From positions 4,378,349-4,442,348 of the forward strand of contig NW_003314262.1 in assembly GCF_000143415.4 (NCBI RefSeq): a DNA stretch of 64,000 bases, read 5' to 3'. This document shows positions 1 through 64,000 of this stretch, one piece after another. The notes under the pieces were generated by a model. The model ran no database searches. It was given only the letters and a program-made list of their open reading frames with translations, and was not told where the DNA came from. How positions within the stretch are numbered: the stretch's first letter is position 1; each line of letters starts with the position of its first letter. The stretch comes from Selaginella moellendorffii. Its lineage: Eukaryota > Plantae > Lycopodiophyta. Position numbers and translations under genes: made by a program.

Positions 1-1000
1 GTATGCCAAGCCTTTTCAATGCGTAAATAACTAAGGCCAACTGTATTATTATAATACATGTAACTCACTTTGCATTTTATTTTTAATAATTATTTTTAAA
101 TATATCTTTTTCAAACCAAGCATCTGACTCTTAGTGTCCCATGGAACATAAAATCTACTAATTTTATAACTTCCACCATAACTTATTATGTACCAATGTT
201 TCAAACCCTCAACGAATCTGACTATAATACTCTTTTAGCCATCCATTCATTTACCAACAAAACGTTTATCAGCAAAAACTTGTCAGTTACAATTTACTAC
301 CAGCCAGTTAACCATTGACTTTTTATATGGCTTTTAACCTTGGCCATCTGCATAAATTATGTTTTACAGTAGCCATTAATCTTTGGAGTTTAAACAACAA
401 ATCCCCCAATTCTATTTAAATAATCTGGAACAAATGTTTCCTGTCATTGACAGAGATGGTTGTCCAAAGATAGGCAAATTTTTATGGTTATGTGAAGTTT
501 AACAGTAATTCCTTTGATCTTACCCTGGTTCTTCTACACCAAGAGAAAGTATCTACGAACAGGCTGGATGACTGCTCAACTTGCAAGGCTATTTTAGCAA
601 TTCCCTTTCATTCCAGTGGGACCAAAGCACCAAAGTTCATGGTTTTTCCACGGGAAATCTTGTAGAAATGGAAGAAGACAACATTGAAATATCGTCATAC
701 TTGAGATTTTTCGGCCATACATATGGTCGGTATTGCAAGAGCTAGGAATCTCTTCTCTGGCTGTGCGATTAAATCTGGCTACAGTAGAGCAATACGAGCA
801 AAATCCCAACAAACAAGTTGTGAGCAAGTCGGTGTTCTTTGTATTTTTCTTTCTCGACATGTTTCCCATGCCTCGAAGTGACTCGCGAGCCAATCAACGT
901 TGGAAGAGCAAACGATGAAACATCAAGCAATTGTACAATACGGACCAACATGGAAAAGAAATCAAAGCAAAGAGTCTATCTGATCGCTACAAGTCACCTT

Positions 1001-1066
1001 CCACGTCAGCGGGCCCCGCTCCACATCAGCTATGACTCGAAACAGCTCAGCATAATTGCCACGTGG
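1001..1066. promoter_or_regulatory. ABRE/G-box elements (CCACGTCA at 1001; GCCACGTGG at 1058-1066) upstream of the sugar transporter
   Basis: Exact ACGT-core motifs 240-300 bp upstream of the ATG at 1302; function not demonstrated. Confidence 0.4.
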
Positions 1067-1301
1067 ATTTTGAGCACACACGGTCTTTTATACCGTGAAT
1101 TGTGTTTGTGTGTGTGCTCCTTTTTCTTCCCCCGCCCCCCATGCGTGTAGCCTCTCTAGGGTTTCCCTGTTCTTGTGTGCCACTGGAGTGGAATCGCGGC
1201 ACGCGGCGAATCTTCCGGCATTTCCAAGGCTGTAAGATTACTTAACAGCGCCTAGAATCGCGAGCTCGGGCTGGAAATCTTGCGAATCCGGGGCTACATT
1301 C

Positions 1302-3601
1302 ATGGGGGTGGATTTGGAAGTGGGGAGGAATGGCGAGCGGCAGCCTCTGCTGGCCGGGAAGAGCAGCAAGAGCACTGGTAGCAGCAGCCGGGGCAAGAGA
1401 CGCGAGAAGCGAGTGAGGGGAAGTGTTCTCTACACGGTGTTTTGCACCATCGTCGTGGCTCTGGGGCCGATCACGTTTGGTTTCTCGGTAAGCTCGCTTT
1501 CCCTTCTTCGTGAATTTCTAATTTTGAGAAAGATATATCTAACTGTTCGTTGTTTGCTACTTTTTCCCTCTTTCCTTTTGTAGGTCGGCTATTCATCTCC
1601 CACGCAGCAAAAATTGACCGAGGATTTGGGGCTTAGTCTCTCCGAGGTACTGAGAGAACTGTGAAATCTTGTCTAGAAATTCTGCTAACTTGTTTTTGTA
1701 GTTCTCCATGTATGGTTCTCTGGTAAATGCCGGTGCCATGGCTGGAGCTATTCTCAGTGGCCGTATAGCTGATCGCTTTGGACGGAAAGGGGTAAGCAGG
1801 CCAAGCGCGAAACAAAAAGTTCTCATTCTTTTGCTCTTTTTATCAGGCACTTGTAATTGCTTCGATTCCACACATTGCTGGATGGATCTTAAACGCCCTG
1901 GCCATGGTAAGTAGCTTCTCGCTGTCAATTCAGCATCACGAAGTTTCCTTTTTGTTCCAGAATGTCGCCAGCCTGTACATAGCAAGATTGCTCGTCGGGT
2001 TTGGAGTCGGTGTTATTTCTTTCACTGTAAGTGCGTCAAAGTTCGATTTCTCTTATTTAATTTGGAAATTCAGGTACCAATGTACATTGCTGAGATTTCT
2101 CCCAAAAATTTGAGAGGAAGCCTGGGTGCTATAAATCAGGTGAGTCCGTTCCTTCGAAGTATAGCTCACCGTACTGATCTTGTATTTTTTTCGTTTTGTA
2201 GCTTTCAGTTACCACTGGAATCTTCTTGTCGTACTTAGGAGGTCTTGTTTTGCCCTGGAGAACTCTTGCTTTAGTTGGTATGCCACGCGCCGTGTTTGTT
2301 TTTGAGCACTCTCTAATGCCTGCCTTTTGTTGGTCAGGGGTTGCTCCGTGTAGCGTTCTCCTCGTGGGCCTTTTCTTTATTCCAGAATCTCCTCGGTGGC
2401 TGGTCAGTCTCTCGCCAGCCTTTTCTTTTTCCCTGGTTGACTTACTCGTTGGTTGCTTGTGAAGGCCAAAATGGGGATTGAAGACACTCTTATCACGTCA
2501 CTGCAAGCATTGCGTGGAAAGGACTCCGATATTTCTTCAGAAGTATCGGAAATCAAGGTAATTCCATTTGGTTTTTTGTTAGATTTCCACGCTGACACAT
2601 TACTTTTGCAAATAGGACGCCGTCGATATATCGTATAAGCAAGAGGCTAATGTAAGGATGTCTGACCTTTGCAAGAAGACGATTTTCCTTCCCCTTACTG
2701 TAAGTCAATGTAGTGTTTACGCTTGCATGTTCTATCTAACACGGCTCTGCTCTTGCATGACTGAAGATCACAATCGGGTTGCTATTGTTGCAACAAATTT
2801 CGGGCATCAATGCTATTTTGTTCTATTCTAGTGCCATATTCCACTCTGCGGGTATGATCGTATTGATGTGCTATGCTTATTTATTAAGCTCTTTCTTTTG
2901 TACAGGATTCAGCTCAAGCAATCTTGCGTCGCTCTCGTTGGCTCTCCTTCAGGTAAATATCCATATATCAAGCCATCACCATATCATAACACACTGTTCT
3001 TGCAGGTGGTAATGACCGGCGTGGCTGCTGTGCTCATGGACAGAGCCGGACGACGCCTCCTTCTCATGGTCTCGGGCGCTGGAATGGCAGTGAGCTGCTT
3101 TCTAGTCGGATTTGCATTCTATCTGCAACAGCATATGGACGCGACTTCTCACTTTGCACCCTTTGTCGGCAACCTCGCGTTGATCAGTCTATTGGTAAGT
3201 CTCTCAAGGAAAACTAGTTTCTCCCGTGAACTAACATAGGCGTGCTCGCAATCTAGGTGTACATAACCTCCTTCGCTCTGGGAATGGGGCCTATTCCCTG
3301 GATCATAATGTCCGAGGTTCTTCCCGCACACATCAAAGGCTTGGGTGGAAGCGTTGCAACGTTGGTGAACTGGACTTTCTCGTGGCTTGTGACTATGTCC
3401 TTTAATTTCTTACTCAACTGGAGCTCCACAGGTAAAACAAGCTTTCTCCAGAGATGTGGAACTAATGCTCTCTTTTTCTCTCCAGGTTCTTTCGCTCTCT
3501 TCGCTGGAATGTGCGCGTTCACTGTCCTGTTCGTGGCTGTTCTAGTCCCTGAAACTCGGGGAAGAACACTGGAAGAGATCGAAGCTCTCTTCCAGGAGTA
3601 G
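1302..3601 (+). CDS. ERD6-like MFS monosaccharide transporter (multi-exon, probably tonoplast)
   Basis: Spliced exons give sugar-porter motifs: [49 protein letters not shown]-terminal dileucine ERQPLL. Many ~50-nt GT-AG introns. Confidence 0.93.
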
Positions 3602-3774
3602 CAAGGCTCTCGTTCGCGCTTTCATTTCCACCATTCCATACACCAGGGGGATTCGCTATATTCATTACCACAGAAGTGTTCGGCTCGATTTTTTTGTCCC
3701 CTCGCCAAAAAGCGTAAATATTTGTAAGACTTGTGTAAAGAGAGAAAAGGTTTGATCTCGAGCTTTCTAGCAAA

Positions 3775-3912
3775 AACGAATAAAAATGCGATTTCCATGA
3801 ATGATTATAAGTAGTGTGGGAACTGAAGAAAAAAAAAATCCAAGCTTTCTCACGATCCGCTACGAATAAATGCGAGTTTCATGAAAAATTGTAAGTAGTG
3901 AGCATTTGGAAG
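3775..3912 (+). repeat. Imperfect tandem duplication (~50 bp core, CGAATAAA...AAGTAGTG) between the convergent transporter and kinase genes
   Basis: cgaataaaaatgcgatttccatgaatgattataagtagtg versus cgaataaatgcgagtttcatgaaaaattgtaagtagtg; each copy carries AATAAA. Confidence 0.6.
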
Positions 3913-3956
3913 CTCCAAAGAATAGAAGAAAAAACAAAAATCCACATGGCTAGAAC

Positions 3957-6707
3957 TTATCTTCCTTGAGGATTGACGAGCTGGGAGAAGACCGCGCTGG
4001 CGGAGGCGTCCTCCGAGTAGCCATCGTAGTAATCGTCAGTAACTTCGCTCGTGGTTCGCTGGCTCTCGTTAGAAGCTTGCCCAGGCGCTTGACGAGCGCT
4101 GATTGGAACACTAGAAGTAGCACCACCATTCTCCACCGCCCCAGCCGCCGGCGCCGCTACTCCACCGCCAGCATCGCCACCACCACCACCATTCTCACGT
4201 CCAAATCTCCTCTGCGCGGCCTCCTGGATGTGCAGCGCCGACTCGAGGTTCCACAGCACATCGCCCATGCTCGGCCTCTGGACGCCATTCTCTTGCAAGC
4301 ACTTGTCCGCGGTCTCGCCAACTTTCCTCACCGACGCCATGTCCGCGTCCTCGTCGCTCCCGGGCCTCCGCAGCGTCGGGTCCAGTATCTCCTCCAGCCT
4401 CCCGCTGCGCTGCGCGCTCATCGCCCACTCGGCGATGTTAACTTGCTCTCTTGGCAGCGCCGGATCGATGGCGGGACGCGCGCACATCACCTCCACCATC
4501 ACCACTCCAAAGCTGTACACGTCCGACTTGTCCGTGAGCTGCTGCCGCCGGAAGTACTCCGGATCCAGGTACCCGAAGCTCCCCTTCACGGCCGTGGAGA
4601 CGTGCGTTTGATCCAGCATCGGCCCCGTCTTGGACAGCCCAAAGTCGGACACTTTCGCCACCAGATGCTCGTCTAGAAGGATGTTGGTGGTCTTCACGTC
4701 CCGGTGGATGATCGCGGCTCCGGTGTGGAGGTAGTGCAATCCCCGCGCCGCCCCGACCAGGATCTCCAGCCGGTGCCGCCAGGGTAGCGGCTGGAGATCC
4801 TCCGTGCCGTAGAGATGGCCGCGGAGAGGCCCTCGGGCCATGTACTCGTAGACCAGGATCATCTCCGACTGCTCGTCGCAGTATCCGATGAGAGAGACAA
4901 GGTGGCGGTGGCGGAGCTTCGATAGGAGCCCGATCTCCGCCTGGAACTCGGCTATGCCTTGCTCCGACCTCGGGTTGCCGCGCTTCACCGCCACCTCCAG
5001 CGTGCCATTGTCGATCTCGCCCTTGTAGACGCGACCGAATCCTCCCACGCCGAGGAGCCTTGTCTCGTCGAAGCTGTTCGTGGCCTCGGCGATCTCCTGG
5101 AGCGTGAAGTAGCGGCCGTGGCCTCCGGCGCTGGCAGCCGAGCCGGCATTGTAGTAGCTCCCGGCGGCGCTCCTGGGCGAGCCGGCTCCCATCGTGGAGC
5201 CGAGCGTGGTGAGCGAGAAAGCATGGTGGTGGTGGTGGGGGTGGCCATTTCCCAAAGCTTGCCAGGACGAAGTGCTCGGCTTCTTCCCGCCACCTTTGCA
5301 GCAGCGGAAGAAGAAACAAATCGCGAGCGCGATCGCCACCAGCGCGAACACCCCGCCAGCGACGCAGCCGATTATCACACCGAGGTGGTGGCCTCCGTTA
5401 CCGCCACTGTCCGAGCTCCGCGGCACCACAGCCAGCCCATCCACGCTCCCGGACGAGTCGTTGAGCCGGAAGATCTCCACGCCGTTTAGAATCGCGTCCT
5501 GGACCTGGCTGTTCGATCCGGTGAGAGGCCCGACTTGGAGCCGGAGGTTAGCGAGCCCGTCCACTGGAAGAACCAGGAAATCTCGGTAGTAGGGAGTGTT
5601 GGCGGCGCCGGTTTGCTGGATCAAATCTAGAGCTCGGATGGCTGTCCGGTTGTTGATGTAAACGCTGAAGATCCTTTGCATTGGAGAGCTGTAGACGAGC
5701 TCCGCGAAGTGGAGGCGGACGTAGTGGGCATAGCCGGGCGCGACCGAGAACGCCCACGAGATGTTAAACGCGTTTGTGACGGTGTTGGAGCCGCCCAGGG
5801 ACCGCGCGGTACCGTAGACGCCGCGCGGCGCAATGTACTCGGGCACCGTGGCCGGGTAGACGATGTCCGGTACAGCCGGCGGCACGGGCACCCCTCGCGC
5901 GACTCCTTGGAGGAAGGGCTCGTCCGGCAGCCACGTCCGGGCCTGGGAGGAGGAATCGTTGCCCGGGGCGATGAGGTCCCCGCCCACATTGAGGCGGTAG
6001 AGCGTGCGCGCCAGGATCCCGGCGATCTCCACTTGCCGGCTCTCGCTGGCCTCGGGCGAGATCTCCACGACGCTGGGCGACAGCGCGTCGCGCGCCATGG
6101 AGATGAGCTCGATGCCGCTGACGAAGGCGATGAAGGAGGCGCTGGGGGTGAGCGTGACGGCGACGGCGGTGCCGCTGGTGTGGATCGTGAACTCCCTCAC
6201 CACCGGGCTCGATCCATTGCCGGCGGCAATGTCTTCCGCGATGCTGGAGTTCGCGACGAGCAGCCGCGATCCAATCGCGACCGAGAAGCGCGCACGCGAG
6301 GAGGCGTCCGCGAGAGGGGCGAAGTGGAGGCGGACCCAATGCCGTCCCGGGCTGATGGAGAAGCTATAGCTTGCCGGGCTGGTGAATACCCGTGCCGCGC
6401 GGTATGGGACGGAGGTACCGCTCGTACCGCGCGTACTGTTGGTCGGCGTGCCGCCGGCAACAAGCCTGGGATTCTCGGCATCGGGCGTCCATTCCAGGCC
6501 ATTGCCATCGATGTCGCTGCGCGATTCCCCACAGCTGATCCTAAACACATCCTGTGGCTTCCACTGCGCGCTGGATCGGCCCAAGAGCGCGAGGAAGGAG
6601 GCGAGAACGATGAAGAAGAAGAGGGGATGATCTGGGCGAGAAATTGGGCGATTCCCTCGATCAATTCTCATCTGGGCGGCTAGAATTCGCGTACCTGTGA
6701 CCCGCAT
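3957..6707 (-). CDS. CrRLK1L malectin-like receptor kinase (THESEUS1/HERK-like), intronless
   Basis: 916-aa ORF: signal peptide, malectin-like motifs (ISCG, WVRLHF, TLYRLNVGG, YVRLHFAE, AILNGVEI), TM helix, kinase with GVGGFG, VAVKR, HRDVK, DFG, TAVKGSFGYLDPEY. Confidence 0.95.
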   Translation of the reverse strand: MRVTGTRILAAQMRIDRGNRPISRPDHPLFFFIVLASFLALLGRSSAQWKPQDVFRISCGESRSDIDGNGLEWTPDAENPRLVAGGTPTNSTRGTSGTSVPYRAARVFTSPASYSFSISPGRHWVRLHFAPLADASSRARFSVAIGSRLLVANSSIAEDIAAGNGSSPVVREFTIHTSGTAVAVTLTPSASFIAFVSGIELISMARDALSPSVVEISPEASESRQVEIAGILARTLYRLNVGGDLIAPGNDSSSQARTWLPDEPFLQGVARGVPVPPAVPDIVYPATVPEYIAPRGVYGTARSLGGSNTVTNAFNISWAFSVAPGYAHYVRLHFAELVYSSPMQRIFSVYINNRTAIRALDLIQQTGAANTPYYRDFLVLPVDGLANLRLQVGPLTGSNSQVQDAILNGVEIFRLNDSSGSVDGLAVVPRSSDSGGNGGHHLGVIIGCVAGGVFALVAIALAICFFFRCCKGGGKKPSTSSWQALGNGHPHHHHHAFSLTTLGSTMGAGSPRSAAGSYYNAGSAASAGGHGRYFTLQEIAEATNSFDETRLLGVGGFGRVYKGEIDNGTLEVAVKRGNPRSEQGIAEFQAEIGLLSKLRHRHLVSLIGYCDEQSEMILVYEYMARGPLRGHLYGTEDLQPLPWRHRLEILVGAARGLHYLHTGAAIIHRDVKTTNILLDEHLVAKVSDFGLSKTGPMLDQTHVSTAVKGSFGYLDPEYFRRQQLTDKSDVYSFGVVMVEVMCARPAIDPALPREQVNIAEWAMSAQRSGRLEEILDPTLRRPGSDEDADMASVRKVGETADKCLQENGVQRPSMGDVLWNLESALHIQEAAQRRFGRENGGGGGDAGGGVAAPAAGAVENGGATSSVPISARQAPGQASNESQRTTSEVTDDYYDGYSEDASASAVFSQLVNPQGR

Positions 6708-6993
6708 TGCCGCGACTTGGAGCTCAGATCATGGGAGGGAGCCGCGCTCGATCTGATCGAAGTGGAACCCTATAGTGTTTGTTTTTTTTTTTTTCTCTCT
6801 TCTTTCCGAATCGTGCGAGAAGGGCTCGCCGCATTGGGCGGTGGTTTTGGCTGGATCCAGTTCACTCCACTGGCAGTACCAAGCGCGTCCCCATTAGATC
6901 TAAGCAAAACAGAGACAAATTAAAGTTCTTTTTCTTTTAGGGTTCTTCGCGAATTTAGGGTTCCTCCTCTGTTTCTAGGGTTTGTGGATCTTC

Positions 6994-8004
6994 TCACTTG
7001 CTGGTGACCGCGGCGCCATCGCTCACGGACGAATGTGGCTGCTGCTGCTTGCCCAAGTGCTGTTGCTGATCGATCAGGGCCGGGAATGGCGCGGCCAGGA
7101 ATTGAAAGGAATCGAGGCCCGGGGGTGGATGGTGCCATTGCGGAAGAGGCCCCGCCAGGAGGAGCGTGTGGAGCAGTGGGCCGGCGTTCATCACCGCCTG
7201 GAGCAGCTTGCCGCGCTCGGGGAGATTTCGCAGCATTAGGTTGAGATTCATCTCGGTGGTCGCGTGATCTTCCACGGCGACGGCGGTGGGATCCTCGAAT
7301 TTCCTGGCCAAGGGATCGAAGTCTCTCCCTGCCCTGGCATAGTCGCTGTGCTGCTGGAGGGGCGTGAGGATGGAAGCGAGCGCCGAGCCATTGTTTTGGA
7401 GCGAGGAGCTTAGAATGGTGGTGGTGGCCGGGGAGAAGAGGCTTGGAGGGAGATGGGGTGGAGGAGGATCGAATGGGCTTTGTTGCTGGAAGTGGTGGTG
7501 ATTCTCGGCATTAGAGTCCACCATCGCGGCAGACGCTGCCACCAAGGGCTCCACGCTATACAGCGAGAATCCACCATCGCCACCACGATCATCGTCCACT
7601 TGCGCAGCTCCTCCTCCTCCAAGCAAAGTGGCTTGATCCTCGCGGCTGTTCTCGAAGCTGGGGAAATCAAACCACTCGGCGGACTGATCGTGGTGATCGT
7701 TGAAGCTGCTGTGGTGATCCAGGGGGCTGTCAGCGATGAAGGAAGCGGCGGCGGCGAGGCTGCAGCTCGAGATGCTGGAGCTACACACCACCACATTGCT
7801 TTGGAGCTCCATGAATCTCTGGATGGCTTCGTCGCGCTCCCGGCGCGCGATCACCAAGAGCTCCTCCAGCTGCGCCACCTTGGCTTTGTGGACCGCCGCC
7901 TGGGCCTTGGCCGCTGACCGCGTCGACTCCAGCTCCAGCTTTGCCGCCATGATCGTGCTCCTCAGCTCCTCGACGCTCTGGATGGGTTTTGCGATTCGTT
8001 CCAT
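6994..8004 (-). CDS. DUF1635-family protein (N-terminal coiled coil)
   Basis: SVEELRSTIMAAKLELE...RERDEA coiled coil and C-terminal LPERGKLLQAVMNAGPLLHTLLLAGPLPQWHHPPP signature; first ATG at 8004. Confidence 0.85.
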   Translation of the reverse strand: MERIAKPIQSVEELRSTIMAAKLELESTRSAAKAQAAVHKAKVAQLEELLVIARRERDEAIQRFMELQSNVVVCSSSISSCSLAAAASFIADSPLDHHSSFNDHHDQSAEWFDFPSFENSREDQATLLGGGGAAQVDDDRGGDGGFSLYSVEPLVAASAAMVDSNAENHHHFQQQSPFDPPPPHLPPSLFSPATTTILSSSLQNNGSALASILTPLQQHSDYARAGRDFDPLARKFEDPTAVAVEDHATTEMNLNLMLRNLPERGKLLQAVMNAGPLLHTLLLAGPLPQWHHPPPGLDSFQFLAAPFPALIDQQQHLGKQQQPHSSVSDGAAVTSK

Positions 8005-8447
8005 CGCCAAAGAAGGATCACGATCACGTAAGAACACACTCGAGCAGCGATCGATCGACCAACCTGGTTGGAGCGGCCGTTTGGCGAAGAGCTCCCAATG
8101 CTTCCATCCATGGACGAAACGCTAGCTTCCATCTCTCAGCGCTCCTCTCTCATGCTTGAAAGGAAGATGGGTTTCCAATTGTGGAAGACCAACGGCTTTA
8201 AAAGCGAAGACCGGCATTTAAATCGCTACTCCTAGTATTTGGTAAGCAAATTAAAGCTAGTTTACCACTAATTCACGCACCAACCGTCCGGGTCAACTCT
8301 AAAGTCAACAATTTTGACTTTTAAACATTGTCTGTTGATGCGTAGAATATTCTTATATTATGGTCAAATAACGCTTAAACAACGAGGTACTTCTTTTAAG
8401 TTCTATTCGATGGTATATCGTAGCAAAGCAAAGGAAGAAATAAAACT

Positions 8448-9085
8448 TTGGGCAGTTTTTCGTTCCCTAAGATTCCTAGTGAGTTTCATAGGGCTGTGCG
8501 ATCTCAGTCACGAAGTTCCAGTATTAGATATATCCATCTTGGAGACCATCGATTCAAGAAAGAGCTTTCCAAGCCCTCGTGGAAAGCTGGGGATTCTTCC
8601 TGTTGCTAGGACATGGAATTCGGACGAGGTCGGTTTTGCGACCAGCTTCGAGGCGTCCAAGCAGGTCCAGACGTCACCTTGCGATCCAAGCAAGCTTCCG
8701 GCAAATCTGGCGCGCGACAGAGACGTCTCCACGAGTTATGGAGCGGAGGTCACCGCTCTGTCCAGGCGGCTGCTGGAGCTCTTCTCGGAATCGCTGGGAC
8801 TTGGAGCGAGTGAGCTAGTTAACATGAGGCTGAATCATTGTCCTCGAAGCCTCACTCGGACATAAACGCCTTCGCGATCTTGGGAGGGCCTCCAATTTCT
8901 CTCTTTTGTTTGGATTCTATCGATTGAGTTTTCTTCTCGATCGATCACGCGTTAGATCTCTCCAATGGCGAGGAGTGGTCAATCCCGAAAGAGATCGAGT
9001 TTCCATCGTTTGCTTCTATAGTCCCGGTCTGGGCGGAGCTTGATGCCCTTTGTACGGAGAATATACCAAAGCCTTCGAGCGGGAT
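8448..9085 (+). pseudogene. Decayed tandem copy of the adjacent 2OG-Fe(II) dioxygenase
   Basis: Colinear with 9356-10404 (HEVPV-DIS, SWGFF, PCDPSKLP, RRLLELFSESLGL), but ATG is TTG and there are many deletions and frameshifts; the upstream tcaactctaaagtcaacaa is also duplicated. Confidence 0.88.
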
Positions 9086-9355
9086 TTTGGTTTAATGAAT
9101 AATATTTTTGTTTGCTTGTTTATTATTTGAATAGATAAAGAAGCTGATGGGCGCGAGGCTTTTCAACTCTAAAGTCAACAAATCTATCTTTCTAGCGCAT
9201 TTATCTGTCTTTTTGCGCATAGGACTTTTGGAAATTAAAACATAGATGCGTGTCAAATCTAAGGAGTGACCAATACATGTCTTGGTCATTTGATCGCGAG
9301 GCATTCTCCTTAAGTTCGCGTTCTTTTAGATCGTAGAAAAGGGGAAAAAAGAATC

Positions 9356-10404
9356 ATGGGCAGTCTTTCGTTCTTCAAGATTCCTGGTGAGTTTCACAGG
9401 GCTCCGGATCCACACCCATGGAAAGATCTCGATCACGAAGTTCCAGTGGTGGACATATCCAACTTGGAGGAGACCGACTCAAGGGAGAGAGCACTCCAAG
9501 CTCTCCGGGACGCCTGTGAGAGCTGGGGATTCTTCCAGTTGCTAGGACATGGAATTCCCCGCGAGCTCAGCGACGAGATGATGGAGGTGGCCTACAAGTT
9601 CTTCGATCTTCCAGCCCAAGACAAGCTCGTCTACTACTCGGACAATGTCTTGGACGAGGTCGGTTTTGCGACCAACTTCGAGGTGTCCAAGAGTCGGCGG
9701 CCAAGCGCAACCTGGCAGGAGTTTTTCTTCCAGATGTGCTCCCCACCTTGCGATCCAAGCAAGCTTCCAGAAAATCCCGCGAGCTACCGAAACGTCTCCA
9801 CCAGTTATGGAGCGGAGATCACTGCTCTGGCCAGGCGGCTGCTGGAGCTCTTCTCGGAATCTCTGGGACTTGAAGGGAGCGAGCTCGCCGGGAGATTCGA
9901 AGGCGAGCTCATGTCCATGAGGCTGAATCACTATCCTCCCTGCCCGGAGCCACAGCTCACCATTGGAATCCAGCCTCACTCGGACATAAACGCCTTCACG
10001 ATCTTGCAGCAGGACGTAGAGGGCCTTCAAGTTCTTCACGATGGAGCGTGGGTGACTCTCAAGCCTTTGCCCGGAGCTCTCGTGGTCAACATTGGAGACC
10101 AGCTCCAGGTATGCTCTTGCTTTCTTAGATTCTCTACATTGAGTGCGCGTGCTAGATTCTCTCCAACGATAAGTTCAAGAGCGTGGAGCATCGAGGAGTG
10201 GTCAATGCCGAAAGAGCTCGAGTCTCCATCGCCTGCTTCTATAGCCCCGGTCTGGGTGCTCGCATTGGGCCCATCCCGGAGCTTGTCAACGAGGAATGTC
10301 CCGCGAAATTCAAAGAAAGTTTGTATGGAGAATATGCCAAAGCCTCTCTTAGCATGGAGCTCAATAGGAAGAGCGCTCTGTCCACTCTCAAAGTTGACGT
10401 ATGA
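9356..10404 (+). CDS. 2-oxoglutarate/Fe(II)-dependent dioxygenase (DOXC class; DMR6/F3H-like fold), 333 aa
   Basis: Exons 9356-10108 and 10156-10404 (47-nt intron). ACESWGFFQ, RLNHYPPCP, H-S-D...H iron triad (PHSD, VEHR), R-x-S 2OG-binding motif (RVSIA). Confidence 0.93.
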
Positions 10405-11056
10405 AAAGGTAATTTTGTTTTCGGTAATTTTGTTTTCGAACAAAAAGAGAATCTTAAGCTTTAGAAAAAGCAAATCCAAAGGTTTAATAAGACGATCATT
10501 CTCAATACATAACACTTCTGTAATGTTTGAGATAAATGGTGCCTCAGGGGAGATCATAGTAGTCGCCTGTACCACACAAGCATTAGCTTGCAAGAACTTT
10601 CATCATGTTTTGTCACAAAAAGAGATTATTTTGAGAGGTTTACTCCATGCTTGTTCTTGCCTCTGTGGTGCTTGCTATGATCCAATGCCAGGCCGCCGCA
10701 CCACAACGCAACCATGTAACGCTCGACACCACTCCGTTTCTTGGCACTGCCTCCACGTTCTTCTGCCCGTGCCACTGCTTCTACTGTTACAGCTCTTCGT
10801 TGTTTCATCTCCCCGGAACAGGTTTGCAACTATGCCGCTTGCTCTTGCCACACTTCACTTGGATTGCAGGACCAAAAGCCCGTGAAGCTCGAGCTGCCAA
10901 GCACTCTTTTCAACCTCTGGAGTAAACACTGGTGATCAGTAGTAGCAAAGGTGCCTTGTTTCAGAGCGCAGAGATCTGGAAACGTAGTATTTTCCATTAG
11001 TTTGAGGGACCAAGAAACGTGTTTATGCTTACTTGCGAAGGCACGAGGAGCACAGA

Positions 11057-12858
11057 CTACGAGCGTCTTCCGGGGCACCGATAGCACTTTGCGAACAGTC
11101 CAAACTCGTGAGCTTGGTTCCTTAGCACGCTGATGCTTGCCCATGTTGCAAAGCCACCGGCCATGATTACCATCCAAAGGATGGCTCCCAAGTTCATGCA
11201 GTGGAGGCTCAACCAGCTCATGCCAAACGGAGGCTGCTCGATTGCATTCTAAACAGCAGTGAGGTTAGATTAGTCTTTAGAACCGTGTACGGTACCTTTT
11301 GAGATTTGGAAGTCCAATAGACGAGCACGGACGCAGCACAGGGAATGACGTATAGCCAGGTCATAAAGATGGACCCGGCCGCCGAGCTCAAAGTTCCATA
11401 AAACGGGAACATAATAGCCACCAACAAGGATGCCAAAAAGACTGGAGTTCTGACCAACGTTTTCTTCCAGTAGCTTGGAGACTGATGAACTTTTAACCAC
11501 TTCTCTACAATAATATATAGAGGCTGTGACAAAATCCCATACTCGATGAGCTGCTCAGCACGGCCGTCAATAGTATAGATAGAGAACCGCGTGTTTTGGG
11601 TTGAATACCTGGTGTAGGAGCATAAGAACCACTGCCGCATCACGAAATTTTGTGCGTGGGAGCAAAGAGAAGACATTATACTGTACGTTGTCTCCGAAAG
11701 CCCAGTAGACGCTTATAATCGAAAACAGCACCACAGGTGTCATGAACAAGTCCGAATAGAGAGAAGTCAGCTTGTATTTTGAAGGTTGCCACATCGCATC
11801 CATTAGCTCCCTGCAAAGTAAAGATTCAAAGTCGAGTCTAGAACTTGAGTAAAAGCTTACACTGGGATCGCATGAGCTCCAAATATGATAGTGCTAGCAA
11901 ACCCGTTGAAGTAGCTCCTGATGCTGTGAGGTGCCGTGTGCCTCACGTCGTCATCCTGCACGAAGCTTGGCTCAGAACCGCTTGAAACACACAATATATA
12001 CCTGGTGAATTGCGAAAGAAGCAAATGCCATATACAAAGCAGTGTAAACGATCATCACAAGACCGGCGAAAGACCACATTCTATAGTTCCGAAGCGAGGG
12101 AATGAAGACAGTCGTTGCAAAGCATGAACCGAGGACTAAAGTCCAAGTTCTTCGTTCTAACTTGTCATTGATGTAGTATACGATGCTGCAAACATTCGAA
12201 TTTCAATGATTTGGAACACCGAATTCATCACTTACTTTCCAACAGCAACCATTTGAATAGCTGCAAAGCTGAACATGATTCCAAAGTTAAATATCAGTGT
12301 GATTGTTTCCCAGCGGCGTCCTAAAAGACCGCCAAGAACCTCGTGCATCTGCTAGACGTAAAGAACGTAAAGAACGTAAAGACGTAAAAAACACCAGTTT
12401 CTTCGTGAAAAGCCACTCACTCCACCTGTATAGTGTGGCGCTTGAAAGAGTGGGGGTCGTCTTTCAGCCTATTATGACGATACTGCAGGTACAAGGTGTT
12501 CATCATCCAAGCGCTCCAGCAGCCTACAGTAGACTGAATCAAGATAGCAAGTATGCCAGAAACAAATCCCATTTGCGACATTGCAAAAGGTAGCGATACT
12601 AGCAGTTGCGATATCTGTTAACAAATACCAGAAATTCCAGTGGAAGTAAGAAAAACAAAACCATACCTTGGTTGTCGACATGTTCAGCCAGGCATCAAAG
12701 GTAGAACCCCCATCGCAAAAGACCGTCGAAAAGAAACGCGAAATCGTGGGAGTAGAACCAAAGGAGATGTAAATGCCAGACGCACTAGCGCCAGACGAAA
12801 CATGAAGAGCATGAGTCGCTTCTCCAGTCTCTGCATCGGCATCACCGTAGGAGGACAT
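11057..12858 (-). CDS. Divergent AUX1/LAX-like amino-acid/auxin permease
   Basis: Manual splicing gives GGSTFDAW, YYINDKLERRTWT, TTVFIPSLRNYRMWSF, FGAHAIPVELMDAMWQP, VYWAFGD, FRDAAVVLMLLHQ, NAIEQPP and C-terminal FGLFAKCYRC, all colinear with AUX1/LAX; no disablement seen. Confidence 0.88.
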
Positions 12859-13282
12859 CCTTAGATCTTGCGGCAGGGAAATCTAAAGTTTTTGTGCATA
12901 CCATATTCTGAAGTCAAAAATTGTTGTCAATGTTTGATGGCGTTTGACGTTATAAGTATGTTCTAGCGATGATTTCTTCCGCCATCCAAGCAGCTTCTCA
13001 TAAAGCTGCGCCACTAAGGCATGACGGAATGTGATCATCAGCACCTCCAAGCCTGTGGGCGTTATTTACAAAACATATTAAAACTATTACGTACGTACTA
13101 CGTATTTACGTCCGGTCAAGCTGGTTCCAGAACACGTAACGTTCAAGTCGGTCAAGTAGAGGAACTTTACCAATTGAATCTGTGCCAAGGTCCTACAGTG
13201 AAAGCAATATCAGTCAATCTCCTCAATCGTCACTCCGGCACTCACCTAAAGAAGTCGAGGAGCCCTGAGCGCACCGAGCAAC

Positions 13283-14447
13283 ATGGAAGACGAAAGTTGG
13301 ATGAAGCTCATATTGATCAACCAGGGACACTTCATCTCCTCGTCCCTCAAGGCCTTGGTGAAGCTCAAGGTACCTGACATCCTCAACAAGGCCGCACCCT
13401 CCTTGCTCTCCCCAGTAGAGATCTGCGACCAGCTGCCGCTGCGCAGCAAAGCCACTCTAGATTCTTCCGCATCTCAGCTGGGTCGACTTATGCGTGCTCT
13501 GGCCATGTTTGGTGTCTTCCAAGAGTGCCCCTCGTCAGAGGGAGAACAGAGGTATGGCCTCAACGCCGTCTCCAAGCACCTAGTCACAGAAGGCAATAGC
13601 GAATCAATGGTACCATCGATGATGTTTTTCCCCAAGCAGTATAATGTATGGGACTTGTTACCTGACGCTATACTCGAAGGTGTACAGCCAGGCTCCAAAG
13701 CTCATGCTGGAAAGTCGGTGTTCGAGCTGGACCCAGCCATCGTCACGGTTTTCAACACCGTCATGTCAGCTTACACGAGACGTACCATGCGGCTCGCTCT
13801 GCAAGTTTACGACGGCTTCCAGCATGCGAAGGTGATTGTGGATGTCGGTGGCAGCTTGGGAGCGTCTCTAGAAATTATCCTTGCCAAGTACCCGAACGTC
13901 AAAGGGATTAACTTCGATCTCCCAGTGGTCGTGGAACACGCTGCAAAAGTACAAGGTTCGTCACGAATTTGTATGTGTCTTGGAATGCACTTACTTTCTA
14001 ATCTTCAGGTATGGAAAACGTCGGAGGAGACATGTTCGTCTCCGTTCCTCAAGGAGACCTCATGTTGCTGAAGGTAAAAAGATGTCTACGGCCAAGATGG
14101 AAAATCTAAGAGCTAGACTTTGGCATTTACTTTTGCAGTGGGTTCTACACGACTGGAGTGACGAAAAAGCTATCAAGATCCTTGAAAACTGCCGCAAATC
14201 ACTTGCAGAGGGAGGCAAGGTGGTGGTAATTGATGCACTTCTGCCGGAGGTTGCTGAAAAAAGCGAGGAATACAGCCTGGCTGACAAGAATGCAGTTTTG
14301 TATGATCTAGCTATGCTAACAACAGGAGAAGCAGCAAAGGAGAGAACTTACAAGGAGTTGGAGCAAGTTGCGATGGCTGCCGGCTTCTCCAGCTTATCAG
14401 TCAGAGCTAGAGTCGATTCTGCCTCCATTATCGAGGTCTATCCTTAA
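13283..14447 (+). CDS. Caffeic acid OMT-like (cation-independent) SAM-dependent O-methyltransferase
   Basis: Exons 13283-13955, 14009-14073, 14139-14447. Dimerisation domain, VDVGGSLG, INFDLP, GGDMF, catalytic WVLHDW, KERT. Confidence 0.93.
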
Positions 14448-14490
14448 AACTTCCAGACAATCAGTGCAATCCAGATATTTGTGAAACGCA

Positions 14491-15849
14491 TTACCTGCTT
14501 GATGCTGTTGCTGGTTGCTGTTCGCGAGAAATTACGTCGTCCTCTGTATCGTCACTGGTTCCATCAGTAAAGTCGTCACTGTCGCTCACTTCTGCTGGAT
14601 GATCACTTTCATAAGTTGTTTCCTCCAGTTGTTCATCGTTAACGGCCTTGGAAAGATCCGGCTCAGCCTCAGGCAAGGAATCTGGAGTACAAAGACTGCT
14701 CCGGCTTCTTCTTCGCGGATCTGTTAGAGGTAGCAAGCTCCGCTTAAGTGGTCTCTTCTTCCTTGAAACAAGCGCCAGTTCCACGTACTTCCGACGCAAA
14801 TCAATGTACGGGGACATCTCAATCTTGTAGTCCCAGTGGTAAGCTTCCCGCAAGAACACGAAGTAATAGTTGTTGAGCCGTTCCATGGCGAAGAACAGCG
14901 ACTCCCTTCGCAAAAACTTGGCCAAGTCCTCTGGAAGCTGGAGCTCGTCTTTGAGAATCGCTAGATCTCTCACATTCGCTCGCTTCAGCAACGTCAAGCT
15001 TAGAAACTCGTGACAAACCGCGAGAGACCGCTTCCGCGCCTCTGGCGAGCCATCCGGATCGTCAACTTTAACACCACGCTCGTATGGAGAATCAAACCGG
15101 CGCTTCTGGAAGGACAAGAGCTTCAAATATCTGTCCCTTTCCATCTCGCAGTTGTTCTCGAAAGCTACTCGAAAGCTGTGAGGATTTCCCTCGCAAAACT
15201 TGTCCTTGCGGCTCGGGTCTATATGTTTTACCCCCCGGAGCTCTCGAGCCGTGACCGCTAGCGCTGGATCCCAAGCCCCCAGCTCCAGCATCGCGTCGTC
15301 CTTTTGGTTCCTGGTGATCGTGAAAAAATCCGGGAACCTGACCAGGGTGGTGGTCTCGAAATCCTCGGAGAAGCCAAAGCACGGCTTGAGAATGCTAAGC
15401 TTCTTCACTGGAATCCTCCCTTCCTTGGCCATCATCAAGAGCTTCCTCAAGACCTGGACAGCATACGGCTCGTGCTGCTTTAGAACTTCCTCCTCCCTCT
15501 TCATGAGGTGCTTCATCGTCTCGGTCAGCTCCACGATCTTACGGGACTCCTTGTCACACATCTCAAACATGAGCCGGAATTTCCTCAGAAAGAACTCGGA
15601 GTCCCTGTTGCGAAATCCCAGCTTCTTGGCGATCTTTTGGAACCGCGCCTTTGAGACGAGCTCCTTGGCAGCCACGGCCCCGGCTACACGATGGATGAGC
15701 CGCATTTCCTTCTCGCGCACGGCGAGCTTGGCGTAGGTCAACGCGTCCTGGCCGCCGCTGAATCCGCCCATAGATCGCTTGCTCGAGACCATACATCCTG
15801 TAAGAATGCGAATCCCTGTGGCGGATCCCAGTACCTGGCGTTGCCGCAT
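14491..15849 (-). CDS. PORR (plant organelle RNA recognition, DUF860) domain protein
   Basis: LRKLLMMA...IP, FGFSEDF, RFPDFF, LELGAWDPALAV, EARKRSLAVCHEFLSLT, VFLREAY motifs; intronless. Confidence 0.85.
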   Translation of the reverse strand: MRQRQVLGSATGIRILTGCMVSSKRSMGGFSGGQDALTYAKLAVREKEMRLIHRVAGAVAAKELVSKARFQKIAKKLGFRNRDSEFFLRKFRLMFEMCDKESRKIVELTETMKHLMKREEEVLKQHEPYAVQVLRKLLMMAKEGRIPVKKLSILKPCFGFSEDFETTTLVRFPDFFTITRNQKDDAMLELGAWDPALAVTARELRGVKHIDPSRKDKFCEGNPHSFRVAFENNCEMERDRYLKLLSFQKRRFDSPYERGVKVDDPDGSPEARKRSLAVCHEFLSLTLLKRANVRDLAILKDELQLPEDLAKFLRRESLFFAMERLNNYYFVFLREAYHWDYKIEMSPYIDLRRKYVELALVSRKKRPLKRSLLPLTDPRRRSRSSLCTPDSLPEAEPDLSKAVNDEQLEETTYESDHPAEVSDSDDFTDGTSDDTEDDVISREQQPATASSR

Positions 15850-15960
15850 CGCCCTTGTAAAGCCCTAAACCTTTCTTCCCGCCAATGGGAAGAACCCTAA
15901 AAAGAAGGGACTAATGTTTAGGTTTTTAACAGTGAATCATCTAACATAGATAAGACAATA

Positions 15961-16356
15961 TTATTGTCCTCGTATATCTAAGGTGGTCCTCGAGCAATTT
16001 GCACACTGCTTGCAGAGGTCGCACTTATCCTTGCACAGGTCCTCCTGCAAACTGCGCACGTCCTCACCCAGTTCTTGGCGCAGTTTGTGCAGCTCCTCAC
16101 TCAGTTTTTTGTGCAGGTCCTCGAGCAAATCCTCGCCCAATTTGCGCAGGGCCTCCACCAACATCTCGCCCAAGTCCACAGTCTCGCTACAAATCAAAAG
16201 TCAAACAAAGATGAGGAACGAAAAAACTTACGTGATGGGGTGGATTTCATTCACACCCTTTGACTTGCAGTCGTCTTCGAACACTCTGCAGTGCTGTGTC
16301 ACGGGACACCAAGATGTTAGCAGTAGTAGTGCTATCGTTAAAAGTATTTGATTCAT
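15961..16356 (-). CDS. Orphan small secreted protein, 116 aa (signal peptide, amphipathic helical repeats, Cys-rich tail)
   Basis: Exon 16356-16232 (MNQILLTIALLLLTSW...) joins exon 16186-15961 in frame across a 45-nt GTAAG...TTGTAG intron. Confidence 0.55.
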
Positions 16357-16387
16357 GTTGTCTTGTGAAGGAACCCTACTTCGTGCC

Positions 16388-17609
16388 TGAAGAGAAAAAA
16401 AGCGGAAGCTACGATGGTGGATGACTCTCAGGATAATCATATATAATATCAAAGATATATATACATGATGAAGAGACACGCCTCTAGCCTACACCTGGAT
16501 CAATGAAGTGGCACTCCTGCCACCTAAAATCATGTCATAGAAAGCGTATACCTCAACACTCCCTCTCGATCTTGATGACATGAATCTGAGATCACTCTCC
16601 CTCTGCATCCAAGCACTCTATCGTGTCCACGACAGAAATCTGTCTCTGTTCGGTGCCTCCTCTCAGCGCCTCTGCCAGCGCCTTCTCACACCAGCGCTTC
16701 ACTCAGCGCTCCAGTGCAGTCTCTGCTCGGCCAGCCCTCGGGGCCTCGTGCCTCTACGCCCGGCACTCACCTCTGGCCAGTGTCTGCGGGGTCTCGCACG
16801 CCCTAGCGCCTCGTTCACGGCCTCTGATCGCAGTCTCTCCTCTCTCAGCGCCTCTGCCAGCGCCTCTCTGTTCGTGCCTTGCACCACTCTCTCAGGGTCG
16901 CTCTCTCACACCAGCACCTCACTCAACGCTCCGGTGCCTCAAGCCAGCCCTCATCGTCTCAGCATCGATCAAGCCTCCTCGGCCAGAGTCCTAACGGCTC
17001 TCTCCCTCTGCCCTCTCACAGCCCAGCACTCGGCATCGCCTCTGCCTGCTTGCTTCTGGACAGCACCTCTGTCCAGTCCACCAGCGCCCCAGCACTCCAA
17101 TCCCTCGCACCTCTGCCTGCAGCCCTTGGTGTTTCGCACCTCTACCCTACAGGGTGCCCAGCGCTCACCTCTGTTCGGCCAGTGCCTCGCGCCAACCCTC
17201 TCTCAGCACCTCTGCCAGCGGGTCGGTCTCTGCTCGATCACGCCCTAGTGCCTTGCTCAGCTCGCTAGTGCCGTTATCTTAGCGCTCAGTGCAGCACAGT
17301 GCCAAAACTTGGCACCTCTCAGCCACGTCTGGTGGCTCGTCTGGTGGCTCATCTGGTGGCTCATCGTCATCCTCACTGGCCTCCTCCTCGGCCAGTGCCA
17401 TCGTCCTAGGATCTGAAGCCCTCAAGGCTCCAATACCATGAAGAGAAGAAGAGTGGAAGCTACAATGGTGGATGACTCTCAGGATAATCGTATATAATAT
17501 CAAAGATATATATACATGATGAAGAGACACGCCTCTAGCCTACACCTGGATCAATGAAATGGCACTCTTGCCACCTAACATCATGTCATAGAGAGCGTAT
17601 ACTTCAACA
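16388..17609 (-). mobile_element. Intact non-autonomous LTR retrotransposon (TRIM-like), 1222 bp
   Basis: 171-bp TG...CA LTRs at 16388-16558 and 17439-17609 (about 10 mismatches). 5-bp TSD GTGCC at 16383-16387 and 17610-17614. tRNA-Met-type PBS TGGTATTGGAGC and PPT GAGAGGGAG on the minus strand. No RT or integrase. Confidence 0.93.
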
Positions 17610-17906
17610 GTGCCTTTAATCTTAGCCGTTTACCTAAGCTGTTCAAACGATTGCTTTGGACGAAACCGAGGGAAAGCCCAGAAGTTTAGCTATTGCGCTG
17701 AGATCACCCTGGTCAGCGCATGGAAGATTTTCTTGCTCTTCTCTCCGTCAACATTTCATTGGTATCTCTATTAAGCACGCCACATGATCGCGATCATTTT
17801 CCTTGTCTCTGCCACCAGAAAAAGCCATGGACATTGAAACGTAGCACGAATGGATGCTCGCGTCTATTCCATCAGGTGAGCTAAGCTTCTCCAGAGATCA
17901 ACCAGC

Positions 17907-19969
17907 ATGGATCATCAAGTCTTTCATCGCTCTAGCATCTTACATGATATGGCACTGTTTTGCGCAGTTCTACCGCTGCCATGGACTGCTGCATCCATCG
18001 GGACGATGAACACTCTGGGACCGATGTGGAGCAAGTCGGACAATCCGAACTGGGACGACAGGAATTTCTTCGCGCTGTGCTTGCTCGAGGCGGGAACACT
18101 CATGCCATCGTGCTCAGGTACTTTTCCAACGCAAAACAACACAGATGCTCCAAGCACTCCCATGTTTGCTCTGAGCTCCGGTGGCTACTTCACTTGCGGA
18201 CTTAGCTACGAGAGAAAAAACCCATTTTGCTGGGGGAATTCCACGATGGCCGTTCCATCGGTTTACAGGAATGTCAGCTATAGCAGCTTGAGTGCCGGAT
18301 AGGATCACGTCTGTGCGCTGAGAAGCAGTGGAAAGCTAGACTGCTGGGGATCAAACGTGGATGGGGAGCTAGACGTACAGAAAAATCGCAGCTTTGTCAT
18401 GGTGAGCTCCGGCTATGGCTACACTTGCGGGCTCATCAAGACTGGTGAAGCGTTTTGCTGGGGATGGGACGCTCCAGTCCGTTCACTGCCCAGTGGTATC
18501 ACCTTTGGTGCTTTGTTCTCCGGAGGAACACACGCTTGCGGACTGGTAAAGAACAGTAGCGCTCCGGTTTGTTGGGGATATAACGACCACGGACAGGTCC
18601 AGGGCCGGTTGACGATCCAAGCATTTTGTTCGCTAGCTTTGGGACTGTTCCACTCATGCGGGATAGTGAAGGACACAGGGAACGTAGTCTGCTGGGGTGA
18701 CAATGCTTTCAACCAGACGGATGCCCCGGAAGGCGAGGCCTTTTCAGTCATTTCAGCTGGAGACTACTACACCTGTGGTGTGAGCTTGAAAGATCCAGAG
18801 AGGGTCAAGTGCTGGGGAAACTCGGTTGATTTCGCAGGAGCAAGTATCAGAGTGACCCAAGGATTGTGTACAAGTGACGCATGTAGCAAGCAGCAGTACC
18901 AGCTTTTGCAAGCTGGCTCGAAGAGGTGTCCGGTTGCTGGCGATCGAGTGTGTCTTGAGTGTTTACGAGGCAGCAAGCAGTGCACGGGAAGGGAGCCAAC
19001 GAAATTGCATGACTCAAGGAACTTAGCAGTGGGATTTTCTATGGAAGGAATCTTCATCCTTGGCGCTGCTGCTTTTACAGCGGGGTATTTTCTTCGGCGA
19101 CGACCCAAGCGTCCATTTCAATGTGGCTGTTTACCTTGGCGAGGGAAACCATCCACATCGGAGGAATGGGAGATTCTAGCAAACAGGCTGGTGACATTCA
19201 GCAGCTCGGAGATCATCCACGCTACAAAAGGCTACTACTCAGACATGATCGTCGCGAAAGGTGCCAGCGGAGTGGTGTACAAGGCTGTTCTTCCACTGGC
19301 TTTGAAGAAATCCCGTGCCGGTGACAAGTCTTTGATGAAGGAGCTGTCCCTGCTAGCCAGATCACCACACTTATCTCGTGAACTTGGTGGGATACTGCGC
19401 TCAAGAGCAGCTCCTGGCTTTCGAGTTCATGGAGAACGGCTCGCTCTTCGACTGCCTTTTCAAGAAGCCAGAGATCAGGCTGGATTGCTACGGGAGAATT
19501 CGCATCGCAGCACAGGCAGCTCGAGGACTGGACTACTTACACAAGTATGCGTCTCCAGAAATACTCCATCGAGATGTGAAGCAGCAAACATACTCTTGGA
19601 GGGGGACTGGAACGCACACTTGTCCGACTTTGGCTTCTCCCTCTCGACGTCGGGGAGTAGCACCCGGTTCATGACAATGGTGGGAACACGAGGCTACATG
19701 GAACCGGAGTGCAAACCATCAAGTTCACCACCAGGAGCGACGTCTACAGCTTTGGAGCGGTGCTGCTGAAGCTCCTCACAGGTCGACAAGCGATTCAAAG
19801 CTTGGTCTTCTCGAGCACGGCAAGAGCAGCTCTTTCTCGCTGCTTGATCCGAGGATTTACGTTCCAGAGAACTCCGCAGCGCTGGAAGAGGTGCTCGAGC
19901 TGGCCCTCCAGTGCACAAGCTTTGATGGATCTTCGTCCCGGTATAAGCGGTGTTGCGAACACCGCTTGA
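17907..19969 (+). pseudogene. CRINKLY4-like receptor kinase pseudogene
   Basis: Paralogue of 20276-22489 with TAG at 18300-18302 (CAG in the intact copy) and several frameshifts and deletions in the kinase domain. Confidence 0.88.
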
Positions 19970-20275
19970 AGCGAAATAATTAAGCATTTTTTACCATTAA
20001 TGCTAAACTGGTGGTTTACTTTGAATTTCCCGCCAATGGCTAGGAGCCCTAAATGAAGAACAAGTGGGTTTTTCCTAGTCAGCGATGGTGCTCCTCCAAA
20101 ATCACAAGTGGTATCCCTGATTTTTCGGTGTCTTTTAGTGAGATTTGGCAACACGTTGTATAGAAATCTCCTTTTTCTCTGTCCAGATCCCAAGAGCGGG
20201 GATGAAAAGTCAGCGTTTTGGAAAAAGTCTTCTTAGCATCCAGTGGAGGTGAGCTAGACCTTTCTCTCCGGGGAA

Positions 20276-22489
20276 ATGGATCTTGGATGTTCTTCTCGAT
20301 CCATGTTCTCACTCCTGGAATTGCTTTGCATAGCTCTTCTGCCATGGACTGCTCTCTCCGTGGGGACGCTGAACACTCTGGGACCGATGTGGAGCAAGTC
20401 GGACAATCCCAGCTGGAACGGTCGGGCCCCCTACACGAATTCCTTCGCGCTGTGCGTGCTCGAGTCGGGAACTCTCCTGCCATCGTGCTCAGGTACGTTT
20501 CCAACGCAAAACAACACAGATGCTCCGAGCACTCCCATGTTTGCTCTGAGCTCCGGTGGCTACTTCACTTGCGGGCTTAGCTACGAGAGCAAGAAGCCAT
20601 TTTGCTGGGGGAATCCCAACTCGACGGTTCCACCGGTTTACAGGGATGTGAGCTACAGCAGCTTGAGCGCTGGACAGGGTCACGTCTGCGCTCTAAGAAG
20701 CAGTGGAAAGCTCGACTGCTGGGGACAAAACACGTATGGGCAGCTAAACTTTCCGCAAGCTCGCAGCTTTATCCAAGTGAGCTCCGGATATGACTACACC
20801 TGCGGGCTCGTCGAGGGTGGCGAAGCTCTTTGCTGGGGATGGGATCGTTCCACCGCTCTTTTCTCCCGCGCACAGCCGAAAAACGTCGCCTTTAGTGTTT
20901 TGTTCTCCGGAGGAACGCACACTTGCGGACTGGAAAAGGACACTGGGACTGCGTTTTGCTGGGGGTGGAACAACTTCGGACAGTGTAGCTCATACGGGAA
21001 GGACGTGGAGTTTTCTTCGCTAGCCTTGGGACTTTTCCACTCTTGCGGGATTGTGAAGGGGAAGGGGAACGTAGTCTGCTGGGGAGACGGTGCTTTCAAT
21101 CAGACGGCTCCACCGAAGGACGAAGCGTTTTCGGTCATTGCGGCTGGAGACTACTACACTTGTGGCGTGAGCTTGAACGATTCGCAGAGAGTCAAGTGCT
21201 GGGGGAATTCAGTGGTGTTTACGGGGAACGTCAAAGTGAGCCAGGGACTGTGTAGCAGTCAAGCATGCAGCGGCCAACAGTACGAGCTTTCGGAAGATAA
21301 TTCGAAGAAATGCCCGGTTGCTGGAGATCGAGTGTGTCTCGACTGTTTACAAGGCAATATGAAGTGCATGGGAGCACCAAGTCCAAGTCCAAGTTCTTTG
21401 CAACAGATTAACAAGGATCTGGAGAAACCGATAAGTATGAGTGGTTTGGCAGTGGGAATTTCGGTGGGGGCAGTAATAGCAGTGATTCTTGCTGCTGTTG
21501 CGGGATACTGTATCTGGAGACGAAGAGCTCAAGGATCACCCAAAACTAAGGCATGGGAAACCTTCGCAAACAGGCTGGTGGCGTTCAGTGGCTCGGACCT
21601 CGTCCGTGCTACAGAAAACTATCGCTCCGAGATGATCATTGGGAAAGGTGCTAGCGGAGTGGTCTACAAGGCTGTTCTCCCGGACGGACGAGCACTGGCT
21701 TTGAAGAAATCTCGAGCGGGTGACAAGTCTTTAGTGAAGGAGCTCTCCCTGCTGGCCAGATTACACCACGCTTACCTCGTCAACTTGGTGGGATACTGCG
21801 CTCAAGAGCAGCTCCTGGCTTTCGAGTTCATGGAGAACGGCTCGCTCTTCGACTGCCTATTCAAGAAGCCAGAGATCCGACTCGACTGGTTTCTAAGGAT
21901 CCGCATCGCAGCACAGGCCGCTCGAGGACTGGAATACTTGCACATCTACGCATCTCCACAGATACTCCACCGAGACGTGAAAGCAGCAAACATACTCCTG
22001 GACAAGGACTGGAACGCACACTTGTCCGACTTTGGCTTCAGCCTCTCTCCCTCCGGAAACACCACGCAGCTCGCGACGATGGTGGGAACTCCAGGCTACA
22101 TGGATCCGGAGTACTTCCAGACGGCGAAGTTCACCACCAAGAGCGACGTCTACAGCTTTGGAGTGGTGCTGCTGGAGCTCCTCACAGGCCGCCAAGCAAT
22201 GCTAGGCTCCGAGAGGAGCTTGGTCTCGTGGGTTCTTCTCCAGCGCGGCAAGAGCAACACTTGCTCGCTGTTTGATCCGAGGATTTTCCTTCCAGAGAAC
22301 TCGGCAGCGCTGGAAGAGGTGCTCAGGCTAGCTCTCCAGTGCACAAGCTTCGATGCCGAGCACCGCCCAACGATAAGCTCCATAGCCACCACCTTGGAGC
22401 GTGTCTCGAGCACAGTGGAGGCACGCCCGGACGAAATCTCTAATGGATCGAGCGGTACCAACGTGTTCACCAGCAACTCTTGGAATTGA
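20276..22489 (+). CDS. CRINKLY4-related (CCR) receptor-like kinase, intronless
   Basis: Signal peptide, RCC1-like crinkly repeats (SSGGYFTCGL...CWG), Cys-rich linker, TM helix, kinase with GKGASG, ALKK, HRDVKAAN, DFG, GTPGYMDPEY. Confidence 0.92.
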   Translation: MDLGCSSRSMFSLLELLCIALLPWTALSVGTLNTLGPMWSKSDNPSWNGRAPYTNSFALCVLESGTLLPSCSGTFPTQNNTDAPSTPMFALSSGGYFTCGLSYESKKPFCWGNPNSTVPPVYRDVSYSSLSAGQGHVCALRSSGKLDCWGQNTYGQLNFPQARSFIQVSSGYDYTCGLVEGGEALCWGWDRSTALFSRAQPKNVAFSVLFSGGTHTCGLEKDTGTAFCWGWNNFGQCSSYGKDVEFSSLALGLFHSCGIVKGKGNVVCWGDGAFNQTAPPKDEAFSVIAAGDYYTCGVSLNDSQRVKCWGNSVVFTGNVKVSQGLCSSQACSGQQYELSEDNSKKCPVAGDRVCLDCLQGNMKCMGAPSPSPSSLQQINKDLEKPISMSGLAVGISVGAVIAVILAAVAGYCIWRRRAQGSPKTKAWETFANRLVAFSGSDLVRATENYRSEMIIGKGASGVVYKAVLPDGRALALKKSRAGDKSLVKELSLLARLHHAYLVNLVGYCAQEQLLAFEFMENGSLFDCLFKKPEIRLDWFLRIRIAAQAARGLEYLHIYASPQILHRDVKAANILLDKDWNAHLSDFGFSLSPSGNTTQLATMVGTPGYMDPEYFQTAKFTTKSDVYSFGVVLLELLTGRQAMLGSERSLVSWVLLQRGKSNTCSLFDPRIFLPENSAALEEVLRLALQCTSFDAEHRPTISSIATTLERVSSTVEARPDEISNGSSGTNVFTSNSWN

Positions 22490-22993
22490 TACCCAAGAAA
22501 AGAAAAAAGCTTTCGTGTGTTCTTGTTCCACCGAAAGGCCATCTCTTCAAATGAGACAAACGCGCCAAAACAGAGCGGGCATATTCCCTGAAAGAGAAAG
22601 GGGAAATTTGGATTAGACACGCAATGACGTGGTGCCTGGTCATTCGATCCACATTGTGCTGACTCAGCAGGCCTTCCGCCCTAAAATATCAGGCATGTGC
22701 GGCGATGTGAATCGCGTCTCAGGGGCGCTGTTCATCGCGCTAGAAATCGATCGGCCGCGTCGCCAATCTCATCGCATTCCTCTCGTCTTCTCGACCTAGG
22801 AATGCCATAGCGCGCATTCTTTTTTCCCCAGCGCGGGGAGGTTTTGGTGCGAGGCGCGTCGGATTTTTTCCAGTTTCGCCGCGGTCAGCTGCTGGATCCG
22901 CGATCCACCGGCATAGTTCTTTGATTCTTTTGGAGGGGAAGGCCTTTTCTTCTTTCTCTCTGCCCAAATTCCGCTACTGCCGCTGCTGTCGAC

Positions 22994-25986
22994 ATGACAA
23001 TCACGCCAGATATCACGCTGGCCGATGGGAGCCTCGTGACTCATGGGGGAGTCTTGCTGGCCAATGTCCCGGACAACGTTACTCTCACTGTGGACTCTCA
23101 GAGTGGAGTTTTTCTCGGTGTCCAAGCTCTTGAGAAAAATTGCCGGCATGTCTTCACTCTTGGTGTTCTCGAGTAAGTTCTCGTTTTCCCTTTTCCTTGG
23201 TTTTTCGAGCTTACAAACTCGTTGTTCCTTCAGGCATCTTAGATTCTTGTGCTGCTTTCGATTTAAGTTATGGTGGATGACCCAGAGAACTGGGACTTGC
23301 GGCAGCGATGTGCCGCTGGAAACTCAATTCCTTCTCGTTGAGAGCAAGTCCAGTGATGAAGCTATCTACACGGTGTTTCTTCCGATGGTGGAAGGTGCTT
23401 TCAGGTCCTCATTGCAAGGCAGTGCCGAGAACGAGTTGGAGATCTGCCTTGAAAGTGGTAAGTGTTACTGCTTGATTTTTTTTCATTCCTGATGCGTGTA
23501 TTTATTGTTTTCTCGTTTTGTCAGGGGATCCGGCAGTGGTTTCGCTGCAGGGACTGCATACGTTGTATATCCACTCTGGTTCAAATCCATTTCAAGTTTT
23601 AAGTGATGCGATGAGGTAAGAGAACTAGTTTGAGTGAGCAACTTCTAAGCGCAAGAAGTCTATTTTGTTGCAGGGCCGTGAAATCCCATCTTCAAACTTT
23701 TTCTCTCCGGACTGAGAAGAAAGTAAGCCGTGGTGCGGCATGAACTTTGTAAAATTCTTGTGTTCTTGTTTAGCTTCCAGGAATGCTAGACTGGTTCGGC
23801 TGGTGTACGTGGGATGCATTCTACACTGATGTCTCCGCGGCTGGTGTGAGGAACGGATTGGAAAGGTTGGAATCTTAATGATTTTCAGCAAAGTTTTCTT
23901 ATCGTGACAGTATTTTGCTTTTTTTTTTTTTTCTGCAGCCTTTGTGCCGGCGGAACACCGCCTCGATTCCTGATTATAGATGATGGATGGCAGTCAGTGG
24001 CGCACGACGATCCACCCGGATCTGTGCAACAAGCTGAGACACAAGTCGTTACAAGTGGCGTGCAGTAAGCATCAAGCTATTTTTATTGGCGAGTTGACGC
24101 ATGTCTCTTTTTATGATCTCTCAGGTTTGCCAAAAGATTGACAGATATCAAGGAAAATCATAAGTTTCAAAGAAATGGAGAAAGCGGGCTTCACCACATA
24201 GTTGCTGAGGCCAAAAGCGAATACAATCTCAAGTGAGTTATACTTTCATATCTTTGGTCAGGCATGAATGCTTATTTCGTTTTGCCTTTGCAGATATATT
24301 TACGTGTGGCATGCTGTGCTGGGCTACTGGGGAGGCTTGCAGCCTGGTCTATACCAAGCAAAATTGGCGTACCCATCGATTTCCCCTGGCCTGCTACAGC
24401 ATCAACCAGATATGGCACATGACAGCCTTACCTTGCATGGTTTGGGACTTGTGGATCCAAACCATGCTTTTTCTTTCTACAACGAGCTCCACAGCTATCT
24501 TGCCAGTAGCGGCATTGACGGGGTGAAGGTTGATGTCCAGAGCATTCTGGAAACGCTTGGCGAAGGACATGGTGGCCGAGTACAGCTGACAAAGAAGTTT
24601 TACCAAGCTCTTGAAGCATCGATTGCTCGAAACTTTCCAGATAATGGCTGCATCGCCTGCATGAGCCATAACACCGACGGTTTCTACAGGTCAATTTAGT
24701 TCTGCTTCGTTGTTTTGACTTGCTGCGTTGCTTGCAGTTCAAACAAGACCGCCGTTGTTCGTGCGTCAGATGACTTTTGGCCAGCAGATCCAGCATCACA
24801 TACTATTCATATTGCTTCTGTCGCGTACAACAGTCTCTTCCTTGGGGAAGTTATGCAGCCAGACTGGGACATGTTCCAGGTGAGTTTTGTTTCGTTTGCT
24901 GTTTTTCAAACTCAAAAGTAATTGTCTCGTTTCTTCGCAATTCAGAGCTTACATCCGGCAGCAGAGTATCATGCTGCTGCTCGAGCAGTCGGGGGCTGTG
25001 GCGTTTACGTCAGGTACGTAGCAATCAATCAAACCTCATGTGAGTGTCTGATACGATGTTATTACGTTTCAGTGACAAGCCCGGGCATCACGACTTCAAT
25101 TTGCTGAAGAAGCTAGTTTTACCAGATGGCTCCGTTCTGCGAGCTCAACTCCCTGGACGGCCTACTCGTGACTGCCTCTTTTCAGATCCCACACAAGATG
25201 AGAAAAGGTAAAGAAAGAGAACTTATCAAAAAGCCTTGACATACTTTGGGGTTTTCCACAGCATTTTGAAAATATGGAACGTGAACAAGCACACGGGAGT
25301 GATAGGTGCTTTCAACTGTCAAGGTGCCGGATGGTGCAAAGAAAACAAGACCTACAGGATTCACGACGATTCTCCAATGACCGTCACGGGAAGCATCCGT
25401 GCCTGTGATGTTGAGTTCCTGGACACAGTCGTAGCAGCCGACTGGAACGGCGATGCGGTTGTTTACAGTCACAGAGCTGGTAAGTTTCTGAAAGTTACTG
25501 ACTGGAAGCTTTTCTCATGCCGATTTTCTTCCAGGCGAATTAGTTCTTCTCCCGAAAGGCACCGCAATACCAGTGAGTTTAGAGCACTTGAAGTATGAAA
25601 TCTTCACGATTGTACCAGTCAAGGTAAGGATTTTCACCACGATTTCCAGGAAAGTTTTGTTAAAACTCTTCGTTTTGCTCGCGCAGTGTATCTCGGAAGA
25701 CTTGGTGTTTGCTCCAATCGGACTTGTTAACATGTTTAACTCCGGAGGGGCGATCACGTCCCTGGATTACGCGGTCGCGGAGACCACAAACGATGGAGGT
25801 GGCAACGCAGTGACTGTGAAAATCACAGTCCGTGGATGTGGTGTGTTTGGAGCTTACTCCTCCAAGCGACCAAAATCAGTGACATTGGAATCGTCTGGAA
25901 ATCTGGTTTTTTTCTATGATTCTAACACTGGATTCGTCAAGATCGACCTTGGAGAGAGAGGAGGTGAACTCTCTATCGCAATGTAA
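22994..25986 (+). CDS. GH36 seed-imbibition protein / alkaline alpha-galactosidase (raffinose synthase family), multi-exon
   Basis: [70 protein letters not shown]. Confidence 0.93.
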
Positions 25987-26063
25987 CAGTGTTCTAGTTA
26001 CCATTTTTTTAAAAATCGAATATTCTGGAGGATCGTTTAGAAAGCGAATATTATTTAGGGCTC

Positions 26064-28286
26064 ATGCGAGGGAAGAGAGCGATCACTCTAGGTAAGCGCT
26101 CGTCGATTCTAAGGCGCTGGTTTCGATCTGATCGCCAAGAGCAGCAAAACCTCCAGGGATCTAGCCGCCGAGAACAGCAACATCAGCAGCCGCGTAGAGA
26201 ACAGGGAAATTTCGAGAGCAAGTCCAGCTTTCTAGCGGCAGTGAAGGCGTGTAGCTGCGCCAAGGATCTCCGAGAGGGCAGGCGCCTCCATTCTAGCGCT
26301 GTTGCCAATGGCCTCGTCTCGAGCATCGTCGTGGCAAATGCGCTGGTCAGTATGTTCGCGAAATGCGGCAGCCTTGCGGATTCTCGCGCCGTCTTCGACG
26401 AGATGGCGGTCCACGACGTGGTGTCCTGGAATTCGCTGATCCTGGGGTACGCAGAGATTGGCGAGCCGGAATCAGCATTGGAACTCTTCGATCGCATGAG
26501 GAGAGAGGGTTTCACGGCTGACAATCGGACCTACGTTGCGGCCCTCATGGCGTGCATTGCTCTGGGCGCACAGGAAGAGATGAAGCGGCAGCACGGGAAG
26601 AAATCTCTGGAAAGAATGGTGGTTCTAGAGAAGGGTCGAGAGATCCATGCTCAAGCTTCCAGCGCTGGCTATGGATCCAACATCTACGTTGCAAACACGC
26701 TCATCAACATGTACTCAAAGCTTGGGTGCCTTGCGGAGGCTCGAGAGGTGTTCGACCGGATTGGAAAGGAGGAGAGGAGCGTTGTGTCGTGGACCGCGAT
26801 GATGATGGGGTGTAACGAGAATGGAGACGAGCAGGAAAGTTTGGAGCTCTTTCGGCAAATGCAACGCCATGGCTGTCCTCCCAACTCTCGGACTTTTGTC
26901 GCAACGCTCATGGCCTGTGCTGGATTGGCCGAGAAAGCTGATGGGAGTGACAAGGCCGAATATCTTGAGAAGGGACGAGCGATTCATACACAAGCTGTGA
27001 AAGGTGGCTGCGGCTCGGACGTTTTCTTCGCGAGCACTTTGATCCATATGTATTGCAAGTGTGGGAGCCTGGAAGATGCTAGAGCCGCGTTCCAGCGAAT
27101 GCAGCGCTTGGACGTGGTGTCCTGGAACGCTCTCATCCTGGGACACGTTGAGAATGGCGAGAGCCAGTGTGCACTCGAGATCTTCGGCGGCATGAAGAGG
27201 ATCGAGAGACATCGCCGCTGCTCGCCGAACGCTCGGACTTTCGTTGCTGCGCTTATGGCCTGCTCCAGCCTGACTGCAAAAGAAGCTGGGAAACAGGTTG
27301 ACGGGAAGCTCGTGAAGCCGGTGAGTTTGAAGAGAGGGATGGATGTACATTCGCAAGCGGTGCAGTGTCGCTGCGAAACGGAGCTTTTCGTGGCCACCAC
27401 CTTGATCGACATGTATTCGAAGTGCGGGAGCATGGTCGAAGCCCGAAAGTGCTTCGACAAGATGCCCAGCCGCAACGTCGTTACGTGGAATTCTCTCATC
27501 CTGGGCTACGCGGAGAACGGTGACGGTGAGCAGGCCTTGCAAGCCTTCCGGCGGATGAAAGCCAACAAACGTCTCGTGCCGGACACTCGAACTTACGCTG
27601 CAGTGCTGATGGCCTGTGGCAGCATGGCGTCGCTTGAAACCGCGAGAGACGTCCATAGCGAGATTCGTGGTCTCGGGCTCGACCAAGATGGATTCATCGC
27701 CAACTGCTTGGTGGACTGCTACTGCAACTGTGGGAGCTTGGAAGAGGCAAAACAGGTTTTTGACGCGCTGGGCAGCAAGAACGTTGTCTCCTGGAGCTCG
27801 CTCATAGCAGGATACAGCCGCCACGGCCACGTAAAGCAGGCTCTCGACTTGTTCCAGACGATGCAAGACGGTGGCTTCCAGGCGGACAAGATGACCTTCA
27901 CGTCCATCCTCACGGCTTGCAGCCACGCCGGACTGGTGGAAAAAGGGAAGGAGCTGTTTGAGCTTATGGCCTCCAAGCACGGCGTGGAGCCGGACATGGA
28001 CCACTACCACTGCATGATCGATCTTCTAGGCCGCGCAAACCATCTGGAGGAGGCAGTGGCGATGGCGGAGGGAATGCCGTTTGATCCAAATGCCGTGACT
28101 TGGAAGACGGTGCTGGGGGCGTGCCAGAAGTGGAACAACGTCCGGATCGCGAGGGTGGCGTTTGAGAGGCTGCGGCAAGTTGACGAGGAGCAAGCGGCGC
28201 CGTACGTTCTCATGGCAAACATCTTTGGAAGCTCGATCTCGTCCAGCGACAAGTCTTGCTCCAACCGCTCGACGAGGAAGACTTAA
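26064..28286 (+). CDS. PLS-class PPR protein with C-terminal E domain and no DYW domain (organellar RNA editing factor type)
   Basis: Repeated P-L-S triplets (LIDMYSKCGS, NVVTWNSLI), ILTACSHAGLV, HYHCMIDLLGR, MPFDPNAVTW, YVLMANIF. Confidence 0.93.
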   Translation: MRGKRAITLGKRSSILRRWFRSDRQEQQNLQGSSRREQQHQQPRREQGNFESKSSFLAAVKACSCAKDLREGRRLHSSAVANGLVSSIVVANALVSMFAKCGSLADSRAVFDEMAVHDVVSWNSLILGYAEIGEPESALELFDRMRREGFTADNRTYVAALMACIALGAQEEMKRQHGKKSLERMVVLEKGREIHAQASSAGYGSNIYVANTLINMYSKLGCLAEAREVFDRIGKEERSVVSWTAMMMGCNENGDEQESLELFRQMQRHGCPPNSRTFVATLMACAGLAEKADGSDKAEYLEKGRAIHTQAVKGGCGSDVFFASTLIHMYCKCGSLEDARAAFQRMQRLDVVSWNALILGHVENGESQCALEIFGGMKRIERHRRCSPNARTFVAALMACSSLTAKEAGKQVDGKLVKPVSLKRGMDVHSQAVQCRCETELFVATTLIDMYSKCGSMVEARKCFDKMPSRNVVTWNSLILGYAENGDGEQALQAFRRMKANKRLVPDTRTYAAVLMACGSMASLETARDVHSEIRGLGLDQDGFIANCLVDCYCNCGSLEEAKQVFDALGSKNVVSWSSLIAGYSRHGHVKQALDLFQTMQDGGFQADKMTFTSILTACSHAGLVEKGKELFELMASKHGVEPDMDHYHCMIDLLGRANHLEEAVAMAEGMPFDPNAVTWKTVLGACQKWNNVRIARVAFERLRQVDEEQAAPYVLMANIFGSSISSSDKSCSNRSTRKT

Positions 28287-28382
28287 GGTGCTTTATTTTC
28301 CACGCAAACTGAAGTTTAATTTGATTTCTAGAAAGGTGATGCAAGAGTAACAAATCAAGTTGTCTTCGTCGGAACAGCAGTT

Positions 28383-28392
28383 CTCTATAATA
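28383..28392 (+). promoter_or_regulatory. TATA-like element (CTATAATA) conserved upstream of the P450 copies
   Basis: ctctataatatggcgatg or close variants lie ~35-45 bp before the ATG of copies A, B and D, with related motifs before C and E. Confidence 0.55.
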
Positions 28393-28426
28393 TGGCGATG
28401 GCCTGTGGATCCAGAGCATCAAATCG

Positions 28427-29943
28427 ATGGACTTGGGTGTGGCCTTGTTCCTCCTTAGCGTCGGCTTGACCATTCTCATCGGGAGAATTCTATCTTCGCA
28501 GCGGCGGCTCCCTCCAGGTCCCTTCTGTTTCCCCATTTTTGGAGCACTCTTCTCCCTCCAGGAGCCACTCCACCAGCACTTTGCGAAGATCAGCAAGAAG
28601 TATGGGCCGATTGTCTTCCTCAAGATCGGAATGGTCCCGTTTGTGGTGGTGACCGACAAGGAAATGGCAGCGCAGGTTCTTAAGGCCCACGACCTCGAGT
28701 TTGCAAGCCGGCCGGACGAAGAGTTCTTTCGGATCGTCAGCCACGACTGGAACGATCTTATCCTGGCGCCCATCGGTGATAAGTGGAAGACAATGAGGAG
28801 GATTTCTAGCACACACCTGTTTAACAACAGTACGCTAAAGGCTAGCGCAGGATTCCGGGAGTCGGAGATGAAGCATGCAGTCAAGGCCATTTTCCAGCAA
28901 TCCGGGACAACGATCAAGCTGCAAGAGGTTTTGAGCAATCTCGCGTCAAATTCACTATGCCTGGTTCTTTTTAGCAAGCGGGGGGTGGAAGTGGTGGATC
29001 TCATCCGGAACATACTCGGTCTAAGCTTGAACTTGAACATTGGAACCCTGCTTCCGGCACTCGACTGGCTGGATCTTCATGGAGTCTACAAGAAGCTCAA
29101 CACGGAGCTCGTACCTCGCCTTAAGCTCTTGCTGGAAGATCAAATCGACAAGCATCGACGTAGGAAAGATCAAGCTGGGGACACATTCGTCCCTCAGGAC
29201 TTCACCGACGTTCTTATATCTCTCGAGGACAAGGATAAGCTGTCAAACATCTCCATCTTGGCACTGCTCTCGGTAAGCATCTAGATCGTGGTCGCGATCA
29301 CTGAAAAACTCTAGTTTTGCGTCAGGACATGGTTATTGCAGGGTTGGAAACTTCACTAGTGACGCTCGAGTGGACGATGGCGGAGCTCATAAACCATCCC
29401 CAAGTCATGTCCAAGGCCCAAGACGAGATCGACAGCGTTGTAGGGAGAGCTCGCGCGGTGCAAGAGTCCGATCTTCCAAACCTTCCATACATCGAAGCCA
29501 TTGTCAAGGAATCACTGCGTCTCCACCCGGCGGTGCCACTGGGCGCTCCTCACATGAATCCCAAGCCTGTCAAGCTGGGAGGCTACACCATCCCTGGCGG
29601 CTGCAAGGTTCTCGTCAACATATGGGCCATTGGACGCGATCCCGCTCGCTGGTCCGACCCAGAAGCGTTCCAGCCGGAGCGCTTTCTCGGCTCCTCCATC
29701 TCTCCCAACGGGCAGAACTTTGACTTCCTTCCATTCTCATCGGGGAGGAGAGTTTGTGTTGGGTATCCACTCGCGATGAGATCCATCCCTTTTTTCGTGG
29801 CCAGTTTGCTCCAGGCATTCGATTGGAGTCCTGCTAACCCGAGCGGGATCGACATGGAAGAATGCACGAGAAGTACAACTATGAAGCTGAATGCTGACTT
29901 GCTTGTAAACGCGTCCATCAGGGTCGATCAAAATATAATATAA
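28427..29943 (+). CDS. Cytochrome P450, 71 clan (copy A, intact, 487 aa)
   Basis: Exons 28427-29272 and 29326-29943. TM anchor, LPPGP, I-helix AGLETS, KESLR, PERF, heme FSSGRRVCVG; single A-type intron. Confidence 0.93.
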
Positions 29944-30144
29944 AGCTTTCTATACCATGTTGATTAAATTGTTTAGCGTTGGAGATGTTTCAAATACAAT
30001 ATAAATACAAATACTAGGTGTTTAAAAGTCTAATGCTCGATGTTAATAGCAACAGCTAGTACATTACGCAATCCTGAACAGAGTAGATGTAGAAGTAGTC
30101 AAACTGTTAAAGCTCTAGGGGCCTCCTACAAGCCTCGATGGGCA

Positions 30145-30602
30145 CCCGTGTTGAGTTTCTGGACAAAGTCGCAGCGATGCGGTTGTTTACATTGAAAGTC
30201 GTTGGTTTTCTCATGCCGATTTTCTTCCAGGCGAATTACCGCAATACCAGTGAGTTTAGAGCACTTGAAGTATGAAGTCTTCACGATTGTACCAGTCAAG
30301 GTCAGCATTTTCACCAAGATCTCCCGGAAATTTTAGTTAAAACTCGTCTTTTGCTCGTACATTGAGGACCAATGTGTTTGCTCCAACTTTGTGGACCCTG
30401 CGAGTGCGTAATCCAGGGACGTGATCGCCCCTCAGGAGTTAAATATGTGATTGATGGAAGTGGCGACGTCGTGACTGAAAATCACTGTCCGTGGCTGTGA
30501 TGTGTTTGGAGATTACTCCTCCAAGCGGCTAAAATCAGTGACATTGGAATCGTCTGGAAACCTGGACTTTTTTTTCTGATTCCAAGTCATATTGCTATGT
30601 AA
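30145..30602 (+). pseudogene. Duplicated 3' fragment of the GH36 gene, containing a micro-inversion
   Basis: Matches 25405-25986 (e.g. gcaataccagtgagtttagagcacttgaagtatgaa); ~30404-30449 is the reverse complement of parental 25729-25772. Confidence 0.85.
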
Positions 30603-30684
30603 CAGTATCTTTCTTTGTTTTTTAAAAAACCCTAGCCCTAATTGACTGACGGAAACTGCTTGACACGTCGGATTTGCGTTAGCG

Positions 30685-32569
30685 TCCGATCGCCAAGAAC
30701 AGCACGATCTAGCCGCCGGGAACATAGGTCTTTCTAGGCAGTGAAGTCATGTAGCAGCGCCAAGGGTCCCCGGGACTCCATTCTAGCGCTGTTGCCAATG
30801 GCCTTGTCAGTATCTTTGCGAAATGCGGCAGCGTGGCGGATTCTCGTGCCACGACGTGGTGTCCTGGAATTCGCTGGTCCTGGGGTACGCTGAGAATGGC
30901 GAGCCGGAAGCAGCAATAGACGTCTTCGATCGCATGAAGAGAGGGTTTCACGGTTGACAATCGGACCTATGTTGCGGCCCTCATGGCGTGCATTGCTCTG
31001 GGCGCACAGGAAGAGATGAACCGGCAGCACGGGAAGCACTCTGGAAAGAATGGTGGTTCTAGAGAAGGGTCGAGAGATCCATACTCAAGCTTTCAGCGCT
31101 GGCTATAGATCCAATACCTACGTTGCAAACACGCTCATCAACATGTACTCGAAGCTTGGGTGCATTGCGGAGGCTCGAGAGGTGTTCGACCGAATTGGAA
31201 AGGAGGAGAAGAGCGTTGTGTCGTGGACCGCGATGATGATGGGGTGTAACGAGAATGGAGAGGAAACTTTGGAGCTCTGCAACGCCATGGCTGTCCTCCC
31301 AACTCTCGGACTTTTGTCGCAGCGCTCATGGCCTGTGCTGGATTGGCCGAGAAAGCTGATGGGAGTGACAAGGCCGAATATCTTGAGAAGGGACGAGCGC
31401 TTCATTCACAAGCTGTGAAAGGTGGCTGCGGCTCGGACGTTTTCTTCGCGAGCACTTTGATCCATATGTATTGCCGGGTGTGGGAGCCTGGAAGATGCTA
31501 GAGCCGCGTTCCAGCGAATGCAGCGCTTGGACGTGGTGTCCTGGAACGCTCTCATCCTGGGACACGTTGAGAATGGCGAGAACGAGCGTGCACTCGAGAT
31601 CTTAGAGGCATCGCGGAACGCTCGGACATTCGTTGCGGCGCTGATTGCATGCCCCAGCCTAGCTGCAAAAGAAGCTGGGAAACAGGTTGACGGGAGAGTT
31701 TGAAGAGAGGGATGGATGTACATTCGCAAGCGGTGCAGTGTCGCTGCGAAACGGAGCTTTTCGTGGCCACCACCTTGATCGACATGTATTTGACGTGCGG
31801 GAGCATGGAAGTGCTTCGGTAAGATGCCGAGCCGCAATATCGTTACGTGGAATTCTCTCATCCTGGGCTATGCTGAGATCGGTGACGGTGAACAGGCCTT
31901 GCAATTCTTCCGGCGGATTAAACCCAACAAACGGCTCGTGCCGGACACTCGAACTTACGCTGCAGTGCCGATGGGCTGTGGCAGCATGGCGTCGCTTGAA
32001 ACCTCGAGAGACGTCCATGGCGAGATTCGTGGCCTCAGGCTCGACCAAGATGGATTCATCGGCTTAGTGGACTGCTATTGCAACTGTGGGAGCCTGGAAG
32101 AGGCAAAACAGGCTTTTGACGCGCTGGGCACAAGAACGTTGTCTCCTGGAGCTCGCTCATAGCAGGATACAGCCGCCACGGCCACGTAAAGCAGGCTCTC
32201 GACTTGTTCCGGAAGATGTGGCTTTCACGTCCATCCTTATGCCACGCCGGACTGGTGGAAAAGAGCTGTTCGAGCTTATGGCCTCCAAGCACGGCGTGGA
32301 GCCGGACATAGACCACTACCACTGCATGATCGATCTTCTGGGGCGTGCCAACCATCTGGACGAGGCAGTGGCGAATGCCGTTTGATCCAAATGCTGTGAC
32401 TTGGAAGAGGGTGGTGGGGGCGTGCCAGAAGTGGAACAACGTCCGGATCGCGAGGGTGGCGTTTGAGAGGCTGCGGCAGGTTGACGGGGAGCAAGCGGCG
32501 CCGTACGTTCTCATGGCAAACATCTTTGGAAGCTTGATCTCGTCCAGCGACAAGTCTTGGGCCACGTGA
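30685..32569 (+). pseudogene. PPR pseudogene, tandem copy of 26064-28286
   Basis: High nucleotide similarity along the whole parent with many frameshifting deletions. Confidence 0.92.
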
Positions 32570-32977
32570 TCATGCAACCTCATATTTTATATGTTTTCTA
32601 AAATGCCTTACCATGCTGTTTGCATTCATTGGAAGGCCAGTTCCCTATAATATGGTGATGGCAGAGTGGGTGACACCAGGCACATTGGAATCCTTATTTA
32701 AATCCTGGATTGAGATAAGTTGCTTGGATATTTAAATCCTGGACCATATAAAAATGAAAACCTCCAAAAGTCATAAGTAGCAAATGATGTGATTATAGGA
32801 CGTCACGTGGCCAACATGTGCAAGGGCATCGATTTTTGCCCTGCAAGAAAGGATCACGTTACTCTTCCATGCACGCTGATGTTTTATATCTTCTGGAATC
32901 ACGAACACGAGAATCACGATGCTGTTTGCCAGTTCTCTATATATGGCGATGGCATGTTAATACAGACCAGTGAATCG

Positions 32978-34485
32978 ATGGACTTGGTTGTGGCCTTGTT
33001 CGTCCTTGGCATTGGCTTGATCACCCTGTCACTTGTCATCGGGAGAGGTGGGAGAGTTCAGGGGCTCCCTCCAGGTCCATTCTCTTTCCCCATTTTTGGA
33101 GCGCTCTTCTCCCTTGAAGAGCCACTTCATCACCACTTCACAAAGATCAGCAAAAAGTATGGGCCGATTGTCTTCCTCAAGATCGGAATCGCCCCGTTCG
33201 TGGTGGTGAACGACAACGAAATGGCAGCACAGGTTCTTAAGGTCCACGACCTCGAGTTTGTAAGCCGGCCGGACGACGAGTACTTCCGAATCGTCAGCCA
33301 GGACTGGAACGATCTCGTCTTGGCGCCCATCGGTGATAAGTGGAGGACTATGAGGAGGATTTGTAGCACACACCTGTTTAGCAATAATATGCTCAAGGCA
33401 AGTGGAGGATTCCGGGAGTCGGAGATGAAGCATACAGTCAAGTCCATTCTCCAGCAATCCGGGACAACGATCAAGCTGCAAGAGGTTTTGGGCAAGCTCT
33501 TGTCAAATTCACTATGCCTGGTTCTTTTTAGCGAGCGGGAGCTTAAAGTGGTGGATCTCATCTGAGCGTGAACATTGGAACCCTGCTTCCGGCACTCGAT
33601 GGGCTGGATCTTCATGGTGTCTACAAGAAGCTCAACGCGGAGCTCGTACCTCGCCTTAAGCTCTTGCTGGAAGATCAAATTGACAAACACCGACGCAGGA
33701 AAAATGAAGCTGGGGACAGGTTCGTCCCTCAAGACTTCACTGACGTTCTTATATCTCTGGAGGACAAGGATAAGTTGCCAGACATCTCCATTTTGGCACT
33801 ACTCTGGGTAATAAGTTTTACCAGCATCTTGTTAGTCTTAAAGCTCTCCTTTTTCCTTCTTGCGCAGGACATGATTGTTGCGGGGCTGGAAACTTCACTA
33901 GCGACGCTCGAGTGGACGATGGCGGAGCTCATAAACCATCCCCGAGTCATGTCCAAGGCTCAAGAGGAGATTGACAGCGTTGTAGGGAGAGCTCGAGCGC
34001 TGCAAGAGTCCGATCTTCCAAGCCTTCCATACGTCGAAGCCATTGTCAAGGAATCACTGCGTCTCCACCCGGCAGCCCCACTGGGACTTCCTCACGTGAA
34101 TCCCAAGCCCGTCAAGCTGGGTGGCTACACCATCCCTGGTGGCTGCAAGGTTCTCGTCAACATATGGGCCATTGGACGCGATCCCGCTCGCTGGGCCGAC
34201 CCAGAAGCGTTCCAGCCTGAGCGCTTTCTCGGCTCCTCCATATCTGTGAACGGGCAGAACTTTGATTTTCTTCCATTTTCATCTGGGAGGAGAGTTTGTC
34301 CTGGCTATCCACTGGCCATGAGATCGATCCTGTTTTTCGTGGCCAGTTTGCTCCAGGCATTCGATTGGAGTGCTGCTAACCCGGCTGGGATCGACATGGA
34401 AGAGCGTACTAGAAGTATGACAACAAAGCTCAAGGCTGACTTGCTTGTAAATGCGTCTATCAGGGTCGATCAAAATATAATATAA
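32978..34485 (+). pseudogene. Cytochrome P450 copy B (frameshift and stop)
   Basis: ~22-nt deletion after VVDLI creates TGA at 33563-33565 and a frameshift; the rest is colinear, with heme motif FSSGRRVCPG. Confidence 0.88.
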
Positions 34486-34689
34486 GCATTGAAGACCGCC
34501 TTGGCGCCTATTAACTATGCGAGATGGAACGGATGACGGGAGACCAAGACCAAGATGGCGAAGACCATGAGGGACCATGAGGGTAGGTCCCATTTTCCTT
34601 AGGACTTTATATTGATCTGAGCATGTAATAAAACAGGACATGTGATAAAACTGTTGTGCTGAGCGTGATCGTTGAGACTATGATTATGA

Positions 34690-35400
34690 ACTTCTCGCTT
34701 CAAAACTTGAATGTTGTTGACAGAGCCTTTACTTGGCTCACTGTTATTTGATCTTCAAGAGTCGGAGTTTGTTCAGCCGACAACAATACTGGACTGGTCC
34801 TTTCGTTGATGGTTTTGGTTATGTTTACATCAAGCCCATTGCCATCACAAAACATGGCAAGTATATCGATTTGTTGTTGGATTCCTTGGCTGTTATGGGT
34901 GAGCAGAAGGATCATCTAAATAGAGGATTATCCCAGCCAAGATAATCTAAGATGGTATCTGTCCCGCCATAATTGTTTCCAAACCATTAATAAACAATCC
35001 AAAAAAGTGTGGGGGAGTGTGGGCATCCCTACTGTACTCCAATGCACACTCCACTTGGACTCGATCCAAAATGTCCTTCATGGTCCTGGTGCTCATGGGC
35101 ACTCCATCACAGGCCACTGTGAGTCGATGATATTGTTCTTCTTTGACATTCTCGTAGAGTCTTTGGATGATCTTGATGAGTTCCAGAGGGATGTCAAGCT
35201 CGTGTAGACATTGGAAGAGTTTGCTATATGAGACTGGATCAAACACCTTGACAATATCAACATAACATGCATATATGGAAGTGTAACAAAGCATCTCAAG
35301 AGTGACCCTCACCATGACTAAACAAGTAATGTGGGTGGAAGCCGGCCTTTCCAGTTGCTCTACACCCTCACTACTCCGTCCATGTGACAAGTTGTTTCTC
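34690..35400 (-). mobile_element. LINE reverse-transcriptase remnant
   Basis: Degenerate RT motifs: YACYVDIVKVFD, LIKIIQRLYENV, PHFFGLFINGLE, QGIQQQIDIL...GLDVNITKT; broken frames. Confidence 0.75.
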
Positions 35401-35409
35401 AACTACCTT

Positions 35410-36231
35410 TGCCAAGAATGAGGAGGAATCACTGTATATAAATGGATACATATACATGGAACTATTGCCACATAGGCATAACCATTGCCATATCATCTCT
35501 ACTATCCAACACTTCTAGTCACGATCAAGTGCTTGATCCACATCTGAATCTAACCTTGAATCATACATGGCAAGGATGAGATGATGGAATATGAGGAGTC
35601 AATAAAAAAAAGTATATAAAAAACTCATCAATCAACCACTCAAAGCTTTGTTCTTGGTCTTGGTTTTATTTGCACACTCTTGCTTACTACTATGGCTTCA
35701 ATCTTGCCTCTATTATATGGTTTTGGCTTTGAAATGCTACACTCCCATGTCCTTTGTTAATTAGCACTTGAATCTCCATAAGCATTCTTCCCAATTGCTG
35801 GAAATGCTTATAAAGAGTTGTTATGTAATATTTTTGAGACTTAACCCAATTCTTTATTTGGGTTGTTGAAATCTCTTAATCTCCCACTAGCTTATTTTCT
35901 ACTTAATGTTGTTTGTTGCTCAATGCTTTTCAAAGCTTGGTACTGATCTAGCACCTCAAGCATCCAATGCATCCAACACCTCAATCATCCCAAACATTGC
36001 AAAAAAGATTGCAATCAGGAGGCTCATCCTCCTTTCTTTTATCACTAGCCTCTTGGCCAGCAAGTGTCATGAATAGGATCAAGAGGGCCTTGATACCATG
36101 AAAGCAGAAAAACACATGTATAAAACATATAGATGAGGAGGAAAGAACTATATATCATTGTATATGAATGGGTACATAATTACTACCCTGTAGACATAAC
36201 CACTATCACATCATCTCCAGTATATCCAACA
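35410..36231 (-). mobile_element. Old LTR element remnant with two diverged LTR copies
   Basis: Related blocks atgaggagga...cataacca...atcatctc...tatccaaca end at 35511 and 36231; PBS TGGTATCAAGG on the minus strand adjoins the 36099-36231 LTR. Confidence 0.6.
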
Positions 36232-36567
36232 CTAATATCTAGGATGGATCAGATTGAGAGGGAGTGTTGGAGCAAGAATCAAGAACACAAGAATCTGTAG
36301 TGGGAATCTAAGAGAGATTAAAAGAGATGAATGTATATATAAAACTCTATACAACAAGCATTCAATAGTAACTTTTACCATTCCATCACAGTGTGGCTGC
36401 AATATGTGAGGATGGACTTGAAGGTCATCTTGTCTGCCTTGCATCTTCTGGAACAAGTCGAGAGCCTGTTTTACATTACTATGGTGGTTCTGTATTATAT
36501 TTATTGTAAATTAAAGATGCATTTGATATTTATGGTCAATAAACTCATATTGTAAAAACAATTGCTA

Positions 36568-36770
36568 TATGTTGCATGTAACAACACTTGGTTTGCTTAA
36601 TAGTAGTGTTATTCTTACTTATTAATCCAATTGATCAAATAAAATTTATAATTATAAGCATATTTGTAATTTATAAGCACAAGATTAATATTATTGCATA
36701 TCAACCATTAGATGATAGAATAAAAAAGAATATACTAGAAAGGGTTTAAGAAAGTTTATAAATTATAAGC
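36568..36770 (+). repeat. AT-rich dispersed repeat; inverted copy at ~59615-59821
   Basis: atgttgcatgtaacaa...ggtttgcttaatag...caattgatcaaataaaatttataa...gaatatactagaaa matches the reverse complement of 59615-59821. Confidence 0.8.
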
Positions 36771-36786
36771 TTGTATAATCTATAAA

Positions 36787-37072
36787 TGCTTTATTTCGTT
36801 AAAGTGGGACTTATTCAGTAAAGTGGGACATTAATTAGCATGTGTCCACATGCCATTTCCTAGTACTTAATTAATATTTATTAATATTTCTATCAGTTTT
36901 TTAATTTATTTTTTTATATTTCACAATATTATAACACAAAATCATATGAAAAGTTTTTAATTTATAAATTATAAAGTTAAAACTTCAATTTTTTATTGTT
37001 GTTATAAAAATGGCATGTGGCCACACACCATAAGTGGGATAATGAAAAGTCCCACTTTAACGAAATAAAGCA
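36787..37072. mobile_element. MITE, 286 bp
   Basis: Perfect 26-bp TIRs TGCTTTATTTCGTTAAAGTGGGACTT, subterminal inverted ccacatgccattt/aaatggcatgtgg, flanked on both sides by TATAAA. Confidence 0.85.
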
Positions 37073-37749
37073 TATAAATACAAGATTAATCTAAATGAAT
37101 AGCAACCCTAGATGGTAGAATATCCTAGAATATCAAAGTATATTCTAGGTATATTCACTACCATCCACAGGTTTGCTTAAGCAAATTAAACATAAATATG
37201 TGCAATTACCTGAATTTAAACTTCAACTGGATTGTAATTTAGTGGAAATCCAGAAATACAAACATGGGCTAGTTAACAACTAAAATAAGCTATTTCTACC
37301 TCTCAAATAACAATATAAAAATTGGGACTGCAGACACAAGCTTCAAGCTGCCTCTTCAAGCTTTGTAGAAAATCAAAGGCTTTTCCATTTACCACATGCA
37401 GCTTTGAGTCTTCTCTTATCAGATGCCATCAAATAGAAAGCTCTTCTCCCACAGATCCAAGCAAGCTTTTGGAACTGGTGTAATATGTCTCTAGGAAGCT
37501 TCACACTCTTCACACTGTGATTGCTCCCAAGTTCCCACAAGATAAATTGCATTGGCAAGAGTTTGTGATTATGGCATTAACTATATAAGGCAAGCCATTA
37601 GTGTAGTATTCTTTTGTTAGTTGTGGCTGCTTCTTGAGGATCAAGCTCTTGAACCTCAATGTATAATTTGTAAACTCTCAGCTAGCAAAAATTGAAAATG
37701 ACTCAAATCACTCATGAGTCACTATGAAAAGCCTATTGGCTAGAAGGTA

Positions 37750-39480
37750 GCCAAAAAGGATGCTTGCAAGACTGCTGGACCTTGAGCCATCCACTCCATA
37801 TCTATGCCTTGTAATGTGGCTGGAAAAAGTTTCCTGCAATCTCTTGCACCTTCTTCATCATTTGTTGTGGATGTATTCTCAAATGCTATCACATAAGCAT
37901 CTTCATACCATTAAAGATGGTATACTTCATTTTTGTTGTTGCCATATTCATTACTTGTTGCTGCCGAGGTTGTTATATTGTTGTTATGCTGTGGTGGTGA
38001 AGTCCTACCACTTGTCTTTTTATTCTTGATTGTTCTCCTACTTGATGATAGGATTGCTTCACAAAGGATTTACACTTTTTGCTCTTGGACTCTCAAGATC
38101 ATAAACTAATGGTGGATTTTTTGCAAGAATTCTTGCTTCTCTCTCATGTTGTTGCTTCCCCCTTCTTTCCTTTCTCTCTTGCTCTAAAACAAGTTTCTCA
38201 AGATACTCTTTATTTCTTTGGCTCATACACCACTTAGAACCAACAACCTTCAATCTGTTGAAAGTAGCCTAGCTTTTCCTGGTGCTCACTCTTCCATTAC
38301 AATCTCCATGCTTGCTTTCACTTCCCAAGTAGTGCACCAAAAGATGTCACTCCTTACGACAATACACTGTAAAGTGGAGAACCACTGCTGCCTAGCCTCA
38401 TCACTAGTCTTATCGGCAACCTTTACTATAACCTTTGCCAACATTCTAACTTAGGGCTGGCCACATGTTGGAAAATCTGTTGATCTTACGCAATCTTTGT
38501 TATAGATCTTGTGCTCCTCAAATGCCCGTAGTCGCTATTACACCTCCACGCATTCTAAAGCTATTGGACAAAGCATTTCTACCAAGGATTTTTTCCTTAT
38601 TCCACTCCCTTCACTCCCACACTATGCTTTGTTTTGCTTGGAAAATGGCCGTTTGTCATCTTGTGAACCTCTAGGACCAAAGGATGCACCCTGTTCAAGC
38701 CAAATATTCCCTTAAGTACCCCCCACTATAACCAAAAAAGAAGAAAACCTCTCAACTTCAACTTAATTTTATTCTTGAGCTAGCTCTGTCTATTGATAAT
38801 TAACTTGGAGGTCTCTGTCTAATTACCTTCTACTTTCTTGGCCATCTTTTGAACTCCACTAATATACTATGTAGATTTGAATAGAACATCTATATCAACT
38901 TTATAACCAAGGCTTAGTAGGAGTTTTGACTTGCTACTTATATACCCCATATTTTACCTTTGGAAGCCTATCATTTGATAAAAAGACATTACTATTCAAG
39001 TGTGCCACCAAAGTGCTCATAGTAACTTGTTTTGAATCTACTTGAACACATGCCCTAGCTTCCCATAACAAATCATTTAAATTGCCTTTCACAACATTGT
39101 ACTTCTAGATCTTTGCCACTAAGTGACTCTTCCTTGTCCACCATGGTCCATTATGTTGTTGAATGTGCGTCTAAGTTTTAAAGTAGCAACAAGTTGTTCA
39201 TCATCAGGTTCAAATTGTTCCTATAAGTTATTAGGTTCATCATCTCATGCATTTGTAAAAATCTTTAAAGTTCTAAGCTTGTGTTTACTTATTTATTGGT
39301 AAAGCTACTCCAAGAGCCTTCTTACTTCCTTCAAGCCATCTATAAGAAGAACAATCACCTTCTCATCAGTTTTGACTCCTATATAATATATATCTTACAT
39401 GAGTTAATCTTATAATAAACACATATTTACCCCTTCCCCTCCCAATAGTAGCCAGCTAATACTACCCACTTTTGATCTCC
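37750..39480 (-). mobile_element. Highly degenerate gag-like retroelement remnant (tentative)
   Basis: Stop-riddled, charged coiled-coil-like frames and a possible decayed zinc knuckle (CGSEG) inside the TE island; no clear catalytic motif. Confidence 0.3.
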
Positions 39481-39769
39481 CATTTTCTTGTATAGTCACT
39501 TAAATTAGCTGGAAAGTTTATTATATATACTTGATTTTTCAAGTTCTGACCAAATAGAATCTTGCTTTTTATGAGCTGCAACAAACTTTAAGGCTAAATT
39601 TGCTTTCATCTCAACAGCATGATTGATATAGCTAGCATTGGCTTTACAAAAATTGGAGGGAACCATCTTTAATGGATTAAATGCAATCAATGTGAACTTA
39701 GGGTTGAAGCCTATAGAGCTTTATCAAATTTTATGATAAATAAAGCAGAATAACTAGGAATGTGAGTTG

Positions 39770-41010
39770 GAAGACTAGTGATTTTGTCATGGTTTTGTTA
39801 GGGGTCCAAAGTAAATAAATCAAAATTATCAGAATGCTATGAGTATGGTTAGAAAATATGGAAAACTTGACATATTTATCACTTTTACATACAACAAAAA
39901 ATTTCAGAAAACATGTTGCCTAAAAAAAATACATCTAATAGACCTGATTTAGTAGCTCAAGTGTTTTATACAAAAATAAATTTAAAACATTGATAGATAA
40001 TATATATAAACACAATATTTTTAAAGATATTAATGCTTATGTATATGTTATTGAATTCCAAAAAAGAGACCTACCACATTGTTATATACTTGTGATTTTA
40101 AAGAGCAAGAATAAAATAAAAATTATAGATGATATAGATAATATTGTTTTGTGCATAAATACCTGATTTAAATGAAAATCTTGAGTTATATTGATTAGAC
40201 ATATGATTCAAGTTTTCCAAATAATCCTTACTATAAAAAAGGTGAATGTAAGTTGCACTTTCCTAGAGATTATTATAAAGAAAAAAATATTAGTGGACAA
40301 TTTCCAAAATATAAAAGACCATGGTATATATCTTTATGAGAGTTGCTTCTTCAACCTCAATCAGATCTATAAATAATTTGTTGTTCCTTATAACAAATAT
40401 TTATTACAAAAATATAAAGCACACATAAATATGGAAGTATATTCTACCCTAAAAAGTGTTAAAGAAGTGTAATGTGTACTGAGGTACACATTGAAACTAT
40501 TGGGGAAGTAGTCAAGTTAAAGAATGACTTAATTGAGATGAAATTAAAGCATTTAGAAATATCAGTATATGTCTATGGTAGAGGGAATGTGGAGAATATT
40601 TAGTTATAAATTTATGTGGATGCTCACATACAATTGAAAGATTGGATGTTCATTTACTAAATTTATAAAATATATATTTTAATGAGGGTGAATAAGAAAT
40701 TGCTCTGGAAAGAGGTTGTCATACAAAATTAACTGAGTGGTTTGAACTAAATAAAGGAGATGAATTCACAAGAGCACACATATCTAAAAATACCAGAATG
40801 GTATCTATAGTATACAAGAAATAAAATATGGTGTCGATGCCAACAGGCTTCAAAAAGTAATTAGTAAGATGTACATTGTACCACCAAAGGATGGTAAATA
40901 TTTTTATATGTGTCTTTTGCTATTATATTCAAAAGTTATATAAAGCTTTGAACATTTAAAACAATGGAACAATATACAAACAATATGACACATATAGAGT
41001 TGTGGCATAC
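39770..41010 (+). mobile_element. Helitron Rep/helicase remnant
   Basis: Degenerate but ordered motifs: GKLDIFITFT, NRPDLVAQVF, YVIEFQKRDLPHCYIL (HUH region, 40053-40079), VPYNKYLLQKYKAHINMEV, ISKMYIVPPKDGKYFYMCLLL...SFEHLK. Confidence 0.85.
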
Positions 41011-41061
41011 GTAACAAAGCACTTCCTTGTGGCCCCTTCGTTTTCTAAGTGAGAACTAGCA

Positions 41062-41147
41062 TATTATTTAGGGCTCATGCGCATTCTAATGGTTTCGATC
41101 AATCTCCAGGGATCTAGCCAAGAAGCAACATCAGCAGCAGCCGCGTC
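41062..41147 (+). pseudogene. Short 5' relic of the PPR gene
   Basis: atattatttagggctcatgcg...ctccagggatctagcc...caacatcagcagc matches 26048-26195. Confidence 0.75.
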
Positions 41148-41319
41148 TTGGAGGTGGAGAACATCGGAATTTCGTCCAGATGTGTTGCAGCACCAGTGAG
41201 GGCATCTCCGCATCGTTCTGGGTGAAAAAAGAATCGTTCCTTCACACATCCAGTTGTGAGGAGTGCTGATAGCTTTCCTTACAAAATAGCTCTTGCTGTG
41301 CAGTCGCAGGTTTTTGGTA

Positions 41320-42053
41320 CAGAATGGCTTGATTCCCGTGTGTCTGCTCGATACGATCATATTGCTTGCCGGTCATCCAACTTAACCTTTAGAATTGGCG
41401 AAGCTAGGAGCAGCTTGTGCGCAGAGTGGGGATTTTTCCAGGTACTCCTTGTAATGTTTACATCGCCTTTGTTTTGACATAAAACTTTTGTAAACTATAA
41501 TATCCCAAGTGTCCGAGTCTCCGAGAAGCGGAGAAGCATGAGTTTTGCAGTAAATCCAGGGAGCTGTGAAGAGGCATTTCCTTGTGCTCGACTGGGTTGT
41601 TCTTCTCTATCACCAATTGCTCTCCATCTCCACTCGGAACTTGTCTTTTTGGCCGACCAAGCCCGAGTCTTACAGGTACTCAGCAGGTGCATGCACTTGC
41701 AATTTACAAAGAGTCTCCTTGGAAAGATTTCAGAGACGCTTGGCCTCGATGGCGGCGAGTCCGACTTCCTGGAGGAAAAGTTTGGAGAGTGCATCTACTA
41801 GACTATTCGGGTTACAAACCATTACCGTCCGTATCACTATGCTGCTCCAAGACGACTCCAGATTTTGCAGATCAGATTTACTATCATTTTTCTAAGAGTT
41901 CTTACCTCTTTCTCTTCAGATAATAACCAAGCCGTGGTGAAGAACGAACGCTTATCTTGGGCAATGTTTCAAAGCCCGTTACTCGATATGCTCGTTGCTC
42001 CTGCTGTGAATCCCGGGTTCGGGCAGTACAGGTCGAGCTTCCTCAACAAATGA
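41320..42053 (+). pseudogene. Relic 2OG-Fe(II) dioxygenase inside the P450 array
   Basis: CAEWGFFQV, LLGKISETLGL...FLEEKFGE...IRVTNHYRP and AVVKNERLSWAMFQSP in broken frames; HxD region deleted. Confidence 0.72.
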
Positions 42054-42331
42054 GTTTTCATTTCAGGAATTTGGAAGCTGAGCAGGCACTGCATGGAAAA
42101 TAGCCTCGACCCATTTCTCTACATTTTTCTCCCGAAGGTTAAGAGCTGGGGTCTCAGCTCCCCCCGGCCTTTGCACCGATGATGATAGTGTGTAACGAGA
42201 ATGTTTATGCTTTTCTAGAAAGTCTCCTGGAATCTCGAGCAAGAGTATCACGATTCACATCACGCTTGTCTTCATTGGAACGCGAGTTCTTTATAATAGG
42301 GCAAGGCCTGTAGATCCAGGCTAACGAATCG

Positions 42332-43857
42332 ATGGACTTAGGTGCGGCCTTGCTCGTCTTCGGCATCAGCTGCATCGCACTACTACTTCTCATCCGGAGA
42401 ATTCGTTCGCCAAAACGGCGGCTCCCTCCAGGTCCGTTTTCCTTCCCCGTTTTTGGAGCGCTCTTCTCCCTCGAGGAGCCACTCCACCACCACTTTGCGA
42501 AGATCAGCAAGAAGTATGGGCCGATTGTCTACCTCAAGATCGGAATGGTCGTGGTGGTGAACGACAACGAAATGGCCGCAGAGGTTCTTAAGGCTCACGA
42601 CCTCGAGTTTCCAAACCGACCTGACGACGAGTTCTTCCGGATCGTCAGCCACGACTGGAACAATCTCATCATGGCGCCCATAGGTGATAAGTGGAAGGCA
42701 ATGAGGAGGATTTGCAGCACACAGCCGTTTAACAACACTATGCTCAAGGCAAGTGCAGGATTCCGGGAGTTGGAAATGAAGCATACAGTCAGATCCCTTT
42801 TCCAGCAATCTGGGACAGCGATCAACCTGCAAGAGGTTTTCAGTAATCTCTTGTCAAATTCAATATGCCTGGTTCTTTTTAGCGAGCGGGGACTGGAAGT
42901 GGTGGATCTCATCCGGAACATAGTCGACCTAAGCTTGAACTTGAACATTGGAACGCTGCTTCCGGCACTCGACTGGCTGGATTTTCATGGAGTCTACAAG
43001 AAACTAAACAACTTGCTCATTCCTCGCCTGAAGCTCTTGCTGGAGGATCAAATCGACAAGCACCGACGCAGGAAAGATGAAGCTGGGGACAGGTTCGTCC
43101 CTCAAGACTTCACCGATGTTCTTATATCTCTCGAGGACAAGGATAAATTGTCAGACATCTCCATTTTGGCACTGCTCTCGGTATGTTTTACCAACATCCC
43201 GTGATCTCTCATGTTTCCTTCTTGCGACAGGACATGGTTGTTGCGGGGCTGGAAACTTCACTAGTGACGCTCGAGTGGACAATGGCGGAACTCATAAACC
43301 ATCCCCGAGTCATGTCCAAGGCACAAGACGAGATGGACAACGTTGTAGGGAGAGCTCGCACGGTGTAAGAGTCCGATCTTCCAAATCTTCCATACATCGA
43401 AGCCATTGTCAAGGAATCACTGCGTCTCCACCCGGCGGCCCCACTGGGACTTCCTCACGTGAATCCCAAGCCCGTCAAGCTGGGTGGCTACACCATCCCT
43501 GGTGGCTGCAAGGTTCTCGTCAACATATGGGCCATTGGGCGCAATCCTGATCGCTGGTCCGATCCCAAAGCGTTCCAGCCGGAGCGCTTTCTCAACTCGA
43601 GCGGCGCCATCTCTGCCAACGGGCAGAACTTTGACTTCCTTCCATTCTCATCGGGGAGGAGAGTTTGTGTTGGCTATCCACTCGCGATGAGATCCATTCC
43701 GTTTTTCGTGGCCAGTTTGCTCCAGGCATTCGATTGGAGTGCTGCTAACCCGGGCGGGATCGACATGGAAGAGCGCTCTAGAAGTATGACGATGAAGCTC
43801 AATGCCGAGTTGCTTGTCAATGCGTCCATGAGGCTCAAATGTCAAAATATAATATAA
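42332..43857 (+). pseudogene. Cytochrome P450 copy C (single premature stop)
   Basis: Intron 43181-43230; CAA has become TAA at 43366-43368, upstream of the ExxR and heme motifs; otherwise open. Confidence 0.85.
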
Positions 43858-44929
43858 TTGAGCTTTGAAAAAATTCCAGATTTTTCTATCATTGATTTTG
43901 GCCCTAAGCTCCAAACATACCACAGCTACACTTTCATTATTCGTGATTGCATAATCCAGGTACTGCACAAGTAAAAGAAGGAGAGGTCTTCTCTTGCGTA
44001 CGTGGGCCGTTGGATTTGTGGCCATCCGACGGTGGATGGCTTCTAATTGTGATCGGTCATAATCAAGTTGTGATTGGAAGGTGTGGAAAAAAAATGTTAT
44101 GTGCTAGACGTGCTAGCAAAAATGTCAAGGACAGGGCGGGAGCAATCGAAGTGCCGAATTCAACAGCATGAAATGCAGTGCCTGCATTGGATTTACAACC
44201 CATCTGGCGATCGAGAGGCCTGGATGGCAGAGACAACATACTCAACGATTTAGTCTCTGTCTCTTAAAATGGGCGTGGGATTTGGATCGAAATGCAGTGC
44301 CTGCTTTGGATTTCGGCTTTGGATCGAAATGACGGTGAGAGGCCAAGATCCAAGCACGCAATGGAGAAATCCAAAGAGCAGAGGCGCGATTTGGCAGTGG
44401 AGGGGATGATGGGCGACTCCCTCCATTTGGAAGGTGAATTCATGGTGTAGCTGCAAGCCTTTACATTTCCAGGAGAATTCCGATCCCGCTCTCTGTCGAT
44501 CAACGCTACACCAAGGTCATTGTGGTGCGAAAACTGAAGCAACCACAAATTTTTGTTTTTGCCCCAGCACCGCTCTTTGCTGACAGGGAGCAAAGCTTAG
44601 ACATTTGTGAGCTGGCTTTGCGCTCTACATTCAAGCTTTTTCCTAGAGCCTAAAAAACCACAGTGAACAGAGGTGTTGGATGCATGGCGGACACCTCACA
44701 AATCCGTGTATTGAAAACCTGATACGCATTGAGGTGCTGGAAGATCCTAAACGAATGGCGTTTTAAAAAACTCTTTTTGCGTCTAAGTAAATCAACTGAT
44801 TCACCTGGACCAATGAAAGAAACTACTTCCCCAAAGAAAGAGAGTGTTGTAAGCCAGAGAAGAAATCTGAATACTGCGTGATGCTCATTTTAAAAAAGTC
44901 GCATATTGTACACAATATCATTTGGAAAT

Positions 44930-45520
44930 CGAATACTATTTTCGTTCTATGGCGCTGGGTTAAGAGCAGCAAAATCTAGCCGCCGAGAACAGCAACATCA
45001 GCAGCAGCCGCGTAGGTATCCTGGAGAAGAGGGAGCAAGTTAAGTCGTGTAGCAGCGCCAGGGATCTCCGAGAGGGCAGGCACCTCCATTCTAGCGCTGT
45101 TTGCCAATGCAGGGCCAATGCATCGCCGTGGCAAGTGCGATGGTCGGTCGCAACCCTCATGGCGTGCATTGCTCTGGGCGAAGAGATCAACCGGCAAAAA
45201 TCTCTGGAAATAAATGGTGGTTGTAGAGAGGGGGCGAGAGATCATGCACACCTACGTGTCATCAACATGTACTCGAAGCTTTGAGGTGAGAAGCGATGTG
45301 TTATGGACCGCAATAATGATGGGGTATCACGAGAATGGAGGTTGGAGCTTTTCTGGGCCATGCCAACCTTCTGGACGAAGAAGTGGAGGGAATGCTGTTC
45401 GCTCCAAACGCCGTGGCATGGAAAACGGTGCTGGGGACAATGACGGTGGCGTTTGAGGGATTGACAGTCGCCGGCATACATTCTCGACCAGCTGTTCTTT
45501 TCTACATGCAAACTGAAGTT
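44930..45520 (+). pseudogene. Internally deleted PPR relic upstream of P450 copy D
   Basis: Patches of 26100-26830 and 28040-28320 (gatctccgagagggcagg, ccctcatggcgtgcattgctctgggcg, PNAVAWKTVLG). Confidence 0.82.
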
Positions 45521-45610
45521 TTACTATATGAATCACGAGACCGGTGGATGCCAGAGATGCTCATTTCTCTATAATATGGCGATGCCGTGTAGATTCAGAC
45601 CATCGACTCG

Positions 45611-47140
45611 ATGGGCTTTGCTGTGGCCTTGTTCCTCCTTAGCGTCGGCTGGATCACTCTATCTCTCTTCATTGAGAGAATTCGATCGTCGCGGCTCCCT
45701 CCAGGTCCATTCTCTTTGCCCATATTTGGAGCGCTCTTCTCCCTCGAGGAGCCACTCCACCACCACTTTGCGAAGATCAGCAAGAAGTATGGGCCGATTG
45801 TCTTCCTCAAGATGGGAATGGCCCCGTTCGTGGTGGTCAACGACAACCAAATGGCAGCACAGGTTCTCAAGGCCCACGACCTTGAGTTTGGAAGCCGGCC
45901 GGAAGATGGGTTCTTCCGGATCGTCAGCCACGGCGGGAACGATCTCGTCCTGGCTCCCATCGGTGATAAGTGGAAAGCAATGAGGAGGATTTGCAGCACA
46001 CACCTGTTTAGCAACAGTATGGTCAAGGCAAGTGCAGGATTCCGGGAGTCAGAGATGAAGCATGCAGTCAAGGCCATTTTCCAGCAATCCGGGACAACGA
46101 TCAAGCTGCAAGAGGTTCTCAGCAATCTCTTATCAAATTCGCTGTGCCTGGTTCTTTTTAGCGAGCGGGGGCTGGAAGTGGTGGATCTTGTCCGGAGCGT
46201 AGCCGCTCTAAGCTTGAACTTGAACATTGGAATCCTGTTTCCGGCACTCGACCGGCTGGATTTTCATGGAGTCTATCGGAAACTCAACACGCAGCTCATG
46301 CCTCGCCTGAAGCTCCTGCTGGAAGATCAAATCGACAAGCATCGACGCAGGAAAGATCAAGCTGGAGACGGATTCATCCCTCGAGATTTCATCGACGTTC
46401 TTATATCTCTGGAGGACAAGGATAAGTTGTCCAACATCTCCACTTTGGCACTGCTCTCGGTAAGCTTCTAGATCGTGGTCGGTATCTCTTAAAAGCTCTC
46501 TTTTATCCAGGACATGATTCTCGCGGGGCTGGAAACGTCACTAGTGACGATCGAGTGGACAATGGCGGAGCTCATTAACCATCCGCAAGTCATGTCCAAG
46601 GCTCAACAGGAGATGGACAACGTTGTAGGCAGAGCTCGCGCTGTGCAAGAGTCCGATCTTCCAAATCTTCCATACATCGAAGCCATTGTCAAGGAGTCAT
46701 TACGTCTCCACCCGGCGCTCCCACTGGGATTTCCTCACTTGAATCCCAAGCCAGTCAAGTTGGGCGGCTACACCATCCCTGGCGGCTGCAAGGTTCTCGT
46801 CAACATATGGGCCATTGGACGCGATCCCGCTCGCTGGTCCGACCCAGAGGCGTTCCAGCCGGAGCGTTTTCTGGACTCCAACCCCATCCCTGCCAACGGC
46901 CAGAACCTTGATTTCCTTCCATTCTCGTCGGGGAGGAGAGTTTGTGTTGGCTATCCACTGGCCATGAGATCGATATCGTTTTTCGTGGCCAGTTTGCTCC
47001 AGGCATTCGAGTGGAGTCCTGCTAACCCAGGCGGGATCGACATGGAGGAACGCACAAGAAGTATGACGATGAAGCTCACTGCCGACTTGCTTGTAAATGC
47101 GTCTATCAGGCTCGATCAGAATATATTGATAAATAATTAA
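45611..47140 (+). CDS. Cytochrome P450, 71 clan (copy D, intact)
   Basis: Exons 45611-46459 and 46511-47140; AGLETS, KESLR, PERF, FSSGRRVCVG. Confidence 0.92.
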
Positions 47141-47142
47141 AA

Positions 47143-47425
47143 TGACCAAATGCCTTGACCTTTTTCTCTTCATACCAGGCAACAAATATGGAGCATTCGT
47201 GTACTTCAAAATTGGGATGGTTCCATATTTGTAACTAAACAGGCAGCAAAGGTCCTTAAAGTTCCTGTATCAAACAATGCTGAAAATAGATAACAAATTG
47301 CTATGGGGGGCATTGCAAAACCTTGTAAACAGTGTATTAATGAATGAAACAAATAGTTCTTCAAGGTAGACATCCAGTGATAAATTGATGCACCAGTGGG
47401 TGATGAATTAAAGAATGAAGAAGTT
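47143..47425 (+). pseudogene. Old 5' fragment of a sixth P450 copy
   Basis: KYGAFVYFKIGMVPY and APVGDE remnants colinear with P450 exon 1. Confidence 0.6.
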
Positions 47426-47587
47426 TTAATTTTTAATGTTTTATTTGATTGAAATTTTATATGTTAGTCTCATGGAATCATTGACTCGTGGATGCAAGAA
47501 TGCAATCACGATGCTCTTGTCTTGATGTTCACTATAACATGGCTATAACATGGCCATGGCATGTAGATCCAGACCAGCTTAGAATGA

Positions 47588-49114
47588 ATGGATTTGGTTG
47601 TGGCCTTGTTCGTCCTAGGCATCAGCTGGGTCACAATATCACTCCTGGTTGGGAGAATTCAATCGTCGCAACGGCGGCTCCCTCCAGGTCCATTCTCTTT
47701 CCCCATTTTTGGAGCGCTGTTCTCCCTCCAGCAGCCACTCCACCACCACTTCGCAAAAATTAGCAAGAAGTATGGGCCAATTGTCTACCTCAAGATCGGA
47801 ATGGTCCCATATGTGGTGGTGAATAACAACGAAATGGCAGCTCAGGTTCTTAAGGCCCACGACCTCGAGTTTGCAAGCCGGCCGGCAGAGGAGTTCTTCC
47901 GGATTGTCAGCCACAACTGGAACGATCTCATCCTAGCGCCCATCAGTGATAAGTGGAAGAGAATGAGGAAGATTTGCAGCACACACCTGTTTAGCAACAG
48001 TATGCTGAATGCAAGCTCAGGATTTCGGGAGTCAGAGATGAAGAATACAGTCAAGACCATTTTCCAGCAATCGGGGACAACAATCAACCTGCAAGAGGTT
48101 TTCGGTAAACTCTTGTCAAATTCGTTGTGCCTGGTTCTTTTTAGCGAGCTGAGGCCGGAAGTGGTGGATCTCATTCGGAACATAACCTCTCTAAGCTTGC
48201 AATTGAACATTGGAGCCCTGCTTCCAGCACTTGACGGGCTGGATCTCCATGGAGTCTACAAGAAACTCAACAAGGAGCTCATTCCTCGCCTGAAGCTCTT
48301 GCTGGAGGATCAAATCGACAAGCACCGACGAAGGAAAGATCAAGCTGGGGACAGGTTCATTCCTGGAGACTTCACCGACGTTCTTATATCTCTGAATGAC
48401 AAAGATAATTTGTCCAACCTTTCCATCTTGGCACTGCTCTCGGTAAGTTTTATAAACATTTAGATCGTGGTCGTGATCACTTTTTCTTTCTTGCGACAGG
48501 ACATGGTTATTGCGGGGATGCAAACTTCACTAGTGACACTTGAGTGGACAATGGCGGAGCTCATAAACCATCCGTGGGTCATGTCCAAGGCCCAAGACGA
48601 GATCGACAGCGTTGTGGGGAGAGCTCGCGTGGTGCATGAGTCTGATCTTCCAAGCCTTCCATACATCGAAGCCATTGTCAAGGAATCACTGCGTCTCCAC
48701 CCTGCGGCCCCACTGGGAGTTCCTCACATGAATCCCAAGCCTGTCAAGCTGGGAGGCTACACCATCCCTGGCGGCTGCAAGGTTCTCATCAACATATGGG
48801 CCATTGGACGTGATCCCGCTCGCTGGTCCGACCCAGAAGCGTTCCAGCCGGAGCGCTTTGTCGGCTCTTCCATCTCTCCCAACGGGCAGAACTTTGATTT
48901 CCTTCCATTCTCATCGGGGAGGAGAGTTTGTGTTGGCTATCCACTCGCGATGAGATCCATCCCATTTTTCATGGCTAGTTTGCTCCAGGCATTCGATTGG
49001 AGTCCTGCTAACCCGGGCGGGATCGACATGGAAGAGCGCTCGAGAAGTATGACGATGAAGCTCAAAGCGGACTTGCTTGTCAATGCGTCCATGAGGCTTG
49101 AATGTCAAATATAA
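47588..49114 (+). CDS. Cytochrome P450, 71 clan (copy E, intact; I-helix AGMQTS)
   Basis: Exons 47588-48442 and 48500-49114; KESLR, PERF, FSSGRRVCVG. Confidence 0.92.
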
Positions 49115-49184
49115 TACAAAGCTGAGCATTAAAGATCTATTGGTTTTGCCCTAAACCTTTAGAGTTTTATATGGCAAATTAGCG

Positions 49185-50562
49185 TCATGTGAGGCGTTGG
49201 ATGGCGTCAGGTTGTAACACGGCCGTGACGCTCATCCCGCCGTCCATTTCCGCGGAAGGGAAGAGATAGATCTTGCCCTCGTGGAGATCATTGGTCCCAA
49301 AGCTCGACCCCAGCGGCCGCCCAAATCCAAAGTCACACTCCATCACCGGATGCCGCGGGGAGCTCACGACGATGTGGAAGGGATAGATCCGGTATCCAGT
49401 GACGAGCCTTGCGATCTCTCGGTCCATGAATGCCGTGATCTTCTTGGCTCTCTGCTCGTCGCCCGCCGCGATTGCCCGGTGGATCAGCTCGGCGGCGTGG
49501 GAGAGCGGCTCTCGATCGAGCTCCTCGGCGGCGGCGCTCACCAAGAAGTAGATCACGGCGTTGCCGAAGTAGGATTCGGGGACGGATTCCATCTTGCCGC
49601 GGCCGCTGGCGAGGATGATGAAATTCGATGCCGATCCACAGGGCAGAGCTCTCGCAATCGTCATCCTCTTCCAGAAATTCGCGCACACGACCTCGTACGT
49701 GGTGAATCTCTTGCCGTCGCTGGCCGAGATGCCAGCCTCGATCTTGAGGCTCTCGATCGCGGCTCGATCCAGCTTGAAGATCTTGGTGCCAAGCGGTAGC
49801 GGCGGCATGGATTCGGCGCTCTCCAGCGGCAAGAATCCACCGGCGGCTCCAGCCGCGAGTAGCTCATCTCGATCCATGGCTGGAGTTTCTTCCTTGTAGC
49901 TGTAGAATGGACCAGGGATCTCTTTCGGGGAGAGGGAGCCCCGGTCGAGGCCGGATCTCGCGAGCTTGGCCCAGCAGGCAATGAATCTCCAGGCGCTGAT
50001 CCCGTCCATGGCCTGGTGGCTAAACGCGACTCCAATGCTGAGGCCTCCACACTGGAATCTCGTCACCTAGGCACAGCACAGCCAAAAGATCTCGTCCTCT
50101 CTCGGCCTTGCAATCTTTTACCTGGACGAAGAGCAAGGGATCCTCGGGCTTCCAGGGATGGGCCGGCTCTGGGGATCCAATCTCACACAGGGAATCACAG
50201 AACATGGATGGCTCGAAATCCGGAGCGAGATCGCCCAGCCGCAACGATGCCTCCGCGACGCTCAGCTTCACGCCGCGATCGCTCGTGCAATCCAGCTCCA
50301 GCCCTTCGAGCGTCTCGCCGGTGGATCGCATCCCCCCCGCAAGGGGATAGAACACCACCAGCGCCTCGGCCAGGCTCCTCTTGAGGTCGCCCATCACTCG
50401 AGCGAAGAGATCATCCTCCACTCCAGGCGGCGCCGCGAAGAAGAGCACGCGCTTCTGGTATGGCACGTACCTCATGATCCTGTCGAATGCGGTGAGCTCG
50501 AATCTAGCAGGAGGGATCGCCGCCGCGGGCTGGATCATCTCGCTCGAGACGATCGAAACCAT
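49185..50562 (-). CDS. BAHD acyltransferase
   Basis: Exons 50562-50122 and 50066-49185 with the conserved 'Q' intron. FYPLAG, QVTRFQCGG, catalytic HQAMD (HxxxD), YFGNA, DFGFG. Confidence 0.93.
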
Positions 50563-50655
50563 ATGAAAGAACAAAGATTCTCTTTGCGAATATTCTGATT
50601 TTATGCTTTCGAGATTAACCTGTTTAAGGGCAAAAAATGCTTTTTTTTTCCAAAA

Positions 50656-50729
50656 AGTTCTGTAGCTCAATTGGTCAGAGCGTTGGTCTTATGAGCCGAA
50701 GGTCGCGGGTTCGACCCCCGCCAGAACTA
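50656..50729 (+). tRNA. trnI-UAU: tRNA-Ile (anticodon UAU), intronless
   Basis: Acceptor stem AGTTCTG/CAGAACT, D arm GCTC/GAGC, anticodon arm TTGGT-CT TAT GA-GCCGA, T arm GCGGG-TTCGACC-CCCGC. Confidence 0.93.
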
Positions 50730-50851
50730 TTTCCATTCTCTTACAACCGACATGACTAATCAATCAGTGGATGTATTTATTTGTTCATCAATGTATCCCA
50801 TCGTCTAGATTTTTTTGCTACTCTCTATTCTTTCTTTCTTCACGTAGAAGA

Positions 50852-52219
50852 ATGGTTCGTGAGCGCGGGCGCGTCCGCCCTCAATCGATCACGCTCCAGT
50901 TCCACGCCGCCGCTCGATGCCGCGCCGGCCAGCTCGCGATCCAGATCGAGGGAAGCGACATCCAATGCACGATGGACATGCTGTTGAGCTGCAAGCTCTT
51001 GCTGCGGCGATACCATGACGGCGAGCAGCTCCTGGACTTGGATCTCCCGGGGGGAGCCAAGACATTCCACACCATCCAGAGGTACGTCCATGGCGATGCC
51101 ATCACGCTCACGGTCGAGGCCGCCCTCGACCTCTACCTGGCGCTCCAGATCCTCGAGTGCGTCCTCCCGTTGCGCTCCCACTGCCGCGATTTCCTGCGGT
51201 CCACCGTCCTCGTCTCGTGGAAGACGATCGTGCGGGCGCTGCTTCTCATCGACTCACCCAGCGGCCGCTTGGATTGGTTCGTGGCCGAGTGCCGCTGCAA
51301 GCTCGTCGTGTTTCTCGAGAGCCTGGGCGTAGCCGAAATCGAGGACTGCCTTCGCATGAAGTTTATGAATCTCAGCCAGCCCCAGGTCCTGCGAGTGATC
51401 AAGCTCTTGCGGCAGCCAAGCGAGGGAGCTCGCAAGGCTCTCGCTCTCAACGAGAATCTCATGGAAGCTCTGGCCAGGATCTACCACCGCATTGGAACAA
51501 GGCCACGCCCAAACAAGGCGCAGCTCTTGCATCTCCTGGGCGATCTCATGCAGCATCCCCACCCCCGGCTCTACCACAGCCAAGGAGGCGAGGCTGAAAA
51601 CTTCGCGGCCTTCCTCGCGGTGGCTCTCGCTCCACTGCGCGAGGCTCCCAGCGAGCTCCTGGAGAAGTACTCGTTGGTCCTGTCCAGGCTGCGGGCCTGG
51701 GAGATGGCGCGGCTGGATCCACACTGTGTTCTCGCGATGGTGGCGCCGTGGAACGAGCTGGAGAGGTCCACGGCCCAGGCGGGCAGAGTCTTCGCGGCCG
51801 TGGAAAGGTATGTTGGTTATGTCCTCGAGCAGGATGCCAGGGGCCACGGCCGGGACGAGCATTTCAAGAAGGTGGCAAGCTTCGTTGCCTTTGTTGCATC
51901 ATCCAGTGTGGACGACTCTCACAGCAGCTCCGTGAGCGATCGTAAGAAAAAGCCAGCCACGGCCGCGACTCCAAAACCCTGCAAGCGCAAGCTGGACCTT
52001 GGATCATCCAGTGTGGACGACTCTCACAGCAGCTCCGTGAGTGATCGTAAGAAAAAGCCAGTCATGGCCGCCGCGACTCGAAATCCTGGCAAGCGCAAGC
52101 TCGGCCTCGAAGTTATATCGATCAGTAGCGACAGCGGCAACGATTCGGACGGTCACGCCATCTCCAGGTTCAAACCCAGACCTCGTAGAAGTCTCAGAAG
52201 GAAGTCCAAAGCACTTTGA
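50852..52219 (+). CDS. Divergent BTB/POZ (NPH3-like N-terminus) protein with basic, repeated C-terminal tail
   Basis: LPGGAKTFHTIQRYVHG...ALQILE...DFLRSTVLVSW resembles the NRL-family BTB segment (PGGxxxF...FCYG...FL..VVL.SW); long intronless ORF; start site uncertain. Confidence 0.6.
   Translation: MVRERGRVRPQSITLQFHAAARCRAGQLAIQIEGSDIQCTMDMLLSCKLLLRRYHDGEQLLDLDLPGGAKTFHTIQRYVHGDAITLTVEAALDLYLALQILECVLPLRSHCRDFLRSTVLVSWKTIVRALLLIDSPSGRLDWFVAECRCKLVVFLESLGVAEIEDCLRMKFMNLSQPQVLRVIKLLRQPSEGARKALALNENLMEALARIYHRIGTRPRPNKAQLLHLLGDLMQHPHPRLYHSQGGEAENFAAFLAVALAPLREAPSELLEKYSLVLSRLRAWEMARLDPHCVLAMVAPWNELERSTAQAGRVFAAVERYVGYVLEQDARGHGRDEHFKKVASFVAFVASSSVDDSHSSSVSDRKKKPATAATPKPCKRKLDLGSSSVDDSHSSSVSDRKKKPVMAAATRNPGKRKLGLEVISISSDSGNDSDGHAISRFKPRPRRSLRRKSKAL
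51898..52107 (+). repeat. Two ~105-bp tandem coding repeats (SSSVDDSHSSSVSDRKKKP...KRKL)
   Basis: Near-identical units start at 51898 and 52003. Confidence 0.9.
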
Positions 52220-52296
52220 CTGTAGCAGTCCAGTTTTTTTATTTCTATGAAGGTTGTGATCTTTTGACAAGTCAGCTTGAACTCCAGCATGAATCT

Positions 52297-52968
52297 CTAG
52301 TCAATGTTAGTGCCCTCAAACTGTTCTTCGATCTCTCCTCTCATAATCTTTAGCATCTCCTCCGAGATCGCGAAGCTCCTCGTGAGCACCTCGTCCAAGA
52401 CTGGGGGATCGGTTGCGAAGAGGCCGCGATTGACATGCAAGAGCCCCGGACGCTGGCTGTTGAACGAGACGAAGGCAGACGCCGGGTTGCGGCCCACATT
52501 GAGCTGGAAATGCACAAGCCCCCGAGGGAACACAAACAAATCTCCGCAAGTCAGGTACGTAGCATACAATTTGTAGTCCGTGTCCACGAATCCCACGTAC
52601 ATGAGATCGCCCTCGAAGAGGTAGAACGTCTCCGAGGCCCGGGGATGGACGTGCGGGGGATTCATCCCATACTTGGCCGCGTAGTCTGCTCGCGCCGAGG
52701 ACAAGCCCATGGTGTTCACCCCTGGAAACTCCTCCACGCTCGCGCGGGTGATCCACAGTCCCAGCTCGTTGTTGGTGTTGCCGCGATTTGCGAGGCGCGA
52801 GAACTTGAAGTCGCTGGCGGTCGTGTTCTCGCTCGGCTTGCAGGGAAAGCCGTTGACTTGGATCTCCGAGTCTAGATCCGCAACGCAGTGATCCTGGAGT
52901 GGATCTGGATCGGCGGCATTGGCGAGAAGTAGCAGCAAGAGCAGCGATGCGGCGAAAAGAGAGATCAT
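52297..52968 (-). CDS. Germin-like protein (cupin), intronless
   Basis: Signal peptide, DPDPLQDHCVAD, NGFPCK, FPGVNTMGLS, germin boxes PPHVHPRASE and FPRGLVHFQ. Confidence 0.93.
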   Translation of the reverse strand: MISLFAASLLLLLLLANAADPDPLQDHCVADLDSEIQVNGFPCKPSENTTASDFKFSRLANRGNTNNELGLWITRASVEEFPGVNTMGLSSARADYAAKYGMNPPHVHPRASETFYLFEGDLMYVGFVDTDYKLYATYLTCGDLFVFPRGLVHFQLNVGRNPASAFVSFNSQRPGLLHVNRGLFATDPPVLDEVLTRSFAISEEMLKIMRGEIEEQFEGTNID

Positions 52969-53185
52969 CGTCACCACGATTGTGGCGGAAGAAAGATTGC
53001 TCGAGTTCTGTGTGGAAGGCTCTTCTTTTTAAGTACGTCAAAGTAATGATTCCCTTGCAACTAAGATGATCGCGCTTGCTTGTTTCGATGCGGATGATCT
53101 CTGTGGAACGCAAAGAGCATGAAACGAAAGTTGACCATTTGCTTGTGGTTGAAAGTCAAGTCAATTGCTAGGGCGAGCGTAAGCA

Positions 53186-53852
53186 ATGGCAATGGCGACC
53201 ATGGCGCTATCCCCGTCGAGTTTCTGGGCTAGCGGGCGCTTGTCTTCTCGCAAGGCAGTCGTGCTCTCACGCCCAGTTCCAATTCACCGCAAGGTAAGCT
53301 GCTGTGCGTCTCCGGCGTCGTCATTTGAGCCGAGCAAACTGGGACTGGGAGCAAAACTCCCCGGCATTTCATCACAGGTCAGCCCTTTCTCTCGATTCTC
53401 TTGCATCCTTGCTAACATCCTCGCAGCTTGGAGCGCCTCCAGTCCCTCGCCTGGACGACCACCAGGACGTCACCGACGTGAGCTGCGATGCCACCACACT
53501 CAAGCCCTCCAAGAGCGCAAAGAGGACGCGAGCGCTCCAGGGCTGCCCTCAGAAGAGGGGCATTTGCCTGAGGGTGTCGGTGGTGACGCCCAAGAAGCCC
53601 AACTCGGCTCTCCGCAAGATTGCAAAGGTCCAGCTCTCCAACAAGAACGTCGTCAACGCCTACATCCCCGGTGAGGGCCACAATTTGCAAGAGCACTCTT
53701 GCGTGCTGGTTCGTGGTGGCAGGGTCAAGGATTTGCCCGGCGTCAAGTACCACTGCGTGAGAGGGACGCTGGATCTCACCGGGGTCGCCAACCGCAAGCA
53801 GGGAAGATCAAAGTATGGCACGAAGAAACCCAAGGACGCTCCAAAGAAGTGA
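53186..53852 (+). CDS. rps12: Nuclear-encoded organellar (bacterial-type) ribosomal protein S12 with N-terminal targeting peptide
   Basis: Exon 1 from 53186 spliced to 53427-53852; [44 protein letters not shown]. Confidence 0.92.
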
Positions 53853-54798
53853 TACGGAAACTCGGAAATCTGCCGTTGACCCTCGCGACGGTTTTTGTGA
53901 ATTATCCAGAAATGGTCTTGTAACAAATTGAAAGTCCATTTGAAAGTTGGAATTTGACCACAGAATGTGTGAATTTTAAACCCATGCAACCATCCAGTCA
54001 TTGGGAGTCAAAAGCCCATTTTTTTATAACGATCGATCCGAAAGATGAGATCAGATCGCCAAATCCAGCAAAAGGGTCTCCCCGGGATTTTGTTCTTGTC
54101 GTGCAATAGCAAAGCCCAATGCAGTGCGTTATAATCTAAAGCTCACTCGCTCAATCCCTCCATCGCGTTCTCTCTTTGTTTGTTTGCCTCTGTTACACAA
54201 AGAGACGAGCAAACATTCCCACTGTTAAGTGTGTGTGAGTGCCCTTCTCCATTCTCCCGCGGCCAATGGATTTGTTCGTACTGGGGTGGCGATGCGACCG
54301 TCCGTTTGAGCTTATCCGACGGATCTGCGCGTGTTGCATGCCGCCGGCGCGTCAGCTAGACACGTGTCCGCAGAGCTACACGTCAGCCCGGCAGCTGACC
54401 GGCAAGTGCCCGGCGCCAGCCGGTGGCTCGCGCTTTATGGAATCTCCACTTGGGCATTTCCGCGGGGGAATGGGTCCTGCTCATTTCGCCACTGCCTGTG
54501 CGTTGCGTCGATTTAGGGTTTGGATCTTGTGCTCTCGATTCCTCTTCTTGCCGGTGATCGGCAGGGGGATTTCCTGGCATTCTCCACGGATCTTGGGGAG
54601 AATCGCCGCGAGTGAGCAGAGAATCGCAGGGATTGTCGATTCCGTGCTGGTTCTGGAATCTGTTGGATTCCGTGGCAGGCGCCTGGTGAAATTCTCATAG
54701 CGAGGAGCCGATCGCTCGAGATCTCAATCTATGCGCTCGTAAGTGTCTTGCAAGAAATTATCGGGGGGCGTGGGGGGAATCTCTCCTGTTCTTGCAAG

Positions 54799-55341
54799 AT
54801 GTCGGAGATCACATTCCTCTTCCGGAGCCATCCCTTGGTCACTGGATTGCTCCTCCTCGGCCTCAGCCCAGTGTGCGTCCTCATCCTGGTGCTCTTCTCG
54901 CCGCTGCTGGTGATGTTCATGCTCTTCATGCTGGGGATCGCGGGGCTGGCCCGATCGAGGCGTCAGCTGGGGCGTCACAAGAGCCGGCGGAGGCGCTACA
55001 AGCACCGCAGCGCCGGCGATGGATTCTTCTGGGGCGACGATCCGGTAACAAGTGGGAATGAAGGGCTGGAGAGCGAGAAGCAGCAAAGGGTGAACGAGTA
55101 TCTGGAAGACCAGCTCAAGAATCTCGAGGACCTCAGGCCGCTGGAAGCTCCATTTTTGGGAATCGACGACGCCTGGGTGGCTCCTCTCGATCCTTCCTCC
55201 TCTTGGGACGGATTGGACGACGACGACCACGACGGTTTCTTCCCGGACAATTGCGGCGCTCGCAGCGATGTGTCCGACCTGGGGGATGAAAACTCCGGGA
55301 GTCTAGAGGTTTGGCAGCAGCAGAGAATTGGCGGCACATAG
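54799..55341 (+). CDS. Uncharacterised 180-aa membrane-anchored protein (hydrophobic N-terminus, basic patch, acidic tail)
   Basis: Coding-like intronless ORF: ~40-aa hydrophobic stretch, RSRRQLGRHKSRRRR, then a D/E-rich region. Confidence 0.6.
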   Translation: MSEITFLFRSHPLVTGLLLLGLSPVCVLILVLFSPLLVMFMLFMLGIAGLARSRRQLGRHKSRRRRYKHRSAGDGFFWGDDPVTSGNEGLESEKQQRVNEYLEDQLKNLEDLRPLEAPFLGIDDAWVAPLDPSSSWDGLDDDDHDGFFPDNCGARSDVSDLGDENSGSLEVWQQQRIGGT

Positions 55342-55805
55342 CTTTCGGGTTCTCGTGTCGATCGAGCGCGTCGGTGGGATTTTCACTGGATCATGGTTTT
55401 GTGGGTGAGAATTTTGGCAGGACTTCTCTTACACCCCGTCTCCATCCACTTGATTTCTCAGGATCGCCGCGCCTTCAGGATCGTGTGGTGGGGATTGTGT
55501 GGACGGATTGATCAACCGCCGCGCATCGTCAATAAAAAAAAAATTGGGGATATTCCAGCCCTTAATTGTCAAAATCGTCGTGCACAGGCTTGTGTTGTCT
55601 CGTCTTTCTAACGCATCGAAATTTTCTTCGCGTGTACTTGAACCAAACCATATAATCTATATAAAAGATCTCCATCGATCCAACACAAATGTCAATAAGC
55701 TGCTTTCCCAAGGAAAGCAAAACATCGCTACCATAAACGTTTATTACGTGGAAGGAAAGAAAACAATCGCTGATACTGTAGTAAAGCACGCGCAGTTTAC
55801 CAATG

Positions 55806-56816
55806 CTAATTTACCATTGGAGTCAATAAATCGGCACAATTACCACCCATGCCTACCAGCGATTTACTAATGCCCAGCGTTTTCTTCGCGAGATTGAATT
55901 CCAGGACGTGGTCTTGCTGCTGGAACGTTCCAATCGCCGGGGTGGAATCCTCGCCCCCATTGACAATCCCCACGCAAAACAATCCGGGCTCTCGCGTGGG
56001 CACCAAGTAATTCGCCGCCCCAATCTCCCACACGAATCCCCCGGCAAACGCGAGCCTGATCGTCGGCAGGCTCTCCATCGCCGCCGCCGAATCGATCCGG
56101 TAGCAGAGGTCGAGCGCCCCAAATCGAGCGTTGGCGCGGCTCACATTGGATTGGGCGACAAGGCGATCGCGCAGGGCTCTATAGGACGCGTCTGGTAGGG
56201 CAGTGTAGCGGCGATGCGTCCCAAAGAGGGCATCGCGATCAAGCGCTATCCTCACGCCACCCAATTCAATGCTTGCCACCCGAGCACTGTAAAAGCCTGA
56301 CGATGCTCTCAGGCGCGAAAGCCCTAATTTTAAAATTTTAAATCCCCGGCCACTCGCGCCAAATCTATAGCTGGTGGCGCCAAAAAAGAGAGCGCCATAG
56401 CCGGCAGAGGGCAAGCAGTAGGAGAAGGTGAGAGGGAGGCCAGCTGCCCTCGCCAGCTGGGCGTGTAGGGCTGACTCAGCAGGGCCCAGGCCAGCGATTC
56501 GTACGGGGGCGCACGCCACCTGGATCTTGCGTAGGACGACAGGTGGACCAGTGGTGGTGGAGAGCGTGAAGCTTGTGTTTGCCAGCGTGGGCTTGGAGCA
56601 GGGATAGAGAGGGAGCGTAGCGCCGGTGTCGATCGTGAATGGCGTGGGCTTTGGATGATCGCCCTTGCGATGGATGGCGAGAATGGCGAGGAAGCTTTGA
56701 TCGCCGGGCTCGCTCGTCGTTGGGAGGCGAGAGGAGGGCTGAATTGGGGCAACGAGCGCGGCATTGGCGATGATGCCATGAAAGAGCCAGAGAAAGGGGA
56801 GGATCCGGGTGATCAT
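55806..56816 (-). CDS. Secreted aspartic-protease-like / xylanase-inhibitor (TAXI/XEGIP fold) protein, probably non-catalytic
   Basis: Signal peptide, FTIDTGA, GLG, FSYCL, LDLCY, LPTIRLAF, IGTFQQQDHVLEFNL; the second Asp motif is replaced by ALFGT. Confidence 0.8.
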   Translation of the reverse strand: MITRILPFLWLFHGIIANAALVAPIQPSSRLPTTSEPGDQSFLAILAIHRKGDHPKPTPFTIDTGATLPLYPCSKPTLANTSFTLSTTTGPPVVLRKIQVACAPVRIAGLGPAESALHAQLARAAGLPLTFSYCLPSAGYGALFFGATSYRFGASGRGFKILKLGLSRLRASSGFYSARVASIELGGVRIALDRDALFGTHRRYTALPDASYRALRDRLVAQSNVSRANARFGALDLCYRIDSAAAMESLPTIRLAFAGGFVWEIGAANYLVPTREPGLFCVGIVNGGEDSTPAIGTFQQQDHVLEFNLAKKTLGISKSLVGMGGNCADLLTPMVN

Positions 56817-57108
56817 GGCGGAAAGGAATGGAAGATCTCCTAGGAGCAGCAGCAATGAATGTAGAAGCCTTGATGTGGTGCTTAAAAGCAATGGCAGTGT
56901 CTCCCATTCCATTCCTTGGTGTTCAAGCTTGTCTCCCATGACTTTGGAGTAAACTTCACGGATTTGATTTGAAACTTCGCGCCAACTTTTCTAGGGCTTC
57001 ACAGCAGGAATATTTCTAACGAGGCTTTGTTGGGTTTTCCAAGGAAACAGATACACGACGAAAGTTTCCCTTTTGCGATTCGGCCTTTCGTCTTTTAGGT
57101 GATCCGCC

Positions 57109-58165
57109 ACGGTAGGGGAAGAGTCTCACGGAGGAGGTTCTCTGGAGATCACTCCAACATGGGCATTTGCGCTGCCACTTTTATTTTGGTCTCATTGCTG
57201 CTGAAGCGAGCGATTCACTACGCTGACAAGAGCTTTGATCGAGGATTGATCGAAATTGGAAGTGGGTACGCAAGCGTCCGGAGAAAGTTCTCGATAAAGT
57301 AAAAGAATTATTGATTCTCCCGAGACTCAGAGCATGCTTTTGGGATTTCTTTCTCTCCTGCTAAATGTGCTGCATCCGTCCATAGCCAAAATCTGTGTCT
57401 CACGCAGCTACATCAACCATTTGCCTCCCTGCAAGATCAATGCGAATGAGGTGCAATTGCTCGGAGAGAGCCCCAAGAGCAGCTCATTGCCGCCACACTC
57501 AAGGAGGCTAGTATTCCTCAATGTAGACAAAGATCATCCACGAAGAGTTCTGGCCAGCGGGAGAAACACAGTATAGCAGTGCTTCCAAAACGTATATTAC
57601 ATTCAAACAATCACCATTGTCTCATTGCTAGATCCCATTCATCTCGGCTGAAGGTGTTCATGAGCTCCACATTTTCATCTTTGTGCTTGCCATTGGTCAT
57701 GTCGCCTACAATTGCTTTACATTACTATTAGCCAGCCTCCAGGTCTTAAAAATGATCTAAGATTATATCAACAATATTTCATAAGAGGGCACAGGCTCTG
57801 CCTGGTAATCTTTTCCATAATTAAAATAATATTATTTATTCGTGTGCAGGTGGAAAAATAGAGCACATTTTTGAGGAAGTATACCAACTCAATTTGGAAC
57901 ACGTCTCATACTCTCGGCTGGATCGTAAATCAAAGCTTAAGTTCAATACTTAAAAATACTTAACCTGACCTTATGATGTTCCAGGCTTGTTTCTTTGGGC
58001 AATTTGGTAGCGTGACATTCACAGAATACAATACTCTCTGTCAAAAATAAGAAAAACTTGTTTCACACATGCACTTTCTTTCTTCTTGGTAGAATCACAC
58101 ATTTGACTTTCAGAAGTATGTACTTATGTTCTTGAAGACAATTTCAAAATGGTTGTGAGGGTGAA
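57109..58165 (+). pseudogene. MLO pseudogene (copy of the gene at 63010)
   Basis: SLEITPTWAF, MLLGFLSLLL and HELHIFIFVLA segments; ATG is ACG, splice sites lost, in-frame stops. Confidence 0.85.
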
Positions 58166-58404
58166 TATTATGGTTGGTAATCAATTATATGATAATATTA
58201 TCATTATGACAGCCATAGACAATCCAAACAGCGAGGAGCTCAATTATATGATGGTGCTCAAGCCATTGGAGTTTGGCCCACCATGCTTCTTGAGCCATTG
58301 AAGTTTGGCCAATCAAATATCAAAAACAATGGTAAACTAACACATAAACCATGTTACAAACCATTATTTCAAACTAGAATACTCACAAAACCATAAAAAT
58401 TGTA

Positions 58405-59060
58405 TTCCATTTCGCATCATCGCCAACGCAGCACTTGTCACCCTAATCCAGCACTTGTCACCCCAACCCAACCCTCTTCTTGCCTCCCAACAATAAGTGA
58501 GCCCAGAGACCAAAGCTTCCTCACCATTCTCGCCATCCATTGCAAGGGCGAAGTCCATGCCATTCATGATGGACACCGGTGCAACAATCCCCCACTAAGC
58601 CCATGCTAGCAAACACAACCACTGGTCTACTTGTCATCTTACCACAGTGACTCAGTAGGGCCTAGGGCACACGCCACCTGGATCTTGCGTACGGATATGC
58701 CGACTCAGCCCAACACGCCCCTGCTTGCCCAGTCACATCATCTGGCGAGCATTCAGAGCCCTGCATGATCACCTTGGTGGTGAGGATCGAGCCTGATATT
58801 GATGATGTCTGGCAGGGAGGAGTTGGATCAGATTGGAGATGTGGCAACCAGGCCCACGAAACTCCATTGTGAGCTGTGTCAGCGCTTGCTCTACTGGATC
58901 GATTTAGCAGCTGTGATGGGGAGCCTGCTAACAATTAGGCTCGCATTTAGCAAGGGACTTGGTGACCACACAGAGCTTAGATTGTTTTGACTGGGGATTG
59001 TCAATGGGGGTGAGGATTCCATGCTGGCAATTGGAACGTTCCAACAGCAAGACCACATTT
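58405..59060 (+). pseudogene. Inverted decayed copy of the aspartic-protease-like gene
   Basis: LPTISEPRDQSFLTILAIH and GIVNGGEDS-LAIGTFQQQDH remnants; internal segment ~58650-58695 is re-inverted. Confidence 0.82.
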
Positions 59061-59614
59061 ATAGCGGCCCTCGTGCTGACATGGCTCAAAAGTTCAATGT
59101 GGAAGGGGACAGGTTGTTAGCGAGGATCAGCTGGCGTGTTCTTGAAGTATCAGGGGGATAGATTAAAGGGGAAGGGGATTTTGGAGTTAGCGTGAGGCTA
59201 GGAGATCAATACAAGGTGGGAACCGTTATAGTGTCATTGGGTTAATAAATCACTAGTATATACATGTTTTATCTAGGGTCACTAATGACCCTCTCTCCCT
59301 TGAGCTCATGCTCCCTAAATTCCTTTGAATGCAGAAACATCATTAGAGGCTGGGCAATTGTGTTGTTACAAAGGAGGAATTAAGCACGCAATAAGAGTAT
59401 AGCAGCTGTAGAAGTAGGTGTCCATTTTCCACCTATGGTTGTTCACACCTACACACCACTACATGGTGGGAAGTGGTTGTAGATGTGGGAAGATTCACTA
59501 TGTAGATATTGTATTTTTCATTGCCCTTTGAGTGACCGGAAATATATTTAAAATAATTTTAGGATATTTATCATTTAATGGTTGTTATTTATTTAGATTG
59601 ATCTTGTATTTATA

Positions 59615-59821
59615 ATTTATAAACTTATTTATAATTTTTTAAAAACCTTTTCTAGTATATTCTTTTTTATTCTACCATCTAATGGTTGATATGCAATAAG
59701 ATTAATCTTGTGTTTATAAATTAGAAACATATTTATAGTTATAAATTTTATTTGATCAATTGGATTAATAAGTAGGAATAACACTATTATTAAGCAAACC
59801 AAACATTGTTACATGCAACAT
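59615..59821 (-). repeat. Inverted copy of the AT-rich repeat at 36568-36770
   Basis: Reverse-complement match over ~200 bp. Confidence 0.8.
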
Positions 59822-60725
59822 TAGACCATCATTCATAAGGTTGATTGAGTTGTCAATTGACTAGCTTTGTCTGAAGCTAGTTGAACATTGATGTATGAGA
59901 TAACCCTCTTCCAAGTAGGAAGCTTGAAGGGTTAGAGCCCTATAAAACATCTCCTTGTATGTAGTTCAATTCTAGTAAATTGATATTGAAATTCCTCAAA
60001 CTTGTCCCTCTAAAGTATAAAGTGCAATTATAGAGATCTTGTATTAGGAGATCTCTTAACTTCTCTTACAAGCTCTCAATTCTTCTAAATGCCCTTAAAT
60101 GCCTTAGCCCTGTAGAGAGGAATATTTTAGGAACTAACATATTTTAAGTGTTCCATGTCGCAAAAGATGACTATGATGGGATTGAGTAAACTCTCCAGTG
60201 TAAAAAGAACTTATAACAAAGCTATAAAAGTCATGCTAAAATGCTACACCAAATGAGGGAAATGTGAAATGAAGAAGAAAACCAAAGAGACTAAAGGAAA
60301 AACCTAGTGGGATAAATCCTAAAGGCAAATTAAACACTTAGTGAAAGTAGAGAAAAAATAGAAAAAAAAGAGGAAAGCAAAGTTGAAAAGATAGAGAAGA
60401 AAAATAAAATAAAAAAGCAAAGAGGCAGGGAGATTAAGGATAACAAAAATTAAATTTAGATTATGGCTACATAGTCTTCAAACCTATGTGAAATTCCTTG
60501 AATAAGCTTTGAAGTTGCCTTTAAAAGTTTCAAGAGTGGATAGTGACAACAGGATGTATTACTTAGTGGTGGTAAATGCTAAAGTGAAGAAGATAATGAA
60601 TGTGTGAAGGAATAAATAAAGGCAAAAGTGTGAGAAAGAATAATTATAATAATGAAAAGGTGAAAGTTAATAATGGCAATTTGAACTTGAAAGTTGTAGC
60701 TATTATAAACAATTCAAAATGTTAG

Positions 60726-61842
60726 TGTAGTGCATGTGATCATGGGATGAGATTTAGATATACTGTCACCATGAATCCTTGGAACCTTAGGGGATAAATG
60801 GGGATAAAATAGCCACTAAGGGCTCTTTCATTAAGCAATTTCCCCTTTTTCAGTTGGTTTAAGGGGAGAGAGATAAGATGTGTTATAGTTGGTATCGGAG
60901 CAAATGGCACAAGTTCAATTCCTATTGATTAGTGGCTACTTAAAAAAATATAATATACCCTTGAGCAAGGTATATTCCTACCCCTAAATTTAAAATCATA
61001 CATATTGGGCATCCATGCATATGTCCTTCCTCTTATGTGGAGTATCCACGGATGAAGGTAGCCACCATGGGACTGCGGTACGGGTGGATGACTAGTTGCC
61101 TCATATGGAATAACTGGTAGATTCAATGCGGAAATGGAAGTGTTGGTTCCCCTTGGCTCCTCAGATTTAATGCGGAAATGGACTCCTCAGTAGGGGTTGT
61201 TAGTCAATAATCAATGAGGACATTGATATCTCTGAAGGGGGGGGGGGGTGAGTGTAGTTCCTTTTGTGTGGAGTATCCACGGACGAAAGTAGCCACCGTG
61301 GGACTGCGGTACAAGTGGATGACTAGTTGCCTCACATGGAATAGCTAGTAGATTCAATGCAGAAATGGACTCCTCAGTAGGGGTTGTTAGTCAATAATCA
61401 ATGAGGACATTGATATCTCTGAAGGGGGGGGGGGGGTGAGTGTAGCGCATGTGATCATGGGATGAGATTTGGATATACTATCACCGTAGATCTTTGGAAC
61501 CTTGAGGGATCAAATAAGATAAAATAGCTAAAGGCTCTCTCATCAAGTAATTGCCCCTTTTCCAGTTGGCTTAAGGGGATAGAGATAAGGTGCGCTACAG
61601 TATCCTATCCCTTTGCTCCTTGGGCTATATACTCAGGAGTTGCTCCATGAGGACATTGACATCTTTGAAGCGGGGATGAGTGTAGCATATGTGATCATGG
61701 GATGAGATTTGGATATATTATCACTATGGATCTTTGGAACTTTGGGGGATAAATAGGGATAAAATAGCCATTAAGGGCTCTTTCATCAAGCAATTGCCCT
61801 TTTTCCAGTTGGTTTAAGGGGAGAAAGATAAAGTGCGCTACA
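60726..61842 (+). mobile_element. TRIM-like LTR element with three ~160-bp LTRs and internal duplications
   Basis: LTRs at 60726-60887, 61441-61599 and 61681-61842 (TGTAGCGCA...TGCGCTACA ends); PBS TGGTATCGGAGC at 60890-60901; poly-G PPTs; internal block duplicated at ~61035 and ~61266. Confidence 0.85.
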
Positions 61843-63009
61843 ATATCATGTCCCTTTGCTCCTTGGGTTGTATGCTCGAGAGTTGCTCTATGGTCCGGTT
61901 CTATCACTCGTTGGCTCCAACCTTAAGGGTTTGACACCGTTCTTTTGTTCAGTGGCCCAAGGCCCTGAACTTTGGGTTCCACACCACTGTCTTATGGACA
62001 CGTGATATGTCACACGTGGTATATAACACGTGGCATATGGAGGGTTTAGGTTTTGCTTCGTAGTGTTATCCTATGGTAAATCATCATAGGATAAAGGGTA
62101 AAAACCACATGCACTACAATTGAAAACTTCATTTAATTGTGCATTTATCCACAGATGCTTGGAGCAAGAGAATGTGTTAGCAATTAATAGCTTGCTTAAG
62201 AAAGTGGCTTGGGCATATGCTAAATTATGTTGGCACCACTCCAAAAGTTTTAATATGTCACAATGATGTAAAGTTTCAATTATATCTTTTAAATTACATG
62301 TCAGATTTAAATAATCTCTACTGTTGTTAAAAAGTATTTATCCAGTGCAAGTATTTGTTGCAAAGAATGGCAATGGTGTGTAGAGAAAATAGTGAGGGAT
62401 CTAGTAATGTGATAGTGATGAAAATGATTGTCGCAAATGTAACTATAGGTATTGAAAATTACCTATTAACAAATTATTTCAGATATTATTATCTTACTAT
62501 CATGAATTCAAGCTAGTTTGAAAACCAGTCAATAGACCAGAAAAGCATTAAAAAAGGAAATCTTAAACTATCATTTAGTCATGAAGATTTGTGATCATTG
62601 CCGAGGAGTGGCATCAATGAATGTAAAAGCCACGATGTTAAGACTTAAAAGCGCTGGTGTCTTCCGTTCCATTTCTTTGGTTTTTAAGCTTGATTTTGGA
62701 ATTTGATTGCACCAAAATTTCTAGGGCTACAGTTCACTTAGATCGTGGCATAACGTAGAGAGAATTAAGAGCAGAGGGATTGGATCATGAAGAATTTCTA
62801 GCAAGGCTTTATCTCCTGCCAAATCCGTGTTGAATGGTTCGTGGATTCTAGGTGACTTTCCATGGAAACAGTGATTAATGTTCTCATGCACGACGAAAGT
62901 TTCTCCTTTGGCGATTGATGTGATCTCTTCTCTCTCTCTCTTTTTAAAAATTTGTTTTAGAGCATGTTGACGCTATTAAAATGGACATTCGTCTTTTGGG
63001 CGATCGGCC

Positions 63010-64000
63010 ATGGCCGGGGAAGAGTCTCACAGCAGCTTGCAAGGCGGTTCTCTGGAGATCACTCCAACATGGGCATTTGCGCTGGTTTGTGGCGCTTTTA
63101 TTCTCGTGTCATTGCTGCTGGAGCGAGCGATTCACTACACTGGCAAGGTATACATCCAGACGAACTTTGATCGAGGATTGATTGCAATTGGAGTGATTGA
63201 CAGTGGGTACGCAAGCGTCCGGAGAAATCTCTAGACAAAGCTCTTGACAAAGTCAAAGAAGGTTGCGCCAAGTCTATGAATTTTCCCGAGAACTTATCTC
63301 TTCATCTCTCTTGCCTCAGAGCTCATGCTTTTGGGATTTCTTTCTCTTCTGCTAAACGTGCTGCAGCCGTCCATAGCCAAAATCTGTGTGCCACGCAGCT
63401 ACATCAACCATTTTCTTCCCTGTAAGATCAACGCGACTGCGGTGCAATTGCTCGGTGAGAGCCCCAAGAGCAGCCCATCCCCGCCGCACTCAAGGAGGCT
63501 ACTTTTTGTCAATGTAGACGAAGATCACCCGCGAAGATTTCTTGCAGGCGGGGGCAACACAGTCTCGGAGTGCTTCCAAAAGGTTAATTATCAAATTATA
63601 CTATATGGCTATCCAAAAAAAATGTTGCTATTGTTGTTCACCAGGGAAAGATCCCATTCATCTCAGCCGAAAGCATCCATGAGCTCCACATTTTCATCTT
63701 TGTGCTTGCAATTGGCCATGTCGTCTACAGTTGCTTCACATTACTATTAGCCAGGCTCCAGGTTTGAAAGGGTATTTAGATTATCAAGCTCCTAAAAATG
63801 TGGTTTGACATTTTACCCAGGTTCATGCATGGAATGCCTGGGAGAAGAGGGCACAGGCTCTGGTTTGCGAGGATCCACCAGGTATTCTTCGTTTAATATT
63901 ATTAACAGAATTCTTATATTCTTATAAAAATTATTATTACTATTCGTGTTTGACAATGCAGGTGTGGCCTCAAATAGTGGCCTGAAAAGACAGAACACAT
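63010..64000 (+). CDS. MLO: MLO-family seven-TM protein, 5' part (continues beyond the window)
   Basis: SLEITPTWAFALVC, ALDKVKEELMLLGFLSLLL, IAKICVP, RRFL, HELHIFIFVLA exons with GT-AG introns. Confidence 0.9.

What the first reader, a model, noticed from the sequence alone, without database searches (positions are those of the whole stretch)
53186..53852. Mitochondrial-type S12 carrying a chloroplast-like transit peptide: possible cross-organelle replacement
Seen: the core has mitochondrial-type residues (RTRAL, CLRVS, RKIAKVxLSN, PGEGH, GVKYHC) mixed with plastid-like ones (GCPQ, VRGTLD, QGRSKYGxKKPK). The leader starts MA, is Ser/Ala-rich and acid-free, and has RKVSC/CA, like a plastid transit peptide. 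Known: rps12 is normally encoded in both plant organelles, and mitochondrion-derived replacement of a plastid ribosomal protein is documented for RPS16. From memory (to verify), Selaginella organelles have lost many ribosomal protein genes. Inference: a transferred mitochondrial rps12 retargeted or dual-targeted to the plastid and converging on the plastid sequence.
Basis: partly seen in the sequence, partly recalled or inferred. Interest (0 to 1): 0.75.

Follow-up and report, generated by a model that had tools for sequence, protein, structure and literature searches.

The report
Mitochondrial-type S12 with chloroplast-style leader
A spikemoss nuclear gene encodes a second copy of the mitochondrial-lineage ribosomal protein S12 with a chloroplast-style import leader; because the chloroplast genome has lost its own S12 gene, this copy probably supplies the chloroplast ribosome, but its location is untested.

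Summary
Window 53186-53852 (+) is an annotated two-exon nuclear gene of Selaginella moellendorffii (scaffold GL377566.1). It has a 64-aa leader exon, a 49-nt GT-AG intron, and a 141-aa exon holding a complete bacterial-type uS12 domain.

In the tree the protein sits inside the green-lineage mitochondrial S12 clade (100/98). Grouping it with plastid and cyanobacterial S12 is rejected (AU p=0.024).

A paralog in the same genome, LOC9649666, is also mitochondrial-type. It has an Arg-rich presequence-like leader, whereas this copy's leader has one Arg in its first 20 residues, is Ser/Ala-rich and is acid-free to residue 47.

Published organelle genomes show no rps/rpl genes in S. moellendorffii mtDNA and no rps12 in Selaginella plastomes. 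The simplest reading is one paralog per organelle, a gene substitution like RPS16.

"Convergence on the plastid sequence" is not supported. The plastid-like residues are general bacterial states, and the paralog has more of them (5 versus 3 of 15 diagnostic sites).

An unexpected feature is a ~12-codon deletion that removes the near-universal N-terminal PTxNQLxR motif.

Not shown here: plastid localisation, expression, and absence of a plastid-derived nuclear S12.

The scan had already flagged the allelic copy on another scaffold (s1-374927).

Verdict: a new member of a known kind.

The parts
53186..53377 (+). Exon 1: 64-codon leader. It starts MA, is Ser/Ala-rich, has a single Arg in the first 20 residues and no acidic residue before position 48. 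It has no Pfam match.
   Evidence: matches the annotated gene start
53378..53426 (+). Phase-0 intron of 49 nt, GT..AG, with CTAAC 12 nt upstream of the AG
   Evidence: sequence read directly; 64+141 = 205 aa equals the annotated product length
53427..53852 (+). Exon 2: 141 codons plus TGA. The first ~28 residues are a non-S12 linker with an acidic stretch; the rest is the uS12 domain.
53499..53510 (+). L-K-P-S junction, homologous to the E-L-K-P-T junction of paralog LOC9649666. Directly after it the window copy lacks ~12 codons, so the PTxNQLxR motif is lost.
   Evidence: DNA alignment, (shared CTCAAGCC); protein alignment; HMM match starts at profile position 16
53511..53834 (+). uS12 domain (exon-2 residues 29-136): beta-barrel core plus basic C-terminal tail
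   Evidence: TIGR00981 191.5 bits; best PDB match Arabidopsis uS12m 6xyw, 175.8 bits; AlphaFold core pLDDT 83-89, Foldseek hits all uS12
53589..53609 (+). PKKPNSA decoding-centre loop, intact
   Evidence: invariant columns in alignment A2
53721..53744 (+). RVKDLPGV loop (streptomycin-resistance / Asp-modification loop of bacterial S12), intact

Best explanation
This is a functional nuclear gene of Selaginella moellendorffii for a uS12 that descends from the mitochondrial rps12 gene.

Shown: mitochondrial descent, an intact two-exon gene, long-term purifying selection, and a second mitochondrial-type paralog in the same genome with a different, Arg-rich leader.

Inferred history: after rps12 moved from mtDNA to the nucleus, the nuclear gene duplicated. 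One copy (LOC9649666) kept a mitochondrial presequence. This copy acquired a new first exon that acts as a chloroplast transit peptide, so its product is imported into plastids. There it takes the uS12 position at the decoding centre of the plastid 30S subunit. That substitution allowed, or followed, the loss of plastid rps12 in Selaginella. The process is gene substitution, as known for RPS16, not plastid-to-nucleus transfer.
For: Gene and genome:
- The gene model equals the public annotation on GL377566.1.
- It is a uS12 family member.

Descent:
- In the ML tree (53 rows, LG+C20) the protein lies inside the green mitochondrial clade at 100/98, and inside the subclade excluding Nephroselmis at 98/81.
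- Plastid sequences group with cyanobacteria at 100/99.
- The AU test rejects window + plastid + cyanobacteria as one clade (delta lnL 25.4, p=0.024).
- 11 of 15 diagnostic sites carry the mitochondrial state.

Paralog:
- LOC9649666 on GL377631.1 is 83% identical over the core, has 5 exons, and keeps KPTLNQLVRG.
- Sisterhood of the two copies is not rejected (p=0.19).
- They share an L-K-P junction upstream of the S12 start.

Selection:
- dN/dS between the paralogs is 0.08-0.13 with saturated dS of 1.5-2.0.
- Both decoding loops are intact.

Leaders:
- Window copy: 1 Arg and 6 Ser/Thr in the first 20 residues, acid-free to residue 47.
- LOC9649666: 5 Arg in the first 20 residues. Multiple N-terminal arginines mark mitochondrial presequences (PMC7031408).

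Organelle need:
- S. moellendorffii mtDNA has no rpl/rps genes (PMC5654404).
- rps12 is absent from all sampled Selaginella plastomes, including S. moellendorffii (PMC7827865), and from S. uncinata (PMC4174432).

Precedent in the same genus: a uL33m paralog is predicted to replace uL33c (bioRxiv 10.64898/2026.10.06.756942).
Against: - There is no localisation data, and no trained targeting predictor was available. The transit-peptide call rests on composition rules.
- I could not search the S. moellendorffii genome for a plastid-derived nuclear S12. The representative search with a plastid S12 query showed none among the best 150, but a diverged copy would fall below that list.
- The copy lacks the near-universal N-terminal PTxNQLxR motif. 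That is odd for a working uS12 of any ribosome.
- No ortholog carrying this leader was found in other species in the protein database.
- One paper says rps12 was lost independently in different Selaginella lineages rather than once (PMC6486807).
- The AU rejection is moderate (p=0.024), from only 126 columns.
Confidence: 0.58

Rival explanations
1. Dual targeting. The protein, or its paralog LOC9649666, is imported into both mitochondria and plastids, so the two copies are partly redundant rather than one per organelle.
For: Organellar translation factors are often dual-targeted. The nuclear RPS16 that replaced plastid rps16 carries a dual signal (PMC8429499). The window leader has 6 basic residues between positions 18 and 36, which is compatible with an ambiguous signal.
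Against: The two leaders have sharply different N-terminal Arg content. Both copies have been kept under purifying selection over a saturated dS, which fits specialisation better than redundancy.
Confidence: 0.17
2. Mitochondrial only. This is a second mitochondrial uS12m isoform, and the plastid ribosome gets its S12 from a plastid-derived nuclear gene that I could not see. That is the endosymbiotic gene transfer usually assumed in the plastome papers.
For: PMC4174432 attributes the missing plastid genes, rps12 included, to functional transfer to the nucleus. My tools could not scan the Selaginella genome for a third S12. The core is clearly mitochondrial-type.
Against: The leader lacks the multiple-arginine N-terminal domain typical of presequences, which the paralog has (PMC7031408). 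No plant-like, leader-bearing plastid-type S12 appeared among the best 150 representatives for a plastid S12 query.
Confidence: 0.14
3. A decaying or re-purposed duplicate. Loss of the N-terminal anchor motif means this copy no longer works as a ribosomal protein.
For: A ~12-codon deletion removes PTxNQLxR, a motif otherwise missing only from mis-called ORFs among 514 S12 sequences seen here. There are two substitutions at columns that are otherwise at least 95% invariant, T to V and R to Q.
Against: The frame is open across a correctly spliced two-exon model. dN/dS is 0.08-0.13. Both decoding loops and 47 invariant columns are kept. The identical 116-aa core is on record on two contigs, presumably the two haplotypes.
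Confidence: 0.07
4. Plastid-derived gene. This would be the transferred plastid rps12 itself.
For: A few plastid/bacterial-state residues ([13 protein letters not shown]) and the chloroplast-like leader.
Against: The tree places it in the mitochondrial clade (100/98). The AU test rejects the plastid/cyanobacterial grouping (p=0.024). It lacks the TSGFE.TAYIPGIGHN signature shared by all 120 cyanobacterial/plastid loci fetched.
Confidence: 0.02

Closest known systems
Nuclear RPS16 of mitochondrial origin substituting for plastid rps16 (Medicago, Populus, Lupinus and others; reviewed in PMC8429499); similarly RPL20 in Passiflora and bL19/bL21 (bioRxiv 10.64898/2026.10.06.756942)
   Same: A mitochondrion-derived, already nuclear ribosomal protein gene serves the plastid ribosome, and the plastid gene is lost.
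   Different: This case concerns uS12, a decoding-centre protein whose gene is normally kept in plastomes. There are two separate paralogs with different leaders rather than one dual-targeted product. Localisation has not been tested.
Selaginella uL33m paralog predicted to replace uL33c (bioRxiv 10.64898/2026.10.06.756942)
   Same: Same genus and same logic: the plastid gene is lost and a mitochondrial-type nuclear paralog has a predicted plastid signal.
   Different: A different protein. The text of that preprint mentions uS12 replacement only for Apicomplexa, not for Selaginella. Its Table 2 and supplements could not be read.
S. moellendorffii LOC9649666 (P0010, scaffold GL377631.1)
   Same: 83% identical uS12 core and the same mitochondrial-type signature. 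The S12 domain lies in one terminal exon, and the L-K-P junction is shared.
   Different: It has a 114-aa, four-exon, Arg-rich leader and retains PTLNQLVRG. It is the likely mitochondrial isoform.
Plant mitochondrion-encoded uS12m (Arabidopsis 6xyw, Brassica 9gyt)
   Same: Best PDB sequence match (175.8 bits). It shares CLRVS, RKIAKV.LSN and GVK(Y/F)HC.
   Different: It is mtDNA-encoded, has no leader and starts MPTxNQLIR.
Plastid uS12c (trans-spliced rps12; spinach 5mmj)
   Same: The presumed working position in the 30S subunit, and a general uS12 fold.
   Different: It is of cyanobacterial descent (TSGFEITAYIPGIGHN) and plastome-encoded. The window protein does not group with it.

Membership tests
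Bacterial-type uS12 (Pfam PF00164; NCBIfam TIGR00981 rpsL_bact) | Profile HMM score above the curated cutoff | tested here: met
   PF00164 136.7 bits (cutoff 22.3); TIGR00981 191.5 bits (cutoff 112.95)
Bacterial-type uS12 (Pfam PF00164; NCBIfam TIGR00981 rpsL_bact) | Conserved decoding-centre loops PKKPNSA and RVKDLPGV | tested here: met
   Both are intact and lie in invariant columns of alignment A2
Bacterial-type uS12 (Pfam PF00164; NCBIfam TIGR00981 rpsL_bact) | Beta-barrel (OB-like) core fold | tested here: met
   AlphaFold core pLDDT 83-89 with five strands; all top Foldseek PDB hits are uS12 chains
Bacterial-type uS12 (Pfam PF00164; NCBIfam TIGR00981 rpsL_bact) | N-terminal (M)PTxNQL(I/V)R extension motif | tested here: not met
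   The HMM match starts at profile position 16. A ~12-codon deletion relative to the paralog removes the motif. It is a typical feature rather than a curated criterion, so family membership stands.
Green-lineage mitochondrial uS12m descent | Phylogenetic placement within mitochondrial S12 of green algae and land plants | tested here: met
   Clade support 100/98; the AU test rejects the plastid/cyanobacterial alternative at p=0.024
Green-lineage mitochondrial uS12m descent | Lineage-specific residues (RTR, CLRVS, I/K in RKIAKV, LSN, PGEGH, GVKYHC) | tested here: met
   11 of 15 diagnostic columns carry the mitochondrial state
Green-lineage mitochondrial uS12m descent | Functions in the mitochondrial ribosome | not testable with these tools
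   No localisation or proteomic data. My reading is that this copy does not work there.
Plastid uS12c (cyanobacterial descent) | Groups with cyanobacterial/plastid S12 and carries the TSGFE(V/I)TAYIPGIGHN signature | tested here: not met
Chloroplast transit peptide | N-terminus uncharged, hydroxylated-residue-rich, acid-free, few N-terminal Arg | tested here: met
   First Arg at 18, first acidic residue at 48, 9 Ser/Thr in the first 40; the paralog leader has 5 Arg in its first 20. This is a rule-of-thumb test only.
Chloroplast transit peptide | Predicted by a trained predictor, or shown to drive import into plastids | not testable with these tools
   No TargetP/LOCALIZER-type tool and no experiment were available
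Plastid gene substitution by a mitochondrion-derived nuclear paralog | The plastid gene is lost from the plastome | not testable with these tools
   Taken from the literature only: PMC7827865 (rps12 absent in all sampled Selaginella, including S. moellendorffii) and PMC4174432. PMC6486807 words the loss as lineage-wise.
Plastid gene substitution by a mitochondrion-derived nuclear paralog | Two nuclear paralogs of mitochondrial descent with different leaders | tested here: met
Plastid gene substitution by a mitochondrion-derived nuclear paralog | No plastid-derived nuclear copy in the same genome | tested here: inconclusive
   None appeared among the 150 best representatives for a plastid S12 query. 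The genome itself could not be searched.
Plastid gene substitution by a mitochondrion-derived nuclear paralog | The product resides in the plastid ribosome | not testable with these tools
   Needs GFP fusion or ribosome proteomics

The most novel reading that the evidence does not exclude
In Selaginella the only uS12 of the chloroplast ribosome is a retargeted paralog of the mitochondrial uS12m. It works without the otherwise universal N-terminal PTxNQLxR anchor. That would make it a replacement of a decoding-centre protein, encoded by one of the most stubbornly retained plastid genes, in a photosynthetic land plant.
Probability: 0.5. Interest if true: 0.65.

Novelty: new member of a known kind. 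Interest (0 to 1): 0.5.

Why it matters
rps12 is normally kept in land-plant plastomes (from my own knowledge, even in many non-photosynthetic plants). The plastome papers attributed its absence from Selaginella plastomes to plastid-to-nucleus transfer. If the plastid instead runs on a mitochondrion-derived uS12, three things follow.

- Even a decoding-centre protein is interchangeable between organellar ribosomes.
- Selaginella gains another case beside uL33 and tentatively uS15, marking it as a hotspot of cross-compartment ribosome remodelling.
- There is a natural test of how much of the uS12 N-terminal extension a ribosome needs.

It also gives a concrete candidate for leader-GFP and ribosome-proteomics experiments.

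Tried and rejected
- **Read evidence.** I did not repeat it, so read laying was not used and I have no expression or splice-junction reads.
- **Orthologs carrying this leader.** A word search scored on exon-2 residues 1-60 returned only the window's own 116-aa fragment and ordinary S12s. Either no ortholog is in the database or the leaders have diverged too far.
- **A plastid-derived nuclear S12.** I ran the exhaustive representative search with Coffea plastid uS12c. The best 150 hits were bacterial S12s with over-extended ORFs, unspliced plastid artefacts and algal plastid forms. None was plant-like with a Ser-rich leader. This says little about Selaginella itself.
- **Convergence on plastid residues.** Tested and rejected.
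- **Accelerated evolution of this copy alone.** Rejected: end branches are 0.71 versus 0.73 for the two paralogs.
- **Shared intron position with the paralog.** Not found; the introns lie 25 and 12 codons upstream of the junction Pro.
- **Papers not held.** Smith 2009 (Plant Mol Biol) and Xu 2018 (Mol Plant), which list nuclear homologs of lost plastid genes, are not in the library. The supplements of the 2026 preprint are not held either.
- **Fold search.** It confirms uS12 but cannot separate mitochondrial from plastid type.
- **Joined protein.** The joined 205-aa spliced protein was never built or searched.

Full report
**What is there**

The span 53186-53852 on the + strand is a two-exon gene.
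- Exon 1 (53186-53377) encodes 64 residues.
- A 49-nt GT..AG intron (53378-53426) follows in phase 0, with a CTAAC branch-like site.
- Exon 2 (53427-53852) encodes 141 residues and a stop.

A look-up of the neighbouring germin-like protein placed the window on Selaginella moellendorffii assembly GCA_000143415.2, scaffold GL377566.1. The fetched locus is an exact reverse-complement substring of the window. The public gene call there is a 205-aa PF00164 product on exactly 53186-53852. So my model (64+141 aa) equals the annotation.

**Family**

Exon 2 matches Pfam PF00164 (3e-40) and NCBIfam TIGR00981 rpsL_bact at 191.5 bits against a cutoff of 113. The best solved relative is Arabidopsis mitoribosomal uS12m (6xyw, 175.8 bits), ahead of spinach chloroplast S12 (166.5 bits).

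An AlphaFold model gives a confident five-stranded barrel (pLDDT 83-89 for residues ~40-112) with low-confidence N- and C-terminal tails. Foldseek returns only uS12 chains. The decoding-centre loops PKKPNSA and RVKDLPGV are intact.

**Descent**

I assembled 53 sequences:
- the window protein;
- its S. moellendorffii paralog;
- 14 mitochondrial S12s of green algae and land plants, including named Nephroselmis, Coleochaete, Trichocolea and Plantago sequences;
- six angiosperm plastid uS12c;
- 12 cyanobacterial S12s translated from loci found by a signature pattern;
- 19 other bacteria.

The ML tree (LG+C20, 126 columns) puts the window protein inside the mitochondrial clade (100/98), and inside its subclade excluding Nephroselmis (98/81). 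Plastid sequences nest in cyanobacteria (100/99), next to Gloeomargarita, as expected.

Forcing the window protein together with plastids and cyanobacteria costs 25.4 log-likelihood units and is rejected by the AU test (p=0.024). At 15 columns where streptophyte mitochondrial and plastid/cyanobacterial consensus differ, the window protein has 11 mitochondrial states, 3 plastid states and 1 other. The core is therefore of mitochondrial origin.

**The 'mixed' residues**

The three plastid-state sites (T and L of RGTLD, V of GVAN), together with GCPQ and KQGRSKYG, are also the majority bacterial states. Several occur in Nephroselmis mitochondrial S12.

The paralog LOC9649666 carries five plastid-state sites out of the same 15. 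So there is no excess of plastid-like residues in the copy with the chloroplast-like leader. 'Convergence on the plastid sequence' is not supported.

**The paralog**

S. moellendorffii LOC9649666 (242 aa, scaffold GL377631.1) has the same mitochondrial-type core, 83% identical over 101 residues. It has five exons, four for a 114-residue leader and a last one with the whole S12 domain.

The two end branches are equally long (0.71 and 0.73). A sister relationship is not rejected (p=0.19). Both genes have L-K-P where mtDNA-encoded genes have the initiator Met-Pro, with an identical CTCAAGCC stretch. That is modest evidence for one transfer followed by duplication.

Between the paralogs dN/dS is 0.08-0.13 and dS is saturated at 1.5-2.0. 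The duplication is therefore old, and both copies have been under purifying selection.

**Leaders**

| Feature | Window exon 1 | LOC9649666 |
|---|---|---|
| Arg in first 20 residues | 1 (first at position 18) | 5 (first at position 7) |
| Ser/Thr in first 20 | 6 | 2 |
| First acidic residue | position 48 | position 34 |

The window leader starts MA. LOC9649666 has a hydrophobic ALGFAF patch after its early arginines.

Multiple N-terminal arginines plus a hydrophobic motif form the specificity domain of mitochondrial presequences (PMC7031408). The window leader fits the usual description of a chloroplast transit peptide. The VSC/CA site only loosely fits the (V/I)-x-(A/C)|A rule, which I recall from my own knowledge. 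No trained predictor was available, so this is a composition argument and not a prediction.

**Organelle context (literature)**

- Hecht et al. report the absence of any rpl or rps gene in S. moellendorffii mtDNA. Their table also shows rps12 missing from Isoetes engelmannii mtDNA (PMC5654404).
- rps12 is reported as not present in any of the sampled Selaginella plastomes, S. moellendorffii included (PMC7827865).
- It is absent or degenerate in S. uncinata, where the authors assumed transfer to the nucleus (PMC4174432).
- PMC6486807 words the loss as independent in different lineages, a small discrepancy I could not resolve.

Both organelles must therefore import a uS12. Two mitochondrial-type nuclear genes with contrasting leaders fit one-per-organelle most simply.

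**Comparison with what is known**

Substitution of lost plastid ribosomal protein genes by mitochondrion-derived nuclear copies is established for RPS16 and RPL20 (PMC8429499). It was recently extended to bL19 and bL21. For Selaginella itself, a uL33m paralog with a predicted plastid signal has been reported, and uS15 tentatively in lycophytes (bioRxiv 10.64898/2026.10.06.756942). That text does not mention uS12 in Selaginella.

None of the Selaginella/rps12 or uS12 papers I opened from my searches describes this gene. This scan had already flagged the allelic copy on another scaffold, with the same reading (note s1-374927). I re-derived the descent and the paralog independently but could not re-check its claim of expression.

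I class the finding as a new member of a known kind.

**An unexplained feature**

The HMM match begins at profile position 16. Relative to the paralog, about 12 codons directly after the L-K-P junction are missing. This removes the (M)PTxNQL(I/V)R motif.

Two further substitutions hit columns that are at least 95% invariant, T to V before PKKPNSA and R to Q in KVRL.

From general knowledge of 30S structures, this N-terminal extension threads into the subunit body. How a selected-for uS12 does without it is open.

**What remains unshown**

- Localisation.
- Expression and splicing.
- Absence of a plastid-derived nuclear S12 in Selaginella. The exhaustive representative search with a plastid query showed no plant-like candidate in its best 150, but it cannot exclude one.

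My odds are:
- plastid-serving substitute: about 0.58;
- dual targeting: 0.17;
- mitochondrial-only with an unseen plastid-type gene: 0.14;
- decaying or re-purposed copy: 0.07;
- plastid-derived: 0.02.

Noticed in passing
L008:315-545 (-) (NZ_LFJJ01000417.1, 1113 nt): A contig filed under 'Candidatus Burkholderia verschuerenii UZHbot4' carries an angiosperm plastid rps12 exon 2 followed by intron sequence. It is 100% identical to many uS12c proteins. This is most likely host-plant plastid contamination in a leaf-nodule symbiont assembly.
   Followed up: partly
window 52300-52968 (-) and 53186 (+): A single-exon germin-like cupin gene (223 aa, PF00190) lies head-to-head with the S12 gene. Only 217 bp separate the two start codons, so they probably share a bidirectional promoter region.
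   Followed up: partly
window 50771-52216 (+): A 482-codon ORF (annotated as a 455-aa gene) has no Pfam match at E<=0.001. Its function is unknown.
   Followed up: partly
proteins P0001-P0006, P0022: The top-scoring database 'relatives' are S12 ORFs with internal partial duplications of the domain, 169-231 aa long, from short ENA/NCBI contigs. They look like assembly chimeras and not real fusions.
   Followed up: no
protein P0243: A UniRef entry named 'Ribosomal protein S12, mitochondrial' (Mayaca fluviatilis) is 100% identical to plastid rps12 exon 2. It is probably mislabelled.
   Followed up: no
window 55809-56939 (-) and 47588-48460 (+): Neighbouring ORFs match the TAXi_N/TAXi_C aspartic-protease-like xylanase-inhibitor family and the N-terminal half of a cytochrome P450. 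These are ordinary plant genes.
   Followed up: partly
L001:3001-3949 (S. moellendorffii GL377631.1): LOC9649666 has four very short introns (53-63 nt) confined to its 114-residue leader. As in the window gene, the S12 domain itself is intron-free.
   Followed up: yes
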